Shown here: positions 1 to 64,000 of the stretch, piece by piece | Layout of the letters: the number at the start of each line of letters is the position of its first letter | How positions within the stretch are numbered: the first letter of the stretch is position 1 | Sequence record: PV467749.1 | Reading direction: 5' to 3' (one strand) | Source of the DNA: a phage | DNA length: 64,000 nucleotides | Program-made: the position numbers and the translations under genes | Notes under the pieces: model-generated | Databases searched by the model: none | Seen by the model: only the letters and a program-made list of their open reading frames with translations | What the model was told of the DNA's origin: nothing

Positions 1-36
1 AACAAGAACAGGAATCCTTTTACGGATTCCTATAAT

Positions 37-330
37 TTAGTCCTTTAATGTACCATTGTGTAAACGATTATACACATCATTGCGACGCAATTCAACAATA
101 TCTTCAGCGTACTTCATTGTAAACGCCCATGCTTTTGGATGCACATTAAGCTTCATACGAATGCGATTCTTCATCAATTCACCGCTTAGGCGAACAAACT
201 CATGAACACCACGACTTCCGTACTCTGAAATCAAATCATTGATGTACATGTTGCGAAGGGTTTCGTCTGTACATTCTTTAACCATTTCTACGTCTGCCAC
301 GATGCTTGCATTTACTGAAGTACTGATCAT
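37..330 (-). CDS. hypothetical protein
   Basis: 97-aa ORF in co-directional minus-strand array; no recognisable motif. Confidence 0.45.
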   Translation of the reverse strand: MISTSVNASIVADVEMVKECTDETLRNMYINDLISEYGSRGVHEFVRLSGELMKNRIRMKLNVHPKAWAFTMKYAEDIVELRRNDVYNRLHNGTLKD

Positions 331-341
331 TTTAAGTTACC

Positions 342-608
342 TTATTTGAATTGGACTGTAATTTTATCACCTTCAACTACGAACTTACAGTCGTAGCGAC
401 GGGCCATATCCATATACATATGCTCAGAATACCACGGAACATCAATAACTGGATGCTCTGCGTATTGTAGCACTTCACGGTCACCAACAGTAGTGATGAC
501 GAAAGGAATGTTCATCTCTCGCAAAAACAACTCAGCACCTGGTGAACGATTGACAAACTCAGTGTCGTTACGCAAAGTAAAACCATTGTATTGTAATTTA
601 AGCTTCAT
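342..608 (-). CDS. hypothetical protein
   Basis: 88-aa ORF, tightly spaced after upstream gene. Confidence 0.45.
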   Translation of the reverse strand: MKLKLQYNGFTLRNDTEFVNRSPGAELFLREMNIPFVITTVGDREVLQYAEHPVIDVPWYSEHMYMDMARRYDCKFVVEGDKITVQFK

Positions 609-622
609 GATTATCCTCTAAG

Positions 623-979
623 TTAATACCATTCTTTTAAACCATCAAGTTCGGCTATGTGAGTAATTATAACACAGATAACACTCAGGTCAAGCATTAT
701 TTGCTCATAATTTAATTTTATTCTATCATCATTGTATGCTCGAAAAACAACATCAAAGTCAAAGTAGTTATCGTTTTCATCATTCATTGGAATGATTCTA
801 TATCTACGTCTACCATCATCATTGAATACAGTCAAACACTGTTTGAATTTCTTCATTAACTGTGTAGTCAATGCATTGTAATATGCAACATCATATTGTG
901 TACAACGTGGGTCATTGGGTAGATAAAACGATACAAATTTTTTTAATTCTATTTGAGTCTTATCCATATACAGCCTCAT
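623..979 (-). CDS. hypothetical protein
   Basis: 118-aa ORF. Confidence 0.45.
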   Translation of the reverse strand: MRLYMDKTQIELKKFVSFYLPNDPRCTQYDVAYYNALTTQLMKKFKQCLTVFNDDGRRRYRIIPMNDENDNYFDFDVVFRAYNDDRIKLNYEQIMLDLSVICVIITHIAELDGLKEWY

Positions 980-1400
980 GTATTACTCTTTTACTTTGGC
1001 GGTACTCATCCTTTGCTTCTCTCACTGACATGATACGAACCAGATTGGCACTACCACAATAGTACTGAACCTGACTACGACCAATGTCAACATGATTATC
1101 AGGAACTTCATATACTGATACAGCAAACCCTGCACGATGTAATTTACCCAAGTCCATAGTAAAGAACTTAAACAAATCATTCAAACTCTGACAGCCAAAT
1201 GCCCAGCCACGTTTGATTGAATAGATTCCATCTTCAGTTGGTTCTGGTTGGAATTGCGAAGGCGTGGTCATGCACAAACGGTCAAATCCATTTTTAGTAC
1301 TGTATCGTGAAGAGTACCGTGCGAACGGACCTACTGTTTTTGCTGGATCTAAGTTAGGTTCAATATAACTGAATTTAAGTTCAAAACGATATACGTACAT
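960..1400 (-). CDS. hypothetical protein
   Basis: 146-aa ORF. Confidence 0.5.
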   Translation of the reverse strand: MYVYRFELKFSYIEPNLDPAKTVGPFARYSSRYSTKNGFDRLCMTTPSQFQPEPTEDGIYSIKRGWAFGCQSLNDLFKFFTMDLGKLHRAGFAVSVYEVPDNHVDIGRSQVQYYCGSANLVRIMSVREAKDEYRQSKRVIHEAVYG

Positions 1401-1433
1401 AATTAAAATCCCCAGTATTTGATGAAATAATTA

Positions 1434-1462
1434 TAACAAAAAAGGCTGACCGAAGTCAACCT
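1434..1462 (-). terminator. rho-independent terminator (hairpin GGTTGAC-TTCG-GTCAGCC + T-run on minus strand)
   Basis: Perfect 7-bp stem with UUCG-type tetraloop followed by T-run; identical hairpin recurs at 9568..9585. Confidence 0.6.
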
Positions 1463-1677
1463 TTATTTTGAAGTTCTTGAACTAATTGTCGTACTTCTTT
1501 GATGTTATGACACTGCTTTACAGTGAAGTAATCATACTTACGACCATAGGTTCTTGGGTCATCACCTTCCATATACTGCTGCACATCAAAGATTTGTAAG
1601 TAGGGATGCTGCATAACACGAATGTTATCACATTGGTAAATCAACATATGTTTAGTCCTCATATTTACACAAGCCAC
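1456..1677 (-). CDS. hypothetical protein
   Basis: 73-aa ORF; stop codon lies inside terminator stem. Confidence 0.4.
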   Translation of the reverse strand: MACVNMRTKHMLIYQCDNIRVMQHPYLQIFDVQQYMEGDDPRTYGRKYDYFTVKQCHNIKEVRQLVQELQNKG

Positions 1678-2002
1678 CGAATGTTGCCTGTTTTGCTGCC
1701 TTACGCATCATCACAAGTTTAACATACTGTTCACCATTACTTTCTTCATATACATCAACTTGAAGAAATGCAAGCATATTGGGATCAGTATCATTCGAGT
1801 ACTGCGTAAAACTAATGTCACCTACAGTATGTTCTTTAACAAAATTATACACTTCACCATCGATATAAACGATAGTATGGTCATCGCTATCACCTTGGTA
1901 AATGTGTTTAATATCACCTTCAGTACAGACTAGTCCAGGTAATGGTTCTGCATAAGACATACCACATATAATCATACAAACAAAAAACAAAATTACTTTC
2001 AT
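1652..2002 (-). CDS. secreted protein (signal peptide)
   Basis: Hydrophobic N-terminus MKVILFFVCMIICGMSYA then polar domain. Confidence 0.5.
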   Translation of the reverse strand: MKVILFFVCMIICGMSYAEPLPGLVCTEGDIKHIYQGDSDDHTIVYIDGEVYNFVKEHTVGDISFTQYSNDTDPNMLAFLQVDVYEESNGEQYVKLVMMRKAAKQATFGGLCKYED

Positions 2003-2382
2003 GATTTGTTTCCTTTGGATAAAATGGATTTCTTCACTTTGTACTGCTTGTAGTTATTATACCAAACATCGATTACATAAATCAAGTACCAAAGTGATGG
2101 ATATAATGATAGACCAATAAAAACTGAAAAAATACTTGTATTAATAAAACCAATACAGTGCAGTGTAAATGCAACGATTAGAATACCAATCGTAATCATA
2201 CTAGCTGAATATGGTACACTATCAGATGCGAACCATGAATCAACCTTACTAATTAAAGTATACTTCCCAGTACTAACAGCATAAACAATTGCTACTATAC
2301 CAAATAATGCCATTGAAATAGTTATTACTGAGTTAATAAGAATCGGAGTAATTAATACATAAAGCATTACATCGTTTATCAT
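1999..2382 (-). CDS. integral membrane protein
   Basis: 127 aa, multiple hydrophobic segments. Confidence 0.5.
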   Translation of the reverse strand: MINDVMLYVLITPILINSVITISMALFGIVAIVYAVSTGKYTLISKVDSWFASDSVPYSASMITIGILIVAFTLHCIGFINTSIFSVFIGLSLYPSLWYLIYVIDVWYNNYKQYKVKKSILSKGNKS

Positions 2383-2392
2383 TTGTTATACC

Positions 2393-2788
2393 TTAAAGTT
2401 CACAATGAATATTCAATTTATCAATATCCTGATCTCGTTTGTTCGACGAATCTTGATAAATGACTATGTAAATATCCCCATCCTTTGTCTTGGGGTCCAC
2501 TATCAATATTACATTTGCTATTATACCAGCATCTGATTTATATGTCGATACCTTTTTATTCCCAATCAAACTCTCGGCCCTGAAACGGTAAACCTCATTA
2601 TCTACGACAATATTGTTTCCATTTTGTGGGTCATTAGAAAGTACATGCCATGTTCCATCGTTTCCCATACAATCAAGGTAAGCAGGTACGGCTGTACTGA
2701 ACCTTGAATAAAGCATGAATACTACAAACACCATTATCATTCTTATATATTTTTTCATTATAACCTCTAACGAGCAATACTTCTGCAC
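2393..2788 (-). CDS. secreted or membrane-anchored protein
   Basis: N-terminal hydrophobic segment MIMVFVVFMLY. Confidence 0.5.
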   Translation of the reverse strand: MQKYCSLEVIMKKYIRMIMVFVVFMLYSRFSTAVPAYLDCMGNDGTWHVLSNDPQNGNNIVVDNEVYRFRAESLIGNKKVSTYKSDAGIIANVILIVDPKTKDGDIYIVIYQDSSNKRDQDIDKLNIHCEL

Positions 2789-2836
2789 ATATTATTTGTA
2801 CAGAAGTATTTAATACTATTAGAGACTTTTTGAACG

Positions 2837-3163
2837 TTACTTCTTACTAGTTAGTTTATCTTTCAAGATATCAAACCAAATGGAAACTTTACCAGCAAAC
2901 AATGCATTAGTAAACCACACAATACCAACAATATTCTCAACTAAATTCATAATTGAAACAAATGGTCCAATTGGTAATACAAAACTTACTAACCATGACA
3001 GTACTGAAATAAGTACTACAACGAAGAAGATTCGTGCAATGGGTGAGTCTAACATAAACAACTCACGAAACTCATCACGCTCGGTTTCGTCTTTAATGAA
3101 GAATTCGAAAACCATAACCCATAAAAGAATTAGAGCAGGAATTGAAATTAGAACTGATAACAT
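2837..3163 (-). CDS. membrane protein
   Basis: 108 aa with several hydrophobic helices. Confidence 0.45.
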   Translation of the reverse strand: MLSVLISIPALILLWVMVFEFFIKDETERDEFRELFMLDSPIARIFFVVVLISVLSWLVSFVLPIGPFVSIMNLVENIVGIVWFTNALFAGKVSIWFDILKDKLTSKK

Positions 3164-3221
3164 GTTTTATATCCTCAAGTTTAAGTATTAAGTTTCAGAC
3201 TACAAGAACCATTATACAGTA

Positions 3222-3464
3222 CTACAAACGTTTGTCAACAGGTTTTTCTTCAATAAGCATAAGATAACTGAAGACGAATAGTAATACAGATGCCATATCA
3301 ATAACCGTAAAGCTCACGGGAATGATAATAGACACTAGAACGAGTGCCACGTTTAGCAAGAATACAGTAGTGATATCCACCAGCTTTCGTTTAGTGGCTA
3401 CTGCTACTAGTGTAGGGTAGAACATAAACAATAATGCAACTACAAAACTCAATACTAGATACAT
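3222..3464 (-). CDS. small membrane protein
   Basis: 80 aa, two hydrophobic helices. Confidence 0.45.
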   Translation of the reverse strand: MYLVLSFVVALLFMFYPTLVAVATKRKLVDITTVFLLNVALVLVSIIIPVSFTVIDMASVLLFVFSYLMLIEEKPVDKRL

Positions 3465-4117
3465 TTCTTTTTCACCTTAAGAAAATTATAACATAAAACA
3501 ACCTCAACATCTGGCTCATCATACAAGTACTCAAAGCGTTCTTTACTACGCTTAGTACCGATGTACTCACCATTCTTATGCCAACGCCACCCACCACTCT
3601 CTGGTTGGTCAGACTTCAGTACTGGATGATAGCACATGACAATTTCTTCTGGACCTTCAATAAGGTTCTTGTACTTCGTCAAAATCTGTTCAAGCGTATC
3701 TGCTACACCATAAGACGGGTGCATAAGATAAGACTCAGGGCGTGGACGACCACTTGGTAGAATGTCATCAGTACTATTAAAGATAGCACGGAAGTCTTCT
3801 GACGTGTATAAACTTCCATCTTCATGGATCATTGGATACTCATCTACTACATCATAATCAGTGAAGTGTTCAATCGCATGTCCTGGTCTGTAACCTGCGA
3901 GGATACCTGTATGTTTCGTCTGTACAATAGTCATAACAGATGTACTATTGTTTACATTAGGATCATGAATTTCAGCCCAAAAAGGATGATGAGGATCAAA
4001 TTTAGCATTAACTAAAGTACAATCACCAATGTAGTCGAAATTAGTTTCTTTAAAGTTCAAAGAAACACCACGCAATGCCCAATCAGGAGAAGTGATGAAA
4101 TTAAGATTAACTAACAT
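3455..4117 (-). CDS. hypothetical protein
   Basis: 220-aa ORF. Confidence 0.55.
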   Translation of the reverse strand: MLVNLNFITSPDWALRGVSLNFKETNFDYIGDCTLVNAKFDPHHPFWAEIHDPNVNNSTSVMTIVQTKHTGILAGYRPGHAIEHFTDYDVVDEYPMIHEDGSLYTSEDFRAIFNSTDDILPSGRPRPESYLMHPSYGVADTLEQILTKYKNLIEGPEEIVMCYHPVLKSDQPESGGWRWHKNGEYIGTKRSKERFEYLYDEPDVEVVLCYNFLKVKKKCI

Positions 4118-4150
4118 AGTATCCTCAGTTGCAGTTGTTTTTTGATGTAG

Positions 4151-4474
4151 TTATTGTATCAAAGACGTGTCAATTTGTACAACATTTATTGTAACTATTT
4201 CGTACATATATTCAATTGCATTGAACTCTGCATACCACTCTACAATCTCACAAGCAGCATCAACTTGGGTTTTCGCATTAACACGTCTGGCATAGGTACT
4301 GCTCATTTTGAATCTACCATATTCATAGACATTGTAGACACCATGACACCACCACATCTTAGTCATTAATGCTAGGCCATACAGTGAATTGTAAGTCTTG
4401 GTATTCAAATTTACCAATATCATTCTTCTTACGGAATGATTCTTCAACCTGAATTTCTGCGTCGTACTGACCAT
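4151..4474 (-). CDS. hypothetical protein
   Basis: 107-aa ORF; overlaps upstream ORF 4359..4577, so true start may be internal Met near 4366. Confidence 0.4.
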   Translation of the reverse strand: MVSTTQKFRLKNHSVRRMILVNLNTKTYNSLYGLALMTKMWWCHGVYNVYEYGRFKMSSTYARRVNAKTQVDAACEIVEWYAEFNAIEYMYEIVTINVVQIDTSLIQ

Positions 4475-4577
4475 CGGCCTTTACTACGTACTTAAAATAT
4501 TCTACATGTGAAAAACGATACCCTTCTCCGTCTTGCTTGGATACTTGTACTGACCCTTCAACTAGATATAAATTCAT
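4359..4577 (-). CDS. hypothetical protein
   Basis: 72-aa ORF. Confidence 0.35.
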   Translation of the reverse strand: MNLYLVEGSVQVSKQDGEGYRFSHVEYFKYVVKADGQYDAEIQVEESFRKKNDIGKFEYQDLQFTVWPSIND

Positions 4578-4580
4578 TTG

Positions 4581-4802
4581 TCATTCTCCATCATATTCAG
4601 TGAGTATTACACTATGTACGGTTTCAATATAGCGTTGTGTTTTTGATGTGTTGTACTTAGTTACTTCATCAAACAATTTAAATAGTGCATGTGTTGGACT
4701 TAATGCACGAACAAATACATCAATCTTCTGTACTTCTTTCTTATAACCACGTACATTATTAAACTCAGATACATGCTCATACACAATGTAGTAACGATTC
4801 AT
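4581..4802 (-). CDS. hypothetical protein
   Basis: 73-aa ORF. Confidence 0.4.
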   Translation of the reverse strand: MNRYYIVYEHVSEFNNVRGYKKEVQKIDVFVRALSPTHALFKLFDEVTKYNTSKTQRYIETVHSVILTEYDGE

Positions 4803-5314
4803 ATATTAAGTAGTTCCATAAATTCATCGATCAAGGAAGTTCTAATGCACATAACAAATTCAAAATCAACATCGATAGTATCGAGTAGTTTGAACAACTT
4901 TGGTACATTTGGATCATTCAACTGGAAGTTATGAATCAAGCTCTGTTGAAACACACTTTCTTCAGTACTGTAATCAATAACAAAATATTCAGCTACACCT
5001 GGAGGTGAATAAACATCATATAATATCTGACGTTTATTGTGTGTTTCTGAACCAGGACAATATATAAGTTCTATTTCATATGAACCTGCCGAGGATCTAT
5101 CATAAAACACAATTTCAGTACTGATTATTTCACTACCATCACTTCGTTCATGAAAACATACATCGGCATATCGTTTGCCATTTGGCTTCAAAATCTCATG
5201 AGTTGTTTTACCATAACATTTATCAGTTTCAATGTGAATTTTGTCTTGATATTCAGAACGTCTTACATCATTTCCACGATTAAACAATAAGATCAACAAC
5301 TCATTAATATCCAT
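4799..5314 (-). CDS. FQxS-motif paralog family protein
   Basis: 171 aa; C-terminal STEESVFQQSLIHN matches family motif [DE][DE]x2FQxSx[VI]. Confidence 0.55.
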   Translation of the reverse strand: MDINELLILLFNRGNDVRRSEYQDKIHIETDKCYGKTTHEILKPNGKRYADVCFHERSDGSEIISTEIVFYDRSSAGSYEIELIYCPGSETHNKRQILYDVYSPPGVAEYFVIDYSTEESVFQQSLIHNFQLNDPNVPKLFKLLDTIDVDFEFVMCIRTSLIDEFMELLNI

Positions 5315-5571
5315 TATTTCGCCTCGATAACCTTAAGGTTAACAAAATCACCTTTTACTTTCATGCATTTGAATTCAGTGCGAGTTTCATCCCCACTATC
5401 GCGAGGCCAATGAGTAGCAGAGTAGCACTGGTCTGGTGTTTTATATACACCTTCACCAATAGTACGAGTGATTTCACCATTGGTGAGAACTACTGCGAGA
5501 TATAAAGTAAACATGATATTCGCCTTAGAATAATTTATTAATAATAATAGCACCCAACGCAAGAACTGCAA
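5314..5571 (-). CDS. small secreted protein
   Basis: 85 aa, hydrophobic N-terminus. Confidence 0.45.
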   Translation of the reverse strand: MQFLRWVLLLLINYSKANIMFTLYLAVVLTNGEITRTIGEGVYKTPDQCYSATHWPRDSGDETRTEFKCMKVKGDFVNLKVIEAK

Positions 5572-5667
5572 TAATTACAGATACCCACATTACTGCATTC
5601 ACTGTACCAGTTAGTTCTTTATCAAACTCCCTGCACTTCTTACGGTACTCTTCCCACTCTTTGTTAT

Positions 5668-5883
5668 TCACACTGCCGCTCCTAATAGGTCGGTAGCTTT
5701 CTTCAGTACTACGTCAATTGTTTCCAGTACTGCACCTTTGTGTTCAATTGATACAATATTATTATAAGTATCAAGGTCCAAGTACTCCATGTATTCAGTT
5801 TTGAATACACGAACATCAGTACTAGTGATTTTAATATCACAACCTTTATCCCAAATAACCTGCATCATTTCATTGGTAGTCAT
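5668..5883 (-). CDS. hypothetical protein
   Basis: 71-aa ORF. Confidence 0.4.
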   Translation of the reverse strand: MTTNEMMQVIWDKGCDIKITSTDVRVFKTEYMEYLDLDTYNNIVSIEHKGAVLETIDVVLKKATDLLGAAV

Positions 5884-6158
5884 TATTCAACCTTATCATA
5901 AACAAGTTTGTGTGTGCTTAGTACTTTGTTGAGATGTCCAGGGCATTCATATACATACAATCTCTCCTGACGTTTTTCCCAACCACCACAGATACGACCT
6001 GATTGTGTACATACCTCATACTCGTTAATAAAAGACTTACCTGTGAATGTACAATCCTGACGAACTAAGTCTTTTGCACTAAACCTGCCGTCATCATTAC
6101 ATGCTGTAAGAAACATTGTACAGAATACAAAGACAACTGTCAATAGTTTTTTAATCAT
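5883..6158 (-). CDS. putative lipoprotein
   Basis: Signal peptide ending in lipobox-like LTAC. Confidence 0.5.
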   Translation of the reverse strand: MIKKLLTVVFVFCTMFLTACNDDGRFSAKDLVRQDCTFTGKSFINEYEVCTQSGRICGGWEKRQERLYVYECPGHLNKVLSTHKLVYDKVE

Positions 6159-6523
6159 TGAACATCACCCCAACGGAAACCTTTCATATAATTCAAATTC
6201 ACCTCAACGAGTTCATGTGTTTTTGTGCACCAAATGGAGAGAGTTTTTGTAACATCACCAGGTTCAGATTCATAATTCACACAATAACCTTCAATGCGTA
6301 GAGTTTTGTTAGTCCAATGTTCCCACTCAATCCAAATTTCATTTGGATAATAAACCATATCTTCTTTGAACGTATGGAATTGATCCATTGGTAAATGACC
6401 TTTAACTTCAATTACTTCAGCACTTCGAGCCAGTTTTTCAAGCTTGTACTTTATTTCAGCAAGATATTCTTCATCATTCAGACGAGTTAATAAATCTGTT
6501 GCACGGGTTGTATCAAGGCTCAT
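6155..6523 (-). CDS. hypothetical protein
   Basis: 122-aa ORF. Confidence 0.5.
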   Translation of the reverse strand: MSLDTTRATDLLTRLNDEEYLAEIKYKLEKLARSAEVIEVKGHLPMDQFHTFKEDMVYYPNEIWIEWEHWTNKTLRIEGYCVNYESEPGDVTKTLSIWCTKTHELVEVNLNYMKGFRWGDVQ

Positions 6524-6771
6524 TGTTGTACTCCATTAATCACTGAAGTATTGATTCGTGTTTTACCGCTGCTGTATCCAGTACTGGTATTTGCATTAGG
6601 GCAATAAACTGTATACAAGGTTACACCAGCACCGTCCTTTTGCATACGATAAATCTTACATCCTGCTTCTTGTAATTCAATAGGGAGAATAAAATCACTT
6701 GTGCGTTCTTTTGTTGAAGCGTCACATGCAGTGAGTAAAAATGCAACGAGTACTGCTACGATATATTTCAT
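6520..6771 (-). CDS. putative lipoprotein
   Basis: MKYIVAVLVAFLLTAC signal peptide with lipobox. Confidence 0.5.
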   Translation of the reverse strand: MKYIVAVLVAFLLTACDASTKERTSDFILPIELQEAGCKIYRMQKDGAGVTLYTVYCPNANTSTGYSSGKTRINTSVINGVQQ

Positions 6772-7079
6772 TAACGAACCTCCACTTCTTGAGAAAGAGC
6801 ATGAGTCAGTGCATTTGAATTCGAACTATTCATTTCACGCTGACATACAAACATAATGGCATCTTGTACTGAACCTGCGATTTCATACTCACGACCTTCT
6901 GGATCAGTTACCAGATGTTCAACGATACAACCACCACGCAGTACAGAAGCACCAGTACTTACACTAATCCTGTAACCTAAAAAATCAAACTGCATACATG
7001 CGTCAGTAGGTTTCATCCAATAACCGCTGTTTTGATTCAAATCGATGATTACAAAACCTTGAGTGTTAGTTTGAAACAT
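6771..7079 (-). CDS. hypothetical protein
   Basis: 102-aa ORF. Confidence 0.5.
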   Translation of the reverse strand: MFQTNTQGFVIIDLNQNSGYWMKPTDACMQFDFLGYRISVSTGASVLRGGCIVEHLVTDPEGREYEIAGSVQDAIMFVCQREMNSSNSNALTHALSQEVEVR

Positions 7080-7172
7080 AGTTAATTCCTCATTTAATTT
7101 AAAAGGGTGGAAACGCAGTGACGAGTACGATTATGCTGTCTTTCCTTTCACTGCATTCCCTTTGATATAAAC

Positions 7173-7200
7173 ATTATACAGTACTGATATCTTATGTCAA
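7173..7200 (-). promoter_or_regulatory. sigma-70-like promoter (TTGACA-16-TATAAT)
   Basis: Minus strand reads TTGACA TAAGATATCAGTACTG TATAAT; spacer ends with palindrome CAGTACTG. Confidence 0.6.
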
Positions 7201-7296
7201 GTATTAATCACCAAAAATCATCAGATACCCAAACCAACCCACACAGACGACTAAGCTAACAATACCAAAGACAATCTCTAAAGTCATGTTGCATCC

Positions 7297-7497
7297 TTAA
7301 TCAATGATTTTATATTCACGATGACCATAGAATCCAGCCTCAAGGATGCGATTACCATCAGCATCTTCCAAATCCCACCCACGGGATGTTTCGGCAATAA
7401 TAGTCATGATGTGACCTCTTGGGAAAATTCCACTCATGGTGGATACATCTTCAAGTAATTGAACCTTCTTACCAACATTTGTATTTGATTTAAACAT
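7297..7497 (-). CDS. hypothetical protein
   Basis: 66-aa ORF. Confidence 0.4.
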   Translation of the reverse strand: MFKSNTNVGKKVQLLEDVSTMSGIFPRGHIMTIIAETSRGWDLEDADGNRILEAGFYGHREYKIID

Positions 7498-7506
7498 ACT
7501 TTACCC

Positions 7507-7689
7507 TTATTCGTTGATTACGTCAAGTACTTTGTCCAGTTTCTTACCAATACTATCCTTTGGTTTCTCACCATTCTGGAATACATTAGTACTGCAATAC
7601 TCAGGACGGGTATTAGGGAACTTCTCGTTCATCCAGGAGTGACCATATACACCAAGAATGATACCTACGATAAGAATGATGATTTGCAT
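7507..7689 (-). CDS. small membrane protein
   Basis: 60 aa with N-terminal hydrophobic helix. Confidence 0.4.
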   Translation of the reverse strand: MQIIILIVGIILGVYGHSWMNEKFPNTRPEYCSTNVFQNGEKPKDSIGKKLDKVLDVINE

Positions 7690-7703
7690 GATATATCCTC
7701 TAA

Positions 7704-8588
7704 TTAAATTACATATGGTTTATAGTAATGAATCTCGTTTGATATTGCAGCGAAGACTTTGTTATTAAATCTTTCACCATAATCACGAAGAGATTCACCT
7801 TCTTCGCTTTCAATAAAGTAATTATATACTGGTAGACGTGCGGTGTCAACACCTATAAATGATTTCATGTAAATTTGTACTAAACGATTCATTCCTTCAT
7901 TTAAGCATTGCACCTCAAAGTGCTTGATACCTTTGTCTAAATGTTTGAATGCATTAATGATACCACGTTTAAAATCACGCTGCATAGTACTGAATAGATT
8001 CTCAGGGAACACTGTAATAGGTGACATTGATTTAAGAATGTATGTATCTTTAGCATTCTTAATATACTCAATGAAGCAGTAGTTAACGTCAGGCTCGATA
8101 GAACGATCAGCGTTATGATACCAGTACTTAAACTCACTGTACTCAGCAAACTTATGCTGGCGTAATGCGTTACAATCCTCACACAGTGCAGTCATGTTCT
8201 CTTTATCATTGCCACCCTGGAGACAGTCCAGTACATTATGGTCTAACGTCATGCGTACAAGGCGTTTACCTTTAAGTACATAAGGTCTGAATTTATAACG
8301 GTCTTTAGTACTGTGCTTATGTAAAGTGAATACCACATTGGATTCACCACAACAATCACATTTAAAGCCATCGCGTGACATTACATGAATGAGTTTTCGA
8401 GTATTTGGGCCGAACTCAGATTTAGTAATGTTGCCAACAATTTCTGATGGGTCGTAGTATTTTGAATTCCGGCGAATCAATTCATCTATAGTGCTCATTT
8501 TATATTTCTCCAGCAAGACACTCAAAAGTGACTTTTTTAACTTCGATAACTCGTACCAAATAGTATCCATGAAAGAAATTAAAACCAA
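7704..8588 (-). CDS. HNH endonuclease (probable homing endonuclease)
   Basis: Cys cluster CDCCGESN and LDHNVLDCLQGGNDKENMTALCEDCN, HNH-type motif; true start may be internal Met. Confidence 0.6.
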   Translation of the reverse strand: MVLISFMDTIWYELSKLKKSLLSVLLEKYKMSTIDELIRRNSKYYDPSEIVGNITKSEFGPNTRKLIHVMSRDGFKCDCCGESNVVFTLHKHSTKDRYKFRPYVLKGKRLVRMTLDHNVLDCLQGGNDKENMTALCEDCNALRQHKFAEYSEFKYWYHNADRSIEPDVNYCFIEYIKNAKDTYILKSMSPITVFPENLFSTMQRDFKRGIINAFKHLDKGIKHFEVQCLNEGMNRLVQIYMKSFIGVDTARLPVYNYFIESEEGESLRDYGERFNNKVFAAISNEIHYYKPYVI

Positions 8589-8727
8589 TCATTTGTGATA
8601 ATGCATCTGCTTCAGATTTTGCACGGATACATGATAGATATAGTTCTCGTATATCGCCATCCAACGATGCTTGTTTCTCGTCATTGATAACAATAGAACG
8701 AATCTCAAAACGAACACCATAACTCAT
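8500..8727 (-). CDS. hypothetical protein
   Basis: 75-aa ORF overlapping HNH gene 5' end. Confidence 0.3.
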   Translation of the reverse strand: MSYGVRFEIRSIVINDEKQASLDGDIRELYLSCIRAKSEADALSQMIGFNFFHGYYLVRVIEVKKVTFECLAGEI

Positions 8728-8933
8728 TCTGTTTGTCCAACAATTAGTTTCTCTTTAGTATTACTATTATAACACCACATTAATTCTTCACCAACTGTTC
8801 TAAGTGAAACGCTGTTTACTTGTTCATATGTACTGTCACGTACTGCAATACATTGATTCATTGAATTCATTGGGGTGATTTGTACACCAGATTGTGGTGA
8901 AAGAGCAATAATTAAAAAGATTACTGAATTCAT
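8724..8933 (-). CDS. small secreted protein
   Basis: 69 aa with hydrophobic N-terminus. Confidence 0.4.
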   Translation of the reverse strand: MNSVIFLIIALSPQSGVQITPMNSMNQCIAVRDSTYEQVNSVSLRTVGEELMWCYNSNTKEKLIVGQTE

Positions 8934-8997
8934 TAGATATTCCTCGATGGTTAATCATCCATCTCTTCGAGATGTCTGTTCGCTTCTAATACTACGT

Positions 8998-9026
8998 ATT
9001 CTACGCGAATGAATCATAACTGTCAA
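8998..9026 (-). promoter_or_regulatory. sigma-70-like promoter (TTGACA-17-TAGAAT)
   Basis: Minus strand TTGACA GTTATGATTCATTCGCG TAGAAT about 60 nt upstream of gene starting at 8933. Confidence 0.55.
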
Positions 9027-9559
9027 GGACTTTTAATATTGACGGGATTTGAGGAAGGGATTTTTCTTCCCCCCGCACGGAGGGAAATTTGACGCTGATG
9101 GTATCAGAGCTATTGCATTGAAGATTACTCATAACGAGTGCGAAAGCGGGTCATCCTGTTTCTCTCTACTTCAGTTTCATATGACGGTCTACACTTTTAA
9201 ACATAGTGTATCTTCATTAAGTATCTATGCAATCAAATACTTAATGTGAGTACTCAAATTTTGGACGCAACTTTCCTGTACAAAATTCGATAACTCTCCC
9301 TTAGATAATTCGTAAGGTGTTATCCTTATATGTCTATCGAGGAACCACCAGCTATCCTAACGTGGTTCTTTATACAGCCGCATTGCCGTGAGGGGTTCAA
9401 ACTATGCCCACATCTAACGGGTTTCTTTTGCTGTTCGCTACAATGAAAAGCTCATCTATCCTTTACATTTTCAAGTGAAGTAGGGGAAGATTGTCAGTAC
9501 CAGTACTGTCATTGTGATTGTACATAGATCATTGTATCACCATTAATAAATTTGTCCCA

Positions 9560-9586
9560 TAAAAAAAGGCTGACCGAAGTCAACCC
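9560..9586 (-). terminator. rho-independent terminator
   Basis: Same GGTTGAC-TTCG-GTCAGCC hairpin plus T7 run immediately after sigma-factor stop. Confidence 0.65.
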
Positions 9587-9593
9587 TTTAATC

Positions 9594-10559
9594 TTAAAAA
9601 TCTTCGAACTCATAACCTTTTGTCTTAACCATCTTACGCAGTCGTTCCATTGCTTCAGAGTACTTACGGTGCAATGAAGAACGAGCAGTCATGACCTTAC
9701 CCTTCTCATCTTCAAAACCACTCTCAATGATTTCTCGTAGCGTTTCTGGTTCAGAATAAGAACCAATACCATGTACACGTTCAATCAATTCACGGTCTTT
9801 GGCAGATAGGTTACTCATCATTTCTGCAATACTTTGTACCAGTGGGGTACTGACAGTTTCTACGCCTAAGTTGTAATCAGGTTCAACTGAAGTAACAATG
9901 TCAGATAATGTACTTTCTGAATCATTACTCATTTTCATATTCAATGCTACATAAGTGTTATTGTAAGTTAGACAATTCTTAACGTGTTGAATCTCAATAC
10001 CAGTCTCTTTTGACACCATCTCAGGAGTTGGGTATTTACCATGTTTCCTTTGATACTCTTCTACACAACGTTTCACATAAATGTTATTAACACTCATATA
10101 ACGTGGGAAATGCACTAGATAATTAGCATCCGCACTTTCGTTATAGATTGTCATGTACACAGTTGTTGTTGCATATGTAATGAACTTAACATTTTTGGTA
10201 GTGTCGAACGTATGAATTGCTCGCATTAAACCTTCAACACCATAAGAAATCTTATCTTCAAATGGGATAAAACATGTACACTTACGTGCAACACTTACTA
10301 CCATTGGATAGTTGTAGCGAACCAAAAGGTCAATGTTCTTTTCAACGTCAATACCATCACGCACTGCTTGGATGAGCATTTCATTCGTTATCCCTTTAGG
10401 GCGAGTTAAGCTGATACCTGTTTTTGGTTTCTCAAACTTGTGACCGTCATGTTCTTCTTCTTCGACGGAATCAAGAGCCTCTAATACGTTGACTTCTTCA
10501 CTAGCAAAACACTCATCCAGTACTTCTTCAGAAATTGCATTTAAATCAAGCTTTTTCAC
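9594..10559 (-). CDS. RNA polymerase sigma factor, sigma-70 family
   Basis: Region 2-like PMVVSVARK...EDKISYGVEGLMRAIHTFD...KFITYATTTVYMTI and region 4-like LSAKDRELIERVHGI...ETLREI...RKYSEAMERLRK. Confidence 0.65.
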   Translation of the reverse strand: MKKLDLNAISEEVLDECFASEEVNVLEALDSVEEEEHDGHKFEKPKTGISLTRPKGITNEMLIQAVRDGIDVEKNIDLLVRYNYPMVVSVARKCTCFIPFEDKISYGVEGLMRAIHTFDTTKNVKFITYATTTVYMTIYNESADANYLVHFPRYMSVNNIYVKRCVEEYQRKHGKYPTPEMVSKETGIEIQHVKNCLTYNNTYVALNMKMSNDSESTLSDIVTSVEPDYNLGVETVSTPLVQSIAEMMSNLSAKDRELIERVHGIGSYSEPETLREIIESGFEDEKGKVMTARSSLHRKYSEAMERLRKMVKTKGYEFEDF

Positions 10560-10581
10560 TTACTTCTCCTAATGAATGAAA

Positions 10582-11079
10582 TCAAAAACGGTATACATTA
10601 ATATTATCATCGGTATAGATATCATGGTTATGAACATCCATGAAGGTATCAAATACCTTATCAAGAAGAGTATTATACTCTTCATGTACTGCTGCATCAA
10701 GCATGTATTCACCACCACTACCCATAAAGAATGTATAATCATTATGGAGATAATCAATCTTCTTGGTAAACTTACCCTTATTAACGATTAAGTGAATGAT
10801 GTAATCTTTTGACACAAGAACACAGTGACAACTCGCCTTGCGGTCTGGTATCACAGTCTCTTGTGAAATCAAGTATCTCAGTACTTTGTTAATTTCACTA
10901 ACTTCACCGCAAGCACTAAACAGTCGGTCGTGTACATACAATGTTTTTTGTGAAACTACACCATAACTAAGTTTTGGTTTCAACGGGAATAGGTTCAAAA
11001 ATGAACGTTGCTCAGTTGATGTCACTTTTGAATCAGTAAGTAATACTCCCAAGCGTTTATCAATATAAACAGTCGTCAT
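10582..11079 (-). CDS. putative Ntn-hydrolase peptidase (HslV/proteasome-beta-like)
   Basis: N-terminal MTTVYID (Thr after Met) and GSGGEYMLDAAV resembling HslV GSGGxYAxAAA. Confidence 0.4.
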   Translation of the reverse strand: MTTVYIDKRLGVLLTDSKVTSTEQRSFLNLFPLKPKLSYGVVSQKTLYVHDRLFSACGEVSEINKVLRYLISQETVIPDRKASCHCVLVSKDYIIHLIVNKGKFTKKIDYLHNDYTFFMGSGGEYMLDAAVHEEYNTLLDKVFDTFMDVHNHDIYTDDNINVYRF

Positions 11080-11080
11080 A

Positions 11081-11500
11081 TTAAACCTTATCTAAAAATT
11101 TATCATAGATATAAAATTCTTTATCGTTGAATACATTAATTCTAGTATCGAAGCGTTGTAGTGTATTCATGTATAATGTTCTTTTTAAATAAAAATACAA
11201 TGCAACAAATTCAGATATATGCATATTCTTTTTATTATTACATAAATTCTTTAGCATTTCAATGCTATCAAAATCATCTTTATCATACCTATACTGGTAA
11301 AAATTATATCTATTGAACTGACACTCATAGATACGAAGTGCCATTATGTCAATACATGCTTTAGATTTACAGTACTTATTCAATACGTCATAATCACCCA
11401 CACATAATGCTACGAAGATTTTATGTGCAAGTGTTGCTTTGCCTTCAATCGTATAATAGCCAAAAAATTTAATGATTAAGTAATGTATAAATCTAAGCAT
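11081..11500 (-). CDS. hypothetical protein
   Basis: 139-aa ORF. Confidence 0.45.
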   Translation of the reverse strand: MLRFIHYLIIKFFGYYTIEGKATLAHKIFVALCVGDYDVLNKYCKSKACIDIMALRIYECQFNRYNFYQYRYDKDDFDSIEMLKNLCNNKKNMHISEFVALYFYLKRTLYMNTLQRFDTRINVFNDKEFYIYDKFLDKV

Positions 11501-11505
11501 TGGAT

Positions 11506-11766
11506 TTAGAATTTCTCCGAAATTACAAGTGTATCATCATAGTCATCAGCAACGGAGTTCAGTACTTCCAAATTACTTTCACCAGAAATACTTTGTACTT
11601 CGTTCAAAAGATAGTTTAGATCAACTTTAGTTACTTTTTCTGAATCAAACACACAGAAAGTCAATTCAGCGTTTGGACAGATCTTCTTCAGATTATCAGC
11701 AACAACTTGTTTGAAGTTAAAAGATGGGGAAGCAACCAGGTTAACTGCAACGAGAATAGATTTCAT
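11506..11766 (-). CDS. hypothetical protein
   Basis: 86-aa ORF. Confidence 0.4.
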   Translation of the reverse strand: MKSILVAVNLVASPSFNFKQVVADNLKKICPNAELTFCVFDSEKVTKVDLNYLLNEVQSISGESNLEVLNSVADDYDDTLVISEKF

Positions 11767-11840
11767 AATGTTTTCCTTTTTAGCTGATAATTAAATTAGG
11801 AGCACATTGTACTCCATGTTATTGGTTAAGTCAAATACTT

Positions 11841-12092
11841 TTAGATACCGAGTACTGAATTCAATTCTTTACGCTTGTTATATGAATCAGATTCAAACTT
11901 ACTTTTCTTATTGAAAAGGGATTCGATATCCTTATAGATAGCTTCGATGGATTTAGTTACAACCCATTCGGATTCCTGAAGCATAGCTTGAAGACGTGCG
12001 TACTCAACTTTGATAGTACTGCGAAGTTCTTCACAAGCTTCTTCGTTCTTAATTAGTGCTTCACTAAGTTCTTTGACCTTATCGATGTTCAT
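11841..12092 (-). CDS. hypothetical protein
   Basis: 83-aa ORF, coiled-coil-like. Confidence 0.4.
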   Translation of the reverse strand: MNIDKVKELSEALIKNEEACEELRSTIKVEYARLQAMLQESEWVVTKSIEAIYKDIESLFNKKSKFESDSYNKRKELNSVLGI

Positions 12093-12151
12093 AAGTTCCT
12101 TACCATTTCCCAGTTTTGATGTAATAATTATATATGACTCAATAACTCACG

Positions 12152-12577
12152 TCAACTGTTTTCCGTACCTTTCTCTGCCATTTTGGTGATGTGCCATTTG
12201 AGTACTGATTTGTGTACCATAAAAAATGTGAATGCAAAGACTGTAATGGCTGCTGAAGTAACACTATTAGATAAAGACCCAAGTTGGATGTTAGTACCTA
12301 AAATAACAATAAATGGATACAACACAATCAATCTACTGTAAGGTTCGTCTCCAGTATCACGGATAAATCCCAGCCTTTCATGATCAGTATCCATAGTGAC
12401 AATTGGACAGAACATAAGTGCAGACATAACAGCAATACCAATTTGTGCTACATTGGCAATTGTAAACCACAAAGGATTTAAACCATATGAAATGTTGTTT
12501 TCAGTACAGTAATATCCAAATGTATTGATTGCACAAACTAAAAATACAAAAATACAAATCTTATTGTATCCCCTCAT
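12152..12577 (-). CDS. integral membrane protein
   Basis: 141 aa, multiple hydrophobic helices. Confidence 0.5.
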   Translation of the reverse strand: MRGYNKICIFVFLVCAINTFGYYCTENNISYGLNPLWFTIANVAQIGIAVMSALMFCPIVTMDTDHERLGFIRDTGDEPYSRLIVLYPFIVILGTNIQLGSLSNSVTSAAITVFAFTFFMVHKSVLKWHITKMAEKGTENS

Positions 12578-13011
12578 TTGTTTAGCTCCGTTAATTTTCG
12601 TTTAACTTCAAGATCATAATACTCATCAGCATATGAGTTTTGAACAGTTCTTGTATATTCCAACATAACAAACATAGAACCACACACCCACAGATAAGTA
12701 TAGTAATCAAATACAAAAGCATAGATAATACATGGTATTAAAATAAATGTAAACACAAAACTATATCTCTTAGTACCGAATACTTTAACAAAAAGCTGAC
12801 GGCGGCAATCACGTGCAAATGTATGAATACATATAGAAAATATAATCAATGAATACCATGAAATGCCCTGGATTACACCTGAAACATTTACAAGTTTATG
12901 TCCGTCTGGAAACCCCAGTGCATTAAGCACTGGAGCCATCACCCAACCAATAATAGCAATAAGAAATAGATACTTTGCATTGCTAAGTGTGAACATTATT
13001 TCAGTCCCCAT
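12574..13011 (-). CDS. integral membrane protein
   Basis: 145 aa, multiple hydrophobic helices. Confidence 0.5.
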   Translation of the reverse strand: MGTEIMFTLSNAKYLFLIAIIGWVMAPVLNALGFPDGHKLVNVSGVIQGISWYSLIIFSICIHTFARDCRRQLFVKVFGTKRYSFVFTFILIPCIIYAFVFDYYTYLWVCGSMFVMLEYTRTVQNSYADEYYDLEVKRKLTELNK

Positions 13012-13454
13012 GCCTTTTTAATAGCATCCACTGCGTTCTGGTCTACGACTTCCTGTTTAGTAGCACTGGTTTGTAGTTTATCAATTACATAGTTCTTAGC
13101 ATCTTTTTCAATCATAAACTTACCATCAACTAAACACCCAAATACTTTAGAGTTACGTGCTGGGTATGTCCCGATTTCATCAAGAGTACGAACTTTCTTA
13201 TCAACTACAATTGCTTTGATGTAACCAGTTTCCAGTACTGTAGTGATGACAGTCATTTCGATTGCAATTGGTGACTCTTCCCAGAATGCAATCCACTTGG
13301 TGAAGCTGCGGTCCGGTGAATCTTTTGTTGGCTTCAGTTTAATTGCACTGTTGAAAATGTACTGCTTGAATCCATCTTCAACCACTTCACTGATACTTAG
13401 GTAACCTTCGCGTTCTTCTGCGTTGCGTTTGAATTGAGTAGCTAATACGTCCAT
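12996..13454 (-). CDS. hypothetical protein
   Basis: 152-aa ORF. Confidence 0.5.
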   Translation of the reverse strand: MDVLATQFKRNAEEREGYLSISEVVEDGFKQYIFNSAIKLKPTKDSPDRSFTKWIAFWEESPIAIEMTVITTVLETGYIKAIVVDKKVRTLDEIGTYPARNSKVFGCLVDGKFMIEKDAKNYVIDKLQTSATKQEVVDQNAVDAIKKAWGLK

Positions 13455-13507
13455 CGTTAATTCCTCTTGTCAGTTATTGCGGTACGAAGCTATTATACTG
13501 CCATTTA

Positions 13508-13951
13508 CTATTTGGAGTCAACACATTTCAACAAGTATTTTTCTATGTATCTTATATGTGATGGTGGTAACAGTAAGTTTTCGTATCTAACCCTGTACAC
13601 ACTACAATCGCCTAGATGAAAGTGACTGGTAGGATACAAGTCAGTTCTAATACTAACACGTTTACGATTATCAGTAAAGTTAATTAATGATTTTGGATTG
13701 TTATTAGCATGAGTTCTTACAAAGTATTCAATTTCATTGAGTGCTTTTTCGTCGTATACATACTTGTCAAACACACCTAGTGTAAAGTACCTTGGATGGT
13801 ACATATATGAGAATAACAATGCAGGAATATACTTCTTTATCCCTTCGTGTTTTGCAATAGCTGAAGCATATGCAAAATGTGATGCATCAGAGAAGATGTT
13901 AAGAAAAATGAAATATGACACTAATAAACCTAGAATCAGCAAAAGTGTCAT
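13508..13951 (-). CDS. membrane-anchored protein
   Basis: 147 aa, N-terminal TM helix. Confidence 0.5.
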   Translation of the reverse strand: MTLLLILGLLVSYFIFLNIFSDASHFAYASAIAKHEGIKKYIPALLFSYMYHPRYFTLGVFDKYVYDEKALNEIEYFVRTHANNNPKSLINFTDNRKRVSIRTDLYPTSHFHLGDCSVYRVRYENLLLPPSHIRYIEKYLLKCVDSK

Positions 13952-14412
13952 TCAAAACCTCTGTATTTTTCATATACTTCAACACATTCCATGATCTTGT
14001 CATCATCGGTCATGTCATAACCCTGAAGAAATTCTTCTTTATCAACCTTAGCAGCCATCATGTCATCATCCGAGATCCTCGAATCATAGAATGTGTACAT
14101 ATCTTTATAGTACTGCTTGTTGTGCTGTTCATCCTTAACCTTAGCATACCCAGCACAAAACGATGGCGATTTGACTACATTCCATTTATGCTTTTTGATA
14201 GGCTTATCATTAGCATGTTTTTCACGGTATTGCTGGCGGTAACGTTCACGCATCTCAGGCATGTATTCTTCAGCAGTACGTTTTGGTTGGGCTTTCCCTG
14301 TTCCAATCGTCTTGATTGTTTGACGCTGGTCTTCCGCATGTACTGGTGCAACAAAGCAGGAAGTACTGAATACAACAGCAGTGATTACTAGAAAGTGTTT
14401 AAACATAATCAA
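13948..14412 (-). CDS. secreted protein
   Basis: 154 aa, signal peptide MFKHFLVITAVVFSTSCFVAPVHA. Confidence 0.5.
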   Translation of the reverse strand: MIMFKHFLVITAVVFSTSCFVAPVHAEDQRQTIKTIGTGKAQPKRTAEEYMPEMRERYRQQYREKHANDKPIKKHKWNVVKSPSFCAGYAKVKDEQHNKQYYKDMYTFYDSRISDDDMMAAKVDKEEFLQGYDMTDDDKIMECVEVYEKYRGFE

Positions 14413-14636
14413 ACCTCTTTTACAATAATGTCGATTTGCACAGGAATAGCAATCTCACTGTTGCATGAATAAACATCTGCACAGTACTCAATATCTAGTA
14501 CTTCATAGTATTTTTCAAAGCCACAGATTGTAAGATTCAACGTAGCACCAATAGCTGGCAATACGGGAAAGGATAAAAATGCAATTTTAGAATTAAATTC
14601 TTCATTAATATCTTGATATACAGTGGCAGTAATCAT
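14409..14636 (-). CDS. hypothetical protein
   Basis: 75-aa ORF. Confidence 0.4.
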   Translation of the reverse strand: MITATVYQDINEEFNSKIAFLSFPVLPAIGATLNLTICGFEKYYEVLDIEYCADVYSCNSEIAIPVQIDIIVKEV

Positions 14637-15217
14637 AATGGTAACTCCTGAAGTGGTTTAATAATACTCAGTACTGGGTGATTTTCAATCATTGGTCGCC
14701 CTGGTACACCTGTTAGCACAACTGGAATCGAACTAATGTCTTTTACATAGTTGAATCCCTCAAATGTGAATTCTTGCTTTTTCTCATTATACAATACCCA
14801 CAGAATAACGTCAGCTTTTTTCTGTATATTTTTTAACTGTCGAGTACTAACACATGGACCAAAGTCTGTCCACGATTTGTACTTGATGCCTTTCACTTCA
14901 ATTCTTAAGTTGTTTACTTTGATATCACATTCACCATCACGACCATCACTTTGGAACGCTGGATCGATGTTAAGTGCAATACCTGAATAGTTTTCAATTT
15001 CATTAAAAAGTACAAATGAAGCATGTTCACATACCATACCAACAAAATGACTGTGAGCGTGATTAAACCCATACGGCGATTTACTTGCAGGTGCAAGAAT
15101 TTTATATCGTTCGGATTTCTCAATTGCTTTAGCCATAAAAGAATCAGCTTCATCTTTGTATAGCTTAACAGTCATTTTACCATTTTTCAGTACTAAACGT
15201 TTTTCTACAACACTCAT
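14633..15217 (-). CDS. hypothetical protein
   Basis: 194-aa ORF; D...E-x-K pattern (DGECDIKV) might indicate PD-(D/E)xK nuclease fold, unverified. Confidence 0.5.
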   Translation of the reverse strand: MSVVEKRLVLKNGKMTVKLYKDEADSFMAKAIEKSERYKILAPASKSPYGFNHAHSHFVGMVCEHASFVLFNEIENYSGIALNIDPAFQSDGRDGECDIKVNNLRIEVKGIKYKSWTDFGPCVSTRQLKNIQKKADVILWVLYNEKKQEFTFEGFNYVKDISSIPVVLTGVPGRPMIENHPVLSIIKPLQELPL

Positions 15218-15333
15218 AAAATCCCCTTATTGATATTCCATTTAAGTATACGTCAAAAACACAACTCAGTCAAGGTGCTTTTTTACCTATCTAGAATAAA
15301 TACGTTATAATAATTATACCAATGGAGGGATGA

Positions 15334-16491
15334 ATGTCAAGATCGATTGCTGCTGCTGGACAATATAAGTTCGGTGAATGTGGATATGTAGTCGATGGTG
15401 CAATTCTCAACGATGGGACTAAACTCAAAAATGTTCGAATCTATCGTCAGAGAAGCCATAGATTATATGATTTACTTGATCCTGTAAGTAATGTAATTTA
15501 TCGTAAAGTACAAATTACAACAAAGGATATACAAGGATATCAATTAAACTACAACAAAACTAATGACCAAATCCTAAGTGAAATAAGAAAGAACTCTTTT
15601 TTCGTAAGAGGATACTCAGATGCTAAACTTGAATCAGATCCTACTGGGTTTGTTTATAAGTTTCTTTTGCACAAAACAATTCTAGGTAGTTCACAAACAC
15701 TATATAATATGTACACCCCTGAATGCGGGATTATAGATAGAGATATAGACAACATCCTTATGTTCCCAACGTTCGTAGGTGATGATTTGGTAGGTGGTCG
15801 CCTATTCAACGCAGGTTCAGCCATTGATACAACTGGAATGCGTATTACCGTTATACTTCCTGACGGAACCGAGTACTTCACAACTGAAATAATTGATGAT
15901 GTTTTTAGTATTCCAGTTGATCCAATTACTCAATCCGGTAAAGGAGCCATCATACTCACATCTGACATATATAATACCAAAACTATTGAATTTGATATAC
16001 TAGAAAGCGGCGAAGATATTGACTTCGTTACTTCAGTACTTCTATCTCAGTTTGAGTACACGTCCGATGGTATGTACATGGCAACTGTACCAGCTACTGT
16101 GCATGAGCGTGGTGAGTATCTTGCTCTACAAGCATACAGTGGTGATTTATTCCAAATTGGAGTAGACCTCATTGTAGATCCTAGCGGTAATATTACTGTG
16201 TACCAAACTGATGATGCTCCAATCTCATTGAGTATTATTGGTAAAACCTTACACACCACTCCATATCACAACACGTATACTGATAGTGATTGGGTAGATG
16301 ATGGTGATTCTATGTACACACTGTCCATTCCTGCCAGTGAACATGGTAAAATCCTCCCACAAGTTCAAGTCTATGCTGAAGACAATCACGTTGTACTAAG
16401 TGAAGTTGAACTCGATGCAGATGATAATGTTGTATTAAAAGTTGTTGAACCATTTGGCTGTACTGTAGTCATTGTTGGTTATAACGCATAA
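15334..16491 (+). CDS. hypothetical protein (only substantial plus-strand gene)
   Basis: 385-aa ORF with RBS GGAGGG upstream, followed by bidirectional terminator. Confidence 0.6.
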   Translation: MSRSIAAAGQYKFGECGYVVDGAILNDGTKLKNVRIYRQRSHRLYDLLDPVSNVIYRKVQITTKDIQGYQLNYNKTNDQILSEIRKNSFFVRGYSDAKLESDPTGFVYKFLLHKTILGSSQTLYNMYTPECGIIDRDIDNILMFPTFVGDDLVGGRLFNAGSAIDTTGMRITVILPDGTEYFTTEIIDDVFSIPVDPITQSGKGAIILTSDIYNTKTIEFDILESGEDIDFVTSVLLSQFEYTSDGMYMATVPATVHERGEYLALQAYSGDLFQIGVDLIVDPSGNITVYQTDDAPISLSIIGKTLHTTPYHNTYTDSDWVDDGDSMYTLSIPASEHGKILPQVQVYAEDNHVVLSEVELDADDNVVLKVVEPFGCTVVIVGYNA

Positions 16492-16492
16492 C

Positions 16493-16528
16493 AAAAAAGC
16501 CACTACATTGTAGTGGCTTTTCTTTTAT
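16493..16528. terminator. bidirectional rho-independent terminator
   Basis: Hairpin AGCCACTACA-TTG-TAGTGGCT flanked by A-run and T-run between convergent genes. Confidence 0.65.
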
Positions 16529-16535
16529 CTATATC

Positions 16536-17351
16536 TTATTTGAAGTTTTTACGTAGAACTTCTTCCAGTGTTTGTTCTGGATTAGCAATTGCAACAGTGT
16601 AAATCAAATCTTTGAATGCCTGTACTGCTTGCTCAGTTGCTTCTTTGCCGAAGTTTGCTGAAATACTGCTAAACATATTTTCAGCACGTTCAGAACTAAT
16701 TAGTTCATTAACAAAGGTATCAATCTCTTTTTTGAGTTGACCAGTGGTCATGTCACCAATTAGCATTTCATCAACTTCTGGCTTTTCATCAGTACTAACA
16801 CGTACATTTGTAAAACCAAATACATCATCCAGTGAACCAAAACTATGTTTAACTTTAGTAACAATAGATGGCTTGGTGCGTTCTACTGGTTCTTCTTGTT
16901 TCTCTTCAGAATCAGTACTTGATTCATATGGCTTGGTGAACATATGAGTGAGAACGTCATCAATGTTTTTAATCATACCTTCAACACGTTCTTCAGTTTT
17001 CTTAGTAACTTCTTTGAATGCTTGCTCAAGTAGACGATCTTGAACTGTAGTGCGTACATCACCAACAACACCACGTAATTTTTCATTACACTGGTCTAGA
17101 ATTGATAATAGTTCACCACTTTTAATTTTGTCAACCAATAAATCAAGGTCAGATTTAACTTCAGGTTTCTTCTCAATACCATTTAGTAAGCTGTTAAGCT
17201 CTTGAGCACCCTCAATCGCTTCTTGATGACTGGTAAATTGAACAGGCACATCAACACCATCTAGAACGATATTGAGTACTTTACCATCTACATAAGCGTA
17301 AGAGTAAGATTCTTTTTTGAAGGAAATGGTTTTGAAGAAAATGTTGCTCAT
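16536..17351 (-). CDS. hypothetical protein
   Basis: 271-aa ORF, acidic/coiled-coil rich. Confidence 0.5.
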   Translation of the reverse strand: MSNIFFKTISFKKESYSYAYVDGKVLNIVLDGVDVPVQFTSHQEAIEGAQELNSLLNGIEKKPEVKSDLDLLVDKIKSGELLSILDQCNEKLRGVVGDVRTTVQDRLLEQAFKEVTKKTEERVEGMIKNIDDVLTHMFTKPYESSTDSEEKQEEPVERTKPSIVTKVKHSFGSLDDVFGFTNVRVSTDEKPEVDEMLIGDMTTGQLKKEIDTFVNELISSERAENMFSSISANFGKEATEQAVQAFKDLIYTVAIANPEQTLEEVLRKNFK

Positions 17352-17362
17352 ATTGTTACTCC

Positions 17363-17704
17363 TTATTTCCCAGATGCTGGGTATGTTTTAAACATATAGT
17401 GACATTGTACTAAATCATTGAATTTCAATCCAAAATCTTTAGTACCCATCAGTGTGTGATAAAAATAATGTGAAATCTCATTGGTTTCTGCATCTTTAAT
17501 ATAGATACCGAACTCGGTACAGCAGAACTGAACGACTTCATTATAACCTACTAATTTCGAAACAACAAGTACTTGATCATAAGAATTTGCATCAAAACGA
17601 ATGATATACATATCTTCAGTTTCAGGATGCACAATCATACCACCACGTGAAATGATTTTGACAAAATTCTCGCTCAAGTACTGAATTGTTGAACTCATGT
17701 CCAT
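17363..17704 (-). CDS. hypothetical protein
   Basis: 113-aa ORF. Confidence 0.45.
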   Translation of the reverse strand: MDMSSTIQYLSENFVKIISRGGMIVHPETEDMYIIRFDANSYDQVLVVSKLVGYNEVVQFCCTEFGIYIKDAETNEISHYFYHTLMGTKDFGLKFNDLVQCHYMFKTYPASGK

Positions 17705-17914
17705 CTACGACTCCTTGCGTATAACACGTCCTGTTAAGTGCTCGTCTGCACAGAACTTCATTATAAATGCCTTAAGATAGAAGTTGTCTAAGATGCGATA
17801 TGCTTGCTTCTTCATAACAACTTCCTTCTTTTCTACATCTATAATTATATCATGTTCTTCATGAAGTTCCTGGATCATTTTGTAAGTTTGGAAATTTAGT
17901 ACGCTCATAACCAC
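17705..17914 (-). CDS. hypothetical protein
   Basis: 69-aa ORF. Confidence 0.4.
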   Translation of the reverse strand: MVMSVLNFQTYKMIQELHEEHDIIIDVEKKEVVMKKQAYRILDNFYLKAFIMKFCADEHLTGRVIRKES

Positions 17915-18224
17915 CTATATCCTCCATTTCCCATAAAATTCCAATCGCAACTGAAAGATCATAGTGAATTTGAAAATAGCCATTTGCAGCAGTGTGGATA
18001 TAACCATGCTTGGTTATTGCATAACCCCACTTCTTACTCACCGAATGCATCTCACGCTTCAATGCATATGGTGAGCGGGGTAGCTTCTCTGGCTCTGGCT
18101 CACGGTTTTCGTTGTAAATCTCTTGTTCGATTCTCAACGCTTTATGATATGAGTATACATGAATTAGACGACAAAGTACAATAGTAATGCAACAAATAAT
18201 TGTAAAATATATCAGATTAATCAT
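17859..18224 (-). CDS. membrane-anchored protein
   Basis: 121 aa, N-terminal TM helix. Confidence 0.4.
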   Translation of the reverse strand: MINLIYFTIICCITIVLCRLIHVYSYHKALRIEQEIYNENREPEPEKLPRSPYALKREMHSVSKKWGYAITKHGYIHTAANGYFQIHYDLSVAIGILWEMEDIGGYERTKFPNLQNDPGTS

Positions 18225-18640
18225 TTCAACCTCTGCATAGAAACGTACTCGTTGATTGCATCAACTAAATCATATCCAGACATCACCGTATCATTGATGG
18301 TCACATTGTACTTTTTACTAACTTGTGTACCATCTGTTTTACTGTATAGTGATCCATCTGGTTGAATTGCTAAAGTATTGTTTAGAATAAAATCAAACAT
18401 TTCTTCTTTTGATAGATTTACAGTACAGGTGTCAATATGATCAGTACTTACCAATTCACGAGTATGTTTAACACCGTACTCGGTGTGTTCACCTACACTA
18501 CGATGCAATACCTTTAACTGCTCCGCTGCTGTCTCTTCGTCATAGACATGAATAGTTTCAGTACTGTATAAAATATCTTGAATATTACCAGTACTTACTT
18601 CTGTCCACGTGTCTTTGAAATGTGTTTTGATTGTTTTCAT
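18221..18640 (-). CDS. hypothetical protein
   Basis: 139-aa ORF. Confidence 0.45.
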   Translation of the reverse strand: MKTIKTHFKDTWTEVSTGNIQDILYSTETIHVYDEETAAEQLKVLHRSVGEHTEYGVKHTRELVSTDHIDTCTVNLSKEEMFDFILNNTLAIQPDGSLYSKTDGTQVSKKYNVTINDTVMSGYDLVDAINEYVSMQRLK

Positions 18641-18651
18641 AGAAGCTCGTA

Positions 18652-19104
18652 TTAGTTATATGAAGTGAATAGATCGATACTTTCATCATCTACACTGATT
18701 AATTTACCAGTTGAACTAACAAACACAATATTACCACCAGGGGTGAGTTGAACACGCTGATTTACTGAATATTGATCACTAAGGTTATAATTAGCCCATT
18801 CAACTACATAACGCTGTTCAACACCATTAGTATCATAAAGATAAACGTGTGTAACATCACGCATTTTTAAACGTTCTAGCAGTGTTGAGTTATCCATGAA
18901 ATCAGATGGTGTGTCACTACGTAATGCGATACCAAACTCACCAATACCAGTACTAATAGTTAGACCGTTGGAAAAACGACTACAAAGAGTTTTCTCGTCA
19001 GCAATATGCATCCATAAAACATTCTTTACATCAATCTCAATGAACTCACAATTTTCAAACACTAACCCTACTTTAGAAACCTTACCATTAAATTGCATCA
19101 TCAA
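18652..19104 (-). CDS. hypothetical protein (possible degenerate FQxS-family member)
   Basis: 150 aa ending DDESIDLFTSYN, partial family motif. Confidence 0.45.
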   Translation of the reverse strand: MMMQFNGKVSKVGLVFENCEFIEIDVKNVLWMHIADEKTLCSRFSNGLTISTGIGEFGIALRSDTPSDFMDNSTLLERLKMRDVTHVYLYDTNGVEQRYVVEWANYNLSDQYSVNQRVQLTPGGNIVFVSSTGKLISVDDESIDLFTSYN

Positions 19105-19537
19105 CTCCTATTTTTTTGTATTTTAAAATAAAATCTCTTGCTGCTTTCATAAGTTTAAATGGAATAGCTAATTCTTTGACAGTACTATCCATGAAATGTT
19201 CTTCTTCTGTATCATAGAATGTTGACGTGTAGTGTTCACAATCATCAATTCTATCCCAGATACTTGGCGTGTCAGCAATAACAGTGATTTGTTTATCAGT
19301 TTTGGTATGTGCCGCATGGACCGTAAATCCAATATCACCCGTTTCAACACGAATTACAAACGATTTATCAGATATATAGCTCAACCAGCAATCTTTACCG
19401 AAGTATACAGTACTGTGTTTCTTCTCAAATGTATTACTGTTTTCAAGTACATCAATGACAATATCAACCTCATTATCACTTAAAATTTTATTCATATCAT
19501 CTTCCTCGTAGGTTTCTGGCAATTTCAAAGATACCAT
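19088..19537 (-). CDS. FQxS-motif paralog family protein
   Basis: C-terminal TEEEHFMDSTVKE. Confidence 0.5.
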   Translation of the reverse strand: MVSLKLPETYEEDDMNKILSDNEVDIVIDVLENSNTFEKKHSTVYFGKDCWLSYISDKSFVIRVETGDIGFTVHAAHTKTDKQITVIADTPSIWDRIDDCEHYTSTFYDTEEEHFMDSTVKELAIPFKLMKAARDFILKYKKIGVDDAI

Positions 19538-19901
19538 TTATGTTGTCAACTGACAATCCACACATATCGTATAATGTAGATAGCTGAAAGAACATATCTT
19601 CATCTATAGTAACATGTTCAATCTGCATTTGCAAGAGCACTTCACCAAGAAAATGATCGTATGTTTGTATCTTAAAAGAATCATAATATATATCAATGAA
19701 GAATTTTGGCACACCATAGAACGAAACGACAAGTACAATGTTGTCAGAAGCTTCACATGGAACACTCAATGTATTTTTAAATGAACGGTATTCAAATGTG
19801 TACGGGTCTACGTCACATGTATAGAATGAACTACACCCTTCAGAAAATATTACACCATTTTCAATTAGCATAGATAGTGTATGTGGTGGAATTTTCAACA
19901 T
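19497..19901 (-). CDS. FQxS-motif paralog family protein
   Basis: C-terminal DEDMFFQLSTLYD. Confidence 0.5.
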   Translation of the reverse strand: MLKIPPHTLSMLIENGVIFSEGCSSFYTCDVDPYTFEYRSFKNTLSVPCEASDNIVLVVSFYGVPKFFIDIYYDSFKIQTYDHFLGEVLLQMQIEHVTIDEDMFFQLSTLYDMCGLSVDNINGIFEIARNLRGR

Positions 19902-19909
19902 TTAAATGT

Positions 19910-20326
19910 TTATCCTTTATTTTGTTGTACGTTTTTATGTAGTACACCACAAATATAAAATAATTTACTTAGATTAGAATAACTTATGTTAGTTAGATCG
20001 TATACGAAATTTAGTTGCATGTACATATCTTCAGTTAAATCATACAACGATTCATCCACATCAATTACGATTTTGTGCGTGGTATCAATCTCTACTTTAT
20101 TAGGCCACATATCAATAACATAATCATTACCATGTTTTTCAGATATGGAAATGAACACATTATCGCTTTGTTCTAAAAACTCCATGTATCCGTTAAGAAA
20201 TGATCCAGTTATTATCTCATATTCACCAGAATAATACGTTGTTCTGGACTCAAATGCATTAAAAAATATAAAACGATATGTTTGGTTGATATACTCATCC
20301 ATTAAACTAATAACTTCTTTATTCAT
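19910..20326 (-). CDS. FQxS-motif paralog family protein (variant)
   Basis: C-terminal TEDMYMQLNFVYD; start placed at Met21 (20326) with RBS GGGGA because ORF-track start 20386 overlaps a terminator hairpin. Confidence 0.45.
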   Translation of the reverse strand: MNKEVISLMDEYINQTYRFIFFNAFESRTTYYSGEYEIITGSFLNGYMEFLEQSDNVFISISEKHGNDYVIDMWPNKVEIDTTHKIVIDVDESLYDLTEDMYMQLNFVYDLTNISYSNLSKLFYICGVLHKNVQQNKG

Positions 20327-20343
20327 TACATTAATCCCCACAA

Positions 20344-20373
20344 GAAAAAAGGCCGATTCATTATGAATCAGCC
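20344..20373 (-). terminator. rho-independent terminator
   Basis: Hairpin GGCTGATTCAT-A-ATGAATCGGCC followed by T-run on minus strand. Confidence 0.5.
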
Positions 20374-20566
20374 TTAAGTATAACACAGTAGAAGTAAAAA
20401 TGTCAACTTCTAAAATACAGTATCAAAGAGGAATAAAAAAGATACTGTTAGAGGGTAACGAATATAATGAACCATGAGGGTGATATCATTATACTTTAAA
20501 AGAGTGATAGCTTCTAGACAAAAGGAGGAATTCAGTACCGACTAGAAGCTATCCGGTTAAACGATT

Positions 20567-20851
20567 TCAGTACTGAATGTTTAGTTTAGGATGAGTATGT
20601 CCATCTTCGATTTGCTTTAGAATCGAGTCGCGGATCTCCACTGCACCCTGATAACTGTATTTATCGTTCGGAACTACCCATGTATATTCACCATCAGTGG
20701 TTTTAAAATCAATACATGGATTGTCTCTGTATTCAGATGCAATGATTGAAATAACATGCAATGAATTCAATGAATGATTTATATAAGGATAATTGTTATT
20801 GTCTCGGAACGTGAATGTTTTTAGTTCATCAGGTGCAACAATAAATTCCAT
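20567..20851 (-). CDS. hypothetical protein
   Basis: 94-aa ORF. Confidence 0.45.
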   Translation of the reverse strand: MEFIVAPDELKTFTFRDNNNYPYINHSLNSLHVISIIASEYRDNPCIDFKTTDGEYTWVVPNDKYSYQGAVEIRDSILKQIEDGHTHPKLNIQY

Positions 20852-21042
20852 TATTCATCCTCGTACTTCTTGAATGGTTGAACATCTCCATTGAAGTCTT
20901 TGCACATCTTAGTTACACGAACTTCAGTGTTGTTGTGGTAATTTTTCTTAAATTCATAAGAAACATAATTACGAATACCAGGTGTATGAATAATAGCAAG
21001 AACCAATGTACGACCAAATAAGCATAACAAATTCAAAAACAT
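20851..21042 (-). CDS. hypothetical protein
   Basis: 63-aa ORF. Confidence 0.35.
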   Translation of the reverse strand: MFLNLLCLFGRTLVLAIIHTPGIRNYVSYEFKKNYHNNTEVRVTKMCKDFNGDVQPFKKYEDE

Positions 21043-21055
21043 ATTAAGCTCCGAG

Positions 21056-21415
21056 TTATGGATTAATCAAACGACACATACCAACTATAACATTTATCTC
21101 TTCTAATGTCAAGTCACCAATGTCATTTATCATTGAGTACTGGAATAATGACTCTTCTGTGTACTCAAAATCATGTACTGCTATAAAAAATGGCTCCTTA
21201 GAAACATCTAATGTTATCTTAGCCATTGTACTATATAAATCAAATTGATACAAAATATTAGGAGAAGTATATGCTATGTATATATTATTAGATTCTGATG
21301 GGTGTACCAGTGTGAATACATCATAACATAATATTTTTATGTTAGGATCATCAAAATTACCAGTATAAAGATTCTTACGAACATCTTGCATTATACGAGT
21401 TATTAAACTAGTCAT
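21056..21415 (-). CDS. FQxS-motif paralog family protein
   Basis: C-terminal TEESLFQYSMIND. Confidence 0.5.
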   Translation of the reverse strand: MTSLITRIMQDVRKNLYTGNFDDPNIKILCYDVFTLVHPSESNNIYIAYTSPNILYQFDLYSTMAKITLDVSKEPFFIAVHDFEYTEESLFQYSMINDIGDLTLEEINVIVGMCRLINP

Positions 21416-21824
21416 TAAACGGATTTGTAACCTCTTCTGGAATCAATCTTTTAACTTTAAGGATAGCACTAATGTCCTCAAATGTCAATCCATTTAGATC
21501 GTTTACGAGACAGTACTGAAAGAATTTTTCTTCAGTATCAATATCGTCAAAATTCAATTCAATCCTAGTGTCATAATAATCACTATTTACATTAGCAATT
21601 CTGATTTTAACTCGTTCAAAATACACATCAAATGAATAAAAATGATTATTGATTTCATAACCAAGAAAAATATTAAAACATTTACTCAAATCAGTGGTTT
21701 CGTTCAAATCGTCATCATAGCAAAAAACTCTAACTTCACCAATATCTTCTAATTGTACATCATGCAGTGACCATGCGTTGTTTTTTAATACGTAGTTCAC
21801 CATTTTAACAATGTTGTATGTCAT
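21408..21824 (-). CDS. FQxS-motif paralog family protein
   Basis: C-terminal TEEKFFQYCLVND. Confidence 0.5.
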   Translation of the reverse strand: MTYNIVKMVNYVLKNNAWSLHDVQLEDIGEVRVFCYDDDLNETTDLSKCFNIFLGYEINNHFYSFDVYFERVKIRIANVNSDYYDTRIELNFDDIDTEEKFFQYCLVNDLNGLTFEDISAILKVKRLIPEEVTNPFND

Positions 21825-21840
21825 ATTGTACCTTAAAAAA

Positions 21841-22248
21841 TTATTTACGATTCCTTGCGGAGTTCTTGTTCCTTGCTCTGAATGTTGGTGTCATCGAATG
21901 ACAATTAGGGCAAAGGATTTTTAAATTTGGTAGGTCATTATTTGTAGCATCACCATCAATGTGCTCAACTTCTGTCAGTACTGCACCATCTATTGGATGA
22001 CGTTTATCCCATCCACACTCTTCACATGCAGTTCCGCGTGTTTCATGTAGATATCTTCTCACAAATGGACATAACTGTATAGTAATACCTTTATATCCTG
22101 GATGTTCACCGTTAAGCCATTTATCAACTTTCTGTTGATATTGTAGCTCTTGTTGACATGCAACACTACAATATTTTGTTTGACCCTTTCGAACCAATTC
22201 AATTTTACAACATGCACAATAACGTTTTTCTTTCATATAGTTCTCCAT
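21841..22248 (-). CDS. HNH endonuclease
   Basis: CxxC...CxxC zinc pairs and EVEHIDGDATNNDLPNLKILCPNCH; start set at Met21 because the longer ORF overlaps tRNA-Thr. Confidence 0.6.
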   Translation of the reverse strand: MENYMKEKRYCACCKIELVRKGQTKYCSVACQQELQYQQKVDKWLNGEHPGYKGITIQLCPFVRRYLHETRGTACEECGWDKRHPIDGAVLTEVEHIDGDATNNDLPNLKILCPNCHSMTPTFRARNKNSARNRK

Positions 22249-22301
22249 ATAGTATGGAGTATTTATTTTCAAGAAAAATGTTATTTCTAAGAATATATTT
22301 G

Positions 22302-22372
22302 TGGTCAATATTAGAATCGAACTAATGACTCAGACTTACAAGATCCGTGTTATACCATTTAACTAATCAACC
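22302..22372 (-). tRNA. tRNA-Thr (anticodon TGT)
   Basis: Hand-folded cloverleaf: acceptor GGTTGAT/ATTGACC, D-stem GTTA/TAAC, anticodon stem CGGAT/GTCTG with loop CTTGTAA, T-arm ATTAG-TTCGATT-CTAAT. Confidence 0.65.
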
Positions 22373-22376
22373 AGAT

Positions 22377-22424
<48 letters not shown>

Positions 22425-22425
22425 C

Positions 22426-22467
<42 letters not shown>

Positions 22468-22544
22468 TACGCATCAACTTGATTAAGCCAAGTGTCGGCA
22501 TAGGTGCAGCACTACAAAGTACTTCAAGCTGTTTAGCAGTTTCT

Positions 22545-22813
<269 letters not shown>

Positions 22814-22832
22814 AACTGAATACTTACATCCC

Positions 22833-22867
<35 letters not shown>

Positions 22868-22912
22868 ATAGGCACACACGGAACTGCTTTATAAGCTACT
22901 GAATCGGGAATC

Positions 22913-23180
<268 letters not shown>

Positions 23181-23189
23181 TAATACCCG

Positions 23190-23591
23190 CTAGTAGTTTA
23201 AGTCTGCGGCGTTGAAGACACCAAGTGAAGTCTTACCACGTAGTTTAGGTGAAATGACATATTTTGTCAATTTCTTTTTACCGTACCAGTGATTGAATTC
23301 GTCTTCAGTAACATGTGGGTTCTGGAAATCGTATTCACGTTTCTTATGAAGTTTTTTAGCTTGTTCTGCAATCTTAGTTCGTTGATCTTCTGGAATGTCG
23401 AATGTATTGTTACGTTTGCACCATTCGTGCACTAATGCTTCCAGAAGGAACTGTTCAGTTTCTTTGACTAGAGTGATTTTAGTCAAGCCTTTTTCGATGT
23501 TCATATAATCATCGACATATCCATTCCAAATAACAATCTCTGGATTGCCGTCAATCTCTTGAAGCATTTTGATCAAGTCATTCTTTTTCAT
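23190..23591 (-). CDS. hypothetical protein (paralog of 22962..23177)
   Basis: 133-aa ORF sharing N-terminal segment with neighbour. Confidence 0.5.
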   Translation of the reverse strand: MKKNDLIKMLQEIDGNPEIVIWNGYVDDYMNIEKGLTKITLVKETEQFLLEALVHEWCKRNNTFDIPEDQRTKIAEQAKKLHKKREYDFQNPHVTEDEFNHWYGKKKLTKYVISPKLRGKTSLGVFNAADLNY

Positions 23592-23599
23592 TTAAATTC

Positions 23600-23857
<258 letters not shown>

Positions 23858-23866
23858 ATTTGTTTC

Positions 23867-24052
23867 CTATGAAATGAATGTAGCGTCAATTCCCATTATA
23901 AATGCAAATATACCAAACAATATCAACCCGATTGGTACAAAGATCATAGATCTATTTCCATGTTTCGATAAAAATCGCTCAACTGTAATTAAACGTATTG
24001 ATATCGGAACCATTATGATAATATACAATATTGAAAGAATTAAAAGTTGCAT
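23867..24052 (-). CDS. small membrane protein
   Basis: 61 aa, two hydrophobic helices. Confidence 0.4.
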   Translation of the reverse strand: MQLLILSILYIIIMVPISIRLITVERFLSKHGNRSMIFVPIGLILFGIFAFIMGIDATFIS

Positions 24053-24080
24053 TTTAATTTCCTATTGTAATTTCGTTTTG

Positions 24081-24153
24081 CGACTCTGGAGGAACTCGAA
24101 TCCCCAACCAATTAATTAACAGTTAATCGCACCACCTATTGTGCTACAGAGTC
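24081..24153 (-). tRNA. tRNA-Asn (anticodon GTT)
   Basis: Acceptor GACTCTG/CAGAGTC, D-stem GCAC/GTGC, anticodon stem ATTAA/TTAAT with loop CTGTTAA, T-arm GGGGA-TTCGAGT-TCCTC. Confidence 0.7.
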
Positions 24154-24161
24154 ATAATTAT

Positions 24162-24368
24162 TTATAAGCCATGTCTTTTCAAAAATCTAGCAAACACATT
24201 TTTGGAAGCACCATAACTTTCATATATACTAACTTTTTTCTCACCATTATTCAAACGTTTTTTGATATCTTCTATGTTATCTTCTAAACGTTTTACGTTT
24301 GCAAATTTCTTAGATGGTATATTATTTTTGGTTCTATAATTCAGTACTGAACCTGAACTAATATTCAT
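24162..24368 (-). CDS. small putative DNA-binding protein
   Basis: 68 aa; C-terminal KVSIYESYGASKNVFARFLKR resembles homing-endonuclease-associated HTH (NUMOD-like), unverified. Confidence 0.35.
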   Translation of the reverse strand: MNISSGSVLNYRTKNNIPSKKFANVKRLEDNIEDIKKRLNNGEKKVSIYESYGASKNVFARFLKRHGL

Positions 24369-24389
24369 TATTTTATTTCAAAGTTTGTG

Positions 24390-24694
24390 AGCCATCTGTG
24401 AGTCGAACACAGTACCTAACGATTCGTATAATCTATAGTTTTCACTATAGTACGGACTATATCATCATCCCATAGGGATGCCGGACGCTAATGATGTATT
24501 ACACAGTAAGATCGTACTGTACCATCTAGTCTCTGCACCTTCCCAATACGCTTATTGGGCTTGGCTCAGGATTGTCATCACCATTACGTGTTAAGATTTC
24601 CCTGAATTCATCCAGTTTTTCAATCACCATTACTGATGAAAGTCACCATTGTCGATGAGTCGTTTGCTCTAACCACCGTGAGCTAATGGCCCGA
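24390..24694 (-). tRNA. tRNA-Met/Ile (anticodon CAT) interrupted by group I intron
   Basis: 5' exon 24657..24694 (GGGCCAT TA GCTC..GAGC A AACGA CTCAT) and 3' exon 24390..24426 (AA TCGTT AGGTA CTGTG-TTCGACT-CACAG ATGGCTC A) join into a 75-nt cloverleaf. Confidence 0.7.
24427..24656 (-). other. group I intron (IC3-like) in tRNA anticodon loop
   Basis: Insertion after anticodon U36, last intron nt G; contains GAAGGTGCAGAGACTAGATGGTAC, near-identical to the P7/J8-7 core of known tRNA group I introns as I recall it. Confidence 0.65.
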
Positions 24695-24699
24695 TTTAG

Positions 24700-24938
<239 letters not shown>

Positions 24939-24961
24939 ATTAATTATATCAGTACTTAATC

Positions 24962-25339
<378 letters not shown>

Positions 25340-25416
25340 ATCACCAACTTTAATTAAAAAAATGGATGGTGACGCTTTTAAACGCCGCTGTTAATTCAGC
25401 TTTATAACCACCCGTT

Positions 25417-25626
25417 TTAACTTGCCTTTCGGCTACCTTGACGTGGGGCGTACAGGCTACTAAAAGCAACTACTGTAAACATATTTCCACGCCTTACCCT
25501 TTTAAATAAAAGTCCATCCGGTTTTCCAGTTTGGTGAAGGATAGTCACCTCTAGTTTAAACCTGCTAGTCAAGTAATAATTGCCTATCGTCCAATTATCA
25601 AACCCGTCTAGGTTAACATTCACCAC
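25417..25626 (-). CDS. hypothetical small protein
   Basis: 69-aa ORF with good RBS (AGGAAG) but located in tRNA region; could instead be structured RNA. Confidence 0.3.
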   Translation of the reverse strand: MVNVNLDGFDNWTIGNYYLTSRFKLEVTILHQTGKPDGLLFKRVRRGNMFTVVAFSSLYAPRQGSRKAS

Positions 25627-25700
25627 TTCCTAGAGTACCAGAGATCTTGTTCTGGATTGCATCGACGTAGCTTACACCATATACGTCTGATTGTGGAATT

Positions 25701-25726
25701 CATTATATCAGTACTGAACTATTTAG

Positions 25727-25731
<5 letters not shown>
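25701..25731 (-). promoter_or_regulatory. sigma-70-like promoter (TTGACT-17-TATAAT), copy of repeat
   Basis: Minus strand TTGACT AAATAGTTCAGTACTGA TATAAT; about 30-bp element repeated at 26123..26152. Confidence 0.5.
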
Positions 25732-26152
<421 letters not shown>

Positions 26153-26160
26153 CTTTTTAT

Positions 26161-26321
<161 letters not shown>

Positions 26322-26325
<4 letters not shown>

Positions 26326-26482
26326 ATTCGTACCAGTAGTTCAATTAAGTACATTTCATATGCTGGATCGTTGATAAGTTTATCATACAGATGTGGCTCT
26401 GAAATGAATTCCCAATGATACTTTAGCCATTTACCGATACCCGAATATCTAAAATTAATATCATTCATCCATTCTTCATGTG

Positions 26483-26486
<4 letters not shown>
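26322..26486 (-). CDS. MTHEEW small-protein family, copy 2 (54 aa)
   Basis: MTHEEWMNDINFRYSGIGKWLKYHWEFISEPHLYDKLINDPAYEMYLIELLVRI; ATGA overlap with neighbours. Confidence 0.45.
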
Positions 26487-26647
<161 letters not shown>

Positions 26648-26649
26648 GG

Positions 26650-26750
<101 letters not shown>

Positions 26751-26754
26751 ATTT

Positions 26755-26870
<116 letters not shown>

Positions 26871-26887
26871 ATAGTCTGTTCCAATAT

Positions 26888-27178
26888 TTATGATTCGGTT
26901 TCGGGATTAAATTTTATAAATTCATCTTTATGTTCATCTTCAATTGCAATATCTTCTACGTCTTCAGGCCAGATTGTGGTGTCCCCTTGGTAGAAGCGAT
27001 AGTTATCGAATTCTGCACTACGTGTTCTTCCCTGTTCCCAACCAATAGTACAGTCATGATATACATCACCACTACGTGTACGAATGCTTATTGAGTCTTG
27101 TGTTTCATAAAGAACGTCAATGCGTGTGTTACGATTTGTATTGAATTTTTCAAAATGCATAGTAATCCCCAATAACAA
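26888..27178 (-). CDS. hypothetical protein
   Basis: 96-aa ORF. Confidence 0.45.
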   Translation of the reverse strand: MLLGITMHFEKFNTNRNTRIDVLYETQDSISIRTRSGDVYHDCTIGWEQGRTRSAEFDNYRFYQGDTTIWPEDVEDIAIEDEHKDEFIKFNPETES

Positions 27179-27181
27179 TTG

Positions 27182-27400
27182 TTATTCTTGTGGTTTAGTT
27201 ACACCAACACCAATAATACTTTTAATATCAATATGGATATTAGCAAGTTCATTACTGTCAAACGGGTTAGTTTCAGTTACAACAACAGTGGTGTCATTAA
27301 CTAAAACTACTGAACCTTTTACACGGTATCCCTGAAGGAGTACTTGTACATTGTCACCAGCGTTTAATGAGTTAATAACTTCTAATAGAGTAGATTCCAT
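27182..27400 (-). CDS. hypothetical protein
   Basis: 72-aa ORF. Confidence 0.4.
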   Translation of the reverse strand: MESTLLEVINSLNAGDNVQVLLQGYRVKGSVVLVNDTTVVVTETNPFDSNELANIHIDIKSIIGVGVTKPQE

Positions 27401-27410
27401 TTTATTTTCC

Positions 27411-27608
27411 TTACGGTTTACTATTTTTACGTTTTTCTGATTCGGGTACAGTTTTCATTTCACCAATACATAGTTCCATGATGAGTACACCTTTGTCATT
27501 ATAACGTACTACATCTTCAATGTCAAAATGTCTCGCACTATGAACAACTTCAATACATGCATCATCGGGATATGATTCCAATAATGCTACAAGTTCTGCT
27601 TTAGTCAC
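27411..27608 (-). CDS. hypothetical protein
   Basis: 65-aa ORF. Confidence 0.4.
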   Translation of the reverse strand: MTKAELVALLESYPDDACIEVVHSARHFDIEDVVRYNDKGVLIMELCIGEMKTVPESEKRKNSKP

Positions 27609-27621
27609 TTTGGATTCCTCG

Positions 27622-27970
<349 letters not shown>

Positions 27971-27980
27971 ACTATATCTT

Positions 27981-28151
27981 CTATTTCCTAATTGCAAGCT
28001 CATAGATGAACCAGTGATTACTATCCTCATCAAGTACAAATGATTTGAAAAGTTGTTTATCTTTTAACACATCATAATGACCTTGGCGTATACCAAAACC
28101 AAAAGGATTATGTTTAAATTTTAGTTCATCTAACCATTCTTTGTGTGTCAT
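27981..28151 (-). CDS. MTHEEW small-protein family, dispersed copy (56 aa)
   Basis: Hand-translated MTHKEWLDELKFKHNPFGFGIRQGHYDVLKDKQLFKSFVLDEDSNHWFIYELAIRK. Confidence 0.4.
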   Translation of the reverse strand: MTHKEWLDELKFKHNPFGFGIRQGHYDVLKDKQLFKSFVLDEDSNHWFIYELAIRK

Positions 28152-28333
28152 CTTATTTTGTCCATGACTGCTATACTAAAATATGTACCAAAATCATCAC
28201 AATTGATGATGTTGTTATAGTACTCGATTGGGTTACGCAATGATATATACAATTCAAGCTTAAAATAGTATATATCTGCTGCATTTATATTATAGTGTAG
28301 ATTAAACCACTCATCAAATGTCTTAGGCTGCAT
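28148..28333 (-). CDS. hypothetical protein
   Basis: 61-aa ORF. Confidence 0.35.
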   Translation of the reverse strand: MQPKTFDEWFNLHYNINAADIYYFKLELYISLRNPIEYYNNIINCDDFGTYFSIAVMDKIR

Positions 28334-28727
28334 TATATTTATCTTTATAAAAATCCATGATTTTAGTCAACAGTACTGCAATCGTATAATCTAAATCAGG
28401 ATAAAGTAAATTGTACTGAAATTCTTCCTCTACACTATAGTTTGTGGTGCAGTACTGATAGTCTTTATAACCAATGGAAAAATGGTTAGGATACAATGTA
28501 CAACGAAAACGATATGCTTCATCTGTCATATAATCATTGTATTCAACACAGAAGTATAGTGATTTGGCATTTAATTCAATAAGCTCAACGAAACCATCAG
28601 GTAATGAATGGTTATAAATTACTGAATCTTCATTAAACCATTCATAGTATTTTTCCAAAAAATCACTAATGGATACATCCAGACTTTGTATAGGTGGAGT
28701 AATGACAATTTGAACTTCGTTATTCAT
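28323..28727 (-). CDS. FQxS-motif paralog family protein (variant)
   Basis: C-terminal SVEEEFQYNLLYPD. Confidence 0.45.
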   Translation of the reverse strand: MNNEVQIVITPPIQSLDVSISDFLEKYYEWFNEDSVIYNHSLPDGFVELIELNAKSLYFCVEYNDYMTDEAYRFRCTLYPNHFSIGYKDYQYCTTNYSVEEEFQYNLLYPDLDYTIAVLLTKIMDFYKDKYNAA

Positions 28728-29230
28728 TTCGACCCCTTACTATATTTCACGTATGGGCTATCATACAGATCATAACTTTTTTGTGCACGTTCTTTTCGGC
28801 GTTCATACATGATTCTATCATACTCTTTAGCTTTCTGATTTGCTTCATTATACAATTTTAAAATTAGCAAAAATGCATCAAGATCGGGATAGTTTGCTGG
28901 ATTGATAGTACTCAGCATAAATCGTTCTTCTTCAGTTCTAGCTAAGTCAAATTCATACTTAATAGTTTTATACCCACTCCATTTATATATATGCGTTACT
29001 TTATTAGTAAGTACATTATATTCAACGAAGTCAGTACTACCATCAAGTACACGAGTAATCTTAATAGATGTACCAATGACAATCTGTACAGAACTCATTT
29101 CTGAAGTTTTAAAGTAAAAAATGTTATTACGGCGAAGATTAACTTCTCGATCTCCAATGCGAACATGCTTAATAACTTCCATTAATGGTTCTGGGACACC
29201 ACGAATCGGCATGTTAGTATTCCTCAACAA
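28724..29230 (-). CDS. hypothetical protein
   Basis: 168-aa ORF. Confidence 0.5.
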   Translation of the reverse strand: MLRNTNMPIRGVPEPLMEVIKHVRIGDREVNLRRNNIFYFKTSEMSSVQIVIGTSIKITRVLDGSTDFVEYNVLTNKVTHIYKWSGYKTIKYEFDLARTEEERFMLSTINPANYPDLDAFLLILKLYNEANQKAKEYDRIMYERRKERAQKSYDLYDSPYVKYSKGSK

Positions 29231-29783
29231 CGGTTAGGAATCTATCCCAACCAGTATAAGTGAAATGATCAAAGTATTGTTTTTCGCCACCTACCATATA
29301 TACTTCAATTAAACCGTGGTCGAAATAATTTTTTGGTTTTTTAACTTCAGTTACAATTGCTTTATGTCTGAAACCATTATAATCAGTATATGTTACAATA
29401 TCGTGAATTTTGATATTATCAGGTGTATAAGTGTTGGCGTTATTATTGAGAACATGAAGATGATGGTCTACGATTTCTTTACTGGAAATTACCCCAAATA
29501 TGTTACCAGAAAATACTTTATTACCATTACAGGTCAATGCCCAGCCATCACCAACTTCAATAGATTCAAATACATAATGTGTGCAAATTTTAGATACATC
29601 TGACGTATCCCAGTAATCACCATCAAGATTGGTGAATTTATAAACAGTTTTGAGTTTTTCGCCATCAAATGAAAGCAATGATACTCCGATAACAACCGTT
29701 CCGTCTTTAAGAATAATATTAAATTTATTATTTGTATTAAAGTATGCTTCTGACTCAGATGAGTTGAATTTAATAAAGTTCAT
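29214..29783 (-). CDS. hypothetical protein
   Basis: 189-aa ORF. Confidence 0.5.
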   Translation of the reverse strand: MNFIKFNSSESEAYFNTNNKFNIILKDGTVVIGVSLLSFDGEKLKTVYKFTNLDGDYWDTSDVSKICTHYVFESIEVGDGWALTCNGNKVFSGNIFGVISSKEIVDHHLHVLNNNANTYTPDNIKIHDIVTYTDYNGFRHKAIVTEVKKPKNYFDHGLIEVYMVGGEKQYFDHFTYTGWDRFLTVVEEY

Positions 29784-29830
29784 ATGTTCTCCTTAGTAAG
29801 TCATAGTATTATATCAGAGTTTCATTGCAC

Positions 29831-30223
29831 TTACCAGCATGTTTTCATAACTTCTGTGATGTAAATCATTTTATCTTTTAGTTCATAAGGGATGCAAATT
29901 TCACCTGGGCTTAACGTTGTGTTCTTTTGAAACTCATCCTCTTCGGAATCAGCCAGGTAAAATGGGTGCGTCACAAAGTTATCATCAACTGGACGATTAT
30001 GTGGTTTCATTAATGCATCATGATTGACAAAATAATAAGCATCAATATCAGGACGGAAATACAAACAATCAACCTTAATGCACGGGTGTAACCATAAGGA
30101 CAAAGAATATGTTATTTGGTTACCAATTTGTCTTGGACCAGATGCAATTGTATTGATGTTATTTTTATCTTGTACCATTTCATAAATGAAATCTATCATT
30201 TTACGTAGTTCAGATTCAGTCAT
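29831..30223 (-). CDS. FQxS-motif paralog family protein (variant)
   Basis: C-terminal SEEDEFQKNTTLSP. Confidence 0.45.
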   Translation of the reverse strand: MTESELRKMIDFIYEMVQDKNNINTIASGPRQIGNQITYSLSLWLHPCIKVDCLYFRPDIDAYYFVNHDALMKPHNRPVDDNFVTHPFYLADSEEDEFQKNTTLSPGEICIPYELKDKMIYITEVMKTCW

Positions 30224-30233
30224 TTTATTTCCT

Positions 30234-30260
30234 TAAAAAAATACCCAGTACTAGACTGGG
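30234..30260 (-). terminator. rho-independent terminator
   Basis: Hairpin CCCAGT-CTAGT-ACTGGG followed by T7 run on minus strand. Confidence 0.55.
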
Positions 30261-30273
30261 TATAAAGTAATGT

Positions 30274-30423
30274 TCAATCAGATTTCTTTTCGTAATCTGC
30301 AAAAACAGTCAGGATTGTTGCACACAGTGAATCAACTGCTGCTGCACGTTTTTCATCAAGGGATTTCGCTAGTTCTTGAATCTCTTGAAGTTTTACTACT
30401 AAGTCAATTTTTTGATTACTCAT
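30274..30423 (-). CDS. hypothetical small protein
   Basis: ORF-track 30274..30516 overlaps upstream gene; start likely internal Met (MSNQKIDL...). Confidence 0.35.
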   Translation of the reverse strand: MSNQKIDLVVKLQEIQELAKSLDEKRAAAVDSLCATILTVFADYEKKSD

Positions 30424-30445
30424 TACTTCTCCTATTGAATGTATT

Positions 30446-30751
30446 TTAGATGTTAATTTTGATACCAGATAGATCCAGTACTTTACGTATAGTAGGTTCT
30501 GGTTCAGGCTGAACAACCTCTTCAGGCTCTTGTACTGGAATCTTTGTGTTAATATTTAGACCATCTTGAAGAATTTCAGGGATAATTCCATGCTGCACAT
30601 CATTGTACATAGACACAACAGTTTCTGCACAAGATAACATTTCACGAACTTTAAACTGATATCCTTGTGGTAAATCTTTGATGATTTCCATAACATCTAA
30701 TAACTTCGTTTGTACATCAATAAGAATACTGTTTGATTTATCTGCGTCCAT
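30446..30751 (-). CDS. hypothetical protein
   Basis: 101-aa ORF. Confidence 0.4.
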   Translation of the reverse strand: MDADKSNSILIDVQTKLLDVMEIIKDLPQGYQFKVREMLSCAETVVSMYNDVQHGIIPEILQDGLNINTKIPVQEPEEVVQPEPEPTIRKVLDLSGIKINI

Positions 30752-31257
30752 TAATCCAACTCCACTACGTTATTTTTTTTCTTTGTATTTACTACAGTGG
30801 GTGAATCATTTTTTGTCACATCACCTCGTAATTTCTTTTCTAGTGCGATGATACGCTTTAATGTCTTAATTGACGGTCGTTTCTTTGTTAGCTCGGCTTT
30901 TGCTTCAGTATAATACTTTCGGATATATCCATATGCATAATACTTAGAACCAATAAAAATTTCAGCAACGGCTGGCTGGTTACTCATTTCGGCCCCATCA
31001 AGATCCACTGGTGATGCATAAAATACAATATTTGTATTACACGAAGAAATTTTAGCAACCAGTAAGTTAGCTTCAAGTTTATTCAAAATCAACGTAGTGG
31101 TTTCTTCTGCCTCGTCACTGTACTGCATTGCTGACATTAGAAGTTGAAATGACTTGAAGTAATTACTACCACTGATTACCGTATTGAAGATTAAGCCCAA
31201 TGTAATCAGTACTAGTGTACCAAGACATATAAACAAAAACCAATATTCAACACTCAT
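30751..31257 (-). CDS. membrane-anchored protein
   Basis: 168 aa, N-terminal TM helix. Confidence 0.5.
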   Translation of the reverse strand: MSVEYWFLFICLGTLVLITLGLIFNTVISGSNYFKSFQLLMSAMQYSDEAEETTTLILNKLEANLLVAKISSCNTNIVFYASPVDLDGAEMSNQPAVAEIFIGSKYYAYGYIRKYYTEAKAELTKKRPSIKTLKRIIALEKKLRGDVTKNDSPTVVNTKKKNNVVELD

Positions 31258-31322
31258 TAATATATCCTCAGTTTGTATTTTATTAAAAAAGCCCCATCAA
31301 CATTGATGAGGCGGGAAATCAA

Positions 31323-31532
31323 TTACTTACGGTTTGCTTTACGCAGTTCAGAAAGTTCTTCTTGTAGACTTTTCTTCCATGCAATTAGATGAGCAAAACG
31401 GATTGGCCTTGCACCAGTACCGTGGAATACTGCGAGAGCTTCTTCAGCTTGATGAATCTGGAACTGAATGTAGTTCACAGTGCGGTCGAAGTCGGTGATA
31501 TCTAGTACTTGTGCGTTAGTTTCTTTAGCCAT
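31323..31532 (-). CDS. hypothetical protein
   Basis: 69-aa ORF. Confidence 0.4.
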   Translation of the reverse strand: MAKETNAQVLDITDFDRTVNYIQFQIHQAEEALAVFHGTGARPIRFAHLIAWKKSLQEELSELRKANRK

Positions 31533-31649
31533 TTTTAATACCCTTTTATTTCTTTTTTATGAAAAACCCTCATCATTGAGGAATGGTTTGCATTTTTACA
31601 TCTGCCGATAATATACATTATATCATGCTTTTCAGCGTTGTCCCAAAAA

Positions 31650-32009
31650 TTAATTATTTTTTAGAACAAATTTCACAACTGGTAACTCTGTTTCGTTTGA
31701 TTCGGATTCATTATATCCGTTCTTCGTGAGAACGTCAATAACTTTTTTAGAATCGATTGTAAATTTATCAAGTTCAGTATAACGATAATAACCAATGGTC
31801 TGACTGAACTCATACTCACCTGGACGCTGACGGCAACATGTTTGTGTTTCTGACATAATTGCATTGATTAGATAATAAGATTCAGTACTATCATTGTTTG
31901 GTACATAAATCTTACCATCAAAATGAATCACTTCATGCTTATTCATACAGTGAGTTAATCTCCGATTGAAGAATTGAAATAATTTCCTTTTGAAGACCTG
32001 TAATTTCAC
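31650..32009 (-). CDS. hypothetical protein
   Basis: 119-aa ORF. Confidence 0.45.
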   Translation of the reverse strand: MKLQVFKRKLFQFFNRRLTHCMNKHEVIHFDGKIYVPNNDSTESYYLINAIMSETQTCCRQRPGEYEFSQTIGYYRYTELDKFTIDSKKVIDVLTKNGYNESESNETELPVVKFVLKNN

Positions 32010-32208
32010 TGTTCAGTGAGGATAAACGTTTGGTCAATGCCATAAACTGTTTAGCGTCTTCTTTGGAACGGTCGTTACGAACTTTATCGGAACTCCAGTT
32101 AGAATATGATTGCTCATCTTTTTTGTTAAGAATGTCCCAGTCCAAACGGACTAGTTTTCGTTCTTTCTTAAGTTCGCTTAGGCGAGATTTCATTTCTTCT
32201 TTAGTCAT
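31939..32208 (-). CDS. hypothetical coiled-coil protein
   Basis: 89-aa ORF, charged heptad-like sequence. Confidence 0.4.
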   Translation of the reverse strand: MTKEEMKSRLSELKKERKLVRLDWDILNKKDEQSYSNWSSDKVRNDRSKEDAKQFMALTKRLSSLNSEITGLQKEIISILQSEINSLYE

Positions 32209-32498
32209 TACAATGTTCCTTTCATAAAGTCAGGGATAACGATTACGATAGAAGGATTATACTCCACATATCCATTCTTTGTCAATAGACTTTTGATATC
32301 AGAAATAACATTATCATGTTGTTCCATATCTTTATCGCAGTGAATTTCCAATTCTTTTAGGAAAGGTTGTTTAACTGAAATTGATTGGGTCAGTGTTTGA
32401 ATACGCTGCATCATATCAATTGGATCAGGACTAAACTCATTACCAACATAAAGTGTACCAGATGCATCCTTTTCAAGTAAGACTTCTAAAATTTTCAT
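32208..32498 (-). CDS. hypothetical protein
   Basis: 96-aa ORF. Confidence 0.45.
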   Translation of the reverse strand: MKILEVLLEKDASGTLYVGNEFSPDPIDMMQRIQTLTQSISVKQPFLKELEIHCDKDMEQHDNVISDIKSLLTKNGYVEYNPSIVIVIPDFMKGTL

Positions 32499-33331
32499 TT
32501 TGTACCCTTTAATGTACCAAAATTACGTAGAGTAAATCCAGGAACTGGGAAATATACATCACAGTCAATGTCAGGATTAATTGTCACTACCTCATTACAC
32601 ATTATATCACGAATTCCACTTCCGTCTACGATTTTTTGCATTAAATCGTTCCATTCTTTTCGTTCAATAACATATGTGTTAATCAAACACAAGTCATGAC
32701 CACGTTTCGAAATATAACCAAGTACTACATCATTGTGGACAACACGTATAGTAACTTTTCCAATTCGAGTTCCTCGTACTGCATTAGTACTAGTATCGTC
32801 GTAAATCAGTTCTATCCTAAGTGAACCATTAGATATAAGAGTTGTGGTATATTTTGAAACCATATTCTCAATTTCTTGAGTTAAATCGTCTCGGTTAAGG
32901 TACTCAAACACCGAATATGTCAACTCATTTGCATCCAAATATTGGACTGTTGGAAGCTGGGCAACCATATCCAAAGATACAGGTTCTATGTATATTTTTT
33001 CAATATCAGATGTTTTGACGAATAGATACCCTTCTAGCGTCATTGAACTAACAATTTCCGCATAATAAGAGTACAGATAAAAAACATTCGTCTCATTCGA
33101 ATCAGTTTCTACCCAAACCTCTGGCTGTTTCATCTCATATTGTTGTAGAATTCGTTGTGTAAACCCAATGTAAAATCCAAGATTAACATCGGATTGAGTT
33201 TCAAATGGATTAAACATCAAATATGGATATTTGTCAAGATACTCATTGAACTTACGCTGGGTATCTCTATCACAATCAATGATGTACTTTCGGAATTCAG
33301 AAATAATTACTTTTTCCAATGACATAATCAA
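32495..33331 (-). CDS. hypothetical protein
   Basis: 278-aa ORF. Confidence 0.5.
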   Translation of the reverse strand: MIMSLEKVIISEFRKYIIDCDRDTQRKFNEYLDKYPYLMFNPFETQSDVNLGFYIGFTQRILQQYEMKQPEVWVETDSNETNVFYLYSYYAEIVSSMTLEGYLFVKTSDIEKIYIEPVSLDMVAQLPTVQYLDANELTYSVFEYLNRDDLTQEIENMVSKYTTTLISNGSLRIELIYDDTSTNAVRGTRIGKVTIRVVHNDVVLGYISKRGHDLCLINTYVIERKEWNDLMQKIVDGSGIRDIMCNEVVTINPDIDCDVYFPVPGFTLRNFGTLKGTK

Positions 33332-33525
33332 TCCTCACGATGCATATAGTACATAAACATCGCCAACCATATGCAGAATCCCACGCAACGAAGAAACAGA
33401 TCAACTGTTGGGTCTGTACCACCATTAACTTGGTAAACGATTACTGGGATTAAAGAAATAGCAATAGACACTGTACATAAGATGAATGCAACAAACACCT
33501 CAAACATAAACTTAATCGTTTCCAT
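33328..33525 (-). CDS. small membrane protein
   Basis: 65 aa, two hydrophobic helices. Confidence 0.4.
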   Translation of the reverse strand: METIKFMFEVFVAFILCTVSIAISLIPVIVYQVNGGTDPTVDLFLRCVGFCIWLAMFMYYMHRED

Positions 33526-34099
33526 TATTATCCTTCAATGTGTAGTGTAGTACATCTAAAAAGTTATACATTGATTCATTACGCATAACCTTGATTGTTA
33601 AATTACCACAACCCAACATACGTTTGAGGCGACGCTTCACAGCAGTTAAATCATGAGAACTATTTGTGTACAGACCATTAACCTGACCCGGAACAGTAGG
33701 AACATGAAGAATGTAATCATAATTCATTAGTAAGCGTTGATTATATTTCTTTAATGCTTGCTTGTATTCTGAAATATTTTCAAAGAATGTACAATAACGG
33801 TCGTAACGATTCATTTTATTCAAAATTGAAATACGAAAAGCGTTACCACTATTCCAATCATCTTCAGTTGGGTTTGGGTTGATATGTGCCATGTTAGCTG
33901 TACTATACCCACCACTTGTGAAAACTTCAGAATATCCATTCTCAAAAACATACAATGTTGCTTTGTGTCCTCGGAATTCTTTACGGTACTTTGACAGAAC
34001 TTGAATGTGATTACGCTTGGACTTGTACATTTCGTAACCTTCATAATCGCCACTGAATTCACAAATTTTATCAACACCAGCCATTTCGTATATCCTCAT
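33512..34099 (-). CDS. hypothetical protein
   Basis: 195-aa ORF. Confidence 0.5.
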   Translation of the reverse strand: MRIYEMAGVDKICEFSGDYEGYEMYKSKRNHIQVLSKYRKEFRGHKATLYVFENGYSEVFTSGGYSTANMAHINPNPTEDDWNSGNAFRISILNKMNRYDRYCTFFENISEYKQALKKYNQRLLMNYDYILHVPTVPGQVNGLYTNSSHDLTAVKRRLKRMLGCGNLTIKVMRNESMYNFLDVLHYTLKDNNGND

Positions 34100-34617
34100 T
34101 TGATTAATATAGGAGTATTATACATACTCCATTTTCATGTGTCAAGCTTTATAATACGGAAGACTTTTCACTAAAGATTCTGACGTATTATTTTTTACCC
34201 ATGTACTACCGTTGTCATTGGATACATATCCAGTACCATTAACAAACTTACGCATAATACCAGTAAAAATATTAGTATACACCATTACTCAGTATCCTTT
34301 GGTTTAGAATGTAAACCATACTTTTCATCATAACGATCATAGGTAGTGCCATTAGTACTAGCTTTGATGCTTTCGGTGCGATTGATTGGTTCGATTTTGA
34401 CACCACGATAACCAATCTCTTCTTTAAATTGTTCCCATGATTCACGTAGACTCATTTTAGTCCCCTTTTTGTTATTTCATACACTCACGTAGGTCAATCT
34501 TTTCAACTGAACCACCGAGTACTAGATAGTGAAAATTAGAATCTTTGTTTGCCATATTCAAAAGATCTGCTTTCTGTTGAAGCGTAAAGCGTGAAGTACT
34601 GTTACGTACTGGCATAG

Positions 34618-35061
34618 TTACTCCTTAAAGTAGATATCACGAATTTGCTTAATCATCTCTAACTCTTGAAGTCCTATCATACCAAAGTTTTCTTGAACTG
34701 TCAACTGTTGGAAGTACATTTCCTCTAAATTATTATAAGGAATATCCACTAATGATAAAGGTACTCGTTCTTCACTGAATGCCAGATCTTCAACTAAATG
34801 TTTTATAATCATAACAGTAAATGAATCTTTTTGTATATGAAATTTGTAAAACGTTTGGTTAGTAGTGAACATTGTGTTTGATGGATGGAAACCCATTTCG
34901 ACAAATACTGTATCTTTATCATTATGTGTGCAATATGTACATCTTGAATTCGCAAGAACTTTAGATTTTGGGTAATAAAAATCACCCAGCAACTTCTGTC
35001 GTTTCCAGTCCTCATATACAACTGGATGCTTAACCTTCTTCAATCGGTGCAGTACTGTCAT
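34618..35061 (-). CDS. FQxS-motif paralog family protein
   Basis: C-terminal LEEMYFQQLTVQE. Confidence 0.5.
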   Translation of the reverse strand: MTVLHRLKKVKHPVVYEDWKRQKLLGDFYYPKSKVLANSRCTYCTHNDKDTVFVEMGFHPSNTMFTTNQTFYKFHIQKDSFTVMIIKHLVEDLAFSEERVPLSLVDIPYNNLEEMYFQQLTVQENFGMIGLQELEMIKQIRDIYFKE

Positions 35062-35441
35062 AGTTTTTTCCAGTCCAATGAATCGAAATCGATTTGTTCA
35101 GGGTTATCAACAGCGACAACTCGTGCATTATGAAGAGTTTCAAAGTAGCCGTTCCACGGTGTTCGTAATGGAACTGTCACATCACCAACTTTAACCAAGA
35201 ATGAATATGCTGGTGATATTGGGTCAAACCACTCTTTTTGTTTAGCATTTTCGACGATGGTTTCGTGTTCTTTTGTATAGCAATTATCTTGCTTCATATA
35301 AAACACCCAATGCTCTTTTAGGCACTGTAAAGCAGCAACTGCTTCCTCTTTAGAAGACCATTGAATATCAATTGTATTAAGAACGTCATAACAATTTTCA
35401 GTATCACCTGTAGTGTAATGTACTTCAATGCAGTATTTCAT
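35058..35441 (-). CDS. hypothetical protein
   Basis: 127-aa ORF. Confidence 0.5.
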   Translation of the reverse strand: MKYCIEVHYTTGDTENCYDVLNTIDIQWSSKEEAVAALQCLKEHWVFYMKQDNCYTKEHETIVENAKQKEWFDPISPAYSFLVKVGDVTVPLRTPWNGYFETLHNARVVAVDNPEQIDFDSLDWKKL

Positions 35442-35896
35442 TATTCATCACCTTTTAGTAATTTACAAATTTCAATCATATGATAATAACATGTATTCCA
35501 AAATTGCCCATTAGTACTACCAACATCATGCACAGTACTTTGTTGGAAAACATATTCATCATTGAACAACTTTTTAATGTCATCAATGTAAAATTCTGGT
35601 TTTGAATCATTATTGTATTCAATACTCGTTTCACCATCTGGATCAAGTGAAATTGATGATATGTCGTGAATTCCTATCGGATTTGTTGGACAAATTCTCA
35701 ACGTAAGAGGATAGAAGTCTGGATCGGTTTCATATGTATATCCGATTATGTAATTACCATCTCCAGTGATTGAGTTATATTTAAATTTAGGTTCAAATAC
35801 ATTATGGACATTATAACCTAGTTTATTCATCTCGTTAAGATGTAATAATATTTTATGTAAAGTCCCTAAGACATGAATCAAATTATCAATTTTCAT
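35441..35896 (-). CDS. FQxS-motif paralog family protein
   Basis: C-terminal NDEYVFQQSTVHD. Confidence 0.5.
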   Translation of the reverse strand: MKIDNLIHVLGTLHKILLHLNEMNKLGYNVHNVFEPKFKYNSITGDGNYIIGYTYETDPDFYPLTLRICPTNPIGIHDISSISLDPDGETSIEYNNDSKPEFYIDDIKKLFNDEYVFQQSTVHDVGSTNGQFWNTCYYHMIEICKLLKGDE

Positions 35897-36435
35897 TTAC
35901 GATCCTTTGAAAAGTTCAGTTTAAAAGATTTACCAAATTCCATTGTAGCTTTACCCAGATTGTTAATATTTTCTTTCAACATTTCTTGCATTTTTCTCAC
36001 ACTTTCATTCCAGGCTTCCTCTTCTTTACGGAGGATTGGTCGCAATCGTTCCTGAATATCGTTAAAACGTGTATTGAGTTCAACCAATGATTCATATGTG
36101 AAATCTTTCATGTCGATGATAGTACTTCGTTGAAAGAATTCTTCTTCGGATAAATTACTCAAAATGATTTTATCACTACCAATAGATAATGTCAATTCAT
36201 CATCTTGATTTTTTTTAATTACAATACGTACAGGTGATTTTATAGTAATGTGAACATCATGATTATTAAAAGTTTCAGTTTTGTTTGACGTTCTGAATTG
36301 TAGTCTTCCGGTTAGTGCGTGTACTGGCATTGGGTTCTTTTTACCAGTAATAACATCTTCCCACGAATCAAGGATATTATTAATAATTTTAACATAAGGA
36401 ACTGTCATATATGCACCTATGAAAAATCCACGCAT
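35893..36435 (-). CDS. FQxS-motif paralog family protein
   Basis: C-terminal SEEEFFQRSTIID. Confidence 0.5.
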   Translation of the reverse strand: MRGFFIGAYMTVPYVKIINNILDSWEDVITGKKNPMPVHALTGRLQFRTSNKTETFNNHDVHITIKSPVRIVIKKNQDDELTLSIGSDKIILSNLSEEEFFQRSTIIDMKDFTYESLVELNTRFNDIQERLRPILRKEEEAWNESVRKMQEMLKENINNLGKATMEFGKSFKLNFSKDRK

Positions 36436-36450
36436 AGCGTGGATCTGTAA

Positions 36451-36981
36451 TTAATCGAGTATAGTAACTTCAATCAAACGAATTTCGATGAATTCGTTTT
36501 CAGTTTCCCATGATGAACCTAATTTCTTATTAAGTTCAGTTTTAACATCACTTTTAAATTTTCCCATAGTATTAGGAATAATTTGTTTGGTTAGTTTGTC
36601 ATAACCACAATAAAACATAGGTTTCTCCCTTCGAGATATTAGCTCAACAAAATCCTTTGGATATGCAGGTATATTATGCATCACTTCATGAATGCACTCA
36701 GTACTTGAATCTTGTACTTTGTACATTACATTAAGTTTACCTTTGAAAGTTCTAATCATATCAACAATAATACCTTTACCAGATTTAAGTAAAGTTCCAT
36801 TCTTTGTATGAGAACAATAGAATACCTCATCACCAATATTAGGATAGTACAAATTAAATTCTAATTCTTCCTTTGATGACTGACGTTGAAATTTCATTAC
36901 ACGTTCAGTATAGGTGGGGTAGTTCTTCATGTTCAAAAGAATATCTCTCTTAGTAAGTGTGATATAACTGGCATAGTCCAT
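36451..36981 (-). CDS. hypothetical protein
   Basis: 176-aa ORF directly downstream of methyltransferase; no Vsr-type motifs seen. Confidence 0.5.
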   Translation of the reverse strand: MDYASYITLTKRDILLNMKNYPTYTERVMKFQRQSSKEELEFNLYYPNIGDEVFYCSHTKNGTLLKSGKGIIVDMIRTFKGKLNVMYKVQDSSTECIHEVMHNIPAYPKDFVELISRREKPMFYCGYDKLTKQIIPNTMGKFKSDVKTELNKKLGSSWETENEFIEIRLIEVTILD

Positions 36982-38822
36982 CCATTCCCAAGCATTTTGT
37001 ATGCTTGTGTCTTACTAGACACTTTAAAGAAATCTACAGGAATACCCTGTAATTTACAACATTCTACTACACTTAAGTGTCTATAGTCAATATTTCTTTT
37101 ACCATTCTCCAATAGATATTGACGATTAATCGTTGGGTCACGAAACACCAACTGTCGTCTTGATTTATTAAAGTACTGGTTACAATCACCACCCTTAAAA
37201 TAGTTAGCATCTATACAGTACGAAGCGGTTCTGTCAGTGTACCAACCATCTTCAATGATATCTTGAAGTTTAGGGGCATTTGATAATGCAGGTGGTATAA
37301 AAAGCTTATCAGTACTGCACCAGTAGTATCTCTGCCTGAAGTGAGGCGTATAATGCTGGGAATTTATCAGTACTGGTGTCATCTCAAGAACACTATTAAT
37401 GTATTGCTTGAAATCTTCTTTCATCTTAACATTCTCAAAGAGAACTTTCAAGTTAGGATTTAAACTTTTTATGTGTTGGTAGATATCAACCATCGTGTGA
37501 AACAACATTCCACGTGGGTCATTTATACCACCCTGTTTACCAGCAACTGACCATGCTTGACAATTGTGAACAACTATATTATTTGCAGTGTACGTGTTAT
37601 CAACAGCAACTTCAAAATTATATACAGTTTTCCATTCTCCAGTATGAGTGCTAGTTTTTACACCTTTAACCCACGAATAATTTTTGTCATAAAAAGCTTC
37701 CTCTTTTTTCGGTTGGTCTTTTTTATATGACAAAACATAATAAGGTTTTTGGTTAACAACTCGATTTTCAATAACTTTGGTATTCTCTGGTTGAGTATAG
37801 CTTATATTGGAATGCCTTCCATATACGTTCATTATCAATTGTTGAATACCCAATACACAGTTTATTGATGTTGTAGTGAATTTATAACATCCACTATCAA
37901 TATGTCCATCAGCGTCAAAGTAACCATCAAGAAATGCTTTTTGGTTTTTTATGCATTCCGTGAATAGTTCTGGGTGTACTTGTTTGTTAGAAGCACCCTT
38001 TCCCATTTGTTCACAAAATTCAACCAGATCTTTTGAACATATATAAAATTTATATGAAGTTCTTTCTTTAACATAATTATATTTCATATTCATACCATCA
38101 AAACATGAAACTAATTCATTAAATTCGTCATGTGCACAACAGATGAAAACTCTATATTGGTAACTATTGGTTCTATTGTTACGTTTTACTTTATATGTCC
38201 ATCCATCACCCATAAAGCGACCCATAAAATACCAGAATTTTTCATCTTTCGTTGATTTGTTAGATTCAACTGATTTAACATTACACAGAAAATGGTCATA
38301 TGTCAAATCATGTGCCTCTACCCATTCTGGTTCAGAAAAATGACGTTCATATTGTCTAATGTTGTTATTCCACATAGACGTCATTTTTCTTGAATAAAAG
38401 GGATGATTATCGGTACATTCAATTGGAAGGTGACCTTGACCTGTAATAATACGAGTGGGAGCATTTTTAACACCAGTACTCAAAACTGGATGATATTTAC
38501 CAGTATGTGTCAGTACCATGTCACCAACTTGAATGTCTTTTATATCTTTATGACCTTTGTCTGTCATAATCATGGTTCCTGCTGGGAAGCATGGAAATCC
38601 ACCCATTAATAAATCTATTTTATCCCACTCAATATCCCATTCTCTCCATTTAGTTACATCACCCAATTGGGTGATATCAGGAAAGTTAGCTTGAGATTCA
38701 GCTATTGCGTACTTGTCAATTTCGGATGAATAATATTTTTCAACAGGGATACCAGCATCTTTTAATGCCATGTATCCAACACTCATCCCATTAAAAAGAG
38801 ATAGTACTCTGATAGGTTTCAT
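36933..38822 (-). CDS. DNA (cytosine-5)-methyltransferase, intein-containing
   Basis: Motif I LFNGMSVG; motif IV split as GGFP / CQAWSVAGK by a 343-aa insertion; motif VI LFENV downstream. Confidence 0.75.
   Translation of the reverse strand: MKPIRVLSLFNGMSVGYMALKDAGIPVEKYYSSEIDKYAIAESQANFPDITQLGDVTKWREWDIEWDKIDLLMGGFPCFPAGTMIMTDKGHKDIKDIQVGDMVLTHTGKYHPVLSTGVKNAPTRIITGQGHLPIECTDNHPFYSRKMTSMWNNNIRQYERHFSEPEWVEAHDLTYDHFLCNVKSVESNKSTKDEKFWYFMGRFMGDGWTYKVKRNNRTNSYQYRVFICCAHDEFNELVSCFDGMNMKYNYVKERTSYKFYICSKDLVEFCEQMGKGASNKQVHPELFTECIKNQKAFLDGYFDADGHIDSGCYKFTTTSINCVLGIQQLIMNVYGRHSNISYTQPENTKVIENRVVNQKPYYVLSYKKDQPKKEEAFYDKNYSWVKGVKTSTHTGEWKTVYNFEVAVDNTYTANNIVVHNCQAWSVAGKQGGINDPRGMLFHTMVDIYQHIKSLNPNLKVLFENVKMKEDFKQYINSVLEMTPVLINSQHYTPHFRQRYYWCSTDKLFIPPALSNAPKLQDIIEDGWYTDRTASYCIDANYFKGGDCNQYFNKSRRQLVFRDPTINRQYLLENGKRNIDYRHLSVVECCKLQGIPVDFFKVSSKTQAYKMLGNGWTMPVISHLLREIFF
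37563..38591 (-). mobile_element. intein with LAGLIDADG homing-endonuclease domain
   Basis: Starts CFPAGTMIMTDKG (block A), TDNHPF (block B), two LAGLIDADG-like motifs (FMGRFMGDGW, LDGYFDADGH), ends VVHN followed by Cys. Confidence 0.7.
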
Positions 38823-38874
38823 ATAAAATCCTTTTTATATTGTTAAGGTACTATAATACATTATAGCATCTTAT

Positions 38875-39165
38875 TTAGAAATCTTCCAGACTTTTTTCAT
38901 CGCACCATCGAGAAGTACAGATGATCGCAGATGCAAGAATTGAAGCACTGGCTCGACCACCACCAAGTAAGTACTGGCTAATGACACCAATCATATTGAA
39001 GACTTTATCATACTCAGCAAGGAGTTCAAAATCCTTCTTCCAACATTGATATTCTTCTTCAGTAACATTAAACTCATCACCAAGTTCATTTAAAATCTTT
39101 TTAAGTACTGCACGATGTTCACTCATCTGATTCCCCATATCGTTCGTCGTAAAAATCATCATCAC
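38875..39165 (-). CDS. hypothetical protein
   Basis: 96-aa ORF. Confidence 0.4.
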   Translation of the reverse strand: MMMIFTTNDMGNQMSEHRAVLKKILNELGDEFNVTEEEYQCWKKDFELLAEYDKVFNMIGVISQYLLGGGRASASILASAIICTSRWCDEKSLEDF

Positions 39166-39204
39166 GGTCCAATGGTTCTTTTGGTTTTTCTGCCATATAT
39201 TTCC

Positions 39205-39465
39205 TCACATGGTAAATGTATTATCACCATCCATATCTTCATCTGTAGCTTCAGCTAAGGTCTTAATCGTTAGCAATTCACGCTTCACGTACAACATGAA
39301 GACCTTTTCATAATTACCGAACATCATCTCAGGTGACATGTAATTCTCCGTTACAATGACGATTGGACGGCCCTGTGACAGCATACGAAACATAGTACGG
39401 TATTTGTCAAAGGTGCGAAATTCATCCATGTTCATCATGTGGCGTTTACGAACTACTTTAGTCAT
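39205..39465 (-). CDS. hypothetical protein
   Basis: 86-aa ORF. Confidence 0.4.
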   Translation of the reverse strand: MTKVVRKRHMMNMDEFRTFDKYRTMFRMLSQGRPIVIVTENYMSPEMMFGNYEKVFMLYVKRELLTIKTLAEATDEDMDGDNTFTM

Positions 39466-39479
39466 TTTGATACCTTTAG

Positions 39480-39935
39480 TTAATTGAACTCGATTTCTGG
39501 ATAATGATTATAGAACATCTCACGTACTGCGTCAAGCTGTTCTTTAAATTTCTCAATGTCATCAAGAGTTAGTACAGTGTTACTAACTGTACTCAACTGA
39601 AAAAGTGCCTCTTCAGTACTGTTTTCTGATAAATCAAATGTACATGATGAATCATCTGTTATAATATTATCACATATTTCAAATGTGTCAATATGAACAT
39701 CATTGAGTAGATCACCACTATAATCATTATATATGAACACAAAAATGTATGATGGTTTTTTTATCTCAGTTTCTGACTCATAGGCTACTAAATCATATGT
39801 TACGTAACATTTAAAGTCAGGTGAATCGTATTCCATAGATACAATTCCTATATCACGATATTGATTCGCTTCACTGATTAAATCCGGTATAGGTGTAATA
39901 CTAAGTAAATGGAAAAACTGTCCTGGATTTAGCAT
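39480..39935 (-). CDS. FQxS-motif paralog family protein
   Basis: C-terminal STEEALFQLSTVSN. Confidence 0.55.
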   Translation of the reverse strand: MLNPGQFFHLLSITPIPDLISEANQYRDIGIVSMEYDSPDFKCYVTYDLVAYESETEIKKPSYIFVFIYNDYSGDLLNDVHIDTFEICDNIITDDSSCTFDLSENSTEEALFQLSTVSNTVLTLDDIEKFKEQLDAVREMFYNHYPEIEFN

Positions 39936-40384
39936 TTGATTACCTTCGGGTTTTGCTCTGTGATATCAAACATAGATAGAACGAAATCATTTAGCTTTTC
40001 AACACAATTGATTATAGTGCTTAAATCAGAATAACTAACTGTTAAATTTTTAACAAGAGATTCCTGAAAGTATCCTTCTTCAGTTGAGCAATAACTCACA
40101 TTTGAGATAGTCTCATAATGTATATCTTTGCTTGTTTTACATGTTATAATTTCTATTATATCCGATGTTGTGTTATATAATAATATAAATGTTGTTGTTC
40201 GTGAATTCTTATTGTAAAATGCGAGTTCAGTGCTGTCATATGTTTTCTCAATAAGAACATTGTACTCTTCCGAAAACGATGTGGAAATTCTAATTATCTC
40301 TTCTGGATCAGGAACATAAGAGCCATCAAATTTACAAGACAATGCAATTTCAAAATGATTTTTTATTTCATCAATTTTCATCAT
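39929..40384 (-). CDS. FQxS-motif paralog family protein
   Basis: C-terminal STEEGYFQESLVKN. Confidence 0.55.
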   Translation of the reverse strand: MMKIDEIKNHFEIALSCKFDGSYVPDPEEIIRISTSFSEEYNVLIEKTYDSTELAFYNKNSRTTTFILLYNTTSDIIEIITCKTSKDIHYETISNVSYCSTEEGYFQESLVKNLTVSYSDLSTIINCVEKLNDFVLSMFDITEQNPKVIKC

Positions 40385-40776
40385 AGCTCACCATTTAATT
40401 TGCTATTTACATATTCTAATGCTTTTTTAACAATGCCAATTTCGGTAACTCCTATTACATTTTTCTCGATTAACGACAATTGAAATAGTTCATCTTCCTC
40501 AATATCAATACTATGGGTTCTTGACCAATAAACGTTGAAGTCATATGCATATCGTATTGTATTTTCTTTAATATCAAGTACCAATATAACCATACCATTG
40601 TGTAGGTATGTCAGTGTTTTTCCGTATATATTAAAAATTAACCTATCTGGTGTACCCAATGGAAGATGAATTATATTTTGTGTAGTTCCAACAATAACAA
40701 AATCATTATCTATATTTTTATTCAAGTCACCTAGAATGTCATATATAGTAGTCATGTTAATCTTGACCCTCAGCAT
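40381..40776 (-). CDS. FQxS-motif paralog family protein
   Basis: C-terminal EEDELFQLSLIEK. Confidence 0.55.
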   Translation of the reverse strand: MLRVKINMTTIYDILGDLNKNIDNDFVIVGTTQNIIHLPLGTPDRLIFNIYGKTLTYLHNGMVILVLDIKENTIRYAYDFNVYWSRTHSIDIEEDELFQLSLIEKNVIGVTEIGIVKKALEYVNSKLNGEL

Positions 40777-41176
40777 TTCTGATGATTCGCATTACTTCTC
40801 TGGATACGTTGTATACTTTTTTATAGTACTCAAATGTAACTGAACCAAAATCATTAACAGTACTATCCATGAAGAACGATTCTTCGGTGCAATACACACC
40901 TGTAATTGAAACATGCTCATGATGGAATTTAGCATCTTTCCAGTAACGGAATTCGAAAATAAATTGCCCGTCATGACCAACCCTACAACACTCAGCACGG
41001 TCACTGTCTACGCAGCTAATCACAATATCCCTTTCGGAGTCATACCAGATATTTCCAATATTTGTTTCAATAACTGCATAATCAATTTTTGTAGAATTGG
41101 GAATTACACCTTTTTTTACCAGTACTAGACTGGTATTATCAATATCAAGTAAACTTACCATATCAACTCCCCACAA
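40757..41176 (-). CDS. FQxS-motif paralog family protein
   Basis: C-terminal TEESFFMDSTVND. Confidence 0.55.
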   Translation of the reverse strand: MWGVDMVSLLDIDNTSLVLVKKGVIPNSTKIDYAVIETNIGNIWYDSERDIVISCVDSDRAECCRVGHDGQFIFEFRYWKDAKFHHEHVSITGVYCTEESFFMDSTVNDFGSVTFEYYKKVYNVSREVMRIIRNAEGQD

Positions 41177-41573
41177 TTACTGTGTTTTTGATTTCTAACA
41201 ATTCACTATACATCTTCTTCAATTGTACAATATCTTCATATAAAATACCACCCATATCATCAATCAAAGAACGTTGGAATAGTGATTCATCTGACTGTAT
41301 CGTGTCCAAATCAGAAATTTTCAATACTGTAACTGGGTTTAGGGTGTTTACAATAAGTTTGTTTGTGTATGGGATGTATGTGATCTTGATATTCATTTCC
41401 GAATCAAGGGCATACAACCTCAAAACAGACAAATCACCACAAAGTTGGATTTTTGGTTCATCAAACTCATCAGACCACCACATAGTACTAGTCATATAAT
41501 TGACGTGTTGGTTCAAATGTGATATATCCAAATCGAAATAATATTTTAGTTCATTGTGTAAATCTAAACTCAT
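41163..41573 (-). CDS. FQxS-motif paralog family protein
   Basis: C-terminal SDESLFQRSLIDD. Confidence 0.55.
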   Translation of the reverse strand: MSLDLHNELKYYFDLDISHLNQHVNYMTSTMWWSDEFDEPKIQLCGDLSVLRLYALDSEMNIKITYIPYTNKLIVNTLNPVTVLKISDLDTIQSDESLFQRSLIDDMGGILYEDIVQLKKMYSELLEIKNTVIVGS

Positions 41574-41628
41574 AAATTTATCCTCTATGCATCATTATCT
41601 TACAGTGTAGGATAAACCCACGATAATG

Positions 41629-42024
41629 TCAAGATGTGAATTGCTCATACCAGTGATACAGTTCTTTTAATTCTTCAGTACTGAATAGAACATCTTCAAT
41701 CGTTGTTTGTTGGAAGTGGTAATCTTCATTTAAGTACATTGAAATATTTTTATATACTTTTCGATTACATTTCCCAAGAAATGATGTTCTTTTGGATGTA
41801 TATTCAATAAATGTTAACTTATCTAATTCTACATCCAATGACAATTTCATACAGTATTCAGTATCATCTACGTACATAAGTTTATTTGAATAACAATCAA
41901 CTGTGATATATTCTTTATGTGAGAATTGGTATATACCATTAAATTTTTTACCATTTGTACTTCTGAATTTTTCAAGGTAATAAGAGAGTGGTTTAGATAT
42001 TGTACTACCAATAGTATTATTCAT
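41629..42024 (-). CDS. FQxS-motif paralog family protein
   Basis: C-terminal NEDYHFQQTTIED. Confidence 0.55.
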   Translation of the reverse strand: MNNTIGSTISKPLSYYLEKFRSTNGKKFNGIYQFSHKEYITVDCYSNKLMYVDDTEYCMKLSLDVELDKLTFIEYTSKRTSFLGKCNRKVYKNISMYLNEDYHFQQTTIEDVLFSTEELKELYHWYEQFTS

Positions 42025-42044
42025 AGAACCTCAAAATTTAGACA

Positions 42045-42069
42045 AGAAAAATGCCCCGAAGGTCGGGGC
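42045..42069 (-). terminator. rho-independent terminator
   Basis: Hairpin GCCCCGA-CCTT-CGGGGC followed by T-run on minus strand. Confidence 0.55.
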
Positions 42070-42181
42070 AGTACGAAAAAGATTTTGTACGAAAAAGGGG
42101 AATAATACAATAAAATAATAACGCATCATTATTATGTAAGGGAGGAAAGTAACATGATAATGTTAACCATTACTGGTATAA

Positions 42182-42733
42182 TTATTTATCATTTAATTCT
42201 TTTAATTGAGCTTGTATATCACCAGAAAGTTTACGGATTTTCTTGAAACAGTACACGCTATCATCAAGTTCAAGTTCTAGGCCGTGTGTGATTGCATAAA
42301 GCATTTCAGCAAGTACTAGATCCTGACGCATCCAGTTACCATTCTTATAGGTTGTCATTACACAATAAGGACAGTGGCTGTTTCCGGTTTGTTTACCCAA
42401 GAACACAGATTGGATTGTATCATGCTTGAAACCCACAAAAGATTGGTTGATCTTGTTGATTTCAGCTACTACGTCCATTTGTGCACCAGTGTTGATTGCA
42501 AACACTTGGTCACCGTTCTCGGTTTTGTTAATGTTTAGTTCAATATCACTACCAAGTTTACGAACAGCCAATGTATAAAGTAGGATTTCATACATATCAT
42601 AATTGGTTGTTTCGCCATTTGGTGCAGTTACATCGAGACTAACACCATGCATTTTAACTTCAGTACTGAATCCATCTTTATCTGCTAGAAAATCAGTGAT
42701 TTGTTCAGTTAGGATTTTAATTTGGTCAATCAT
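42182..42733 (-). CDS. hypothetical protein
   Basis: 183-aa ORF interrupting the paralog array. Confidence 0.5.
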   Translation of the reverse strand: MIDQIKILTEQITDFLADKDGFSTEVKMHGVSLDVTAPNGETTNYDMYEILLYTLAVRKLGSDIELNINKTENGDQVFAINTGAQMDVVAEINKINQSFVGFKHDTIQSVFLGKQTGNSHCPYCVMTTYKNGNWMRQDLVLAEMLYAITHGLELELDDSVYCFKKIRKLSGDIQAQLKELNDK

Positions 42734-42752
42734 TATTCATATCCTTATGTTG

Positions 42753-42780
42753 GAAAAAGCCCCCATTACGGAGGCTTTTG
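42753..42780. terminator. rho-independent terminator (bidirectional-like)
   Basis: Hairpin AGCCCCC-ATTAC-GGAGGCT flanked by A-run and T-run. Confidence 0.5.
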
Positions 42781-42789
42781 TTAATCTAA

Positions 42790-43218
42790 TTATAGGGAAG
42801 CTTCGTATTCAGCTACAATGTCAACCATCTCATTGACAAAGTTGATGTGGTCATGAGTTACGGTACGGAAATCATAAACCAGTGATTGTTGGAAGAATAC
42901 GTCTTCAGCCAGATTACCTTCAAAGTTCAGGTCGATGTTTTCTTCATCGTTGGTTGGAGCAACTTTGATATTTAGTTGATTTTCATCAACGACCAATTTC
43001 ACTACACAACCCAATGCAATCGCCAGTACATAGGCAGGTTTCTTAGCTGCTTCAGAACGGAATGGAGCACGTAGTGCACAAATGGTGCTGCTAATCTCAT
43101 CATTCAGTTCTTTATATTTAACGTTAATCATCAGTTCTTCAATTTTGACGCTCTCGATTACACGACCAGTTTCAGCAGCGAAGAAAGAGTGGTTACGGAT
43201 AGTTTGTTCGATATTCAT
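42790..43218 (-). CDS. FQxS-motif paralog family protein
   Basis: C-terminal AEDVFFQQSLVYD. Confidence 0.55.
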   Translation of the reverse strand: MNIEQTIRNHSFFAAETGRVIESVKIEELMINVKYKELNDEISSTICALRAPFRSEAAKKPAYVLAIALGCVVKLVVDENQLNIKVAPTNDEENIDLNFEGNLAEDVFFQQSLVYDFRTVTHDHINFVNEMVDIVAEYEASL

Positions 43219-43221
43219 GTG

Positions 43222-43416
43222 TTATTCCTTATATAGATTGCTAAAGTTACGAAGATTACGGTTTGCTTTAAACTGTTTTAAATCACCAAATCTATCATCA
43301 ACGATAAAAGTGGCAGACTGTTTTGATTGGCATATTGTACAAATCAACATACCCTGTATTGTATACTCGGTTGAACAATTTGTACAGTACTTTTTTTCAT
43401 AAAGTTCAGTACTCAT
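43222..43416 (-). CDS. small zinc-ribbon protein
   Basis: CTNC...CTIC Cys pairs in 64 aa. Confidence 0.4.
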   Translation of the reverse strand: MSTELYEKKYCTNCSTEYTIQGMLICTICQSKQSATFIVDDRFGDLKQFKANRNLRNFSNLYKE

Positions 43417-43748
43417 AAAACCTTCACATCACTACGTTTATCTCTTTCTTCTTTCTTTACCTCATCGGAGCGGGTATCTTCTAATTGTAACACAACTTCT
43501 TTCAGAATGTCAACATCAATCATTGCTTCTTTGTATTGAAAGTCGTTTACGCCGAAAATATACTTCAATGCAACCCATACACGTTTGTACCATTTTAAGA
43601 AAGGATTCAAACGCATACTCACCAGACATTGACCAAGTTTATCATCTCCATGTTCTTGTGTCAAGTCAAATTGTGAAATGTGAACACAATGTTCCGTATT
43701 ATCGCCACAACTACAACGCACTATAAATTCTTTGCTGTCTTTGCTCAT
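43413..43748 (-). CDS. hypothetical protein
   Basis: 111-aa ORF. Confidence 0.45.
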   Translation of the reverse strand: MSKDSKEFIVRCSCGDNTEHCVHISQFDLTQEHGDDKLGQCLVSMRLNPFLKWYKRVWVALKYIFGVNDFQYKEAMIDVDILKEVVLQLEDTRSDEVKKEERDKRSDVKVL

Positions 43749-44167
43749 ACTGGATAAGCCTTCATAAATTGTTTTAGAACTCCAAACTTAGAAGCACTGT
43801 AATCATACTGATAACTTAGCTCACGTTTATCATTCATTCGATAAACCATATGATTGTTTGGATAACCTATTCTAACAGGTTTGTTAGGATTTGCAAGCAA
43901 AATTGCCCATTCTTTTACAGGAAAAACGTTTTCAGATAACATCTTCACATCTTTACTGTAATACTTCATTGCTTGGGTACAGTGCTTGTAATCTTCAGCA
44001 CTCAGTTCTTCACACACAACACTGTGTGTTTCAGTACTGGATACCCATGACTCTTCTTCATAATATAAGTCAATTACATCTTCTACGGTATAGCTATCAG
44101 GTAAATCATAATATACCCAATTACTAAAACCAGAGCTTACACCAACTCGAATTCGATAGTACTTCAT
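43745..44167 (-). CDS. hypothetical protein
   Basis: 140-aa ORF. Confidence 0.5.
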   Translation of the reverse strand: MKYYRIRVGVSSGFSNWVYYDLPDSYTVEDVIDLYYEEESWVSSTETHSVVCEELSAEDYKHCTQAMKYYSKDVKMLSENVFPVKEWAILLANPNKPVRIGYPNNHMVYRMNDKRELSYQYDYSASKFGVLKQFMKAYPV

Positions 44168-44331
44168 ATTTTTTTATCATCCGATTTTACATAATAGTAA
44201 CATACAATGCAGTGAATTACAAGAAGAATAATTTCTACTACATTCAGTGCCACAACATGCCCTTGCGGGACCGTAAGTGACAATAACAACATTATAGTAG
44301 GTATTACGAATATTGTCAATGTTTTTTTCAT
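44164..44331 (-). CDS. small membrane protein
   Basis: Start placed at Met14 of ORF-track 44164..44370 (MKKTLTIFVIPTIMLLLSLTV...); upstream part is a degenerate tandem duplicate. Confidence 0.35.
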   Translation of the reverse strand: MKKTLTIFVIPTIMLLLSLTVPQGHVVALNVVEIILLVIHCIVCYYYVKSDDKKI

Positions 44332-44418
44332 TTTATTTCCTTGTGGGACCGTAAGTGACAATAACAACATTATAGTAGGTATTACGAATATTGTCCATGT
44401 TTTTTCATTTTATTTCCT
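44262..44418. repeat. tandem direct repeat, 2 x ~78 bp
   Basis: Two near-identical units differing at 2-3 positions; each contains RBS+ATG and a TTGACA/TGGACA-17-TATAAT motif on the minus strand. Confidence 0.7.
44291..44319 (-). promoter_or_regulatory. sigma-70 consensus promoter (TTGACA-17-TATAAT)
   Basis: Perfect -35 and -10 hexamers with 17-nt spacer on minus strand, inside repeat unit A. Confidence 0.5.
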
Positions 44419-44641
44419 TAATGTAGGCAAATGGTAAAAATACAACCTCTACCCCAGGAAATGCAGTTGCGAGTGCATCAACTATAGATTTGTTTTTATT
44501 ACATTGCCATACTTTTGTAACTTTGTGCTGGAATACCTTGCCATCTTTTACTAACCAATACATTTGCATTTTAACAGTACTGTTATCAGATGGTATTAGT
44601 AAATCTTCCATATCATATGAATTAAAGATTCTCTCGTTCAT
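44405..44641 (-). CDS. hypothetical protein
   Basis: 78-aa ORF. Confidence 0.4.
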   Translation of the reverse strand: MNERIFNSYDMEDLLIPSDNSTVKMQMYWLVKDGKVFQHKVTKVWQCNKNKSIVDALATAFPGVEVVFLPFAYIKEIK

Positions 44642-44900
44642 ATAATCTCCTAGTGAAAAAAGCCAGATTCTTTCTTATATATTCGGCGACACAATCAGTA
44701 GTTTGTGTATTTGTGAATGCAACAACTTCATTCGATACACCATTCCCATTACACAATGGACAAATCCCCATATACTTAGGTGTTGGAACTGTATCTAGTT
44801 TATATTTCCCTGAAGATATCATGTATTGTTGTGGTAATACATCCAAAGAAATAATATAATCTTCATCGAATTGCTTACAACATACCCAACATTTACTCAT
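44622..44900 (-). CDS. small zinc-binding protein
   Basis: CWVCC...CPLCNG Cys clusters. Confidence 0.45.
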   Translation of the reverse strand: MSKCWVCCKQFDEDYIISLDVLPQQYMISSGKYKLDTVPTPKYMGICPLCNGNGVSNEVVAFTNTQTTDCVAEYIRKNLAFFTRRLYERENL

Positions 44901-45384
44901 TGTGGTTCTCCTTCAAAACAATTCTTATATCTTCGAATGTTTTAACAAACCAGTCATGTTCATCAGATACATCAACCACCTTCCCACCATAAACATAGTA
45001 ATGGTAGAAGGGTAACTTACTTTTCCTCAATCGTTCAGCAAGTTCTGGGTTTTGAAATATCTTAGCACATATTGCATCCTGGATACGAGAAATGCATTCG
45101 GGTGTCATTTCAATACGGTCGTGCATATACTTGTTCGCCGCTGCTTTTGCAGCAGCACCCGACACTTTTCTAAGATCATCATGTTTCTGGCCTGTTAAAA
45201 ACCAAAAATAAAAAGTTTCTACCGATGGGAACCAACCGTATGGTTCTAAGGTAAAACTATGTGACGAAAAGTTAGATAGATCCCTACCTAACTTAGTTTT
45301 AGCTTTACTATAGATATTAATGTGTCTGTATCCGTCATCAGTAGGGTCAATATAGTTAAATGACTCTTCAGGAAATTCAAACAT
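44893..45384 (-). CDS. hypothetical protein
   Basis: 163-aa ORF. Confidence 0.5.
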   Translation of the reverse strand: MFEFPEESFNYIDPTDDGYRHINIYSKAKTKLGRDLSNFSSHSFTLEPYGWFPSVETFYFWFLTGQKHDDLRKVSGAAAKAAANKYMHDRIEMTPECISRIQDAICAKIFQNPELAERLRKSKLPFYHYYVYGGKVVDVSDEHDWFVKTFEDIRIVLKENHNE

Positions 45385-45386
45385 AA

Positions 45387-45740
45387 TTACTCTTCTTCAC
45401 CAGATGGTGTACCACGCAGTTTATCAAAATCAACCCAAATACCATGCTGGTTTTTGAAGCGACATTTCTCATAGTACCAGCTATAGTCGGTTTCAACACC
45501 CTGAGAAATTGAACGAACACTACAGTCATACATATTGTATAAATGTGTACGTACAATGAATGTTCCTATAAGAAGAACAAACACAACAATCCCAGTACAG
45601 ATCTTTGGATGATCCATAATTAGGTCCAACACAGAACTGGTTTCAGTACTATCAATTTTACTACGACCGATAGCAACAACTTTCAGTACTGCTAATGATA
45701 CCAGTAATGAAATAACAAGAACACTCAAATAAATTAGCAT
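45387..45740 (-). CDS. membrane protein
   Basis: 117 aa, two TM helices. Confidence 0.45.
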   Translation of the reverse strand: MLIYLSVLVISLLVSLAVLKVVAIGRSKIDSTETSSVLDLIMDHPKICTGIVVFVLLIGTFIVRTHLYNMYDCSVRSISQGVETDYSWYYEKCRFKNQHGIWVDFDKLRGTPSGEEE

Positions 45741-45742
45741 AT

Positions 45743-46327
45743 TTAGACTCCTACCCCAAAACGTAAAAGGATGTTATTAACAAACACAAAATCAAATGGA
45801 GACTTTGGTTCAGATACCGAGTACTGGAAAGTTTCAGTGGCAAAATTTTCCCTATTATGCCATGTTGATGAATCGATTAGTAATTGTTTATCACCAATTG
45901 ACGTTGAATGTAATGGGACGTGTGCTGATGAATTTATAGAATACGCATTTAGTTTTCCTTGTTCATCAAATGTAACACAAAGGTAATATCTCTTCTTAAC
46001 ATCAGGAGAACGCTCTTTAATATACGAATATATTGATTCATTCAAATCATCATCATTCCTTGTCTTAGCACCGAGAACTTGAGCAAAAGACAAATTACGT
46101 TTCGGTTGGATCGTTCCTGGTCTTTTTAGAATGAATTCTTTTGTTAAGTAAAAGTTATTGTGTTTTACCTCAATATTAACAGTTTTAAAGTTTGTGATTT
46201 TGTCATATACGTTCCTAAAAACTGTTATATCCCATGAACTAATTTCTTGCATCGTTACCGTAACTAGTTCTTCTAGTTCTTGGATAAATGGCAAATCGTC
46301 TTGATCAAATCTAATCACAGTTTTCAT
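45743..46327 (-). CDS. hypothetical protein
   Basis: 194-aa ORF. Confidence 0.5.
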   Translation of the reverse strand: MKTVIRFDQDDLPFIQELEELVTVTMQEISSWDITVFRNVYDKITNFKTVNIEVKHNNFYLTKEFILKRPGTIQPKRNLSFAQVLGAKTRNDDDLNESIYSYIKERSPDVKKRYYLCVTFDEQGKLNAYSINSSAHVPLHSTSIGDKQLLIDSSTWHNRENFATETFQYSVSEPKSPFDFVFVNNILLRFGVGV

Positions 46328-46898
46328 ATACCTTTTTTAAATTCATAATTTCAAGAAGACTATATTCTTTTTCACTAATCAAATCTTCAGTGAGTGCTTC
46401 TGGTTCGGTGTTACAATACAACTTCCCATTAATGATAACATAACCATTGCTAAGATACAACGCACTCATTATCTGTTGTCCTTCTTTTGCATTGACTGCT
46501 ATACCAGCATTTGTTACAACAAGCCCATTGTTTGCAAATGCTGATGTTAGTTCTGACCATTCAACTGATATTAAATCACGATAGTCTTTTGATACTTTTA
46601 TATTAACAATACAAGCAACTCTTGTAATAGATGGAGTACTAATCGTATACATCTGTGGGTGTTGGTAGTTTGAGTTATATGTTTGTGGTGTATTAACAGC
46701 AGTTCCTGAATTCGGAGTTGTTGGCATAATTACTTGATCTATATTTGGAACAGCCGTTCTTAGTGATGCAATACGCCCAGTTTCATCCAATTTCAAAACT
46801 AAACGATGAGTTTTATCCTCAGAGTGATACGGGAATAGACCACCGGAATTCATATTTTGAAGCATTTTAATTAATTCATAAGTATTTTTTAAAAACAT
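46311..46898 (-). CDS. hypothetical protein
   Basis: 195-aa ORF. Confidence 0.5.
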   Translation of the reverse strand: MFLKNTYELIKMLQNMNSGGLFPYHSEDKTHRLVLKLDETGRIASLRTAVPNIDQVIMPTTPNSGTAVNTPQTYNSNYQHPQMYTISTPSITRVACIVNIKVSKDYRDLISVEWSELTSAFANNGLVVTNAGIAVNAKEGQQIMSALYLSNGYVIINGKLYCNTEPEALTEDLISEKEYSLLEIMNLKKVYENCD

Positions 46899-46911
46899 AA
46901 TAAATCCTATA

Positions 46912-46936
46912 GAAAATGGGAGTACAATGTACTCCC
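46912..46936 (-). terminator. rho-independent terminator
   Basis: Hairpin GGGAGTAC-AAT-GTACTCCC followed by T-run on minus strand. Confidence 0.55.
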
Positions 46937-46945
46937 AGATTTAGA

Positions 46946-47500
46946 TTATAGTTTAATTACTTCTTGGATACCAGTATCCATTGCTTTCTTAGTGCGTGTA
47001 TCAGAAACTACTGTACATAAATGTTCAATATTTTCACTTGGGAATGTGTTAGTATCAAGAATTTTGGAGTTCCAGAAACCTTTACGGAACTTAGCATAAT
47101 CAGTACACTGGTCAATTTTCATTTTCTGAAGATTGTTGAACTGTGTACGTCCTGACTCGATAGTTACCATAAGTTCTTGATAAATCTTAGGATCGAGATT
47201 AGGAACCTGTTGTTGAATCTGTGACATCACAAACTTCTGGTCAACACCTTCACGACCTTTAAAGTATGTTTCGATGGTTTCTTTCAATGCATCCTTATAC
47301 TTATCAGAAACTTGTACTTTTTCTTGAATGACAAGAGTGTATTTACTTAGTTGACTTTCTGATGCATCATAGTACTTTTTAATATTACCTTCAAATTCAA
47401 CAGCACGGTCATGTGCATCTACATACATACTAACTGAACCAATTGCCATAAGACCGAATACAACAACAACACCAATCAATGCAATAATTTTACCATTCAT
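46946..47500 (-). CDS. membrane-anchored protein (possibly LemA-like)
   Basis: 184 aa, N-terminal TM helix then helical soluble domain; LemA similarity is only impressionistic. Confidence 0.45.
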   Translation of the reverse strand: MNGKIIALIGVVVVFGLMAIGSVSMYVDAHDRAVEFEGNIKKYYDASESQLSKYTLVIQEKVQVSDKYKDALKETIETYFKGREGVDQKFVMSQIQQQVPNLDPKIYQELMVTIESGRTQFNNLQKMKIDQCTDYAKFRKGFWNSKILDTNTFPSENIEHLCTVVSDTRTKKAMDTGIQEVIKL

Positions 47501-48591
47501 AACTTGTTATCCCTCATATAAAGGCCAATGAAAATAGATACAATCAGTAACAAAATAGAAGCACCGATGAGAACATCTTTACGTGGTTCCATTTTTACAG
47601 ACAAGTACTCGAACTCTTTATTAGAGAGTCTTTCAAACTTTGTGTCAATATTATGCACTTCTTTGCTCAACAAGTCAAGAGTTAATTTTTCATTTAATGC
47701 ATCCATTCGCATCTTAGCATGTAGTTCTTCGTTCTTCATGCCTTGTGCAAAGGAAGTGCTATCAAATTTAACAATCTTCCCATCATTATCAATTCCAAAG
47801 AACATAATAACATCATTCTTCTTACCACCACGCCACGAAGCGAGTGTTGCCTCAACAAAATCTACGTTTTTATAATCATAAACCAAAACTTGGATGTTGA
47901 CTTGTTTACGTGCACCCATAGTTTTTAGTTCTTCACGCAGATACTCATCATAACCATCTACATTATAATTAGTAGTGTTGATTACATGGTGTGTTTTATA
48001 ATAGTCTACCACACTTGGGTATTCTGGTAAAGTACTAAGATATTTCTCATCATACATTTCATGTAATTCACCAGGACTAAACAATGAGTTTTTATCAGCG
48101 AACAGATAGTTAATATAAGAACTTTCTGCGGCAGCATAATCCCCAATGTTAACCTGTTGCCAGCGTGGAGGGGTCATTGTACCCTGACGGTTTACTCGCT
48201 CAATCTCAAACTTCCCTACAGTACTTTTTACATACCAGTCAACTTCGTATGAATAATCAAATACCTTATAGGACTCACATTCACGATGGGATTTCCCCTT
48301 ACTATCATAACGAGTTCTGCATTTCTCGTGCCACGTGTAATGCTTACATGAGCTTGATTGTGTACAAAACTCCTTGTGATTATATTTGGATGTTACCTGC
48401 CCATTTAGAATCTCTACATCGTACAATTGGCTGTAGTTGATTGCATATGAGATACCAAGCACAAGAGCAGCACCAACTATACAACAACCAATATGAATCA
48501 ACAGTTCTTTAGTACTGATATGCTTATCATACATGTATTTCATAACAAATACAACGATAAGTGAAGGAATCAACAGAATAATAAAATTCAT
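47497..48591 (-). CDS. membrane protein
   Basis: 364 aa, N-terminal TM helices plus C-terminal TM helix. Confidence 0.5.
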   Translation of the reverse strand: MNFIILLIPSLIVVFVMKYMYDKHISTKELLIHIGCCIVGAALVLGISYAINYSQLYDVEILNGQVTSKYNHKEFCTQSSSCKHYTWHEKCRTRYDSKGKSHRECESYKVFDYSYEVDWYVKSTVGKFEIERVNRQGTMTPPRWQQVNIGDYAAAESSYINYLFADKNSLFSPGELHEMYDEKYLSTLPEYPSVVDYYKTHHVINTTNYNVDGYDEYLREELKTMGARKQVNIQVLVYDYKNVDFVEATLASWRGGKKNDVIMFFGIDNDGKIVKFDSTSFAQGMKNEELHAKMRMDALNEKLTLDLLSKEVHNIDTKFERLSNKEFEYLSVKMEPRKDVLIGASILLLIVSIFIGLYMRDNKL

Positions 48592-48594
48592 GTA

Positions 48595-49284
48595 TTAGTC
48601 CAGTTTAAGTTTATTGAGACAATAGGAGATTTGGATAGCTTCACGTGCTGCATCATACAGAGGGTGATGTAATTCCAAACCATTAATACCACATTTTTCT
48701 ACATACTTCACGAATTTAGCTAACTGCACTGACACAATCTCATCCATTTCGGTGCGAGCTTCTTCATTCAATAAACGCTTCAGGGTTCGTGCGTTTTCAG
48801 GAGCATCATATTTCCACAAATCACCAACATTCAATAGTTTTAAGTGATTAGCTTGTAAAATACTACAGTCGAAGTTGCAGCCATTTCCCCAAATTGAATG
48901 TTCAACCTCTTTACCATAACAATCAAAACGGATATCTTTCCAGAAATCGACAATACCATTAGAAGTAAAGATTTGTTTGGATTTACCATTAGGACCGTAC
49001 AATTCTGGTGCAACAAGTGCCATAGTACTGGCAACTTCAGCATATGCATTAGGATATTCCTTCTGACATGTATTCATCCAGAAATCCATTGCACCTGCAT
49101 CTGATTTCAGCCCAGCGTTGACTTGTGCTTGGTATGGTAACTTAACATATACAAATTGTCTGATATCATGTTCAGGTTTACTTGGAACAACTACTGCTGC
49201 ATAATTTGGAATAATAATATCATAACCAGAGTTTTCAGGAGTGCCGAGAGCTTCAATATCAACACTAACATGACGGCGTTTCAT
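48595..49284 (-). CDS. 3'-5' exonuclease, DEDDh family (T4 DexA-like)
   Basis: Exo I-like VSVDIEALG and Exo III-like HHPLYDAAREA; size close to T4 exonuclease A. Confidence 0.55.
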   Translation of the reverse strand: MKRRHVSVDIEALGTPENSGYDIIIPNYAAVVVPSKPEHDIRQFVYVKLPYQAQVNAGLKSDAGAMDFWMNTCQKEYPNAYAEVASTMALVAPELYGPNGKSKQIFTSNGIVDFWKDIRFDCYGKEVEHSIWGNGCNFDCSILQANHLKLLNVGDLWKYDAPENARTLKRLLNEEARTEMDEIVSVQLAKFVKYVEKCGINGLELHHPLYDAAREAIQISYCLNKLKLD

Positions 49285-49365
49285 ATTTCGTTCCTTATCT
49301 GTATATTAAAAAAGAGTGCGTTTCAATAAGAACATTATATTGAAAACGCACTCTTGTGTCAACTA

Positions 49366-50583
49366 TTACTTGTTAGCTTTTTCAGCAATTTCACGAAGAG
49401 TATCTTCAAGTTCATGAGAGAGTTTTGCGATTTCAATCTTAGCACGCTCACGCTCTTCTTTACCTTTCTTCTCTTCAATCAGTACTGCTTCGATGCTATC
49501 GATCATTGTTTTGTGTACATTACGCAATGTTTTAATATCCACGATACCACGATTATTTGCTTTAGCAGCATCCAACATGTTAGTTGCTACCATTTTAGAG
49601 TTTACTTCGAGTAAACGGTTAGTTTCATTGTCAATCAGATTACCCAACTCATTGTCTTTACGTTGACGTTCGGAAATCAACTGTTCAGCCAATTGTGATT
49701 TCCATGCTGGAATAACAACTGATTTCAAATCCTCAAACTTAGAAACAGTGTTGAGGTTTACTTTCTTCATACTCATCAGGCGAGGACCGCTCAGTTCACA
49801 CATCATGATAAGACGACGAATCTTATCTTCCTGTTTAGAAAGAGCTTCACAAATCATCTTTTGCTCCTGGATTGCAAAAGAATCAACGTCAGGGTTCGCT
49901 TGCATTGCTACCAATTCAGCATCTTGTGCTTTGGTAACTTCTTCCAACTCAACTAACGTATCACGCAATTCAAAGAGATAGTTTTTGTTTTCGTTGTAAG
50001 CAGTGTCTAGCCATGCACATTCCCCATGCTGGCGGTTAATACCAACCTGAAGAGTGTTCATGATTTCATCAATTTGTTCTTTACTGTTTTTGTACTGATC
50101 GCCAACTTTCTGTTTAGCATTAACAAAAAGTTTTTTGACCCATCCTACGATTGATTTATCATCCTGTAGACTATCAATATCAACTGCACGAGTCAATGTC
50201 AAGATAGTAGTAATAGACTTACCGAATTCGGTATTATCATCAGTGACGTTAACTTTTGACATGATTTCATCAGCCAAACGTCCTACACCTGCCCCAGCAG
50301 TGGTTCCGATGGTATTAATATTCTGCACAGTTAACGCCATACTGTTGCCTTTAGTATCTTTCAGTACTGGAAGTGACTTGGACTGTTGTTCGAAGATATC
50401 AGTTGCGTCAATTGTGTGTGCTGCTGTTTTGGTAGTACGTTTGGCAGTTTTGGTTGCTTTGGCTTGTTTAACTGTTGCTTTTTTCGGATTGATTTCTTTC
50501 TCGGACATTGTGTATTCCTCAGTTAATTTAAGATAGTGTTGCTCAGTGATAAACATTCTACAGGCAACACTCAGTACTGTCAA
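49366..50583 (-). CDS. hypothetical coiled-coil protein
   Basis: 405-aa ORF with Lys/Thr-rich N-terminal region; start may be Met26. Confidence 0.5.
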   Translation of the reverse strand: MTVLSVACRMFITEQHYLKLTEEYTMSEKEINPKKATVKQAKATKTAKRTTKTAAHTIDATDIFEQQSKSLPVLKDTKGNSMALTVQNINTIGTTAGAGVGRLADEIMSKVNVTDDNTEFGKSITTILTLTRAVDIDSLQDDKSIVGWVKKLFVNAKQKVGDQYKNSKEQIDEIMNTLQVGINRQHGECAWLDTAYNENKNYLFELRDTLVELEEVTKAQDAELVAMQANPDVDSFAIQEQKMICEALSKQEDKIRRLIMMCELSGPRLMSMKKVNLNTVSKFEDLKSVVIPAWKSQLAEQLISERQRKDNELGNLIDNETNRLLEVNSKMVATNMLDAAKANNRGIVDIKTLRNVHKTMIDSIEAVLIEEKKGKEERERAKIEIAKLSHELEDTLREIAEKANK

Positions 50584-50591
50584 CTACTTTT

Positions 50592-51719
50592 TTACTCTTT
50601 ATTTCCATACGCTAGGTTGCGAATGATATTGGCAGTATCTTCATCGACTGCTTTACCAGTTTGTGCTTGTAAACGACCTATAATCAATGGGATAGTGATA
50701 GTTTGAATATCAATCATTCGGCTCATATCAATCTGATACTGCTTACTAACACCAACAATACTAGTTTCAGTCATTGCTGTTGAAATACCCATTTTCATAA
50801 TACGTTCAAGCGTTAGTTCATATTCAAATGGATCTTCCAAACGACGAATTGCATATTCACACCCAATCTTACCATACTCAAGTTCATTTTTGATTTCACG
50901 AACTTCATCACGAATTTCAGTGAATAAAGACGTAATACCACTAAACTTGTTAGTATCGTACTTCACGGCCTCATTCAATGCTTTCATTACTTTTGGCAAA
51001 TCAGATGGTTGAACTTTGATATCTGCTTTCCCAAACAACTTCTGTGCAAAGGTAGGTTTCAACGGGAATAACTTTTCCAGTGCTGTTGTAAGGTTACCCA
51101 TTAATAAACGGATATAATCACTGTGTTGTTGTAGTGCTGCGTTCAAATCCAATTGTCGCTCAGAGATCTTCTGAATCTTCATACCAACTTCTTGTGCACA
51201 TACTGGGAGGTTAACATACCAATCCAGTACTTTTACCGAATCTTTTTTAATTGTATCTGGGAATTCCATCCAACGTTCAATGTCAGCAACCATATCACAT
51301 TCAGGATCGATAGGTTTCTTCTTAAGAACAATAGGAGCCGGAACTTCTGGTGAAGTAGCTACTGCTGCCATGTTTGGACGAAGTTTGCCTTCCTTCCAGT
51401 CTCGGTACTCCTTCTCTAACGGAGGAATTGGGAGATCTGGAACGATTCTCACATTTGAGAAATGAATTTTATCTTTCATCAAATCCATTACCTTCAAACG
51501 GCGATTATCAAAATAGATCTCGTCGAGTGAAAGTGAACGGGTGTCGAAATGTGGATTTCCCAATGAATCGTATGTTCTGTCCACAACAATGGTATACATA
51601 TATTTTCGATTCGATGAACGATCATACTGTTTTAACAGTGAGTTAAGAACGTAGTTGAAGTTAAATTCTTTGATTTCAACTTCTTTGCCGTTGTCAATGA
51701 AAAAATATTTTCCTTTCAT
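50592..51719 (-). CDS. hypothetical protein
   Basis: 375-aa ORF. Confidence 0.5.
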   Translation of the reverse strand: MKGKYFFIDNGKEVEIKEFNFNYVLNSLLKQYDRSSNRKYMYTIVVDRTYDSLGNPHFDTRSLSLDEIYFDNRRLKVMDLMKDKIHFSNVRIVPDLPIPPLEKEYRDWKEGKLRPNMAAVATSPEVPAPIVLKKKPIDPECDMVADIERWMEFPDTIKKDSVKVLDWYVNLPVCAQEVGMKIQKISERQLDLNAALQQHSDYIRLLMGNLTTALEKLFPLKPTFAQKLFGKADIKVQPSDLPKVMKALNEAVKYDTNKFSGITSLFTEIRDEVREIKNELEYGKIGCEYAIRRLEDPFEYELTLERIMKMGISTAMTETSIVGVSKQYQIDMSRMIDIQTITIPLIIGRLQAQTGKAVDEDTANIIRNLAYGNKE

Positions 51720-51818
51720 TACTAACCTCTTAATTAATTAAAATTGATACGATACGTACATTCTACATACACACGATGTATTTGTCAAACCATTTTTTAA
51801 AGAAAAAAAGGACGCACC

Positions 51819-52637
51819 TTAGTGCATCCTTTTGTTACTCTTGTCCTTGTACCACACAAATGTTTTTACTGGTGGGTACTTTTCATTCTTTGGTGGTTCC
51901 GGCATATCATACACAGTTGCATTTCTGAATTTTAAAATGTATGAATCCATTAAACGAATTATACAATAGTTCATGCACTTTTGTGCACGTTCTTTCCAAA
52001 AATGTTTATATGGTTCTGGACACCCAAGATAATCCAATTTGTACATACCCATAGCAGCTTGCATAAAGCGTTGAGCAGAGAACTTACGCTTGTCTACCTT
52101 ACTAGCTCGATGCTGGTCACATGTCCAACTAGAGATACCAGGGAGATGACAGAATAAATCAAAACTCACCATACTATCAAAGTACTTGTTATGACCGTTC
52201 AACTCTCCATAAAATACCGCTTCGGAAACAGTTTCATATAGTGAGTAATTTGTATGTATATGTTCATTGTCAAATATAGCTTTTAGATCTTTGTAAGTTT
52301 CTGGTACTGGTGGCTCTGGTAAAACTTCACCGAACGTCTCTAAGCACCAAATCTTCCACAAGCCTTTCGTAAATTTTACTTCAAGTTCTTTATCGCTGTC
52401 AATATAAAAAGTTTTCTCATTGATAAAAACTTTTCGTGCCATGTATGCTTTGAATACCGCATCAGGGTCGATATCTTCACGCTTGATATCGTCCCATCCT
52501 TTACCGATTCGAGAAATTTCGAATCGTCTCATATACATCCTACATGCCAAATCTTTAGTTGTACTACGATGATACTTGTCGTCTTGGTGAAGTTTGGTAG
52601 TCTCATGGAGAGATTTAAGCATGTTTAAAATTCTCAT
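51819..52637 (-). CDS. hypothetical protein
   Basis: 272-aa ORF. Confidence 0.5.
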   Translation of the reverse strand: MRILNMLKSLHETTKLHQDDKYHRSTTKDLACRMYMRRFEISRIGKGWDDIKREDIDPDAVFKAYMARKVFINEKTFYIDSDKELEVKFTKGLWKIWCLETFGEVLPEPPVPETYKDLKAIFDNEHIHTNYSLYETVSEAVFYGELNGHNKYFDSMVSFDLFCHLPGISSWTCDQHRASKVDKRKFSAQRFMQAAMGMYKLDYLGCPEPYKHFWKERAQKCMNYCIIRLMDSYILKFRNATVYDMPEPPKNEKYPPVKTFVWYKDKSNKRMH

Positions 52638-53314
52638 CGTAACACCAAATACTTCCCATCTTTGCCTACTACATACTGATTACCACTACGTAGGACGCTA
52701 TAACTTTCACCTAGTACCGAACTTAAGCGAGATGTATCTACCTGTGTATCGTTCGATAGAAGCTGTTTTACGTATGCTTCTGACACAAAGCCACTACCAG
52801 TACTGTAATGTAATTTACCATATGCAGTGTTTAGTGCAAGCATGTGACCTTCTTTAACAACTGATACACCAGCAAAGTCTAAAAATTCACTGATGGATTT
52901 AGGAATACCCAAATCGATACGTTGTTGAATTTCATCAAAATCAACATCAATCGGATCATTCACACCATAAAGCTGAATCTTCCAGCCAGGATTTGGGCAA
53001 ATGTTTTCAATAGTTTTGATAAGACGAAGTAGGTTTTCTGGAAATTCCGCATCACGTTCCATTTCAACGAATACCTGATAACGACCATCCAGGTTAGGTG
53101 TTTCAGCAGCTTCAGTATCAACTGCATCAATTGGAGACTTCTCAATAAAAGATGACAGGTCATATGCAGCATCAAAGTTGTTTAGTACTTGAAACATAAC
53201 AACGATATTACTATCTTCAATCTTAGGAGTATATTCATCTACACTAATAATAGGATGAATCAAATCCTTTAGTACTTGTGGACGTAAACCTTGTTCATTT
53301 AGTTTCTTTTTCAT
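52634..53314 (-). CDS. hypothetical acidic protein
   Basis: 226-aa ORF downstream of clamp-loader region; identity not determinable. Confidence 0.5.
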   Translation of the reverse strand: MKKKLNEQGLRPQVLKDLIHPIISVDEYTPKIEDSNIVVMFQVLNNFDAAYDLSSFIEKSPIDAVDTEAAETPNLDGRYQVFVEMERDAEFPENLLRLIKTIENICPNPGWKIQLYGVNDPIDVDFDEIQQRIDLGIPKSISEFLDFAGVSVVKEGHMLALNTAYGKLHYSTGSGFVSEAYVKQLLSNDTQVDTSRLSSVLGESYSVLRSGNQYVVGKDGKYLVLR

Positions 53315-53877
53315 TGCATACCACCTTGTTGTACATCATCAGATACTTCTACATCTAAATCAACATCTTCACCAGTAATTGGTTCATCTGATGGTTCTTG
53401 TGCATTCATAGGATTACTATTGAACTCGGAAGCCATTAGTTTGTATTCATCAAAACTTTCAGGGTTGATTAGGTTTCTAGGAATTTGTACACGAACCAAT
53501 AGAACTGGAATTCGTTCATTTTTTGGAATACGAACAGAACCAGATTGCGTTGCCACACTCTTCATATCAGCCTGACGGTTAGGATCTTGAATAGGTGTAA
53601 TTTCATAATCTGCTTTCACATATACCTTAGTCCCGTGCTTCTCAAGAATTGAGAATGCAGTAGGGTCAGGGAAATTCTCACGATAGTATTTGAATGTCAC
53701 AGTACACCAGTACTTACTAACAATCGGACCTTCAACAAGTTCACCTTCGATGATACCATGATATGCGTACAAATCATTATCATCAAAATATTTTTCAACA
53801 GCCAGAAGTATATCTAGCATACCGCTGTTATCATACAACTGCTGGACTGCATTATCTGTATAATCTAAATCATCCAT
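53311..53877 (-). CDS. hypothetical protein with acidic C-terminal tail
   Basis: 188 aa ending EPSDEPITGEDVDLDVEVSDDV. Confidence 0.5.
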   Translation of the reverse strand: MDDLDYTDNAVQQLYDNSGMLDILLAVEKYFDDNDLYAYHGIIEGELVEGPIVSKYWCTVTFKYYRENFPDPTAFSILEKHGTKVYVKADYEITPIQDPNRQADMKSVATQSGSVRIPKNERIPVLLVRVQIPRNLINPESFDEYKLMASEFNSNPMNAQEPSDEPITGEDVDLDVEVSDDVQQGGMQ

Positions 53878-53929
53878 GTTTTATATTATCCTTAAAAAAC
53901 TAGCACATATAATACTATTTACTACTTTT

Positions 53930-53961
53930 AAAAAACAATAAAAGGGGATTAAATAATCCCC
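53930..53961 (-). terminator. rho-independent terminator
   Basis: Hairpin GGGGATT-AAAT-AATCCCC flanked by A/T runs. Confidence 0.55.
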
Positions 53962-53976
53962 ATTGTTTTTACTATA

Positions 53977-54603
53977 TTATTGGTAATATTTCGACAGTAC
54001 TGAATAGATTTTTAAACGTAGTTCATCCCAGTTGTTAACATAGTCATACCCATAACCATTTTTATACATATGATTGTGGGACGCTCGCATCATAACTGAT
54101 GGGATACCCAATTCCATTGATGTTTCAATATTATTGATATAATCATCAATCATCAGTTTTACGTCATATCGTTCTTTTAATTCTACTAGTGCTTCATGCT
54201 TAGATTCATTCATTTCAACAATGATGATTTCATCAAAACATGTCTCACCAAATACATGCATAAGATTAGTATTGCGAAGTACCTCGCTATAACCTTTCTT
54301 ACCACACTTAGTCAGTACTATGAATTTTTCCTTGTAAAAACGATCACGCAGTTCATGCATAATACTTACAGTGTTAGTTTCTACAGGTTTTAGTAATCCA
54401 AACATATACGAACGTTGATTGAATTCAGTAATGATCTCTTGAACTTTTTCTCGTGAAACACCAAACCATTCAGATAAATCGTATGCGAGTGGGTATGGTG
54501 TTGTTGGGTTGATATCATATTGGAGTTTTGCGTATTCTCCTAATGAACCAATGTGATCTAGTAGTACTTCATCACAGTCGAATACAATACAACGGTCTTT
54601 CAT
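53977..54603 (-). CDS. HAD-superfamily hydrolase, probable 5'(3')-deoxyribonucleotidase
   Basis: N-terminal VFDCDEVLLD matches DxDxVLxD nucleotidase motif. Confidence 0.5.
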   Translation of the reverse strand: MKDRCIVFDCDEVLLDHIGSLGEYAKLQYDINPTTPYPLAYDLSEWFGVSREKVQEIITEFNQRSYMFGLLKPVETNTVSIMHELRDRFYKEKFIVLTKCGKKGYSEVLRNTNLMHVFGETCFDEIIIVEMNESKHEALVELKERYDVKLMIDDYINNIETSMELGIPSVMMRASHNHMYKNGYGYDYVNNWDELRLKIYSVLSKYYQ

Positions 54604-55556
54604 TACATGTTCCCCGAACAGATTAGGTCAATCTCACACAGTAATGCACTGAGATTCATTTCACGGTCAGACACGGTAGCTTGTTTAACAACAGCGTCAC
54701 GAATCTTAACCTTAATTTTCATTAGAGTAATTTCATCAGTACTGAACATTTCTGCATTACGATACAGATAAGAGAAGAATGCATCCATCTCATCATCAGG
54801 AATGTTTTGCACGATCTGCTCACGCATTTGACGAATGTTACCAGCTTTTAGTGCATCAATAATGGCAGTACGATACCCAGCAGAGTTCTCAATACTGTCT
54901 TCAAGCTTTACAAGTTTACCATCGACTACTGAACTTTGCAATACGTTTAGCGTTTTGCGGAAATCAGGATATGAAGCATTGATGTATTTTTGTACTTGTT
55001 CAATACTTTCATCAGTACTTAGATCTACTCCTTCTGCCAATAGTACGTTGTAGATGCGTGACATGAATTGTTCCATATCATGCTTCTCAATGGTGATGAC
55101 CTGAACACGAGAGATAATAGGTTTCTGAATCTTATGTGGTTCATTACTGGTAAGAATGAAACGAGCATTTTCATGGTAATCTTCCATGACACGTTTCAAG
55201 CTACCCTGTGCTTTGTGGTTCATTTGTTCCATTTCTTCCAGAACAAATACACGATAACGACCAAAACATGATAGTTTTGCTGCTGCATCAATTTTGTCAC
55301 GAACAGCATCGATACCTTCATCTGACATATTCAGTGTTGTTACATCACTAGGGTCAAGGTGTCCGTTAGCTTCCAGACCATTCAGTAGTACTTTGATTGC
55401 TGAAGTTTTTCCTGTCCCTGCTGGTCCAAAAAATCCAATATGTGGGATATCACCAGTGCGAATCCATTCTTCCATCTTCTGACGTAGGGCTTCGTTCTTA
55501 GATACATAATCTTCCATAGTTTGTGGGCGGTATTTTTCAGTCCATAATGTAGTCAT
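54603..55556 (-). CDS. 44: clamp-loader ATPase subunit (T4 gp44-like)
   Basis: WTEKYRP, Walker A GPAGTGKTS, YPDFRKT matching T4 gp44 FPDFRKT. Confidence 0.8.
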   Translation of the reverse strand: MTTLWTEKYRPQTMEDYVSKNEALRQKMEEWIRTGDIPHIGFFGPAGTGKTSAIKVLLNGLEANGHLDPSDVTTLNMSDEGIDAVRDKIDAAAKLSCFGRYRVFVLEEMEQMNHKAQGSLKRVMEDYHENARFILTSNEPHKIQKPIISRVQVITIEKHDMEQFMSRIYNVLLAEGVDLSTDESIEQVQKYINASYPDFRKTLNVLQSSVVDGKLVKLEDSIENSAGYRTAIIDALKAGNIRQMREQIVQNIPDDEMDAFFSYLYRNAEMFSTDEITLMKIKVKIRDAVVKQATVSDREMNLSALLCEIDLICSGNM

Positions 55557-55582
55557 GTTTTATTTCCTTGTATATTAGGTGT

Positions 55583-55852
55583 TTATGAAATCCAATCTGC
55601 ATAATCATACAACAATGCAGTGAATAAGTCTTCTGTCATTTCAAGTTGATTAAACAAAAAATTAAATGAGTTTGCTTTGTTCTTCACACCCATTGCTTCG
55701 GCCTGGGCTGATACGATAAGTAAGTACTTAAACATATCATGAGAAACTTCATATACGTACTTCGTGTTAGTTCTATCTTCAAACATAAATCGTCCATTTT
55801 TAGAAACTAACGTAACGTCAGAAAAACTATATTTTCCATCATCAGTTATCAT
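55583..55852 (-). CDS. hypothetical protein
   Basis: 89-aa ORF. Confidence 0.4.
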   Translation of the reverse strand: MITDDGKYSFSDVTLVSKNGRFMFEDRTNTKYVYEVSHDMFKYLLIVSAQAEAMGVKNKANSFNFLFNQLEMTEDLFTALLYDYADWIS

Positions 55853-55908
55853 GTATTTTCATCCAAATAAAAAGCCCAGATAATATATCCGAGCTTTAGA
55901 TTTATGTT

Positions 55909-56235
55909 TTAACGACCAAATGTTTGAGCAGAGATGCGTGGATCATTGTCAGATACCAAACTTACTGCTGCTGGATAATCCACGAGATTCATTTTAATAC
56001 CATCAATCTCAATAGTTCTCGACCAACGACCGTGGTCAATTAGAATCCATTGTCCTTCTTTGATATCGGTAATGTCTTCACCAACAGAATATACTTTAGC
56101 CCAACGACAACGAATACCACGTATCTTACCATCATCACTTGTCAGTACAATACCACCTGCGGTTTTACGCTCACCATGTTCTAGTTCAGTTACAATAACT
56201 TTACCTTTACAAGCTGTCATTACTTTATTGGTCAT
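55909..56235 (-). CDS. GroES-like co-chaperonin (Cpn10 family)
   Basis: KVIVTELEHGERKTAGGIVLT matches GroES signature around TAGGIVL. Confidence 0.7.
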   Translation of the reverse strand: MTNKVMTACKGKVIVTELEHGERKTAGGIVLTSDDGKIRGIRCRWAKVYSVGEDITDIKEGQWILIDHGRWSRTIEIDGIKMNLVDYPAAVSLVSDNDPRISAQTFGR

Positions 56236-56238
56236 GAA

Positions 56239-56583
56239 TTACTCCTGATCTTTAGTTTTTGCTCGGCGTGGAGCTTTCTTCTCTTCAGATACTTCAACTT
56301 CTGGTTCTTGTGGTTGAACTTCAAAGCTTTCATCATCCCATACTTCTTCAGTACTATATTCAGCACTGTGAAGTTGGTGTTCAGGAATGAAATCAGGAAT
56401 TTGCATTTCACGTTCTTTTTCTTGGATTAGTTCTTCACGGGTTTTAATGACCGTACCACCTGAACCAATCTTATCACCACGAGCATTTAGGTTTGCATTA
56501 CCTAGTGCTACTTGGTGCTGGTTTTGATACTTTAGCATATCCATATCAATGGTGGTTCCACGATAAGTTGTGTGTTTTGACAT
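56239..56583 (-). CDS. hypothetical protein
   Basis: 114-aa ORF with acidic tail. Confidence 0.45.
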   Translation of the reverse strand: MSKHTTYRGTTIDMDMLKYQNQHQVALGNANLNARGDKIGSGGTVIKTREELIQEKEREMQIPDFIPEHQLHSAEYSTEEVWDDESFEVQPQEPEVEVSEEKKAPRRAKTKDQE

Positions 56584-56646
56584 ATAAAAATCCTTTTTCT
56601 ATGTGAGTGATATAACGCCTCAAACAACATTATATCACATGTTTTT

Positions 56647-57165
56647 CTACCATTTCAAAAATTCATTTACATCTAGTTTATACTTCAAAGAATCAACCAT
56701 ATGCAAATCAATCAGGAACAAACAATACGAAGCCACTGAACTACCACGCCCAAGACCCCAAAAAATATTGTGCTCTTCCATATAATCAACTAACCAGATC
56801 ATACATCTTAAAAGCTTAGTCATGTTGTAATGTTCAAACAAATCAATCTCATACATTACACGTTCACGGGCTTCATCCGATGTACATTTCTGTAAAAAGT
56901 ACTCACGCAAGTTGATGTTATCGTACACTGGATCATAACGCCATAGCTCATGGTTTTTATCATGTTCTATTGTATAATCCAGCATACGCTGTTCTAAACC
57001 AAATTTTTTACAATTATCGTTAAATTTCAATCGTTCCGGTTCATCAATCTCCTGTAGCTGTAAGTACTGAATATCTGCACCACAGTTGATTGCATACACG
57101 ACTGCATTAAGGTTACATTTTACATCACCATTGGGACTTATAAATCTGTTTCCTTGTACTTTCAT
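56647..57165 (-). CDS. hypothetical protein with DnaE-like segment
   Basis: LLRCMIWLVDYMEEHNIFWGLGRGSSVASYCLFLIDLHMVDSLKYKLDVNEFL parallels Pol III alpha YFLIVWDFI...[25 protein letters not shown]...FERFL. Confidence 0.45.
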   Translation of the reverse strand: MKVQGNRFISPNGDVKCNLNAVVYAINCGADIQYLQLQEIDEPERLKFNDNCKKFGLEQRMLDYTIEHDKNHELWRYDPVYDNINLREYFLQKCTSDEARERVMYEIDLFEHYNMTKLLRCMIWLVDYMEEHNIFWGLGRGSSVASYCLFLIDLHMVDSLKYKLDVNEFLKW

Positions 57166-57436
57166 TTTTCTTCTTCTGATCCTCTTCGTTATCCGTTAAG
57201 TAAGAGTTCATGTCAAATATACATGGGTCTTGCTCATCATAGGAGGTTTTTTCTTTTTGTCCCTGACGAATCTCTAATTCAGCATAGCACTGATTCAGAA
57301 CGGTTTGCATGTTACCAACAATCATATCACTCATACCTGCTGCACGAGCAGACGTAATACGCATCGATTGTTCGTTAATTTTCAATTGTAACTCTTTCTC
57401 GGTCATGGTTGATGGATCAAAAAATGGATTGAACAT
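57125..57436 (-). CDS. hypothetical protein
   Basis: 103-aa ORF. Confidence 0.4.
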   Translation of the reverse strand: MFNPFFDPSTMTEKELQLKINEQSMRITSARAAGMSDMIVGNMQTVLNQCYAELEIRQGQKEKTSYDEQDPCIFDMNSYLTDNEEDQKKKNESTRKQIYKSQW

Positions 57437-57437
57437 A

Positions 57438-59861
57438 TCATCCTCCTAAATTGCTGTTTTGTAATGAAATCAAAAATGTATCATGAACGTAGTTTTCGAA
57501 TTCATGTGCAAAGAATCCAAACTCAACTCCTGTGATTTCAAACTCAACACCAACCATCTTACCATGTTCATTGTTCTGAAGTAAAGTGTTAAAGAATGCT
57601 TCACCCTTTCCTGGTGCACAATATGCAACTGGAATGATTGGCATAAATTTCTTTTCAACTCCATTTTCTTCGTATGGGTGATTCATGAAGCGAGGAACAG
57701 TGTCAAGCATCTCATCAGAAATTCCTGGTATAGCATCTACATACAAACCACGGTTTTGTAAATCAGTTGGGTCTTTCACAAGGTTAGTTGTGTCTTCGCC
57801 AATTGCTGCAAAAATATTTTGACGCAAGCCAAATATTTCACCGAGTGTTCCGTTATCAATTTGCGTGTAACTTCTTGGATTCTTAGAAACCGACACCAAT
57901 GAACCTGCGGGTAAAACTTCACGGTATAATATATCATACTGCAAGTTACCTTGGTTGTCAAGTGCTGACATTACTTTATAGTTGCCCATTACCATTCTAA
58001 ATTTTCCATCAGGTATAGTTGCACCAGATTGGTTTATGATATTTTCCCTAAGTACTTTTTTAATATCACTCAACGTAGTGTAAGTATAGTTCTGACTCAA
58101 AAAGTTTTCTTTTAATAGAATACGTGGTACTTTTTGTAACCCGTATCTATCATCTGATTGACGATGGAAAGCTTGTTTTGTAAATGATGGTGTACTAATA
58201 CACTTAAACCATTCACGTTCAAAATAAACAGAAGGTACAATATGTGCACTTAAGTAGTTTTGTCCAAAACCACGTACAATTTTCAGTTTAAATAACTTGG
58301 ACGCAACACCACCTTCAGTGTCATATGCTTTGATGTTGAATTCTAATTTTATATCATCATTTGCACTGAAATCTAAACTTTTTGCATATGCCGTCCCGAC
58401 CAAGAACCCATCTGCGGTGAGGTCCAAACCATATTTGCGAATATCATCAGGCCCACCATCTAATACATAAGATACCTGATTAGTACTGGTAGTTTGTATT
58501 TGTGGATAAGTACTGTGACCGAAATATTCACCCACATGAATACTACCTAAATCACTATCAGTTGTGAAGTCTATTGAGTTTCCTTCTTCTGCGTTCACTA
58601 GAACACGGAACATCTTCTCTTCACCTATAATATTCTCACCTAAGCTTGAATCATAATATCCTAAATCAATCCAATCTGAACTTTTAAACACTGGCTTTGT
58701 TTCACCTAGATCATATTCACCAGAGATTACATATGGATATACAACGTTATCTTTCAACTGATACAAATGATTAGGTAAAGGTTTATCACCATCAGCGTAT
58801 ATACCATCTACATTGTCTGGACATACCCACATTTGATATGCTTTGAAACGTTGGTTTATAGCGAAGCGGTCAGTGTCATAACTATATGTACTCAAAATAT
58901 CAACAATTTCAACTTTGAAATATGCATCACATGCATCAGAGTCATATAGGAATGTTTGCAGAAATTGTCCATTTGGGTTGAAAACCAATCCTGAATCTAG
59001 TAACTCCCCAGAGCTAGTTTGAATATTAACCTTAATTTCTTTATTAATACCAAATACAGGCCATATATTATCAATAGGACGTAGGATTGCATAATCATCA
59101 GTAATGTGGCGAGCAGGAACTTCTGCTGGGGTCATATCGAGTAGACGATACGCTGGATAAAATACTCTAGGAGATAGGTCAGTTGATGTATCCGTTCCTA
59201 AAATAAATGGACGACGACGACCAAATCCCTGTACAAATAAAGTACTGTTGGAACCGTATTCAATATCACCAATACAATATAATTTGTCATCATCACCGAT
59301 TTCGATTCCAGGAGTAACCCACACTTCCTGACTATCATATTCAATTGTTACTTCATTTGAACCAATTTCACCACTAGGGGAAATGTTACCATAGTACATA
59401 ACATTTACTGCTTGAAGATAGAAGTTAATCTGTTCAGAGTTGTTAAATGTACCATCATCTTTACAATGCAATTTAATAAAATAAACATCTTCGGTATTAG
59501 TGCTTGCCGATAGATCAAATTGAGTTTTATCAATTTTACATTTGTGCTTACCATTAATCAACTTGTTACCAGTAATACCTGATGATATAGGTGTGAGATT
59601 AGATTCATCATTACCAACATACACTGCGTAGTGATCTTCTGGTTGAAATACTGCATCAGAACTATCCAAACCCTGAATAGTTAGAATCATCTCTAAGTAT
59701 TCGTTTTCATTAAGTATATAACTATCATCCGTTGTGGTTTCTTTGTTGATACTCAAACGCACAAGAATGTCTTGTCCTTCTTGTATATATCGAGCATCGG
59801 CTTTTATATCCCATCTAGGGGTAAAAGTTGTCATTATAATTCTCCATAGCCAAGCTACCAT
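57438..59861 (-). CDS. large hypothetical protein (possibly virion structural)
   Basis: 807-aa ORF; no ATPase or nuclease motifs seen; likely start at Met10. Confidence 0.55.
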   Translation of the reverse strand: MVAWLWRIIMTTFTPRWDIKADARYIQEGQDILVRLSINKETTTDDSYILNENEYLEMILTIQGLDSSDAVFQPEDHYAVYVGNDESNLTPISSGITGNKLINGKHKCKIDKTQFDLSASTNTEDVYFIKLHCKDDGTFNNSEQINFYLQAVNVMYYGNISPSGEIGSNEVTIEYDSQEVWVTPGIEIGDDDKLYCIGDIEYGSNSTLFVQGFGRRRPFILGTDTSTDLSPRVFYPAYRLLDMTPAEVPARHITDDYAILRPIDNIWPVFGINKEIKVNIQTSSGELLDSGLVFNPNGQFLQTFLYDSDACDAYFKVEIVDILSTYSYDTDRFAINQRFKAYQMWVCPDNVDGIYADGDKPLPNHLYQLKDNVVYPYVISGEYDLGETKPVFKSSDWIDLGYYDSSLGENIIGEEKMFRVLVNAEEGNSIDFTTDSDLGSIHVGEYFGHSTYPQIQTTSTNQVSYVLDGGPDDIRKYGLDLTADGFLVGTAYAKSLDFSANDDIKLEFNIKAYDTEGGVASKLFKLKIVRGFGQNYLSAHIVPSVYFEREWFKCISTPSFTKQAFHRQSDDRYGLQKVPRILLKENFLSQNYTYTTLSDIKKVLRENIINQSGATIPDGKFRMVMGNYKVMSALDNQGNLQYDILYREVLPAGSLVSVSKNPRSYTQIDNGTLGEIFGLRQNIFAAIGEDTTNLVKDPTDLQNRGLYVDAIPGISDEMLDTVPRFMNHPYEENGVEKKFMPIIPVAYCAPGKGEAFFNTLLQNNEHGKMVGVEFEITGVEFGFFAHEFENYVHDTFLISLQNSNLGG

Positions 59862-59874
59862 TATCTATAGATTA

Positions 59875-59912
59875 TTTATATAAAGGACAAGGAAGACCCA
59901 TAAAGGTCTTCC
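59875..59912 (-). terminator. rho-independent terminator
   Basis: Hairpin GGAAGACC-TTTATG-GGTCTTCC then T-rich tract after gp52 stop. Confidence 0.5.
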
Positions 59913-59922
59913 CTGTTTATAA

Positions 59923-61335
59923 TCAATCTTCAGTTTTTGGCGTGAAGTCAATCTTACGTAGTTCTTTCAACTCATCTTTATAGATGTTCCAAATCAAATC
60001 ATGATTCGACAGGAGATTGTTATATTCATCCATTAAATCCAAGTTATGTTGAATATCAGCTAGTACTGATTGATAATTGTCTTGGGTCCAACGATATGAT
60101 GGGAAGTTTACGATGCTTTGAATATTCTCATCGGTTGCTTCGATTTCAGTGTTTAATGATTTAACAAACTCAACCATTTCTGAACGGTTAGCAAAACCCT
60201 TAACCTTAGCAATCATATCATTATCAAAACATTCTTTGATTAGAATCTTATAACGTACTTCAGCAGCACAATCATCAAGTTTCTTCTCATAGCGTTTCAC
60301 ATAGTATTTGAAACGGAATTCAACAAAGTCCTTAATCAAATCCATTGTGTTATCATAGACTTTAACCTTACCATTCTCACCTAGAACAGTTAGGATTTGT
60401 GTCATCTTCTTATGAATGCCAAAGTATTCAATTACATCTTTCTCCACCCATTTAGCAGATGTTCCGCGTGGCAATTTGATTGTAATATCAATAACATCAG
60501 TACTATCATTATCATAATCACGAATATCACCATCATCGCTCATCTTAATGAGTTTCTCGATGAATTTCTCAATACTGTAGTTAGGTGGTAGACCTGTTAC
60601 TTTAACAGTACTGGCATCAATTACTTGTGCTTTACCATAGAACTCATATTTGTTTTCATCAAGCTTAGTTACGATATCACTTGCACCACATGAAACATAG
60701 TATGGAGTCATTTCTTTTAATGGTTTTTTATCAATAGCACGAATACAGTTATCAATAACATCTTCAATCTTATGTGGTAGAATTGTACTCTTATAACCTA
60801 CTGACATACTATCGTTACCAAACAAAGATAGTGGGATAATAGGTAAAAAGAAACTTGGTTCCATTGTAGTACCATCATAGTTCTCTTTCATTGGAATAAT
60901 GTCAGAGTCACGCAGTACTAACATTTCAGTACTTTTATTCTTTTTAACATAAGTATAACGAGCAGAAGCTGGAGTACTGTTTACTTGTGTACCAAAACCA
61001 CCACGTTTACCAATGAGTGGGTAGTTGTTTACGACTGGTGATGCTAGGTTCTGAAGAGTACCAGATGCAGATGCATCACCGTGTAGATAGATACCATCAC
61101 TAATCATTTTACCAGCACATGATACAGTTTTGATTTCACCACTAACTTTTGAGAGGGTGAAGATTGCTTTACGCTGTGAACTCTTAAGGCCATCAATCCC
61201 AGGGATTGCACGGTCTAGTGTGTACATTGAATATTCTAGTGATGTGGTATTCACATAATCAGAACTGTTATAATCTAGTAGAGTTAGTGTTTGGTTATCG
61301 ATGCTTTGATTTTCGGTTTTTTTACTTTTAGCCAT
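59923..61335 (-). CDS. 52: DNA topoisomerase II medium subunit (T4 gp52-like)
   Basis: YSMYTLDRAIPGIDGLKSSQRK matches T4 gp52 AYAMYTVENRAIPNMIDGFKPVQR; KVKVYDNTMDLIKDFVEFR matches KLQVYDNVVDLIKDFVEVR. Confidence 0.85.
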   Translation of the reverse strand: MAKSKKTENQSIDNQTLTLLDYNSSDYVNTTSLEYSMYTLDRAIPGIDGLKSSQRKAIFTLSKVSGEIKTVSCAGKMISDGIYLHGDASASGTLQNLASPVVNNYPLIGKRGGFGTQVNSTPASARYTYVKKNKSTEMLVLRDSDIIPMKENYDGTTMEPSFFLPIIPLSLFGNDSMSVGYKSTILPHKIEDVIDNCIRAIDKKPLKEMTPYYVSCGASDIVTKLDENKYEFYGKAQVIDASTVKVTGLPPNYSIEKFIEKLIKMSDDGDIRDYDNDSTDVIDITIKLPRGTSAKWVEKDVIEYFGIHKKMTQILTVLGENGKVKVYDNTMDLIKDFVEFRFKYYVKRYEKKLDDCAAEVRYKILIKECFDNDMIAKVKGFANRSEMVEFVKSLNTEIEATDENIQSIVNFPSYRWTQDNYQSVLADIQHNLDLMDEYNNLLSNHDLIWNIYKDELKELRKIDFTPKTED

Positions 61336-61385
61336 TCCATTGTCTCTTTGTAAAAGGGGAACACCATGTTCCCCATTAATCTATA

Positions 61386-63350
61386 TTATTCCATCCAGTT
61401 CTTACGATCATCAGCACGTTTCTTGTTGAAAATCAAATCAAGAGTTTCACCAAGGCGACCATCATCTGTAATCGCTACTGCAACACTGTTAGTGAATGCA
61501 TCACGGAAGTTTGCTTTTTCTAACGTACCCAATCCTTTCGCACGGGTTGCTTTCCAACCTTTCCAATCATCTGGGTTGTATTCATGTACATCATGACCAT
61601 AGTAGTACTTGGATTCCTTACCTTTCTCTAGAATGATGAATGGTGTTTTGAATATATACACAAATGGATTCTCTGGGTCTTGGAATAGTTCAGGCCAGAA
61701 TTTGTATAGGAAGTTACATACTAAAGCACCAATGTTCTTTCCATCCTCATCTTCATCGGCACAGATATAAAGCTTACCATAGTTAAGGTCTGCTCTTTCC
61801 GCTTTTACACCAGGAATCAGGTTGATACTCGCCATTATATCATGCAATGCCATTGAATCCATTAATTCTTTGGTTTTCTCATTACCACTGACGTTCATAA
61901 TTTTACCACGCAATGGTAGAATACCATGAACTTTAGGATCACGAGCACTCGCCATGTTGGAAATAGCAGAATCACCCTCAGCAATTAGTAGGATGCATTT
62001 GGAACGATCCGTGCCTGTACTGTCCAGTAGTTTTGCAACTTTACCTTTCAGTAGTTTTTTAGCTAGACGGCGATCTTCTTCTGCATCTTTCTTGTTGGTA
62101 CGAGCAGCACAGCGTTCAAAAATTTCATCAATCCACTCTTTGTTCTTCTTGACTAATTCATCGAACCATTCAGAATTCATCGCTTGTTGAATTGGACGAA
62201 TAACGTTTTCGTTGGTTAGTTTTGATTTAATCTGTGAGTTGAATGATGGTGCTTTCATCGTTGTTACGTTATAAATCAACAGACCTTCTTCAATATCAGA
62301 GCGGTTAGGTTTCATCTTGCGTTTCTTTGATTCTTTCTCTAGAGCAGTTCCTACTCCTAATGAGAAGAATTTCTTGAATGTATCAAGATGTGTACCACCA
62401 TCAAATGCTGGGGCATTGTTAACCAAACCATGCATATGGAAGTTAGTGTTCATACCCGATACTGCATTAGGAACAATGTAGAAAGTACTGTTAAAGTTGA
62501 ATGATTCATCTTTAACGTTCAATTGCATCAGTTTAGATGCGTTGAATAGTGCTTTTTCAGTAGTTCCTTTAATTGCAATACGCTTACCGTTAAGGAAAAT
62601 CTTATAGGTAGGGTTAGCAGCAGACATTTCTTTCAAAATACTGTATAACAATTCGGTTGGCAGTTTACGGTTAGGAAATACCTCAGAACTCAGAGTGAAG
62701 CGAATTGTTGTTCCAGTCTTATCTGCTTGAACCTTACGAATAGTTGGTTCATGTACATGAAGTTCAGGAAACATAATAGTTCCTTCTTCGAACTTCTGAT
62801 TGAACTTATAAAAACCGTCATATCCGTCATTGCTACTTTGTGTTTTATACGGGCGACCTTGGCGATGGATTTCAAGTTCAGCTTTAGAACTTACAATCAT
62901 TGCAACTGAACCACCCAATCCATTCTGACCGATTGTTTCATCACGCTTCGAGTCATCAAAGTTGCGACCAGTTTTAGTTTCAGTCATTACCATTGTACAT
63001 AGATTTTTCTGATACTCAGGAACATAGTCAATTGGAATACCACGACCATTATCACTGATCTCAAAGGATAACTCTTCTTCATTGAAATCAACTTTGAGTA
63101 CTGGTTCTTTTGTGCCAGCTTTTTTAAATTCATCTAAGCTGTTATCGATAATTTCACGAGTAGCAGTTAGAATTGCAGGAACCCACTCAACGTTTTTAAC
63201 TTCATATCCAGACTCACCAAAGATCAGTACTTGACTTTCGTGAACAGAACGTGAACCCAGATACATCTCAGTACGTAAGCGAGCATGTTGATAATCGTTT
63301 AGACGTTGTACATCATGTTCCTGAAGAACAGCACTTTCTTTCTTAGCCAT
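61386..63350 (-). CDS. 39: DNA topoisomerase II large subunit (T4 gp39-like, with gp60-like C-terminal region)
   Basis: ATPase motifs EIIDNSLDE, DNGRGIP; toprim LLIAEGDSA; C-terminal DEDEDG...PELF...KGLGTLEK...DDRKNWM resembles T4 gp60. Confidence 0.85.
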   Translation of the reverse strand: MAKKESAVLQEHDVQRLNDYQHARLRTEMYLGSRSVHESQVLIFGESGYEVKNVEWVPAILTATREIIDNSLDEFKKAGTKEPVLKVDFNEEELSFEISDNGRGIPIDYVPEYQKNLCTMVMTETKTGRNFDDSKRDETIGQNGLGGSVAMIVSSKAELEIHRQGRPYKTQSSNDGYDGFYKFNQKFEEGTIMFPELHVHEPTIRKVQADKTGTTIRFTLSSEVFPNRKLPTELLYSILKEMSAANPTYKIFLNGKRIAIKGTTEKALFNASKLMQLNVKDESFNFNSTFYIVPNAVSGMNTNFHMHGLVNNAPAFDGGTHLDTFKKFFSLGVGTALEKESKKRKMKPNRSDIEEGLLIYNVTTMKAPSFNSQIKSKLTNENVIRPIQQAMNSEWFDELVKKNKEWIDEIFERCAARTNKKDAEEDRRLAKKLLKGKVAKLLDSTGTDRSKCILLIAEGDSAISNMASARDPKVHGILPLRGKIMNVSGNEKTKELMDSMALHDIMASINLIPGVKAERADLNYGKLYICADEDEDGKNIGALVCNFLYKFWPELFQDPENPFVYIFKTPFIILEKGKESKYYYGHDVHEYNPDDWKGWKATRAKGLGTLEKANFRDAFTNSVAVAITDDGRLGETLDLIFNKKRADDRKNWME

Positions 63351-63412
63351 TTGAATTCCTTTTTAATGTCTCTTTGTCATGCAACATTGTATCATCAATG
63401 CTTTGTTTGTCT

Positions 63413-63443
63413 CAAAAAAATATCGGGACATTAAATGCCCCGA
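63413..63443 (-). terminator. rho-independent terminator
   Basis: Hairpin TCGGGGCAT-TTA-ATGTCCCGA followed by T7 run on minus strand. Confidence 0.55.
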
Positions 63444-63449
63444 CAATTA

Positions 63450-63998
63450 TTATTTTACCAGAAGTAATTGTAATTCAGCACTAGGACTAAATTCATCATC
63501 ACTCCAGTACTTGTGAACCTTCTCTGGACTAGCCTTAGCCAATACTTCACCACCACCTACAATGTAGACTTGGTGTGAACCAATCAATCGGGTCCAGAAT
63601 TTAATTGCATCATCTGTGTGAAGACTGTCACTTAGTACTTTAATACCATGAGAAACCATATCCATAAAGATATTATAGATGATACCTTTAGTACCAGTTT
63701 TAGAGGCCGTAGCAGAAATCTCAAACACTTGTGGTACACCAACCACTGCATCATTCGACAAATGTCCACTAACGATAGCAAGCTGTTTACCCGCTTTATC
63801 ATAGGCAATAAACCCAGTACCATTCTTATTCATAAACACATCATAATCTTTGTGTTCTGCGAACTTAACCATGTTGTGCTTACCTGTCATCTCGGCAGTT
63901 TTGTCAACGAACTCGTCACGGTCTTGGCCTTGGAAACTATCGAAACGTTGTGGCATTTCTTCCAATTTCTCTTTATGGTCTTCTTCACATGAATCCAT
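63450..63998 (-). CDS. hypothetical protein (possibly 5'-truncated by window edge)
   Basis: 182-aa ORF reaching the window end. Confidence 0.45.
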   Translation of the reverse strand: MDSCEEDHKEKLEEMPQRFDSFQGQDRDEFVDKTAEMTGKHNMVKFAEHKDYDVFMNKNGTGFIAYDKAGKQLAIVSGHLSNDAVVGVPQVFEISATASKTGTKGIIYNIFMDMVSHGIKVLSDSLHTDDAIKFWTRLIGSHQVYIVGGGEVLAKASPEKVHKYWSDDEFSPSAELQLLLVK

Positions 63999-64000
63999 TA

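Follow-up and report, generated by a model that had tools for sequence, protein, structure and literature searches.

The window analysed here, a stretch of 64,000 nt of phage DNA (sequence record PV467749.1), contains one gene that raises a question of regulation: if the phage encodes a sigma factor of its own, which promoters would this factor read? An earlier note on this DNA had placed a sigma-70-family gene at 9594–10559, and the ORF list agrees with both the coordinates, on the minus strand, and the length of 321 aa.

The sigma gene and its phage

The ORF begins with GTG behind a Shine-Dalgarno sequence, and its stop codon is followed directly by an intrinsic terminator, a 7-bp stem closed by a TTCG loop with seven T behind it. 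The UE-S1 record carries an annotated terminator at the same position. The hairpin module of this terminator is found again at 1464–1441. The genes around the sigma gene (12092->9594) are densely packed and all lie on the same strand. The upstream gene matches PHROG 24804 (1.8e-86) and PHROG 1040, 'peptidase HslV family' (2.8e-6), and its counterpart in Escherichia phage fEgEco12 is annotated HslV. The features of the locus are as follows.

9594–10559, minus strand: sigma-70-family sigma factor gene, 321-aa ORF with GTG start
10559–10557, minus strand: GTG start codon of the sigma gene
10566–10570, minus strand: Shine-Dalgarno AGGAG of the sigma gene, 6 nt before the GTG, read from the sequence
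9596–9594, minus strand: stop codon of the sigma gene
9561–9589, minus strand: intrinsic terminator right after the sigma stop, GGTTGAC-TTCG-GTCAGCC then T7, from the sequence
10582–11079, minus strand: upstream gene, 165 aa, apparently co-transcribed with the sigma gene, weak similarity to HslV-family peptidases

The sigma-gene region is 99.1% identical to fEgEco12, a jumbo coliphage of 374,733 bp, and 83–85% identical to 121Q/PBECO4-type phages, and the whole window maps to fEgEco12 254,765–316,642 in reverse complement. The phage belongs to the 121Q/PBECO4/RaK2 jumbo group, not to T4. Orthologues of the sigma are fEgEco12 g519 (99% identity), 121Q gp167 and PBECO4 gp356 (59%), RaK2 ORF244 (39–42%), CBB_513 (34–37%) and the GAP32 sigma. 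Full-length homologues were found by tblastn in about 70 jumbo-phage genomes from at least six genera, whose hosts are Escherichia, Salmonella, Klebsiella, Erwinia, Yersinia, Serratia, Cronobacter, Pectobacterium and Xanthomonas; most of those in GenBank carry the label "RNA polymerase sigma factor". One homologue first taken as CBB-type proved in the tblastn comparison to be of the Erwinia phage Hallingskeid type. Among 1.84 billion representative proteins, 15 clusters match at E<=1e-30 and the next matches are generic sigmas at about 1e-19 and weaker, and this drop in score marks the phage sigmas as a narrow and discrete clade.

The gene itself is not new in this phage group, where it has been annotated and discussed in papers. 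The fEgEco12 protein is mentioned as Gp519 (PMC13070987) and the CBB protein as CBB_513 (PMC5259590), and Iyer et al. described the "group 2" jumbo phages as having no RNA polymerase of their own and as encoding a minimal gp55-like sigma, a sigma close to RpoD, and gp33 (PMC7824862). No experimental study of RaK2-like sigma proteins was found in the searchable literature. What we add is a candidate assignment of the sigma to a promoter class, with covariation across clades, a likely three-step cascade, and a neighbouring structured RNA.

A sigma-70-family protein with an altered region 4

We found that the product of 9594–10559 is a genuine sigma-70-family protein, and membership alone is close to certain: profiles from Pfam, NCBIfam and PHROG, sequence matches in the PDB and the Foldseek comparison all agree with the claim first made from the letters alone. 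The region 2 signature named at that time is borne out by Pfam PF04542 (Sigma70_r2), which scores 37.2 bits against a cut-off of 24 over residues 79–141. PHROG 351 (RNA polymerase sigma factor) spans residues 1–318 with E=3.8e-48 and 165.8 bits. The best PDB sequence matches are M. tuberculosis SigB and SigA and E. coli RpoS and RpoD (1e-17 to 1e-12). The NCBIfam models RpoD_Cterm, SigB and RpoS align with residues 64–319 at E values of about 1e-27 to 1e-21, with scores under their equivalog cut-offs (96 vs 354 bits for RpoD_Cterm; 81.8 vs 378.7 for RpoS). As these scores fall three- to five-fold under the curated cut-offs, the protein is not an orthologue of any host sigma.

The strongest Pfam match, to region 3, had gone unmentioned before: PF04539 (Sigma70_r3) reaches 44.9 bits against a cut-off of 25.3 over residues 162–224. 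Sigma70_r2 and Sigma70_r3 were each matched in 19/19 family members.

The domains are confidently predicted in an AlphaFold2 model based on 19 homologues, with block pLDDT values mostly about 75–88. Every top Foldseek match to the PDB is a sigmaS, sigmaA or sigma70 chain of an initiation complex (E from 1.4e-11, about 240–280 aligned columns); the TM scores are low, about 0.35, because the domain orientations differ. The sigma2-sigma3-sigma4 architecture is common to E. coli sigmaS (RpoS) and sigma70 (RpoD), which also supply the best NCBIfam, PDB and fold matches. The domains are arranged as follows.

Residues ~1–60: acidic N-terminus, conserved within the clade
Residues ~60–148: sigma2
Residues ~153–225: sigma3
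[quoted passage not shown]

Region 4 is the exception to this clear picture. The profile search that places regions 2 and 3 above their cut-offs gives no match of the 321-aa protein to Pfam Sigma70_r4 even at E<=10, and at E<=1 this model matches 9/19 family members. A profile built only from the last 90 residues of the clade's sigmas does match domain 4 of sigmaS (6fi7_A, E=1.7e-4), in an alignment that covers only region 4.1 and the first HTH helix and ends at the insert. The same C-terminal profile compared by hhalign with the single RpoD sequence gives an uninformative probability of 4%. The region 4 signature of the earlier note is thus weakly detectable, through the sigmaS domain, and is not recovered by the Pfam model. 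AlphaFold2 places the C-terminal helices at 233–249, 253–263, 274–279 and 293–313 (pLDDT about 82–88), with the inserted loop at 280–292. All phage homologues have the 9-aa insert between the two HTH helices (consensus G-F/Y/L-x-D-x-K-G-K), and the weak detection of region 4 is explained by this insert, which splits the HTH helices, together with an altered recognition helix.

We compared the DNA-reading residues with the RpoD and RpoS sequences of E. coli MG1655. The recognition helix reads ARSSLHRKYS here and TRERIRQIEA in sigma70, so that in region 4.2 E585 is replaced by S, R588 by H and Q589 by R, while R584 is kept. In sigma70, R584 is the determinant for position -31, and E585 and R588 are those for -33 (PMC2613000). 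In region 2, the sigma70 segment 'YATWWIRQAITR' corresponds to 'YATTTVYMTIYN' in the phage sigma. The Trp pair W433/W434 of region 2.3 is missing in every phage homologue and is T/T here; further changes are Q437 to M, T440/R441 to Y/N, H455 to Y and E458 to V. Q437 and T440 of sigma70 read position -12, and H455 and E458 the TGn motif (PMC2613000). Kept are Y430, regions 2.1/2.2, region 3, region 4.1 and R584. Pfam detects neither region 1.1 nor region 1.2, with no PF00140 match in the protein or in the family members. The phage sigma differs from group 1/2 sigmas in lacking region 1.2 by Pfam, in lacking W433, W434, Q437 and T440, and in its equivalog scores.

Host-type promoters surround the gene

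The earlier note had described near-perfect host-type promoters in the window, and these are real. We scored as strict host-type promoters those with at least 11/12 matches to TTGACA-N16-18-TATAAT, and the coding strand, which is the minus strand, has 37 of them and the plus strand 0, vs 3.05 +/- 1.8 expected from first-order Markov simulations. A loose scan (>=9/12) gives no enrichment, with 89 sites vs 93 in shuffles. The dense strict sites around the sigma gene place it inside an early-type region, and a comparable early host-sigma70 region has been proposed for CBB (PMC5259590). The host-type promoters upstream of the sigma operon, of which the nearest strong one, at 12155–12127, probably drives early expression of the sigma gene, are these.

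12127–12155, minus strand: nearest strong host-type promoter upstream of the sigma operon, TTGACG-17-TATAAT, 11/12
13521–13492, minus strand: further host-type promoter upstream, 11/12
11834–11806, minus strand: further host-type promoter upstream, 10/12

A second promoter class with a GRGACA box

For whole-genome statistics we assembled the complete fEgEco12 genome from its annotated segments and predicted its genes with a basic ORF-calling procedure, which recovered annotated test genes. A k-mer enrichment search of those upstream regions without a sigma70 match returned two classes beyond Shine-Dalgarno signals, namely a late-like TAAATA box and a -10-like GTATAATG. The T4-late-like TAAATA box is present in 47/174 regions vs 4.4 expected. 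Alignment of the sites of the other class, which we call class B, gives the consensus tGRGACA-N16-(RTGA)TATAAT, that is, G(-22) G/A G A C A(-17), a 16-nt spacer ending R-T-G-A, and then TATAAT.

The class is strongly biased to one strand of fEgEco12. GGGAC-N17-TAnAAT has 13 plus-strand occurrences and a single one on the minus strand, vs 0.3 expected, and GTGATATAAT occurs 23 times vs 0 on the other strand, with 1.0 expected. RGACR lies exactly 16 nt upstream in 18/45 intergenic plus-strand TGnTA[TC]AAT sites (background 0.0016 per position, binomial P=5e-39), TTGACA in 4/45 of them, and either of the two in 0/34 minus-strand extended -10 sites. The class-B position weight matrix (PWM) was built from pattern-selected sites, so that PWM counts are partly circular; the pattern and RGACR counts are not. 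Downstream of class-B sites lie genes for a gp32-like SSB (two promoters), the clamp, the DNA-polymerase region, topoisomerase II and many metabolic functions. Along fEgEco12 the class ranges over 50–325 kb and is complementary to the sigma70 class at 0–25, 250–325 and 350–375 kb.

The PWM scan of the window gives seven class-B sites, every one of them on the coding strand.

9531–9558, minus strand: class-B (putative middle) promoter, GGGACA-N16 (ending GTGA)-TACAAT, PWM score 29.5
63386–63413, minus strand: class-B promoter of the topoisomerase II large-subunit gene, gene identity via the fEgEco12 annotation
32628–32601, 31644–31617 and 26882–26855, minus strand: other class-B sites
56656–56629 and 38887–38860, minus strand: weaker class-B sites

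The CBB -35 motif TGAAACG has 13 matches in the window vs 8.7 expected and is not enriched, because the box is clade-specific (GGGACA here) and the window is mostly early region.

Box type follows the recognition helix

We compared the sigma genes and the orthologous 41-kb replication modules of seven phages, fEgEco12, CBB, RaK2, PBECO4, Munch, EJP2 and Yen9-04. Extended -10 elements stand at equivalent places in 7/7 phages, and the box varies. Recognition-helix residues aligned with sigma70 583–589 (TRERIRQ) and the boxes are as follows.

fEgEco12: helix ARSSLHR, box tG(G/A)GACA
PBECO4: helix SRSSIHR, box tG(G/A)GACA
Munch: helix SRTSLHR, box TGGGAC(A/G), 1 base farther from the -10
EJP2: helix NRCTIHR, box tTGAGACA
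CBB and Yen9-04: helix SKATLSR, box aTG(A/G)AAC(G/A), i.e. GRAACR
RaK2: helix VRGTLHY, box tCTGAACA, in an alignment ambiguous by 1 nt

The box aTG(A/G)AAC(G/A) is the motif published for CBB and GAP32 as a 'divergent RpoD-like' promoter (PMC5259590). In the compared phages the same helix goes with the same box. An R..H-R helix accompanies GRGACA in fEgEco12, PBECO4, Munch and EJP2, whose sigmas are 36–44% identical between lineages. The RaK2 sigma is closer to the present one (42–46%) than are those of Munch and EJP2 (37–39%), yet its helix and its box both differ. Box type thus tracks recognition-helix type and not overall relatedness, in a sample of 7 genomes that amounts to about 3–4 independent contrasts. 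On this evidence the phage sigma is the candidate that accounts for the reading of the box with the fewest assumptions. The helix residues that vary between clades are the counterparts of those linked to recognition of the -35 element by sigma70 (PMC2613000), and a redesign of sigma70 -35 specificity targeted the same five positions (bioRxiv 10.1101/2022.11.29.518332). Taken together, the comparison suggests that class-B promoters are read by the phage sigma. We put at about even odds the wider proposition that RaK2-like sigmas and their middle promoters are co-evolving pairs of sigma and -35 box (GRGACA, GRAACR and cTGAACA, with the HTH insert shared), with the present sigma driving a three-step cascade that includes a gp55-like gene and a structured RNA.

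It is also conceivable that the phage makes a functional sigma whose regulon lies elsewhere, and that host sigma70 reads the class-B promoters via their extended -10, with the box as an activator site or a weakened -35 element. T4 middle promoters are built in this manner, from a sigma70 -10 and an activator box. The class-B -10 and TGn match the sigma70 extended -10 consensus, and so near-perfect an element (RTGnTATAAT) is usable by host sigma70 without a -35 element; the box itself could be bound by another co-evolving phage protein. In addition, the phage sigma residues at the positions that read -12 and TGn in sigma70 are not conserved (PMC2613000). We nevertheless regard this reading as rather unlikely. 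AsiA and MotA homologues were not found among all six-frame ORFs (phmmer with filters off, best E 0.4–2.3, a search that could miss very remote ones), and a T4-style sigma appropriation was rejected on this result. The spacing of the box, which takes the -35 position, is constant at 16 nt, and the box retains the 3' half of TTGACA, as for a contact with sigma region 4, and its type goes with the helix and not with overall relatedness. Finally, the upstream k-mer searches gave three promoter-like classes only, for three available sigmas.

A different doubt is whether the protein reads promoters at all, or occupies host core RNA polymerase as a competitor or decoy that shuts off host and early phage transcription with little promoter specificity. 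The gene lies in an early, host-takeover region, and the same suggestion has been made for CBB (PMC5259590); region 4 is degenerate by Pfam; and the missing W433/W434 pair is part of an aromatic cluster needed for open-complex formation by sigma70 (PMC2613000). We consider such a role improbable. Y430 and the core-binding region 2.1/2.2 are retained, and each clade preserves its own form of the helix and of the HTH insert, which change from clade to clade together with the box, a pattern that points to selection on DNA reading. Alternative sigmas that have no Trp pair nonetheless work. That the gene is a decaying, host-derived sigma gene without function, as scores far under the curated RpoD and RpoS cut-offs could be taken to mean, is effectively refuted by its conservation, with an intact ORF that has a Shine-Dalgarno sequence and a terminator, full-length homologues in about 70 phage genomes of at least six genera, and many invariant positions in a discrete clade of 15 clusters at E<=1e-30.

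The gp55-like sigma and the proposed cascade

The second sigma of fEgEco12, g336, has gp46/47-like genes as neighbours; its profile matches are PHROG 12791 ("sigma factor for late transcription", 1.4e-152) and PHROG 234 (1.5e-16). None of the gp55-like profiles matches the 321-aa sigma, for which PHROG 351 is the sole PHROG match. The earlier note had contrasted the present sigma with the divergent gp55 that T4 uses for late transcription. It is indeed no gp55 homologue; the contrast does not make this phage unusual, since the group has both kinds of sigma (PMC7824862; g519 and g336) as well as TATAAATA-like late boxes. The fEgEco12 annotation also labels g276 a 'putative sigma 54', but this gene encodes no sigma; its product belongs to the S30AE family of ribosome hibernation factors.

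A GGGACA-N16-TATAAT site at 190988–191015 of fEgEco12 lies inside the annotated 5' end of the gp55-like gene. This site is most likely the promoter of that gene, because the protein aligns with the PHROG profile only from residue 36 onward, and a downstream ATG, at 191073, is preceded by the Shine-Dalgarno sequence GGAGAG. Beside the gp55-like gene, an exact TATAAATA lies on the opposite strand and faces a divergent baseplate gene. The two-tier transcription programme suggested previously therefore holds as regards the host-type promoters, and the whole looks three-tiered, with host-type, tGRGACA and TATAAATA boxes.

We propose the following model, to which we assign a probability of roughly 0.55. 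The phage sigma would be made early from host-sigma70 promoters, would displace the host sigma on host core RNA polymerase, and would send the polymerase to some 35–45 tGRGACA-N16-(RTGA)TATAAT promoters, where its altered region 4.2 helix (ARSSLHR, after the 9-aa insert) would read GGGACA and not TTGACA. Its targets would include replication, nucleotide metabolism, tRNA, four copies of a structured RNA, and the gp55-like gene, whose product would then read the TATAAATA-type late promoters. The order would thus be host sigma70 (early), the present sigma (middle) and the gp55-like sigma (late). The loss of the Trp pair and the near-invariant class-B -10 and TGn would fit the idea that a sigma which melts DNA less well depends on promoters close to consensus. 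One observation sits awkwardly with this model: the -10 and TGn determinants of the sigma vary between clades while the -10 motif stays TATAAT, contrary to the prediction of a simple residue-to-base code.

In this model class-B promoters would take the role of the MotA-dependent middle promoters of T4, and the middle step would use a complete sigma instead of the sigma appropriation by MotA and AsiA, of which no homologues were found. The working principle would be that of Bacillus phage SPO1, in which phage sigmas take over after the host sigma; in SPO1, gp28 serves the middle genes and gp33/34 the late genes. As outlined in PMC13401047, the early genes of SPO1 depend on host sigmaA, and sigmas encoded by the phage take over for the middle and late ones. 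The present phage differs from SPO1 in host and lineage, no close sequence relationship to it was seen, and its late step would rely on a factor like gp55 of T4. From RaK2-like ('group 2.2') orthologues, which have the same small-gene early region and a structured RNA copy downstream, the present sigma shows no essential difference and is a subclade variant.

A structured RNA downstream of the sigma gene

The class-B promoter at 9558–9531, just past the sigma terminator, is followed by about 490 nt with no ORF. We found that this interval holds a conserved element with the properties of a structured RNA.

9033–9524, minus strand: conserved structured noncoding RNA element, one of four paralogous copies, downstream of the class-B promoter 9558–9531

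The element measures roughly 450–500 nt and has four diverged copies in fEgEco12, at about 59.9, 110.7, 195.8 and 307.2 kb, each with a class-B promoter 50–80 nt upstream. It occurs in 61 phage records at 2–5 copies per genome, and in CBB, EJP2 and Yen9-04 one of the copies is only a few kb away from the sigma gene. Between the present phage and 121Q/PBECO4 the element is about 96% identical, vs 59% for the sigma proteins. In 19 further copies from IMG/VR contigs, a clade-appropriate class-B promoter precedes almost all.

An alignment of 22 sequences supports 14 helices, in which 97.7% of cells are paired vs 38–44% with the partners slid. Pairs with compensatory changes on both sides number 45 vs 6–16 in the slid controls, the covariation score is 0.453 vs 0.05–0.08, and 0/500 shuffles reach the observed values. 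A covarying hairpin and a T-run end most copies. Rfam 15 returned only noise for several copies at lax thresholds, and no description of the element was found in the searchable literature. Going by its position, the element is putatively transcribed from the class-B promoter. As for its role, a middle-phase regulatory RNA or a T4-origin-like element of promoter and transcript are ideas only. The RNA is a separate lead in its own right, with strong covariation support, no known family, and the same promoter class as the class-B genes.

Implications

These phages, of about 350 kb and without a polymerase of their own, seem to use the host enzyme for a cascade of sigmas. The pairing of helix and box yields direct and cheap predictions, and if true it would be a natural case of re-targeted sigma specificity, as is sought for orthogonal sets of sigmas and promoters.

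A structured RNA downstream of the sigma gene

A structured noncoding RNA of roughly 450–500 nt, conserved across RaK2-like jumbo phages in 2–5 copies per genome, lies close to the sigma gene and recurs at the following loci.

Window 9033–9524, minus strand: structured noncoding RNA
fEgEco12, about 59,916–60,390; 110,671–111,080; 195,789–196,240: paralogues
L026–L044: further loci, on IMG/VR contigs

Its fold comprises 14 helices with strong covariation, including 45 compensatory pairs, and pairing reaches 97.7%, compared with about 42% in slid controls. Nearly all copies are preceded by a class-B promoter, the putative middle-class type whose assignment to the phage sigma factor is proposed. 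The RNA has no match in Rfam, and we found no account of it in the searchable literature.

Neighbouring genes and the late sigma factor

Window 10582–11079, minus strand: gene directly upstream of the sigma gene
fEgEco12 190,974–191,912, outside the window: gp55-like late sigma gene g336, as annotated

The upstream gene, which has weak similarity to HslV-family peptidases (PHROG 1040, 2.8e-6), is apparently co-transcribed with the sigma gene, and a gene of equal length likewise precedes the sigma gene in PBECO4 and UE-S1. The true start of g336 seems to lie some 33 codons downstream of the annotated one: the ATG at 191073, which is preceded by the Shine–Dalgarno sequence GGAGAG, agrees with the PHROG alignment, and a start there would leave space for a class-B promoter. 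Separately, the fEgEco12 product g276, annotated as a 'putative sigma 54', is rejected as such, being an S30AE ribosome hibernation factor.

Terminator module and palindrome

Window 9561–9589 and 1441–1464, minus strand: repeated terminator module AAAGG(G)TTGACTTCGGTCAGCCTTTTTT

The stem of this module contains TTGACT, and similar matches of 27–34 nt also occur in fEgEco12 at about 315–327 kb. At window 1459–1430 the stem TTGACT doubles as the −35 element of the next promoter (TTGACT-18-TATAAT), so that promoter and terminator overlap there. The palindrome AGTACT is present in 165 copies in the whole window, against 34.5 ± 6.2 expected. It falls within some early promoters in the form AGTACTG-TATAAT; since only 6 of the 37 strong host-type promoters contain (A)GTACT, most copies sit elsewhere.

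tRNA genes

Window 24387–24692, minus strand: apparently split tRNA gene
Window 24433–24747: group I intron match (Rfam)
Window 26844–26755, minus strand: tRNA-Ser(TGA)

A 230-nt group I intron appears to split one tRNA gene within its anticodon loop; the homologous fEgEco12 site carries an uninterrupted tRNA-Met(CAT). If the ARAGORN intron bounds are moved by 3 nt, the 5' splice site is preceded by a U, the 3' end of the intron is a G, and the anticodon loop reads CTCATAA. The start of the Rfam match precedes that of the tRNA by 55 nt. tRNA-Ser(TGA) is preceded, at a distance of about 10 nt, by a high-scoring class-B promoter (window 26855–26882, minus strand), and the tRNA cluster may therefore belong, at least in part, to the putative middle class.

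Follow-up and report, generated by a model that had tools for sequence, protein, structure and literature searches.

A 165-residue phage protein is supported, by its predicted structure and its conserved residues, as a divergent homologue of the proteasome/HslV-type Ntn peptidases with a full predicted catalytic set. Its gene lies on the minus strand (positions 10582-11079) of the window, the 64,000-nucleotide stretch of phage DNA analysed here (sequence record PV467749.1). Our preferred reading, to which we give a probability of roughly 60%, is that the gene encodes a catalytically competent MEROPS T1 threonine peptidase subunit, which would act in the cytoplasm during infection and would probably be produced early, at the same time as the sigma factor that the neighbouring phage gene encodes.

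The gene and the phages that carry it

The preliminary description had reported an open reading frame (ORF) with an MTTVYID start and a GSGGEYMLDAAV segment, and the ORF listing does contain it at these coordinates, on the minus strand and with an ATG start. The N-terminus of the product reads MTTVYIDKRLG and the segment named above covers residues 120-131. A longer N-terminus is impossible, because the preceding in-frame stop lies just four codons before the ATG. The gene is native and under selection, since it has the same GC content as the whole window (34.9% against 35.0%) and since comparison with the 75%-identical orthologue of phage phAPEC6 gave a pN of 0.16, far below the pS of 0.72, indicating purifying selection.

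The 4 kb around the gene are 99% identical to WPEC5, fEgEco12 and Ecwhy_1, Escherichia jumbo phages of the 121Q/PBECO4/Rak2 lineage with genomes of 350-385 kb. By tblastn, the protein was found in 52 phage records, distributed over phages of Escherichia (33), Klebsiella (10), Salmonella (8) and Erwinia (1). Most GenBank records label the orthologue "hypothetical"; those of fEgEco12 and Turkey3 name it "ATP-dependent protease subunit HslV" and "ATP-dependent protease", respectively, and the fEgEco12 genome paper gives the HslV-labelled orthologue no discussion.

The gene and its principal features are as follows, with residues numbered along the 165-residue product.

10582..11079, minus strand: coding sequence of the proteasome-like Ntn (threonine) peptidase homologue, 165 aa, with a PHROG family of its own (phrog_24804)
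11074..11079, minus strand: codons of Met1 and Thr2, the latter being the putative nucleophile (proteasome Thr1; aligned with Thr1 of HslV and of 20S beta5)
11032..11034, minus strand: codon of Asp16, equivalent to proteasome/HslV Asp17, in a TDS[RK] motif like the ADSR of beta5 (alignment register)
10957..11028, minus strand: long beta-hairpin at the S3/S4 position, residues 18-41 (model strands 18-27 and 31-41; hhalign gap in HslV)
10945..10947, minus strand: codon of Lys45, equivalent to Lys33 (aligned with HslV K33)
10831..10902, minus strand: helix H1 (residues 60-72) and the loop after it, residues 60-83 in all, with no counterpart of the helix H2 found in HslV and 20S beta (model secondary structure; hhalign gaps opposite HslV ~66-90)
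10714..10722, minus strand: Gly120-Ser121-Gly122, with Ser121 equivalent to HslV Ser124 and proteasome Ser129 (conservation, register, codons read directly)
10612..10623, minus strand: Asp153-Thr156 (D-x-Y-T), equivalent to proteasome Asp166 and Ser169 and to HslV Cys159 and Thr162 (conservation of D153, register)

Predicted fold

An AlphaFold2 model built on an alignment of 27 family sequences had a pLDDT of 94.0 and a pTM of 0.85, all five models lying at 93-94, and superseded an unusable one (pLDDT 54) that had been built with 11 close homologues. The model shows an alpha-beta-beta-alpha Ntn sandwich of the proteasome type. The best 11 Foldseek matches among PDB structures were HslV chains (E 6.6e-6 to 5e-5, TM 0.51-0.60), and unrelated Ntn hydrolases, acid ceramidase for example, reached at most 7.9 in the structure comparison. 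Structure prediction followed by comparison with HslV was among the checks put forward in the preliminary description, which took the lack of a predicted Ntn fold as a refutation, and an Ntn fold was obtained; its suggestion of a proteasome/HslV-like Ntn hydrolase is supported by this model, by the HslV chains that head the structural matches and by the active-site residues described below.

Two departures from HslV were seen in the model. A single helix, H1, lies between strands 52-58 and 84-89, and the hairpin at the S3/S4 position is about 12 residues longer than in HslV, with indels that vary its length among family members. Insertions are known to occur at S3/S4, next to the active site (PMC8665760).

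Conservation of the active-site residues

Across 27 homologues, down to about 20% identity, M1-T2-T3, D16, G58, G120, G122 and D153 are invariant, T15, T20, K45 and S121 are conserved in at least 90%, and nearly every member has T or S at position 156. The N-terminal and GSG motifs are thus not due to chance, being conserved over this range of identity. When the family profile was aligned with beta5/beta8 subunits, TT fell on Thr1-Thr2, TDSR on ADSR (Asp17), GSGS on Ser129 and D-x-Y-S on Asp166/Ser169. The hhalign register against HslV paired T2 with T1, D16 with D17, K45 with K33, S121 with S124 and T156 with T162. At the oxyanion-hole glycine (HslV Gly45, 20S Gly47) hhalign left a gap, and the equivalent residue, S55, varies among Ser, Thr and Val; a glycine may be dispensable at this point because the contact is made by the backbone. 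The invariant G58 was aligned by hhalign with HslV Gly48.

Sequence searches and extent of the family

The case for homology to the proteasome family rests mainly on the predicted structure and on the register of the motifs, because PF00227 and the NCBIfam HslV models were not matched and hhalign against HslV reached a probability of only 45%. A Pfam search with the 165-residue protein gave no family at E up to 10, PF00227 included, and PF00227 was reached by two of the 27 relatives only, at E 0.0013 or weaker. The NCBIfam HslV equivalogs TIGR03692 and NF003964 (cut-offs of 157.75 and 137 bits) gave no match at E up to 1. Among PDB sequences, the sole phmmer match of the protein was OspA, which we rejected as spurious, and an 11-sequence profile found nothing; the list returned by the family profile was headed by 18 weak matches (E 0.035-0.49), all of them catalytic beta5/beta8 subunits. 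With the single E. coli HslV sequence, hhalign aligned a GSGG-centred fragment only (7% probability), and with a five-sequence HslV profile it aligned the full length (146 columns, E 2.2e-4, the 45% given above). That profile was made of the E. coli HslV sequence and four of its tblastn matches from the phage collection, in which E. coli HslV had matched only records resembling bacterial DNA filed as phage, namely Salmonella genome contigs and short contigs marked UNVERIFIED.

Judged by profile searches, the family is small and isolated. A search of 1.84 billion representative proteins yielded no more than 17 clusters at E <= 1e-3 and did not extend to canonical HslV. Two more searches (5.8 billion sequences) added five sequences, and none of the three provided a bridge to a larger named family, all of them remaining inside a set of about 30 clusters. 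The family also has members in a Stephanstirmvirinae phage of 147 kb and in metagenomic contigs of unrelated phages. In PHROGs, the protein was assigned to phrog_24804 (E 1.8e-86), annotated "unknown function", with a secondary match over residues 1-130 to phrog_1040, the "peptidase HslV family" (E 2.8e-6); of the 27 sequences in the family, 19 were matched by the phrog_1040 HMM, the strongest at E 7.8e-18. About 20 phage proteins in BFVD share the fold, and one alone bears a functional name (HslV). In the literature searched, we found no functional or biochemical study of any phage proteasome homologue.

Genomic context

The neighbourhood of the gene contains the following features.

9594..10559, minus strand: phage sigma-70-family factor gene, 22 nt downstream of the peptidase gene (PF04542, PF04539; RpoD/RpoS-type NCBIfam matches)
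11081..11766, minus strand: two small ORFs of 139 aa and 86 aa upstream of the peptidase gene, with gaps of 1 nt and 5 nt (ORF listing)
11799..11834, minus strand: terminator-like hairpin overlapping a sigma-70-like promoter match (consensus matches only)

The peptidase gene stands in a long run of small same-strand genes, and its adjacency to the sigma-factor gene is shared by the Asteriusvirus phages phAPEC6 and EJP2, by the Klebsiella Alcyoneusvirus KP13-7 (48% identity) and by a contig of metagenomic origin (42% identity). More distant family members do not share it, and the adjacency may simply be inherited gene order. Beyond the closest phages, the 139-aa and 86-aa ORFs do not accompany the peptidase gene. 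We considered the 139-aa ORF, which ends 1 nt before the peptidase gene, as a conserved partner and discarded it, as it showed no homology to the upstream genes of KP13-7, EJP2 and the P0011 contig. The hairpin and promoter match may mark the start of a four-gene unit; promoter and terminator scans near the peptidase gene showed no enrichment over shuffled sequence. A link of the gene to defence or anti-defence was dropped, PADLOC giving no match.

The corresponding region of the relative CBB is suspected of being the early, host-takeover region (PMC5259590). This, together with the position of the peptidase gene 22 nt upstream of the sigma-factor gene and within a block of small genes, makes early expression probable by analogy. 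Pectobacterium phages, and hence CBB, are absent from the tblastn matches of the peptidase protein; therefore, the sigma factor is not dependent on the peptidase.

Several other elements were observed in this part of the genome. The sigma factor itself is RpoD/RpoS-like, with regions 2 and 3 detected, and a second gene of fEgEco12, g336, annotated as a putative sigma factor, lies beside baseplate genes. Directly downstream of the sigma-factor gene is a gap of about 460 nt that is poor in ORFs (window 9133-9593); the matching stretch of fEgEco12 (L001 13489-14151) contains no annotated CDS, and Rfam found no family in the gap at the gathering threshold. A 294-aa ORF with CxxC...HN...CxxC motifs (window 7704-8588, minus strand) may represent a mobile homing-endonuclease gene that lies close to the one for the sigma factor, since its fEgEco12 counterpart, g522, is annotated as an HNH endonuclease. 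Farther along the window, a phage tRNA cluster on the minus strand (22301-26844) comprises Thr(tgt), Asn(gtt), Ser(gct) and Ser(tga) genes and a borderline tRNA-like match at 26672-26750. Within it, a full-length group I intron (24433-24747, minus strand; RF00028, 99.1 bits, E 1.9e-24) sits between tRNA-Asn (24080-24153) and tRNA-Ser (24847-24936).

Other proteases and ATPases of the phage

We searched all ORFs of 98% of the fEgEco12 genome for paralogues and for partners of the kind that HslV has. The family HMM found the peptidase gene alone. An HslV HMM found a second gene, g216 (PP777464.1, 85128-85721, plus strand), encoding 197 aa with an MTC start. The product of g216 is a clear member of phrog_1040 (E 2.6e-22), a family that hhalign aligned with HslV at a probability of 96.6%, and relatives of g216 are widespread in T5-like, Aeromonas, Vibrio and other phages; we did not retain it in the peptidase family, as it is too distant (hhalign E 0.011). 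A phmmer query with HslU over the same ORFs gave only a weak match to a ClpA/B-like protein, g327 (E 3.5e-5), so we conclude that the phage has no HslU. The further genes of fEgEco12 that bear on proteolysis are these.

L011 18077-20365: g327, 762-aa ClpA/B-like double AAA+ ATPase
L009 30543-31238: g207, ClpP (PF00574, 1.3e-41)
L009 34170-34778: g214, weak ClpP-like protein
L013 1795-2340: g414, annotated as protease adapter (phrog_15940), no Pfam match

There is also a T4-type prohead protease, g348 (PF03420, 8e-21), which adjoins the portal and major capsid genes.

Proposed mode of action and alternatives

From the observed fold, residue conservation and genomic context we infer the activity, oligomeric state, timing, substrates and unfoldase partner of the protein as follows. 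The 165-residue protein has no propeptide. Methionine aminopeptidases remove Met before Thr, and E. coli HslV likewise starts with MTT and needs neither propeptide nor autoprocessing. In the same manner, the host methionine aminopeptidase would strip Met1 and expose Thr2. The hydroxyl of this threonine would then attack the scissile peptide bond, with its own free amino group and Lys45/Asp16 serving as the proton shuttle, and Ser121, Asp153 and Thr156 would keep the active site in shape. By analogy with its relatives, the protein would have to assemble into ring oligomers to be active. It would act in the cytoplasm of the infected cell and not in the virion, and would probably be made early along with the sigma factor. 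We favour a mode of action that does not depend on HslU over a complex of the classical HslVU type, because the phage lacks HslU and because the apical H1/H2 face, the side that HslV turns towards HslU, is altered. The protein could then work as a stand-alone enzyme or with another partner, for example the ClpA/B-like ATPase of the phage, and the loss of H2 might prevent the stacking of rings.

The leading alternative is a surrogate HslV, whose dodecamer would dock on host HslU, or would mix with host HslV, and so redirect ATP-dependent degradation to targets useful to the phage. HslV being the best structural match, the names given to the orthologue in the two GenBank records and the lack of HslU in a phage (98% of fEgEco12 searched) whose E. 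coli host encodes one all agree with this. Nevertheless, we consider it unlikely, given that the HslV equivalogs of NCBIfam, with cut-offs of 137 and 158 bits, are unmatched, that H2, part of the HslU-facing side, is missing while the S3/S4 hairpin is enlarged, and that the D153 position resembles Asp166 of 20S beta and not Cys159 of HslV. The paralogue g216, far more HslV-like (hhalign 96.6%), would suit such a role better. It is quite improbable that the protein is a non-degradative enzyme of proteasome fold, such as a sequence-specific, connectase-like transpeptidase/ligase or an amidase whose substrate is a small molecule or a modified peptide.

Given how far its sequence diverges from those of active enzymes, the protein might instead be a catalytically silent decoy or scaffold, titrating host HslU or another factor, for instance. 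Inactive proteasome-fold subunits lose their catalytic residues, whereas here all of them are invariant or nearly so in 27 sequences down to about 20% identity, and we regard this explanation as very improbable. A part in virion maturation had been one of the roles suggested in the preliminary description, and prohead maturation proteases are indeed common in phages, of which this one is large and complex. But the phage has a T4-type core protease beside its portal and major capsid genes, plus ClpP-type proteins, and the peptidase gene is remote from the head genes, standing in a group of small genes next to a sigma factor. Furthermore, the published virion proteome of phAPEC6 contains the prohead protease but not the orthologue gp067c (PMC7247149). 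With a prohead protease of its own in the phage and gp067c missing from the virion, a virion role is unlikely, and we give the idea of a prohead protease hardly any credence. A threonine peptidase subunit acting in the cytoplasm remains our preferred reading.

Biological meaning

A more specific scenario, which we offer as speculation and hold to be rather unlikely, is that this homologue without H2, co-transcribed with the sigma factor, is an early, HslU-independent host-takeover protease. It would selectively destroy host proteins, for example sigma factors, regulators or anti-phage defence proteins, and thereby allow the phage sigma factor to capture RNA polymerase. Host HslVU, for its part, helps to degrade sigma-32. 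If the scenario were true, the jumbo phage would, with g216 and its ClpP/ClpA-like genes, bring a multi-protease proteostasis toolkit into the cell.

The family offers a practical entry point to phage proteasome-type peptidases, because its members are compact and free of a propeptide, have their predicted catalytic residues intact and occur in E. coli phages that can be cultivated and whose host is tractable. Questions that could be approached in this way are the viral use of a proteasome-type peptidase, its action without an HslU-type unfoldase and the quaternary structure of a subunit lacking H2. The gain in annotation is modest: a gene mostly called "hypothetical" becomes a "proteasome-like Ntn peptidase". 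We caution against the label "ATP-dependent protease subunit HslV" for this phage gene.

Comparison with known proteasome-type systems

The 165-residue protein is not HslV in the strict sense, because PF00227 and the NCBIfam HslV models are unmatched, a single helix is found in place of H1 and H2, and the S3/S4 hairpin is longer. Compared with HslV (ClpQ; MEROPS T1B; TIGR03692/NF003964), it lacks helix H2, has the S3/S4 extension of about 12 residues, carries Asp153 at the position of Cys159 and has a residue other than Gly at the position of Gly45; moreover, no hslU gene is found, adjacent or distant, in the phage genome (98% of fEgEco12 searched). At D153 the protein is like 20S beta (Asp166) and unlike HslV. 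It differs from the 20S beta subunits (beta5/beta8; PF00227) in the absence of a propeptide, of H2, of the C-terminal H5 and of an alpha-subunit partner.

With the proteins of phrog_1040, such as AGC_0103 of the T5-like phage Eps7 and the paralogue g216, it shares the fold class, an MT- start and an origin in enterobacterial phages. The members of phrog_1040, however, retain an H2-like segment and give a confident alignment with HslV (hhalign probability 96.6%), and the similarity of the family described here to them is marginal and limited to the C-terminus (hhalign E 0.011).

Phage-encoded proteasome homologues (PPH) were catalogued by Fuchs et al. in 2021, with WP_042125023.1 as the representative of their sequence cluster. 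PPH are proteins of about 140 residues without insertions, singled out with their relative RPC as being without H2 (PMC8665760). Compared through that published description, the 165-residue protein is like PPH in being encoded by a tailed phage, in its compact group-I (HslV/BPH-like) form, in having no propeptide and in the absence of helix H2. It is longer than PPH, and the part of the added length that could be located is the extension of the S3/S4 hairpin. Because the model lacks H2 and has an extended S3/S4, its predicted architecture is PPH-like with an added hairpin. Proteasome homologues of phages are thus already known, and the protein described here adds a divergent member to them.

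What the first reader, a model, noticed from the sequence alone, without database searches (positions are those of the whole stretch)
15334..16530. Single plus-strand gene island in an otherwise minus-strand genome segment
The 385-aa ORF is the only convincing plus-strand gene in 64 kb. It has its own RBS and weak promoter-like sequence and ends at a bidirectional terminator, so it is transcriptionally insulated, as expected for an independently acquired gene.
Basis: seen in the sequence. Interest (0 to 1): 0.4.

Follow-up and report, generated by a model that had tools for sequence, protein, structure and literature searches.

The report
Conserved late virion gene, not an island
The lone plus-strand gene is real, but it is an old, conserved gene of this jumbo-phage group that encodes a virion protein with immunoglobulin-like domains, so it is ordinary rather than a recently acquired island.

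Summary
ORF 15334-16491 (+, 385 aa) is the only credible plus-strand gene in the 64 kb. It has a Shine-Dalgarno sequence, its own promoter region, and a strong hairpin (16495-16521) shared with the converging minus-strand gene.

The window is an Asteriusvirus jumbo coliphage, 99% identical to fEgEco12 and EC.P1. The gene is present in the same inverted orientation, beside the same divergent 194-aa gene, in 121Q, GAP32, CBB, Yersinia fHe-Yen9-04 and Xanthomonas XaC1, at 33-75% protein identity. GC, GC3 and codon usage are typical, and no flanking repeats were found.

Orthologues were detected in purified virions by mass spectrometry (phAPEC6 gp077, CBB_496, GAP32 gp475). The AlphaFold2 model shows a conserved N-terminal domain of about 120-135 aa followed by three Ig-like domains.

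A T4-type late-promoter motif, AATAAATAC, lies 31 nt upstream of the ATG and is conserved across genera. It was already listed for CBB as Porf_496. The surrounding region looks early: 35 near-consensus sigma-70 promoters on the minus strand against 0 on the plus strand.

Best reading: an ancestral late gene for a virion surface-decoration protein, transcriptionally isolated inside an early region. Its position on the virion and its actual expression timing remain untested. Interest is low.

The parts
15334..16491 (+). CDS of 385 aa: a virion structural protein, orthologue of 121Q gp155, phAPEC6 gp077, CBB_496 and GAP32 gp475
   Evidence: ORF. PHROG 10468 at E = 1.8e-156. 99.7% identical to fEgEco12 g507 'structural protein' and 75% to 121Q gp155 'structural protein, Ig-domain'. 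Orthologues found in virions by MS (PMC7247149 Table 1; PMC5259590 main-text table and supplement).
15334..15738 (+). N-terminal conserved domain (aa 1-135; core of about 120 aa, PHROG 33171 module), proposed as the virion-anchoring domain
15745..16488 (+). Three tandem Ig-like beta-sandwich domains (about aa 138-226, 230-306 and 308-385)
   Evidence: AF2 model has mean pLDDT 81.8, with 83-95 across these domains. Foldseek PDB top hits are tandem Ig proteins: SiiE BIg, Bap, filamin, fibronectin type III. Ig1 resembles repeats in giant multi-repeat proteins, and Ig2-3 are shared with about 290-aa paralogue-like proteins.
15324..15329 (+). Shine-Dalgarno sequence GGAGGG, 4 nt upstream of the ATG
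   Evidence: Read directly from the sequence. GGAG-type sequences stand at the same place in all orthologous loci.
15295..15303 (+). T4-type late-promoter motif AATAAATAC, 31 nt upstream of the ATG
   Evidence: Identical 9-mer upstream of the orthologue in 121Q, GAP32, CBB, fHe-Yen9-04 and metagenomic L008. XaC1 has GGTAAATAC and L014 has GATAAATAC, while the rest of the spacer has diverged. CBB Table S7 lists Porf_496 ATAAATACTTTATA as a late-type promoter. WATAAATA is depleted in the window, 6 sites against 20.9 +/- 4.7 expected.
15313..15340 (-). Perfect sigma-70 promoter for the divergent minus-strand unit: TTGACA (15340-15335), 16 nt spacer, TG-extended TATAAT (15318-15313). The -35 hexamer overlaps the ATG of the plus gene.
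   Evidence: 12 of 12 matches with TG. One of 35 minus-strand sites with at least 11 of 12 matches, against 0 on the plus strand.
15245..15273 (-). Second sigma-70-like promoter, TTGACT-17-TATACT (10 of 12 matches). Its -35 box (GTCAAG on the plus strand) is conserved in relatives.
   Evidence: CBB Table S5 lists the RpoD-like promoter Porf_497 for the orthologous divergent gene.
16495..16521 (.). Bidirectional intrinsic-terminator hairpin shared by the plus gene and the converging 271-aa minus gene
   Evidence: 12-bp stem. Free energy -16.2 (+) and -20.0 (-) kcal/mol, z about -6. A hairpin stands at the same place in all relatives, with a different stem sequence in each genus.
14633..15217 (-). 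Divergent neighbour of 194 aa (PHROG 16175, function unknown). It forms a conserved pair with the plus gene.
   Evidence: 52-66% identical and adjacent in GAP32, CBB, fHe-Yen9-04, XaC1 and L008.
16536..17351 (-). Convergent neighbour of 271 aa (PHROG 14991 'virion structural protein'), orthologue of phAPEC6 gp078c
   Evidence: phAPEC6 gp078c was detected in virions with 4 peptides. 23% identical to GAP32_473, which is syntenic.

Best explanation
The gene is an ancestral, vertically inherited late gene of the Rak2-like jumbo myophages. The window comes from an Asteriusvirus close to fEgEco12.

It encodes a virion-associated protein with two parts. A conserved N-terminal domain of about 120-135 aa most likely docks it to the particle. 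Three faster-evolving Ig-like domains most likely project from the surface and make weak contacts with cell-surface or environmental glycans, as proposed for other phage Ig-like decoration proteins.

The gene lies inside an early region that host sigma-70 RNA polymerase transcribes on the minus strand. Three features make it a separate transcription unit: it is encoded on the other strand, it is preceded by a T4-type late-promoter motif (AATAAATAC), and it ends at a bidirectional terminator.

In this phage the late motif overlaps the footprint of a perfect early promoter for the divergent gene, so early and late polymerase binding there are probably mutually exclusive.

Shown here: the gene, its conservation and synteny, the promoter, terminator and RBS anatomy, the domain architecture, and virion presence of orthologues (from published MS).

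Inferred: late timing, which sigma factor acts, the anchoring role of the N-domain, the adhesive role of the Ig domains, and the position on the virion.
For: - Conservation and orientation.
- Typical composition. No flanking repeats.
- Family: PHROG 10468 at E = 1.8e-156.
- Virion presence of orthologues:
  - phAPEC6 gp077, 42.88 kDa, 10 unique peptides, 37.8% coverage (PMC7247149).
  - CBB_496, 4 peptides, 17.5% coverage, with GAP32 and RaK2 counterparts marked structural (PMC5259590).
- Structure: AF2 pLDDT 81.8, with an N-domain plus three Ig-like domains. Foldseek hits are tandem Ig adhesins.
- The N-domain is more conserved than the Ig domains, about 55% against 27-38%. It recurs at the N-terminus of proteins of 124-1859 aa carrying variable Big_2-type arrays.
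- Late motif: conserved across genera at a fixed distance from the ATG and published as Porf_496. WATAAATA is depleted, 6 against 20.9 +/- 4.7. Another of the six sites lies 38 nt upstream of the 798-aa virion protein gene (ATG at 59834).
- Early character of the surroundings: 35 against 0 near-consensus sigma-70 promoters. The homologous CBB region is described as early, and a gp55-like sigma factor is reported there.
- Terminator.
Against: - No transcript data exist for this phage group, so 'late' rests on motif and analogy.
- Inversion is not needed for late expression here. The 798-aa virion protein gene (57438-59834) has a TATAAATA motif and an upstream hairpin on the same minus strand as the early genes. 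The converging 271-aa virion protein gene is also minus-strand and has no obvious late motif.
- The Ig domains do not reach any Pfam threshold.
- The high-resolution phiKp24 capsid, from a related Klebsiella jumbo phage, could be built from the major capsid protein alone, with no decoration protein resolved (PMC9700779). A capsid location is therefore not favoured by that study.
- The gp55-like sigma gene was not checked in this genome, because it lies outside the window.
Confidence: 0.8

Rival explanations
1. One reading: a recently and independently acquired gene (a moron-like island) that brought its own promoter and terminator into a minus-strand genome segment.
For: It is a single inverted gene with its own RBS, promoter region and terminator. 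This is the typical layout of phage morons (established knowledge).
Against: The gene is present in the same orientation with the same divergent neighbour across at least four genera plus unclassified relatives, at 33-75% protein identity. GC, GC3 and codon usage are typical. No flanking repeats were found. The product is a virion component in three relatives. The promoter motif is the phage's own late type.
Confidence: 0.03
2. The gene is the same conserved late virion gene, but its inverted orientation is a frozen accident (an ancient inversion) with no regulatory role. The late promoter and terminator alone determine its expression.
For: Other virion protein genes in the same window lie on the minus strand, including one with its own TATAAATA motif and an upstream hairpin. 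Strand is therefore not required for late expression. phAPEC6 virion proteins are encoded on both strands, as shown by the 'c' suffixes in Table 1.
Against: The orientation is retained across genera in which the intergenic sequences have otherwise diverged. Family members in K64-1 and a metagenomic relative, set among different neighbours, are also inverted single genes or small inverted groups. That recurrence is more than one frozen accident would predict.
Confidence: 0.25
3. Location variant A: the protein is a capsid decoration bound at hexamers. It would resemble Hoc or pb10 in function and account for the unassigned protrusion at hexamer centres seen in phAPEC6.
For: phAPEC6 cryo-EM shows an unassigned fibrous density at the centre of each hexamer, and no known decoration homologue was found in that genome (PMC7247149). 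The size (385 aa) and the anchor-plus-three-Ig architecture resemble T4 Hoc, which has 376 aa, three Ig-like domains and an anchor (my recollection, not tested here). gp077 has fairly high MS coverage.
Against: In phiKp24 the hexamer centre is a pore made of C-terminal loops of the major capsid protein, and no decoration protein was modelled. No sequence or fold match to Hoc or pb10 was found. The conserved domain is N-terminal, not C-terminal as in Hoc.
Confidence: 0.3
4. Location variant B: the protein decorates the neck/collar or the tail sheath. Candidates are the 12 elongated proteins at the collar and distal tail of phAPEC6, or the base of the 'hairy' fibres.
For: phAPEC6 tail reconstruction shows unassigned elongated decoration proteins and fibre bases. 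Three Ig domains in a row should give a short rod of roughly 12-15 nm (my estimate, assuming about 4 nm per Ig domain). Relatives with the same N-domain are annotated 'major tail protein', although only through Big_2 similarity.
Against: The 119-nm hairs of CBB are far too long for a 385-aa Ig string, and GAP32, which is not reported as hairy, has the orthologue. The 'major tail protein' labels come from shared Ig domains, not from tube or sheath homology.
Confidence: 0.35

Closest known systems
PHROG 10468 virion structural proteins of Rak2-like jumbo phages (121Q gp155, phAPEC6 gp077, CBB_496 = FDG95_gp483, GAP32 gp475, fHe-Yen9-04 g482c)
   Same: Full-length homology at 33-99.7% identity. 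Same length (377-385 aa), same inverted orientation, same divergent neighbour, same late motif and same terminator position.
   Different: Nothing of substance. This is the orthologue in an fEgEco12-like Asteriusvirus.
T4 Hoc (highly immunogenic outer capsid protein)
   Same: Similar size, and a string of three Ig-like domains plus one virion-binding domain. It is a late, dispensable-type surface decoration thought to mediate weak adhesion (established knowledge; architecture here).
   Different: No detectable sequence or fold relationship. The conserved putative anchor is N-terminal here and C-terminal in Hoc. Capsid location is unproven.
T5 pb10 decoration protein
   Same: An N-terminal binding domain followed by C-terminal Ig-like domain(s), which is the same polarity as here (established knowledge).
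T4-type late transcription units (TATAAATA promoters read by gp55-type sigma)
   Same: The motif AATAAATA(C) matches 7 of 8 consensus positions, sits at a suitable distance upstream of a virion protein gene, is avoided elsewhere in the sequence, and is accompanied by a gp55-like sigma reported in the group.
   Different: Timing and start site are unmeasured. gp33 and gp45 homologues were reported as not detected in CBB.
Phage morons / acquired gene islands
   Same: A single gene with its own promoter and terminator, placed against the local direction of transcription.
   Different: It is conserved and syntenic across genera, has native composition, uses the native late-promoter type, and its product is a structural component.

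Membership tests
PHROG 10468 / Rak2-like 'virion structural protein' (121Q gp155 family) | Full-length sequence homology | tested here: met
   E = 1.8e-156, residues 1-384 on profile positions 1-384. tblastn covers 99-100% of the query at 33-99.7% identity in 61 phage records.
PHROG 10468 / Rak2-like 'virion structural protein' (121Q gp155 family) | Conserved genomic position and orientation | tested here: met
   Inverted, next to the orthologous 194-aa gene, in 121Q, GAP32, CBB, fHe-Yen9-04, XaC1 and L008.
PHROG 10468 / Rak2-like 'virion structural protein' (121Q gp155 family) | Physical presence in the virion | not testable with these tools
   Shown by MS for orthologues only (phAPEC6 gp077, CBB_496, GAP32 gp475), not for this phage.
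T4 Hoc family | Sequence or fold homology to Hoc | tested here: not met
   No PDB sequence match at E up to 10, with either a single sequence or a profile. Hoc is not among the top 50 Foldseek PDB hits.
T4 Hoc family | C-terminal capsid-binding domain following N-terminal Ig domains | tested here: not met
   The polarity is reversed. The conserved non-Ig domain is N-terminal and the Ig domains are C-terminal.
T4 Hoc family | Binding at the centre of capsid hexamers | not testable with these tools
   There is only an unassigned low-resolution density in phAPEC6, and phiKp24 argues against it.
Pfam Big_2 (PF02368) bacterial Ig-like domain proteins | Match to the Pfam model above the gathering threshold | tested here: not met
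   No Pfam family at E up to 0.1 for this protein. Relatives that share the N-domain do carry Big_2.
Pfam Big_2 (PF02368) bacterial Ig-like domain proteins | Ig-like beta-sandwich fold | tested here: met
   AF2 model with pLDDT of about 83-95 over three beta-sandwiches. Foldseek matches SiiE BIg, Bap, filamin and fibronectin type III with probability 0.96-1.0.
T4-type late promoter | TATAAATA-like motif at a suitable distance upstream of the gene | tested here: met
   AATAAATA at 15295-15302, 31 nt before the ATG.
T4-type late promoter | Motif conserved at orthologous loci while the flanks diverge | tested here: met
   AATAAATAC in 6 of 9 loci, and the TAAATAC core in 8 of 9. Published as Porf_496 in CBB.
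T4-type late promoter | Late-only transcription by a gp55-type sigma | not testable with these tools
   A gp55-like sigma is reported for CBB. No transcriptomics for this group was found in the library.
Acquired island / moron | Patchy distribution among relatives | tested here: not met
   The gene matched in all 62 related records that tblastn returned, with at least 80% coverage in 61 of them. Whether any related genome lacks it altogether was not checked.
Acquired island / moron | Atypical base composition or codon usage | tested here: not met
   GC z = 0.82, GC3 z = -0.57, codon-usage distance within the range of genes of similar length.
Acquired island / moron | Own promoter and terminator | tested here: met
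   The promoter, however, is the phage's own late type.
Acquired island / moron | Flanking repeats or mobile-element genes | tested here: not met
   Only short chance-level repeats within 14900-16900. Both neighbours are conserved phage genes.

The most novel reading that the evidence does not exclude
The N-terminal module of about 120 aa (PHROG 33171; MGKPIAG...KQRS...FDLID motif) may be a so-far uncharacterised virion-docking adaptor with a new fold.

Rak2-like jumbo phages would use it to display interchangeable arrays of Ig-like domains, from one domain to proteins of 1859 aa. The genes that carry it would be kept as inverted late cassettes inside early regions. In this phage the late promoter physically overlaps an early promoter, which would give an early-to-late promoter-occlusion switch.
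Probability: 0.2. Interest if true: 0.45.

Novelty: already known. Interest (0 to 1): 0.2.

Why it matters
The main value is as a correction. A lone gene on the 'wrong' strand, with its own promoter and terminator, is not evidence of horizontal acquisition in these phages. It is how a late structural gene is housed inside an early region.

Three minor points could be useful to specialists:
- The N-terminal module that heads many Ig-array proteins has no solved structural counterpart and no assigned place on the virion, while phAPEC6 and CBB have unassigned surface densities and 'hairs'.
- The window shows very clean promoter grammar: 35 against 0 sigma-70 sites by strand, and strong avoidance of the late motif. 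This could guide annotation of transcription units in Asteriusvirus genomes.
- The overlapping early and late promoters at 15295-15340 are a testable case of promoter occlusion.

Tried and rejected
- Paralogue within the window: none. tblastn of the protein against the window finds only the gene itself.
- P0014 as a same-genome paralogue. It is 41% identical and sits on a 356,444-bp contig, the same length as EC.P1. Its context is GAP32-like, with a methyltransferase and a 231-aa neighbour, so it is the orthologue in another phage.
- Pfam: no family at E up to 0.1.
- PDB by sequence or profile: nothing meaningful.
- Foldseek against PDB and BFVD: only generic tandem-Ig proteins, plus orthologues and paralogue-like proteins from the same phage group.
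- Hoc or pb10 membership: rejected (see the membership tests).
- The protein as the long tail 'hairs': rejected on size (119-nm hairs against a 385-aa Ig string) and because the orthologue is present in GAP32.
- The sigma-70-like plus-strand promoter TTTACC-18-TATAAT: not favoured, because its -35 is not conserved in relatives while AATAAATAC is.
- A late motif upstream of the converging 271-aa virion protein gene: none seen.
- Transcriptome data for Rak2-like enterobacterial phages: none found in the library.
- Locating the weaker second and third tblastn matches per genome: not done, because the tool lists only the best place per record.

Full report
**Identity of the window.** Megablast of 14400-17600 finds ten E. 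coli jumbo phages at 98.3-99.5% identity (EC.P1, fEgEco12, vB_Ec-M-J, BF17 and others). The 121Q/PBECO4 group matches at about 78%. fEgEco12 has been classified as a new species of the genus Asteriusvirus (PMC13070987). The window is therefore part of a Rak2-like jumbo myophage genome of about 350-380 kb.

**Observation.**
- ORF 15334-16491 (+) encodes 385 aa. It matches PHROG 10468 'virion structural protein' over its full length at E = 1.8e-156.
- All other plus-strand ORFs of at least 80 aa overlap longer minus-strand ORFs. None has a PHROG hit, whereas the two overlapping minus ORFs that were scanned do.
- The only other plus ORFs of at least 40 aa lying mostly outside minus ORFs are 42-77 aa, start with TTG or GTG, and have no Shine-Dalgarno sequence.
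- In fEgEco12, g507 is the single opposite-strand CDS among g414-g522.
- The RBS (GGAGGG, 15324-15329) and the hairpin at 16495-16521 are real. The stem has 12 bp. Free energy is -16.2 kcal/mol on the plus strand and -20.0 kcal/mol on the minus strand, and no shuffle out of 200 folds as well.

**Test of 'independently acquired'.** That result is what is found.
- tblastn returns the protein in 62 phage records, 61 of them at full length. Hosts span Escherichia, Salmonella, Cronobacter, Pectobacterium, Erwinia, Serratia, Yersinia, Klebsiella and Xanthomonas.
- In each of 121Q, GAP32, CBB, fHe-Yen9-04, XaC1 and a metagenomic relative, the gene is inverted within a run of opposite-strand genes.
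- Its divergent neighbour, the 194-aa gene at 14633-15217, is orthologous in all of them at 52-92% identity. That is better conserved than the gene itself.
- In K64-1 (Alcyoneusvirus) a 212-aa homologue is again a lone inverted gene with its own hairpin. In a K64-1-like metagenomic contig a 653-aa family member is inverted too, with two further inverted genes close by.
- Composition gives no hint of foreign origin. GC is 37.3% against 34.7 +/- 3.1% for the other genes. GC3 has z = -0.57. Codon-usage distance is 0.12, within the 0.107-0.176 seen for genes of 250-700 aa.
- No flanking repeats were found.

**What the gene encodes.**
- Orthologues were detected by mass spectrometry of purified virions. 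phAPEC6 gp077 (42.88 kDa) gave 10 unique peptides and 37.8% coverage (PMC7247149 Table 1). CBB_496 gave 4 peptides and 17.5% coverage, and its GAP32 and RaK2 counterparts are marked as structural (PMC5259590).
- An AlphaFold2 model built from 14 orthologues has mean pLDDT 81.8. It shows an N-terminal beta-rich domain (about residues 17-135) followed by three beta-sandwich domains (about 138-226, 230-306 and 308-385).
- Foldseek against the PDB returns tandem Ig-like proteins: SiiE BIg domains, Bap, filamin and fibronectin type III. No phage decoration protein of known position appears.
- Sequence and profile searches of the PDB find nothing.
- Against distant orthologues the N-domain is about 55% identical, while the Ig domains are 27-38% identical.
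- A profile search of 1.84 billion representative proteins gives 170 hits at E up to 1e-3. Most of them share only profile positions 1-123, at their own N-terminus, and range from 124 to 1859 aa. Several carry multiple Big_2-type domains.
- A second group of about 290-aa proteins shares only Ig2-Ig3.
- A conserved N-terminal module with variable, faster-evolving distal Ig arrays is what is expected of a surface protein anchored by its N-terminus. That reading is an inference.

**Transcription anatomy.**
- Near-consensus sigma-70 promoters (at least 11 of 12 matches) number 35 on the minus strand and 0 on the plus strand. This agrees with the published view that the homologous CBB region (CBB_390-546) is the early region.
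- The intergenic spacer 15218-15333 holds two minus-strand promoters for the divergent gene. One is a perfect TG-extended promoter: TTGACA at 15340-15335, 16 nt, TATAAT at 15318-15313. The other is TTGACT-17-TATACT at 15273-15245.
- On the plus strand, AATAAATAC (15295-15303) lies 31 nt before the ATG. The same 9-mer stands upstream of the orthologue in 121Q, GAP32, CBB, fHe-Yen9-04 and L008. XaC1 has GGTAAATAC and L014 has GATAAATAC. The rest of the spacer has diverged.
- The CBB authors list exactly this site (Porf_496, ATAAATACTTTATA) among 35 ATAAATA-type promoters found upstream of structural genes. They list Porf_497 as an RpoD-like promoter for the divergent gene. They compare the motif with the T4 late promoter TATAAATA and report a gp55-like sigma factor.
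- In the window, WATAAATA is strongly avoided: 6 sites against 20.9 +/- 4.7 expected, and every one of the 100 shuffles had at least 6.
- Three of the six sites lie 23-38 nt upstream of a Shine-Dalgarno sequence plus ATG. These are this gene, the 798-aa virion protein gene (ATG at 59834), and a 131-aa HNH endonuclease gene (ATG at 22236).
- The terminator hairpin is conserved in position in all relatives but differs in stem sequence between genera.
- From the usual spacing rules, the early minus-strand start (near 15306) and the late plus-strand start (near 15309) are so close that the two polymerase footprints must overlap. Mutual exclusion of early and late initiation is therefore plausible, but it is untested.

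**Limits of the explanation.**
- Late timing has not been measured. No transcriptome for this phage group was found.
- Inversion is not obligatory for late genes here. The 798-aa virion protein gene has a TATAAATA motif and an upstream hairpin on the minus strand. The converging 271-aa virion protein gene is also on the minus strand, without an evident late motif. The orientation could therefore be a retained accident, although its recurrence in K64-1-type genomes with different neighbours argues for some advantage.
- The position of the protein on the virion is open. phAPEC6 shows unassigned density at hexamer centres, 12 elongated proteins at the collar and distal tail, and fibre bases on the sheath. 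In phiKp24 the hexamer centre is formed by C-terminal loops of the major capsid protein, and no decoration protein was modelled. The 119-nm hairs of CBB are too long for this protein, and GAP32 carries the orthologue.

**Comparison with known systems.**
- By membership, this is the orthologue of 121Q gp155, phAPEC6 gp077, CBB_496 and GAP32 gp475.
- By mode of action, it most resembles Ig-bearing decoration proteins such as T4 Hoc and T5 pb10. It is not a member of either family: no sequence or fold match was found, and the domain order is reversed relative to Hoc.
- Its promoter is of the T4 late type.
- It has the layout of a moron but not the history of one.

**Verdict.** The feature is real but ordinary and already described. 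It is annotated as a structural protein in GenBank, verified by MS in relatives, and its late promoter is listed in a published supplement. What remains of interest is the uncharacterised N-terminal docking module and the overlapping early and late promoters.

Noticed in passing
window 24433-24747 (-): A complete group I intron (Rfam RF00028, 99.1 bits, E = 1.9e-24, model positions 1-253) lies in an ORF-poor stretch between tRNA-Asn (24080-24153) and tRNA-Ser (24847-24936). The gene it interrupts was not identified.
   Followed up: no
window 8934-9593: A stretch of about 660 nt has no ORF of at least 50 aa on the minus strand. It lies directly downstream of the phage sigma-factor gene (9594-10559, -) and a terminator-like hairpin. 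It has no Rfam hit at the gathering threshold. 121Q and fEgEco12 also leave a gap of about 660-720 nt unannotated downstream of their sigma-factor genes. It may be a non-coding RNA or a regulatory region.
   Followed up: partly
whole window, both strands: Sigma-70 promoters show extreme strand asymmetry. There are 35 sites with at least 11 of 12 matches (11 of them perfect) on the minus strand and none on the plus strand.
   Followed up: yes
whole window; sites at 15295, 22260, 22439, 24159, 25120 and 59873: The T4-type late motif WATAAATA is depleted about 3.5-fold, with 6 sites against 20.9 +/- 4.7 expected. Two of the six sites precede tRNA genes: 24159-24166 lies just upstream of tRNA-Asn, and 22439-22446 lies about 70 nt upstream of tRNA-Thr. 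One precedes an HNH endonuclease gene (21841-22236).
   Followed up: partly
window 26672-26750 (-): A weak extra tRNA-like match (29.3 bits, right at the gathering score) lies next to tRNA-Ser (26755-26844). ARAGORN does not call it.
   Followed up: no
window 59834-59910 (-): The 798-aa virion protein gene most likely starts at 59834, where a Shine-Dalgarno sequence is present, rather than at 59861. It is preceded by a terminator-like hairpin and a TATAAATA motif. This makes it an insulated late gene on the same strand as the early genes.
   Followed up: partly
window 36933-38822 (-) against fEgEco12 g455: The window carries a 629-aa ORF where fEgEco12 annotates an 861-bp DNA methyltransferase gene (g455). 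Coordinates of the two phages drift apart by about 2 kb downstream of this point, so the locus appears to differ by an insertion or deletion.
   Followed up: no
proteins P0001, P0002, P0004 and P0008: Several near-identical homologues are deposited as 'Escherichia coli' proteins, and three of the four lie on contigs of 354-359 kb. These appear to be whole jumbo-phage genomes sitting in bacterial assemblies.
   Followed up: no
L014 8001-13074 (metagenomic K64-1-like contig): Three inverted genes lie in a run of opposite-strand metabolic genes that includes NAMPT, a cytidylyltransferase and dCMP deaminase. They are a 653-aa protein with the N-domain plus Big_2 repeats, a 344-aa protein, and a 221-aa Big_2 protein. 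The locus looks like a variable site for Ig-array surface proteins.
   Followed up: partly

Follow-up and report, generated by a model that had tools for sequence, protein, structure and literature searches.

Group I introns are well known in bacterial tRNA genes, for which Ile2.5Ug is a classical insertion site (Williams 2020, bioRxiv 10.1101/2020.01.27.920355), and IA-type introns have been reported in the tRNA-Ile2 genes of Pseudomonadota (PMC13011429). In phages, all introns known at the time of a 2014 review resided in protein-coding genes, despite the many tRNA genes that phages carry; the same review covers collaborative homing, in which an ORF-less intron is associated with a free-standing endonuclease (PMC3984707). 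Free-standing endonucleases are also found within phage tRNA clusters, as exemplified by SegB of T4 (PMC13096335). A search of the accessible literature on Asteriusvirus, RaK2, Atu_ph07, huge phages and crAss-like phages uncovered no intron described in a phage tRNA since then, and introns of this kind lack annotation in the tRNA genes of phages and seem not to have been reported there.

The window analysed here, a 64-kb stretch (64,000 nucleotides) of sequence record PV467749.1, derives from a jumbo phage of the genus Asteriusvirus infecting Escherichia coli and contains a split tRNA(CAU) gene on its minus strand. The phage has a 350-kb genome. Our reading, to which we assign a probability of roughly 85%, is that a 230-nt ORF-less group I intron of the IA-type lineage splits a phage tRNA(CAU), most likely tRNA-Ile2, between U36 and A37, and that the transcript would be spliced into a tRNA decoding AUA. 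This reading draws on the anatomy of the gene, a structure supported by covariation, a related phage in which the site is exactly empty, and the likeness of the tRNA to E. coli tRNA-Ile2.

Anatomy of the split tRNA(CAU) gene

When introns were allowed, ARAGORN found a single split tRNA in the whole window, at this locus and with a 230-nt intron; the form of its own intron call, 'tRNA-Arg(acg) i(36,230)', is a boundary-sliding artefact. The unspliced gene was missed both by standard ARAGORN, run without the intron option, and by the Rfam tRNA model. Spliced in silico (24692..24655 joined to 24424..24388), the 2 exons form a canonical 75-nt tRNA with anticodon CAT according to ARAGORN, with a 7-bp acceptor stem (including G1-C72 and G2.U71), a 5-bp anticodon stem AACGA/UCGUU and the anticodon loop CUCAUAA. 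The 5' exon comprises the acceptor 5' strand GGGCCAU, the D arm, the anticodon-stem 5' strand AACGA and the loop bases CUCAU, the last of which is U36; its copies in phages TH47 and Turkey5 are identical, and that of the intron-less relative WPEC5 is 97% identical. The 3' exon continues with AA, UCGUU, the variable loop, the T arm CUGUG-UUCGACU-CACAG, the acceptor 3' strand AUGGCUC and the discriminator A. Since the bases following the discriminator are CAA, the window tRNA(CAU) gene does not encode CCA. The first-pass annotation had recognized that 2 exons fold into a 75-nt CAT cloverleaf, but had placed both of them 2 nt off: joined exactly as it delimited them (24694..24657 and 24426..24390), they yield in ARAGORN a 73-nt tRNA with anticodon CCG and a poorer cloverleaf. 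The insertion of about 230 nt that it described after U36, ending in G, indeed measures 230 nt (24654..24425).

The intron starts with CGACAA, immediately after U36, and finishes with UAUACG, its last base thus being G. A search of the window with the Rfam Intron_gpI model (RF00028), the check that had been proposed for this locus, gave a score of 99.1 bits (E=1.9e-24; gathering score 50), and the same model scored 95-104 bits in 3 related phages. The 5' boundary reported by Rfam (24747) is spurious, with P1 and P2 forced upstream and the 5' exon taken as an insertion, and the intron boundaries were placed by means of the tRNA fold together with the allele that lacks the intron. In WPEC5, the same tRNA gene is uninterrupted, with the precise junction ...CGACTCAT^AATCGTT..., which independently sets the 3' boundary of the intron at G230; ELP-22 also carries an intron-less allele at this locus. 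The alleles of WPEC5 and ELP-22 have G2-C71 and an encoded CCA, whereas the window allele has G2.U71 and ACAA, with no CCA. No ORF was found in the 230-nt intron (the longest open frame is 34 aa), and hence no intron-borne homing endonuclease. The gene belongs to a same-strand tRNA cluster (Table 1). The promoter-like site upstream of the cluster is possibly its promoter but is only a lead, because shuffling does not lower the number of such sites in the region; overall, the promoter and terminator scan performed no better than chance.

Table 1. Coordinates of the split tRNA(CAU) gene, the helices of its intron and neighbouring features in the 64-kb window
Feature	Position	Strand	Details
5' exon, tRNA(CAU)	24655..24692	-	38 nt; standard positions 1-36; from ARAGORN on the spliced sequence
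Group I intron	24425..24654	-	230 nt; C1 = 24654, terminal (omega) G230 = 24425
3' exon, tRNA(CAU)	24388..24424	-	37 nt; positions 37-73
P1	24643..24658	-	exon UCAU (24658..24655) and intron C1 G2 pair with U7 G8 G9 U10 G11 A12 (24648..24643)
P2	24624..24639	-	UCAUCA-GUAA-UGGUGA; intron 16-31; GNRA tetraloop
P3 5' strand	24609..24615	-	CUGGAUG; intron 40-46; partner 24487..24481
P4 around P5 and P5a	24566..24605	-	P4 50-55/84-89; P5 59-62/77-80; P5a 65-67/74-76
P6 and P6a	24537..24565	-	P6 90-92/116-118; P6a 96-102/107-113
P7 5' strand	24527..24533	-	G-(A)-GACUA; intron 122-128; bulged A; partner 24459..24454
P7.1 and P7.1a	24493..24526	-	P7.1 129-132/159-162; P7.1a 135-140/147-152; between P7 and P3 3' strand
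P3 3' strand	24481..24487	-	CGUCCGG; intron 168-174
P8	24466..24480	-	CAUCCC-UAU-GGGAUG; intron 175-189
P7 3' strand	24454..24459	-	UAGUCC; intron 196-201; preceded by J8/7 AUGAUA
P9	24433..24450	-	CUAUAGU-GAAA-ACUAUAG; intron 205-222; GNRA tetraloop
tRNA-Asn(GUU)	24080..24153	-	downstream neighbour
HNH homing-endonuclease remnant	24162..24368	-	68 codons; residues 167-234 of the 234-aa TH47 protein
tRNA-Ser(GCU)	24847..24936	-	upstream neighbour in the same-strand tRNA cluster
Promoter-like site	24943..24971	-	TGGACA-17-TATAAT; 11/12 match, TG extension; just upstream of tRNA-Ser(GCU)

Intron structure and subgroup

For an alignment of 18 homologues, RNAalifold predicted 42 pairs, 24 of which display compensatory changes. 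A manually built structure comprising P1-P9 and P7.1/P7.1a accounts for 89.2% paired cells in the 18 homologues, compared to 35-44% in slid controls, with 39 pairs changed on both sides (16-19 when slid) and a covariation score of 0.397 (about 0.09 when slid); none of 500 shuffles reached the values of the structure. The window intron matches 88 of the 89 family-conserved columns, and its single-sequence minimum free energy fold recovers P2, P3, P4, P5a, P6, P6a, P8 and P9. The helices of the catalytic core (P3, P4, P6, P7 and P8) are 95-100% paired across the 18 homologues, with P3 and P7 forming a pseudoknot. All 6 pairs of P7, the predicted guanosine-binding helix, are invariant in the 18 sequences, as is P6; P4 is 100% paired, P3 95.2% (3 of 7 pairs compensatory) and P8 98.1% (3 compensatory pairs). 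Compensatory changes affect all 6 pairs of P2 (89.8% of cells paired), 3 pairs of P5/P5a, 5 of 7 in P6a and 2 of 4 in P7.1, which is 100% paired; every pair of P9 varies, with compensation. In P7.1a, 5 of 6 pairs are compensatory, and the proportion of paired cells, only 61%, is lowered by alignment gaps. At the 5' splice site, P1 (loop ACAA) contains the wobble pair U36 (24655).G9 (24646); the corresponding U.G, at columns 8/18, is present in 14 of the 18 sequences, the alignment of P1 being imperfect. The P1 hairpin was also obtained by RNAfold of the local segment in 5 members of the tRNA(CAU) type, and its pair C1-G8 is replaced by G1-C7 in OU509535. No convincing P10 pairing of the 3' exon with the guide sequence could be seen by eye. 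Collectively, the Rfam match, the covariation seen in all peripheral helices, the U.G pair together with the terminal G, and the intron-less alleles uphold the central proposal of the first-pass annotation, a group I intron in the tRNA(CAU) anticodon loop after U36.

A motif singled out in that annotation, GAAGGTGCAGAGACTAGATGGTAC, is present at intron positions 112-135 but had been mislabelled as P7/J8-7; it spans the P6 3' strand, J6/7, the P7 5' strand and the start of P7.1. Likewise, the proposed likeness to small bacterial tRNA introns extends to the universal core only; the P7.1/P7.1a hairpin of the phage intron is absent from classical IC3 introns. In IC3 introns, P7 leads directly to the P3 3' strand, without P7.1/P7.2, and the tRNA-Leu, -Thr and -Arg introns of this type recovered in the same scan indeed pass straight from GACUA to GACGG..., with no P7.1 hairpin. 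By contrast, a 34-nt covarying hairpin (intron positions 129-162) separates P7 from the P3 3' strand in the window intron, which is therefore not IC3. Extra helices of the P7.1/P7.1a type at this position are the hallmark of IA introns, and on these structural features the intron is assigned to the IA-type lineage; phage introns in terminase, psbA and Kayvirus genes are among its nearest relatives. The lineage also occupies tRNA(CAU) genes of gammaproteobacteria, at the same site, as well as tmRNA T-loops and phage terminase genes. When relatives were spliced in silico, 2 of the 5 tried (L048 and L025) produced tmRNA genes recognized by ARAGORN; the Rfam tmRNA model gave no match on the unspliced relatives. 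For a further group of related introns (L034/L038/L065), no host gene was found, and the flanks hold only short open frames.

Alleles, endonuclease neighbours and tRNA identity

The full intron was found in only 7 GenBank phage records, and neither intron nor tRNA is annotated in any of the 7. The carriers include jumbo phages of E. coli and Klebsiella. The window intron is 100% identical to that of TH47, and the same intron resides in 3 different tRNA(CAU) bodies, in one of them with a compensatory change in P1. Most relatives lack the intron, and such a sporadic distribution among related phages is what a mobile element, or one acquired recently, would show. The statement, made in the first-pass annotation, that intron-containing tRNA genes are rare in phages agrees with the accessible literature (PMC3984707), but a motif scan of viral contigs returned about 50 intron-split tRNA candidates, suggesting that such genes have probably escaped notice and are not truly rare.

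In the close relatives TH47 and Turkey5, a free-standing gene for a 234-aa HNH protein starts 19 nt past the 3' exon. PHROG 14913 (HNH) covers only residues 1-149 of the TH47 endonuclease, and a Pfam search with this protein gave only a sub-threshold match to a GerE helix-turn-helix. In the window phage, the HNH gene adjoining the intron is already inactivated: a 498-bp deletion between two 11-nt direct repeats, AAAATAATGAA, has removed the nuclease domain. Homologues of the HNH gene are located immediately 3' of tRNA(CAU) in 4 genera of jumbo phages, Asteriusvirus, Alcyoneusvirus (RaK2), Mimasvirus (CBB) and Eneladusvirus (Yen9-04), and in phages with neither intron nor HNH gene, tRNA(CAU) abuts tRNA-Asn. 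The intron and the HNH gene are not co-inherited: both are present in TH47 and Turkey5, the intron occurs without this HNH gene in Muenster and OU509535 (the latter of which has a different HNH gene), the HNH gene without the intron in RaK2, K64-1, CBB and Yen9-04, and neither in ELP-22 and WPEC5. Thus, the link between them is not obligatory.

The tRNA(CAU) is most likely tRNA-Ile2 (ileX type) rather than tRNA-Met, judging from its kinship. When 5426 E. coli genomes were searched by BLAST, every sampled row had as its best match a CAT-anticodon tRNA annotated as tRNA-Ile. The window tRNA is identical at 59 of 79 positions to E. coli Ile2, at 54 of 80 to elongator Met and at 39 of 79 to fMet, and its Muenster homologue is identical at 69 of 82 positions to the E. 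coli CAT tRNA-Ile, with a matching acceptor stem, GGCCCCU. The 13-nt core of the anticodon arm, CGACUCAUAAUCG, is identical in the window tRNA and E. coli Ile2, and both have C4-G69 and C5-G68, which we take to be determinants of TilS. AUA codons occur at 10.7 per 1000 in the long ORFs of the window, in DNA of 35% GC. An initiator tRNA is excluded by G1-C72 and by the lack of a run of 3 G-C pairs in the anticodon stem. It is unlikely, in our judgement, that the product is instead an elongator tRNA-Met reading AUG, which would leave the intron and its splicing unchanged: the intron-less homologues are labelled tRNA-Met in GenBank as well as by ARAGORN, and the identities to Ile2 and to elongator Met given above are not far apart, but those calls rest on the anticodon alone, and the E. 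coli best match, the anticodon-arm core, the C4-G69 and C5-G68 pairs and the acceptor stem of the Muenster homologue all point to Ile2.

The juxtaposition of an ORF-less intron and a downstream free-standing HNH gene might reflect collaborative (trans) homing, in which tRNA(CAU) alleles lacking the intron would be cleaved by the HNH enzyme at the insertion site or close by, a resident intron would protect the phage that carries it, and the two elements would jointly be copied into the broken allele. This arrangement has a precedent (PMC3984707) and is consistent with the proximity of the 2 elements in TH47 and Turkey5, with the recurrence of HNH homologues 3' of tRNA(CAU) in 4 genera and with the closed-up tRNA(CAU)-tRNA-Asn junction in phages lacking both; we nevertheless consider it doubtful, given that all 4 presence/absence combinations exist, that RaK2 has the same 13-nt anticodon-arm core uninterrupted beside its own HNH gene and that the nuclease domain is deleted in the window. 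The same deletion, along with G2.U71 and the missing CCA, which could be early decay, and the dispensability of the intron in most relatives, might indicate a decaying relic in which splicing or tRNA function has been lost and both elements persist as neutral passengers of a 350-kb genome. However, the intron is identical to that of TH47, retains all but one of the conserved core columns, all of its helices and both the U.G pair and the terminal G, and the exon sequence is the same in 3 phages. Furthermore, functional phage tRNAs often have G.U pairs and lack an encoded CCA, and E. coli has a CCA-adding enzyme, so that decay appears very unlikely. As for the idea that there is no intron and that the match arises by chance or from faulty assembly, the E-value, the recurrence of the same structure in 7 independent GenBank phage genomes, the extensive compensatory changes and the exact empty site leave it a practically negligible probability.

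Proposed splicing and relation to known systems

Under the preferred reading, a functional group I intron in tRNA-Ile2, the anticodon stem AACGA/UCGUU would keep both exons together in the precursor, and P1 (UCAU|CG with UGGUGA) would stack on this stem and offer the U36.G9 wobble to the P3-P9 core. Free guanosine bound in P7 would attack the 5' splice site; G230 would next take the place of this guanosine in its binding site, after which the 3' splice site would be attacked by the 3'-OH of U36, with exon ligation giving the loop CUCAUAA. We infer that the tRNA would then be finished by RNase P, 3' trimming and the CCA-adding enzyme, the last of which would be needed because CCA is not encoded, and that host TilS would convert C34 to lysidine, enabling the tRNA to read AUA. 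Having no endonuclease of its own, the intron probably spreads by recombination in mixed infections, helped by double-strand breaks introduced by the HNH endonucleases that crowd the tRNA cluster.

These observations place a tRNA intron in a lineage of cultured phages, the jumbo phages of E. coli and Klebsiella. Because standard tRNA finders miss the gene, the phage seems to lack a CAU-anticodon tRNA, probably decoding AUA, that it probably makes. One IA-type lineage connects phage tRNA, bacterial tRNA-Ile2, tmRNA and phage terminase genes, and phages may hence be the means by which tRNA introns pass from one bacterium to another. The natural alleles, with the intron present or absent and the HNH gene present, absent or deleted, constitute a ready-made system for testing how an ORF-less intron spreads. 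A bolder and rather improbable proposition is that group I introns are widely present, though overlooked, in the tRNA genes of phages and that the intron described here is mobilized in trans by the flanking HNH endonucleases, shielding the tRNA-Ile2 gene from cleavage in mixed infections; if so, a tRNA gene would be the target of collaborative homing, and annotations would systematically understate which tRNAs jumbo phages encode.

Among described systems, the locus resembles collaborative homing (PMC3984707) and the SegB-type endonucleases of the T4 tRNA cluster (PMC13096335) in that an ORF-less intron adjoins a free-standing HNH gene within a tRNA cluster, but co-occurrence is not obligatory here and the window endonuclease is truncated. 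It has an IA-type core in common with the introns in the terminase of Vibrio phage R16F, psbA of Synechococcus phage S-CBWM1 and genes of Staphylococcus Kayvirus, all of which interrupt protein-coding genes; identity to Vibrio phage terminase introns reaches 80%. The group I introns of tmRNA genes (PMC11915505) are 70-75% identical, with a common core and P7.1, but lie in the tRNA-like domain, within its T-loop and not in an anticodon loop, and have a different internal guide sequence. The proteobacterial tRNA-Ile(CAU) intron of the Azoarcus type is similarly small and ORF-less and lies in an Ile2-like CAU gene after the fifth loop nucleotide, U36, with a U.G wobble at -1, a terminal G and a P1 involving UCAU of the anticodon loop; unlike this intron, which is classed as IC3 and resides in a bacterial chromosome, the phage intron has the covarying, IA-like P7.1/P7.1a and is carried by a virulent jumbo phage. 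Given the resemblance of the host tRNA to E. coli tRNA-Ile2, the insertion site corresponds to the classical Ile2.5Ug. The closest bacterial counterparts are the tRNA(CAU) introns of Alteromonadaceae Bs31 and 2 gammaproteobacterial MAGs (L189, L158 and L195), which are 77-80% identical in nucleotide sequence over most of the intron and have the same site, the P7.1 hairpin and the exon context CCGACUCAU|AAUCGG; these reside in bacterial hosts and differ from the phage intron in P1, P2, P8 and P9 by compensated changes.

The split tRNA(CAU) gene and its group I intron

Two tRNA halves with 230 nt between them lie on the minus strand of the window (24692..24388). When joined, they form a 75-nt tRNA with anticodon CAT that is cleanly called by ARAGORN, with pairs G1-C72 and G2.U71 in the acceptor stem, an anticodon stem AACGA/UCGUU, the loop CUCAUAA and the T arm CUGUG-UUCGACU-CACAG; no CCA is encoded. 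The terminal bases of the intron place the insertion after U36, with the omega G at its end. The first-pass annotation had correctly recognized a tRNA(CAT) gene split after U36 by an intron of ~230 nt ending in G, but both of its exon coordinates were 2 nt off, and splicing with them literally gives a CCG anticodon. The unspliced gene in the window was missed by ARAGORN without the intron option as well as by the Rfam tRNA model; intron-permitting ARAGORN reported a single split tRNA in the whole 64 kb, this locus with its 230-nt intron, the anticodon being mislabelled because the boundary slid. Both splice sites are fixed, without any folding argument, by the uninterrupted allele of the Escherichia coli phage WPEC5 (junction ...CGACTCAT^AATCGTT...).

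The insertion is a group I intron, as had been proposed from its sequence: the Rfam Intron_gpI covariance model matches it, and nothing else in the window, with 99.1 bits (E=1.9e-24; gathering score 50). The 5' end assigned by Rfam, at 24747, is an artefact, with a false P1/P2 built upstream and the exon treated as an insertion. The secondary structure was drawn by hand and compared with an alignment of 18 homologues, 15 of them IMG/VR relatives and the others the window and two Klebsiella phages. RNAalifold independently predicted P2, P3, P4, P5, P6, P6a, P7.1, P8 and P9, with compensatory changes in 24 of 42 pairs. In the hand-drawn structure, 89.2% of cells were paired, 39 pairs were changed on both sides and the covariation score was 0.397, versus 35-44%, 16-19 and about 0.09, respectively, in controls displaced by 1-3 columns; neither the observed pairing nor the observed covariation was reached in any of 500 shuffles. 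P7 is unchanged across all 18 sequences, and the window intron matches 88 of the 89 columns conserved at >= 90% among 15 non-tRNA relatives. Its single-sequence minimum free energy fold recovers most helices (z = -2.2). Splicing of the transcript is predicted, as is maturation of the tRNA, in an allele with G2.U71 and no encoded CCA.

Features of the locus and structural elements of the intron (intron position 1 = 24654)
Feature	Position	Strand	Remarks
5' exon of tRNA(CAU)	24692..24655	-	ARAGORN on spliced product
Intron, 230 nt	24654..24425	-	first bases CGACAA, last bases UAUACG
3' exon of tRNA(CAU)	24424..24388	-	ARAGORN on spliced product
HNH remnant	24368..24162	-	last 68 codons (C-terminal third) of a 234-aa gene; intact and free-standing in TH47 and Turkey5
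Second HNH-type ORF, 155 aa	22308..21841	-	motif EVEHIDGDATNNDLPNLKILCPNCH; directly downstream of tRNA-Thr(UGU)
P1	exon UCAU + C1 G2 with U7-A12		U36.G9 wobble
P2	intron 16-31		GUAA loop
P3	intron 40-46 / 168-174
P4	intron 50-55 / 84-89
P5 / P5a	intron 59-80
P6 / P6a	intron 90-118
P7	intron G122, 124-128 / 196-201		A123 bulged
P7.1 / P7.1a	intron 129-162
P8	intron 175-189
P9	intron 205-222		GAAA loop
Omega G	intron 230

Identity of the tRNA and its surroundings

The CAU anticodon is shared by tRNA-Met and tRNA-Ile2. In BLAST searches of 5426 complete E. coli genomes, the spliced tRNA had a match in every genome, annotated as tRNA-Ile in every sampled ranking row; the matched gene has anticodon CAT (GGCCCCTTAGCTCAGTGGTTAGAGCAGGCGACTCATAATCGCTTGG...) and is the ileX/ileY type tRNA-Ile2. 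Given these matches, the 13-nt core CGACUCAUAAUCG and the pairs C4-G69 and C5-G68 common to the spliced tRNA and E. coli Ile2, and the likeness of the homologue in Klebsiella phage Muenster to the latter (69/82 identical, same acceptor stem GGCCCCU), the window gene reads as tRNA-Ile2. Intron-less homologues are called tRNA-Met in the GenBank records of ELP-22, WPEC5 and CBB and by ARAGORN in RaK2 (L001 1809-1887, L005 1809-1884, L007 1404-1481 and L198 798-874). These labels are based on the anticodon only, and similarity to E. coli ileX makes tRNA-Ile2 the more likely identity. In the long ORFs of the window (35% GC), AUA accounts for 10.7 per 1000 codons, roughly twice its frequency in E. 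coli, and for 14.5% of those specifying Ile, so a phage-supplied AUA decoder, with the predicted lysidine modification, would make sense.

Just upstream of tRNA-Ser(GCU) lies a near-consensus sigma-70-like promoter candidate (24943-24971, minus strand; TGGACA-17-TATAAT with TG extension, 11/12), which could drive a unit of Ser, Ile2 with its intron, the HNH remnant and Asn; promoter-like sites in the region as a whole are no more frequent than in shuffled sequence. A tRNA-like sequence right after tRNA-Ser(UGA) (26672-26750, minus strand) scores 29.3 bits, exactly the Rfam threshold, and its counterpart in Turkey5 (L002 507-585) 33.3 bits. With good acceptor and T arms and degenerate D and anticodon arms, it could represent a pseudo-tRNA or else an atypical tRNA.

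Distribution of the intron and neighbouring HNH genes

The window belongs to an E. coli jumbo phage of Asteriusvirus type. Its best match is E. coli phage TH47 (97.9% identity across 1 kb), in which, as in Turkey5, the tRNA(CAU) gene is split identically by an intron 100% and 99% identical, respectively, to that of the window. At about 92% identity, the same intron also interrupts the tRNA(CAU) of Muenster and three other Klebsiella phages, whose acceptor stem differs. Klebsiella phage OU509535 carries it in yet another tRNA(CAU), the third and quite different in its body, where the first P1 pair is G1-C7 in place of C1-G8. ELP-22 and several other E. coli phages carry an uninterrupted tRNA(CAU) with another anticodon stem (GCCCC/GGGGU), adjoining tRNA-Asn. 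Only 7 records of the GenBank phage collection contain the intron at full length, none of which has a feature annotated over it.

The intron is ORF-less, its longest reading frame being 34 aa. In TH47 and Turkey5, a gene for a 234-aa HNH endonuclease (PHROG 14913, E=2.6e-56, residues 1-149) starts 19 nt past the 3' exon; in the window copy, an in-frame deletion of 498 bp, lying between two direct repeats of 11 nt (AAAATAATGAA), has taken out the entire nuclease domain. Homologues of this protein are encoded immediately 3' of intron-less tRNA(CAU) genes in RaK2, K64-1, CBB and Yersinia phage Yen9-04. In the latter (fHe-Yen9-04; L199, about 805-882), the tRNA(CAU)-like gene (GGCCCTTTACAC...CTCATAAGAG...GGGCCACCA) is unannotated, precedes HNH gene g417 by 18 nt and is not called by ARAGORN because its D arm is aberrant. 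Different HNH genes occur near the tRNA cluster in OU509535, WPEC3, WPEC5 and Muenster, and the cluster of the window is itself crowded with homing-endonuclease genes. Intron and HNH gene occur in all four combinations of presence and absence, showing that the two are not obligatorily linked. As a predicted route of spread, the HNH family would target the neighbourhood of tRNA(CAU), and the ORF-less intron, at a distance of only a few dozen nucleotides, would be co-converted during break repair in mixed infections. Strict collaborative homing, with cleavage at the intron site itself, is possible but unsupported.

Phage tRNA introns and the relatives of the window intron

The carrier is the less expected part of the finding. 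A 2014 review placed all phage introns then known in protein-coding genes (PMC3984707), and no later report of tRNA introns in these or other phages was found in the open-access literature and bioRxiv. The window gene is probably not an isolated case: scanning IMG/VR for the group I core motif AAGGTGNAGAGACTAG returned >120 loci, and ARAGORN called an intron-split tRNA at 51 of 127 sites with the motif, 4 of them cultured-phage copies of the window intron and the contigs being viral as classed in IMG/VR. Leu(UAA) is the commonest isotype, alongside Lys, Thr, Arg, Tyr, Gln, Ser, Phe and Met. The split-tRNA loci fall within L009-L128 (e.g., L036, L050, L067, L021 and L090); L086, on a 490,380-bp viral contig (IMGVR_UViG_2974583807_000001), has a tRNA-Leu(UAA) with a 278-nt intron by ARAGORN. 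A tRNA-Leu(UAA) intron query also matched the cultured Agrobacterium jumbo phage Atu_ph07 (MF403008 112929-113178) in a stretch annotated 'hypothetical protein', a query match rather than a split-tRNA call.

Among the nearest sequence relatives of the window intron are tmRNA T-loop introns and introns of phages, the latter interrupting the gene for the large terminase subunit (Vibrio phage R16F; L035, L016), psbA or genes of Staphylococcus Kayvirus. The annotation of vB_VpaM_R16F breaks its large terminase subunit gene (L197 1019-3509) into five CDS fragments; an intron 80% identical to that of the window lies in at least one of the gaps, and the remaining gaps probably contain introns as well. 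L035 has three Intron_gpI matches inside about 1.5 kb. The tmRNA relatives lie on contigs classed as viral (L048, L025, L116, L077, L044, L099, L118 and L017), and in silico splicing of L048 and L025 gives tmRNAs with tag peptides recognized by ARAGORN; such loci may represent tmRNAs carried by phages or the ends of prophages inserted at ssrA.

Four classical bacterial types of tRNA intron, all IC3, have been described by Williams, with 'Ile2.5Ug' denoting an intron that follows the fifth nucleotide of the loop, with U at position -1 and G at omega (bioRxiv 10.1101/2020.01.27.920355). The window intron is like the classical Ile2.5Ug introns in all three respects. The motif quoted as P7/J8-7 in the first-pass annotation is present and does resemble small bacterial tRNA introns; it actually comprises the P6 3' strand, J6/7 and the P7 5' strand, and the resemblance arises because it is universally conserved. 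Unlike the classical IC3 introns, that of the window has a covarying 34-nt hairpin between P7 and the P3 3' strand, which is a hallmark of subgroup IA; its outer stem varies by member (GAUG/CAUC, GGUG/CACC, GGCG/CGCC, GUGG/CCAC). In IC3-type tRNA-Leu, -Thr and -Arg introns from the same motif scan, GACUA is directly joined to GACGG. The tRNA(CAU) introns of Alteromonadaceae Bs31 and two gammaproteobacterial MAGs, also among the nearest sequence relatives, occupy the same site and are 77-80% identical to the window intron, P7.1 included; they fit the IA-type tRNA-Ile2 introns mentioned in Pseudomonadota (PMC13011429).
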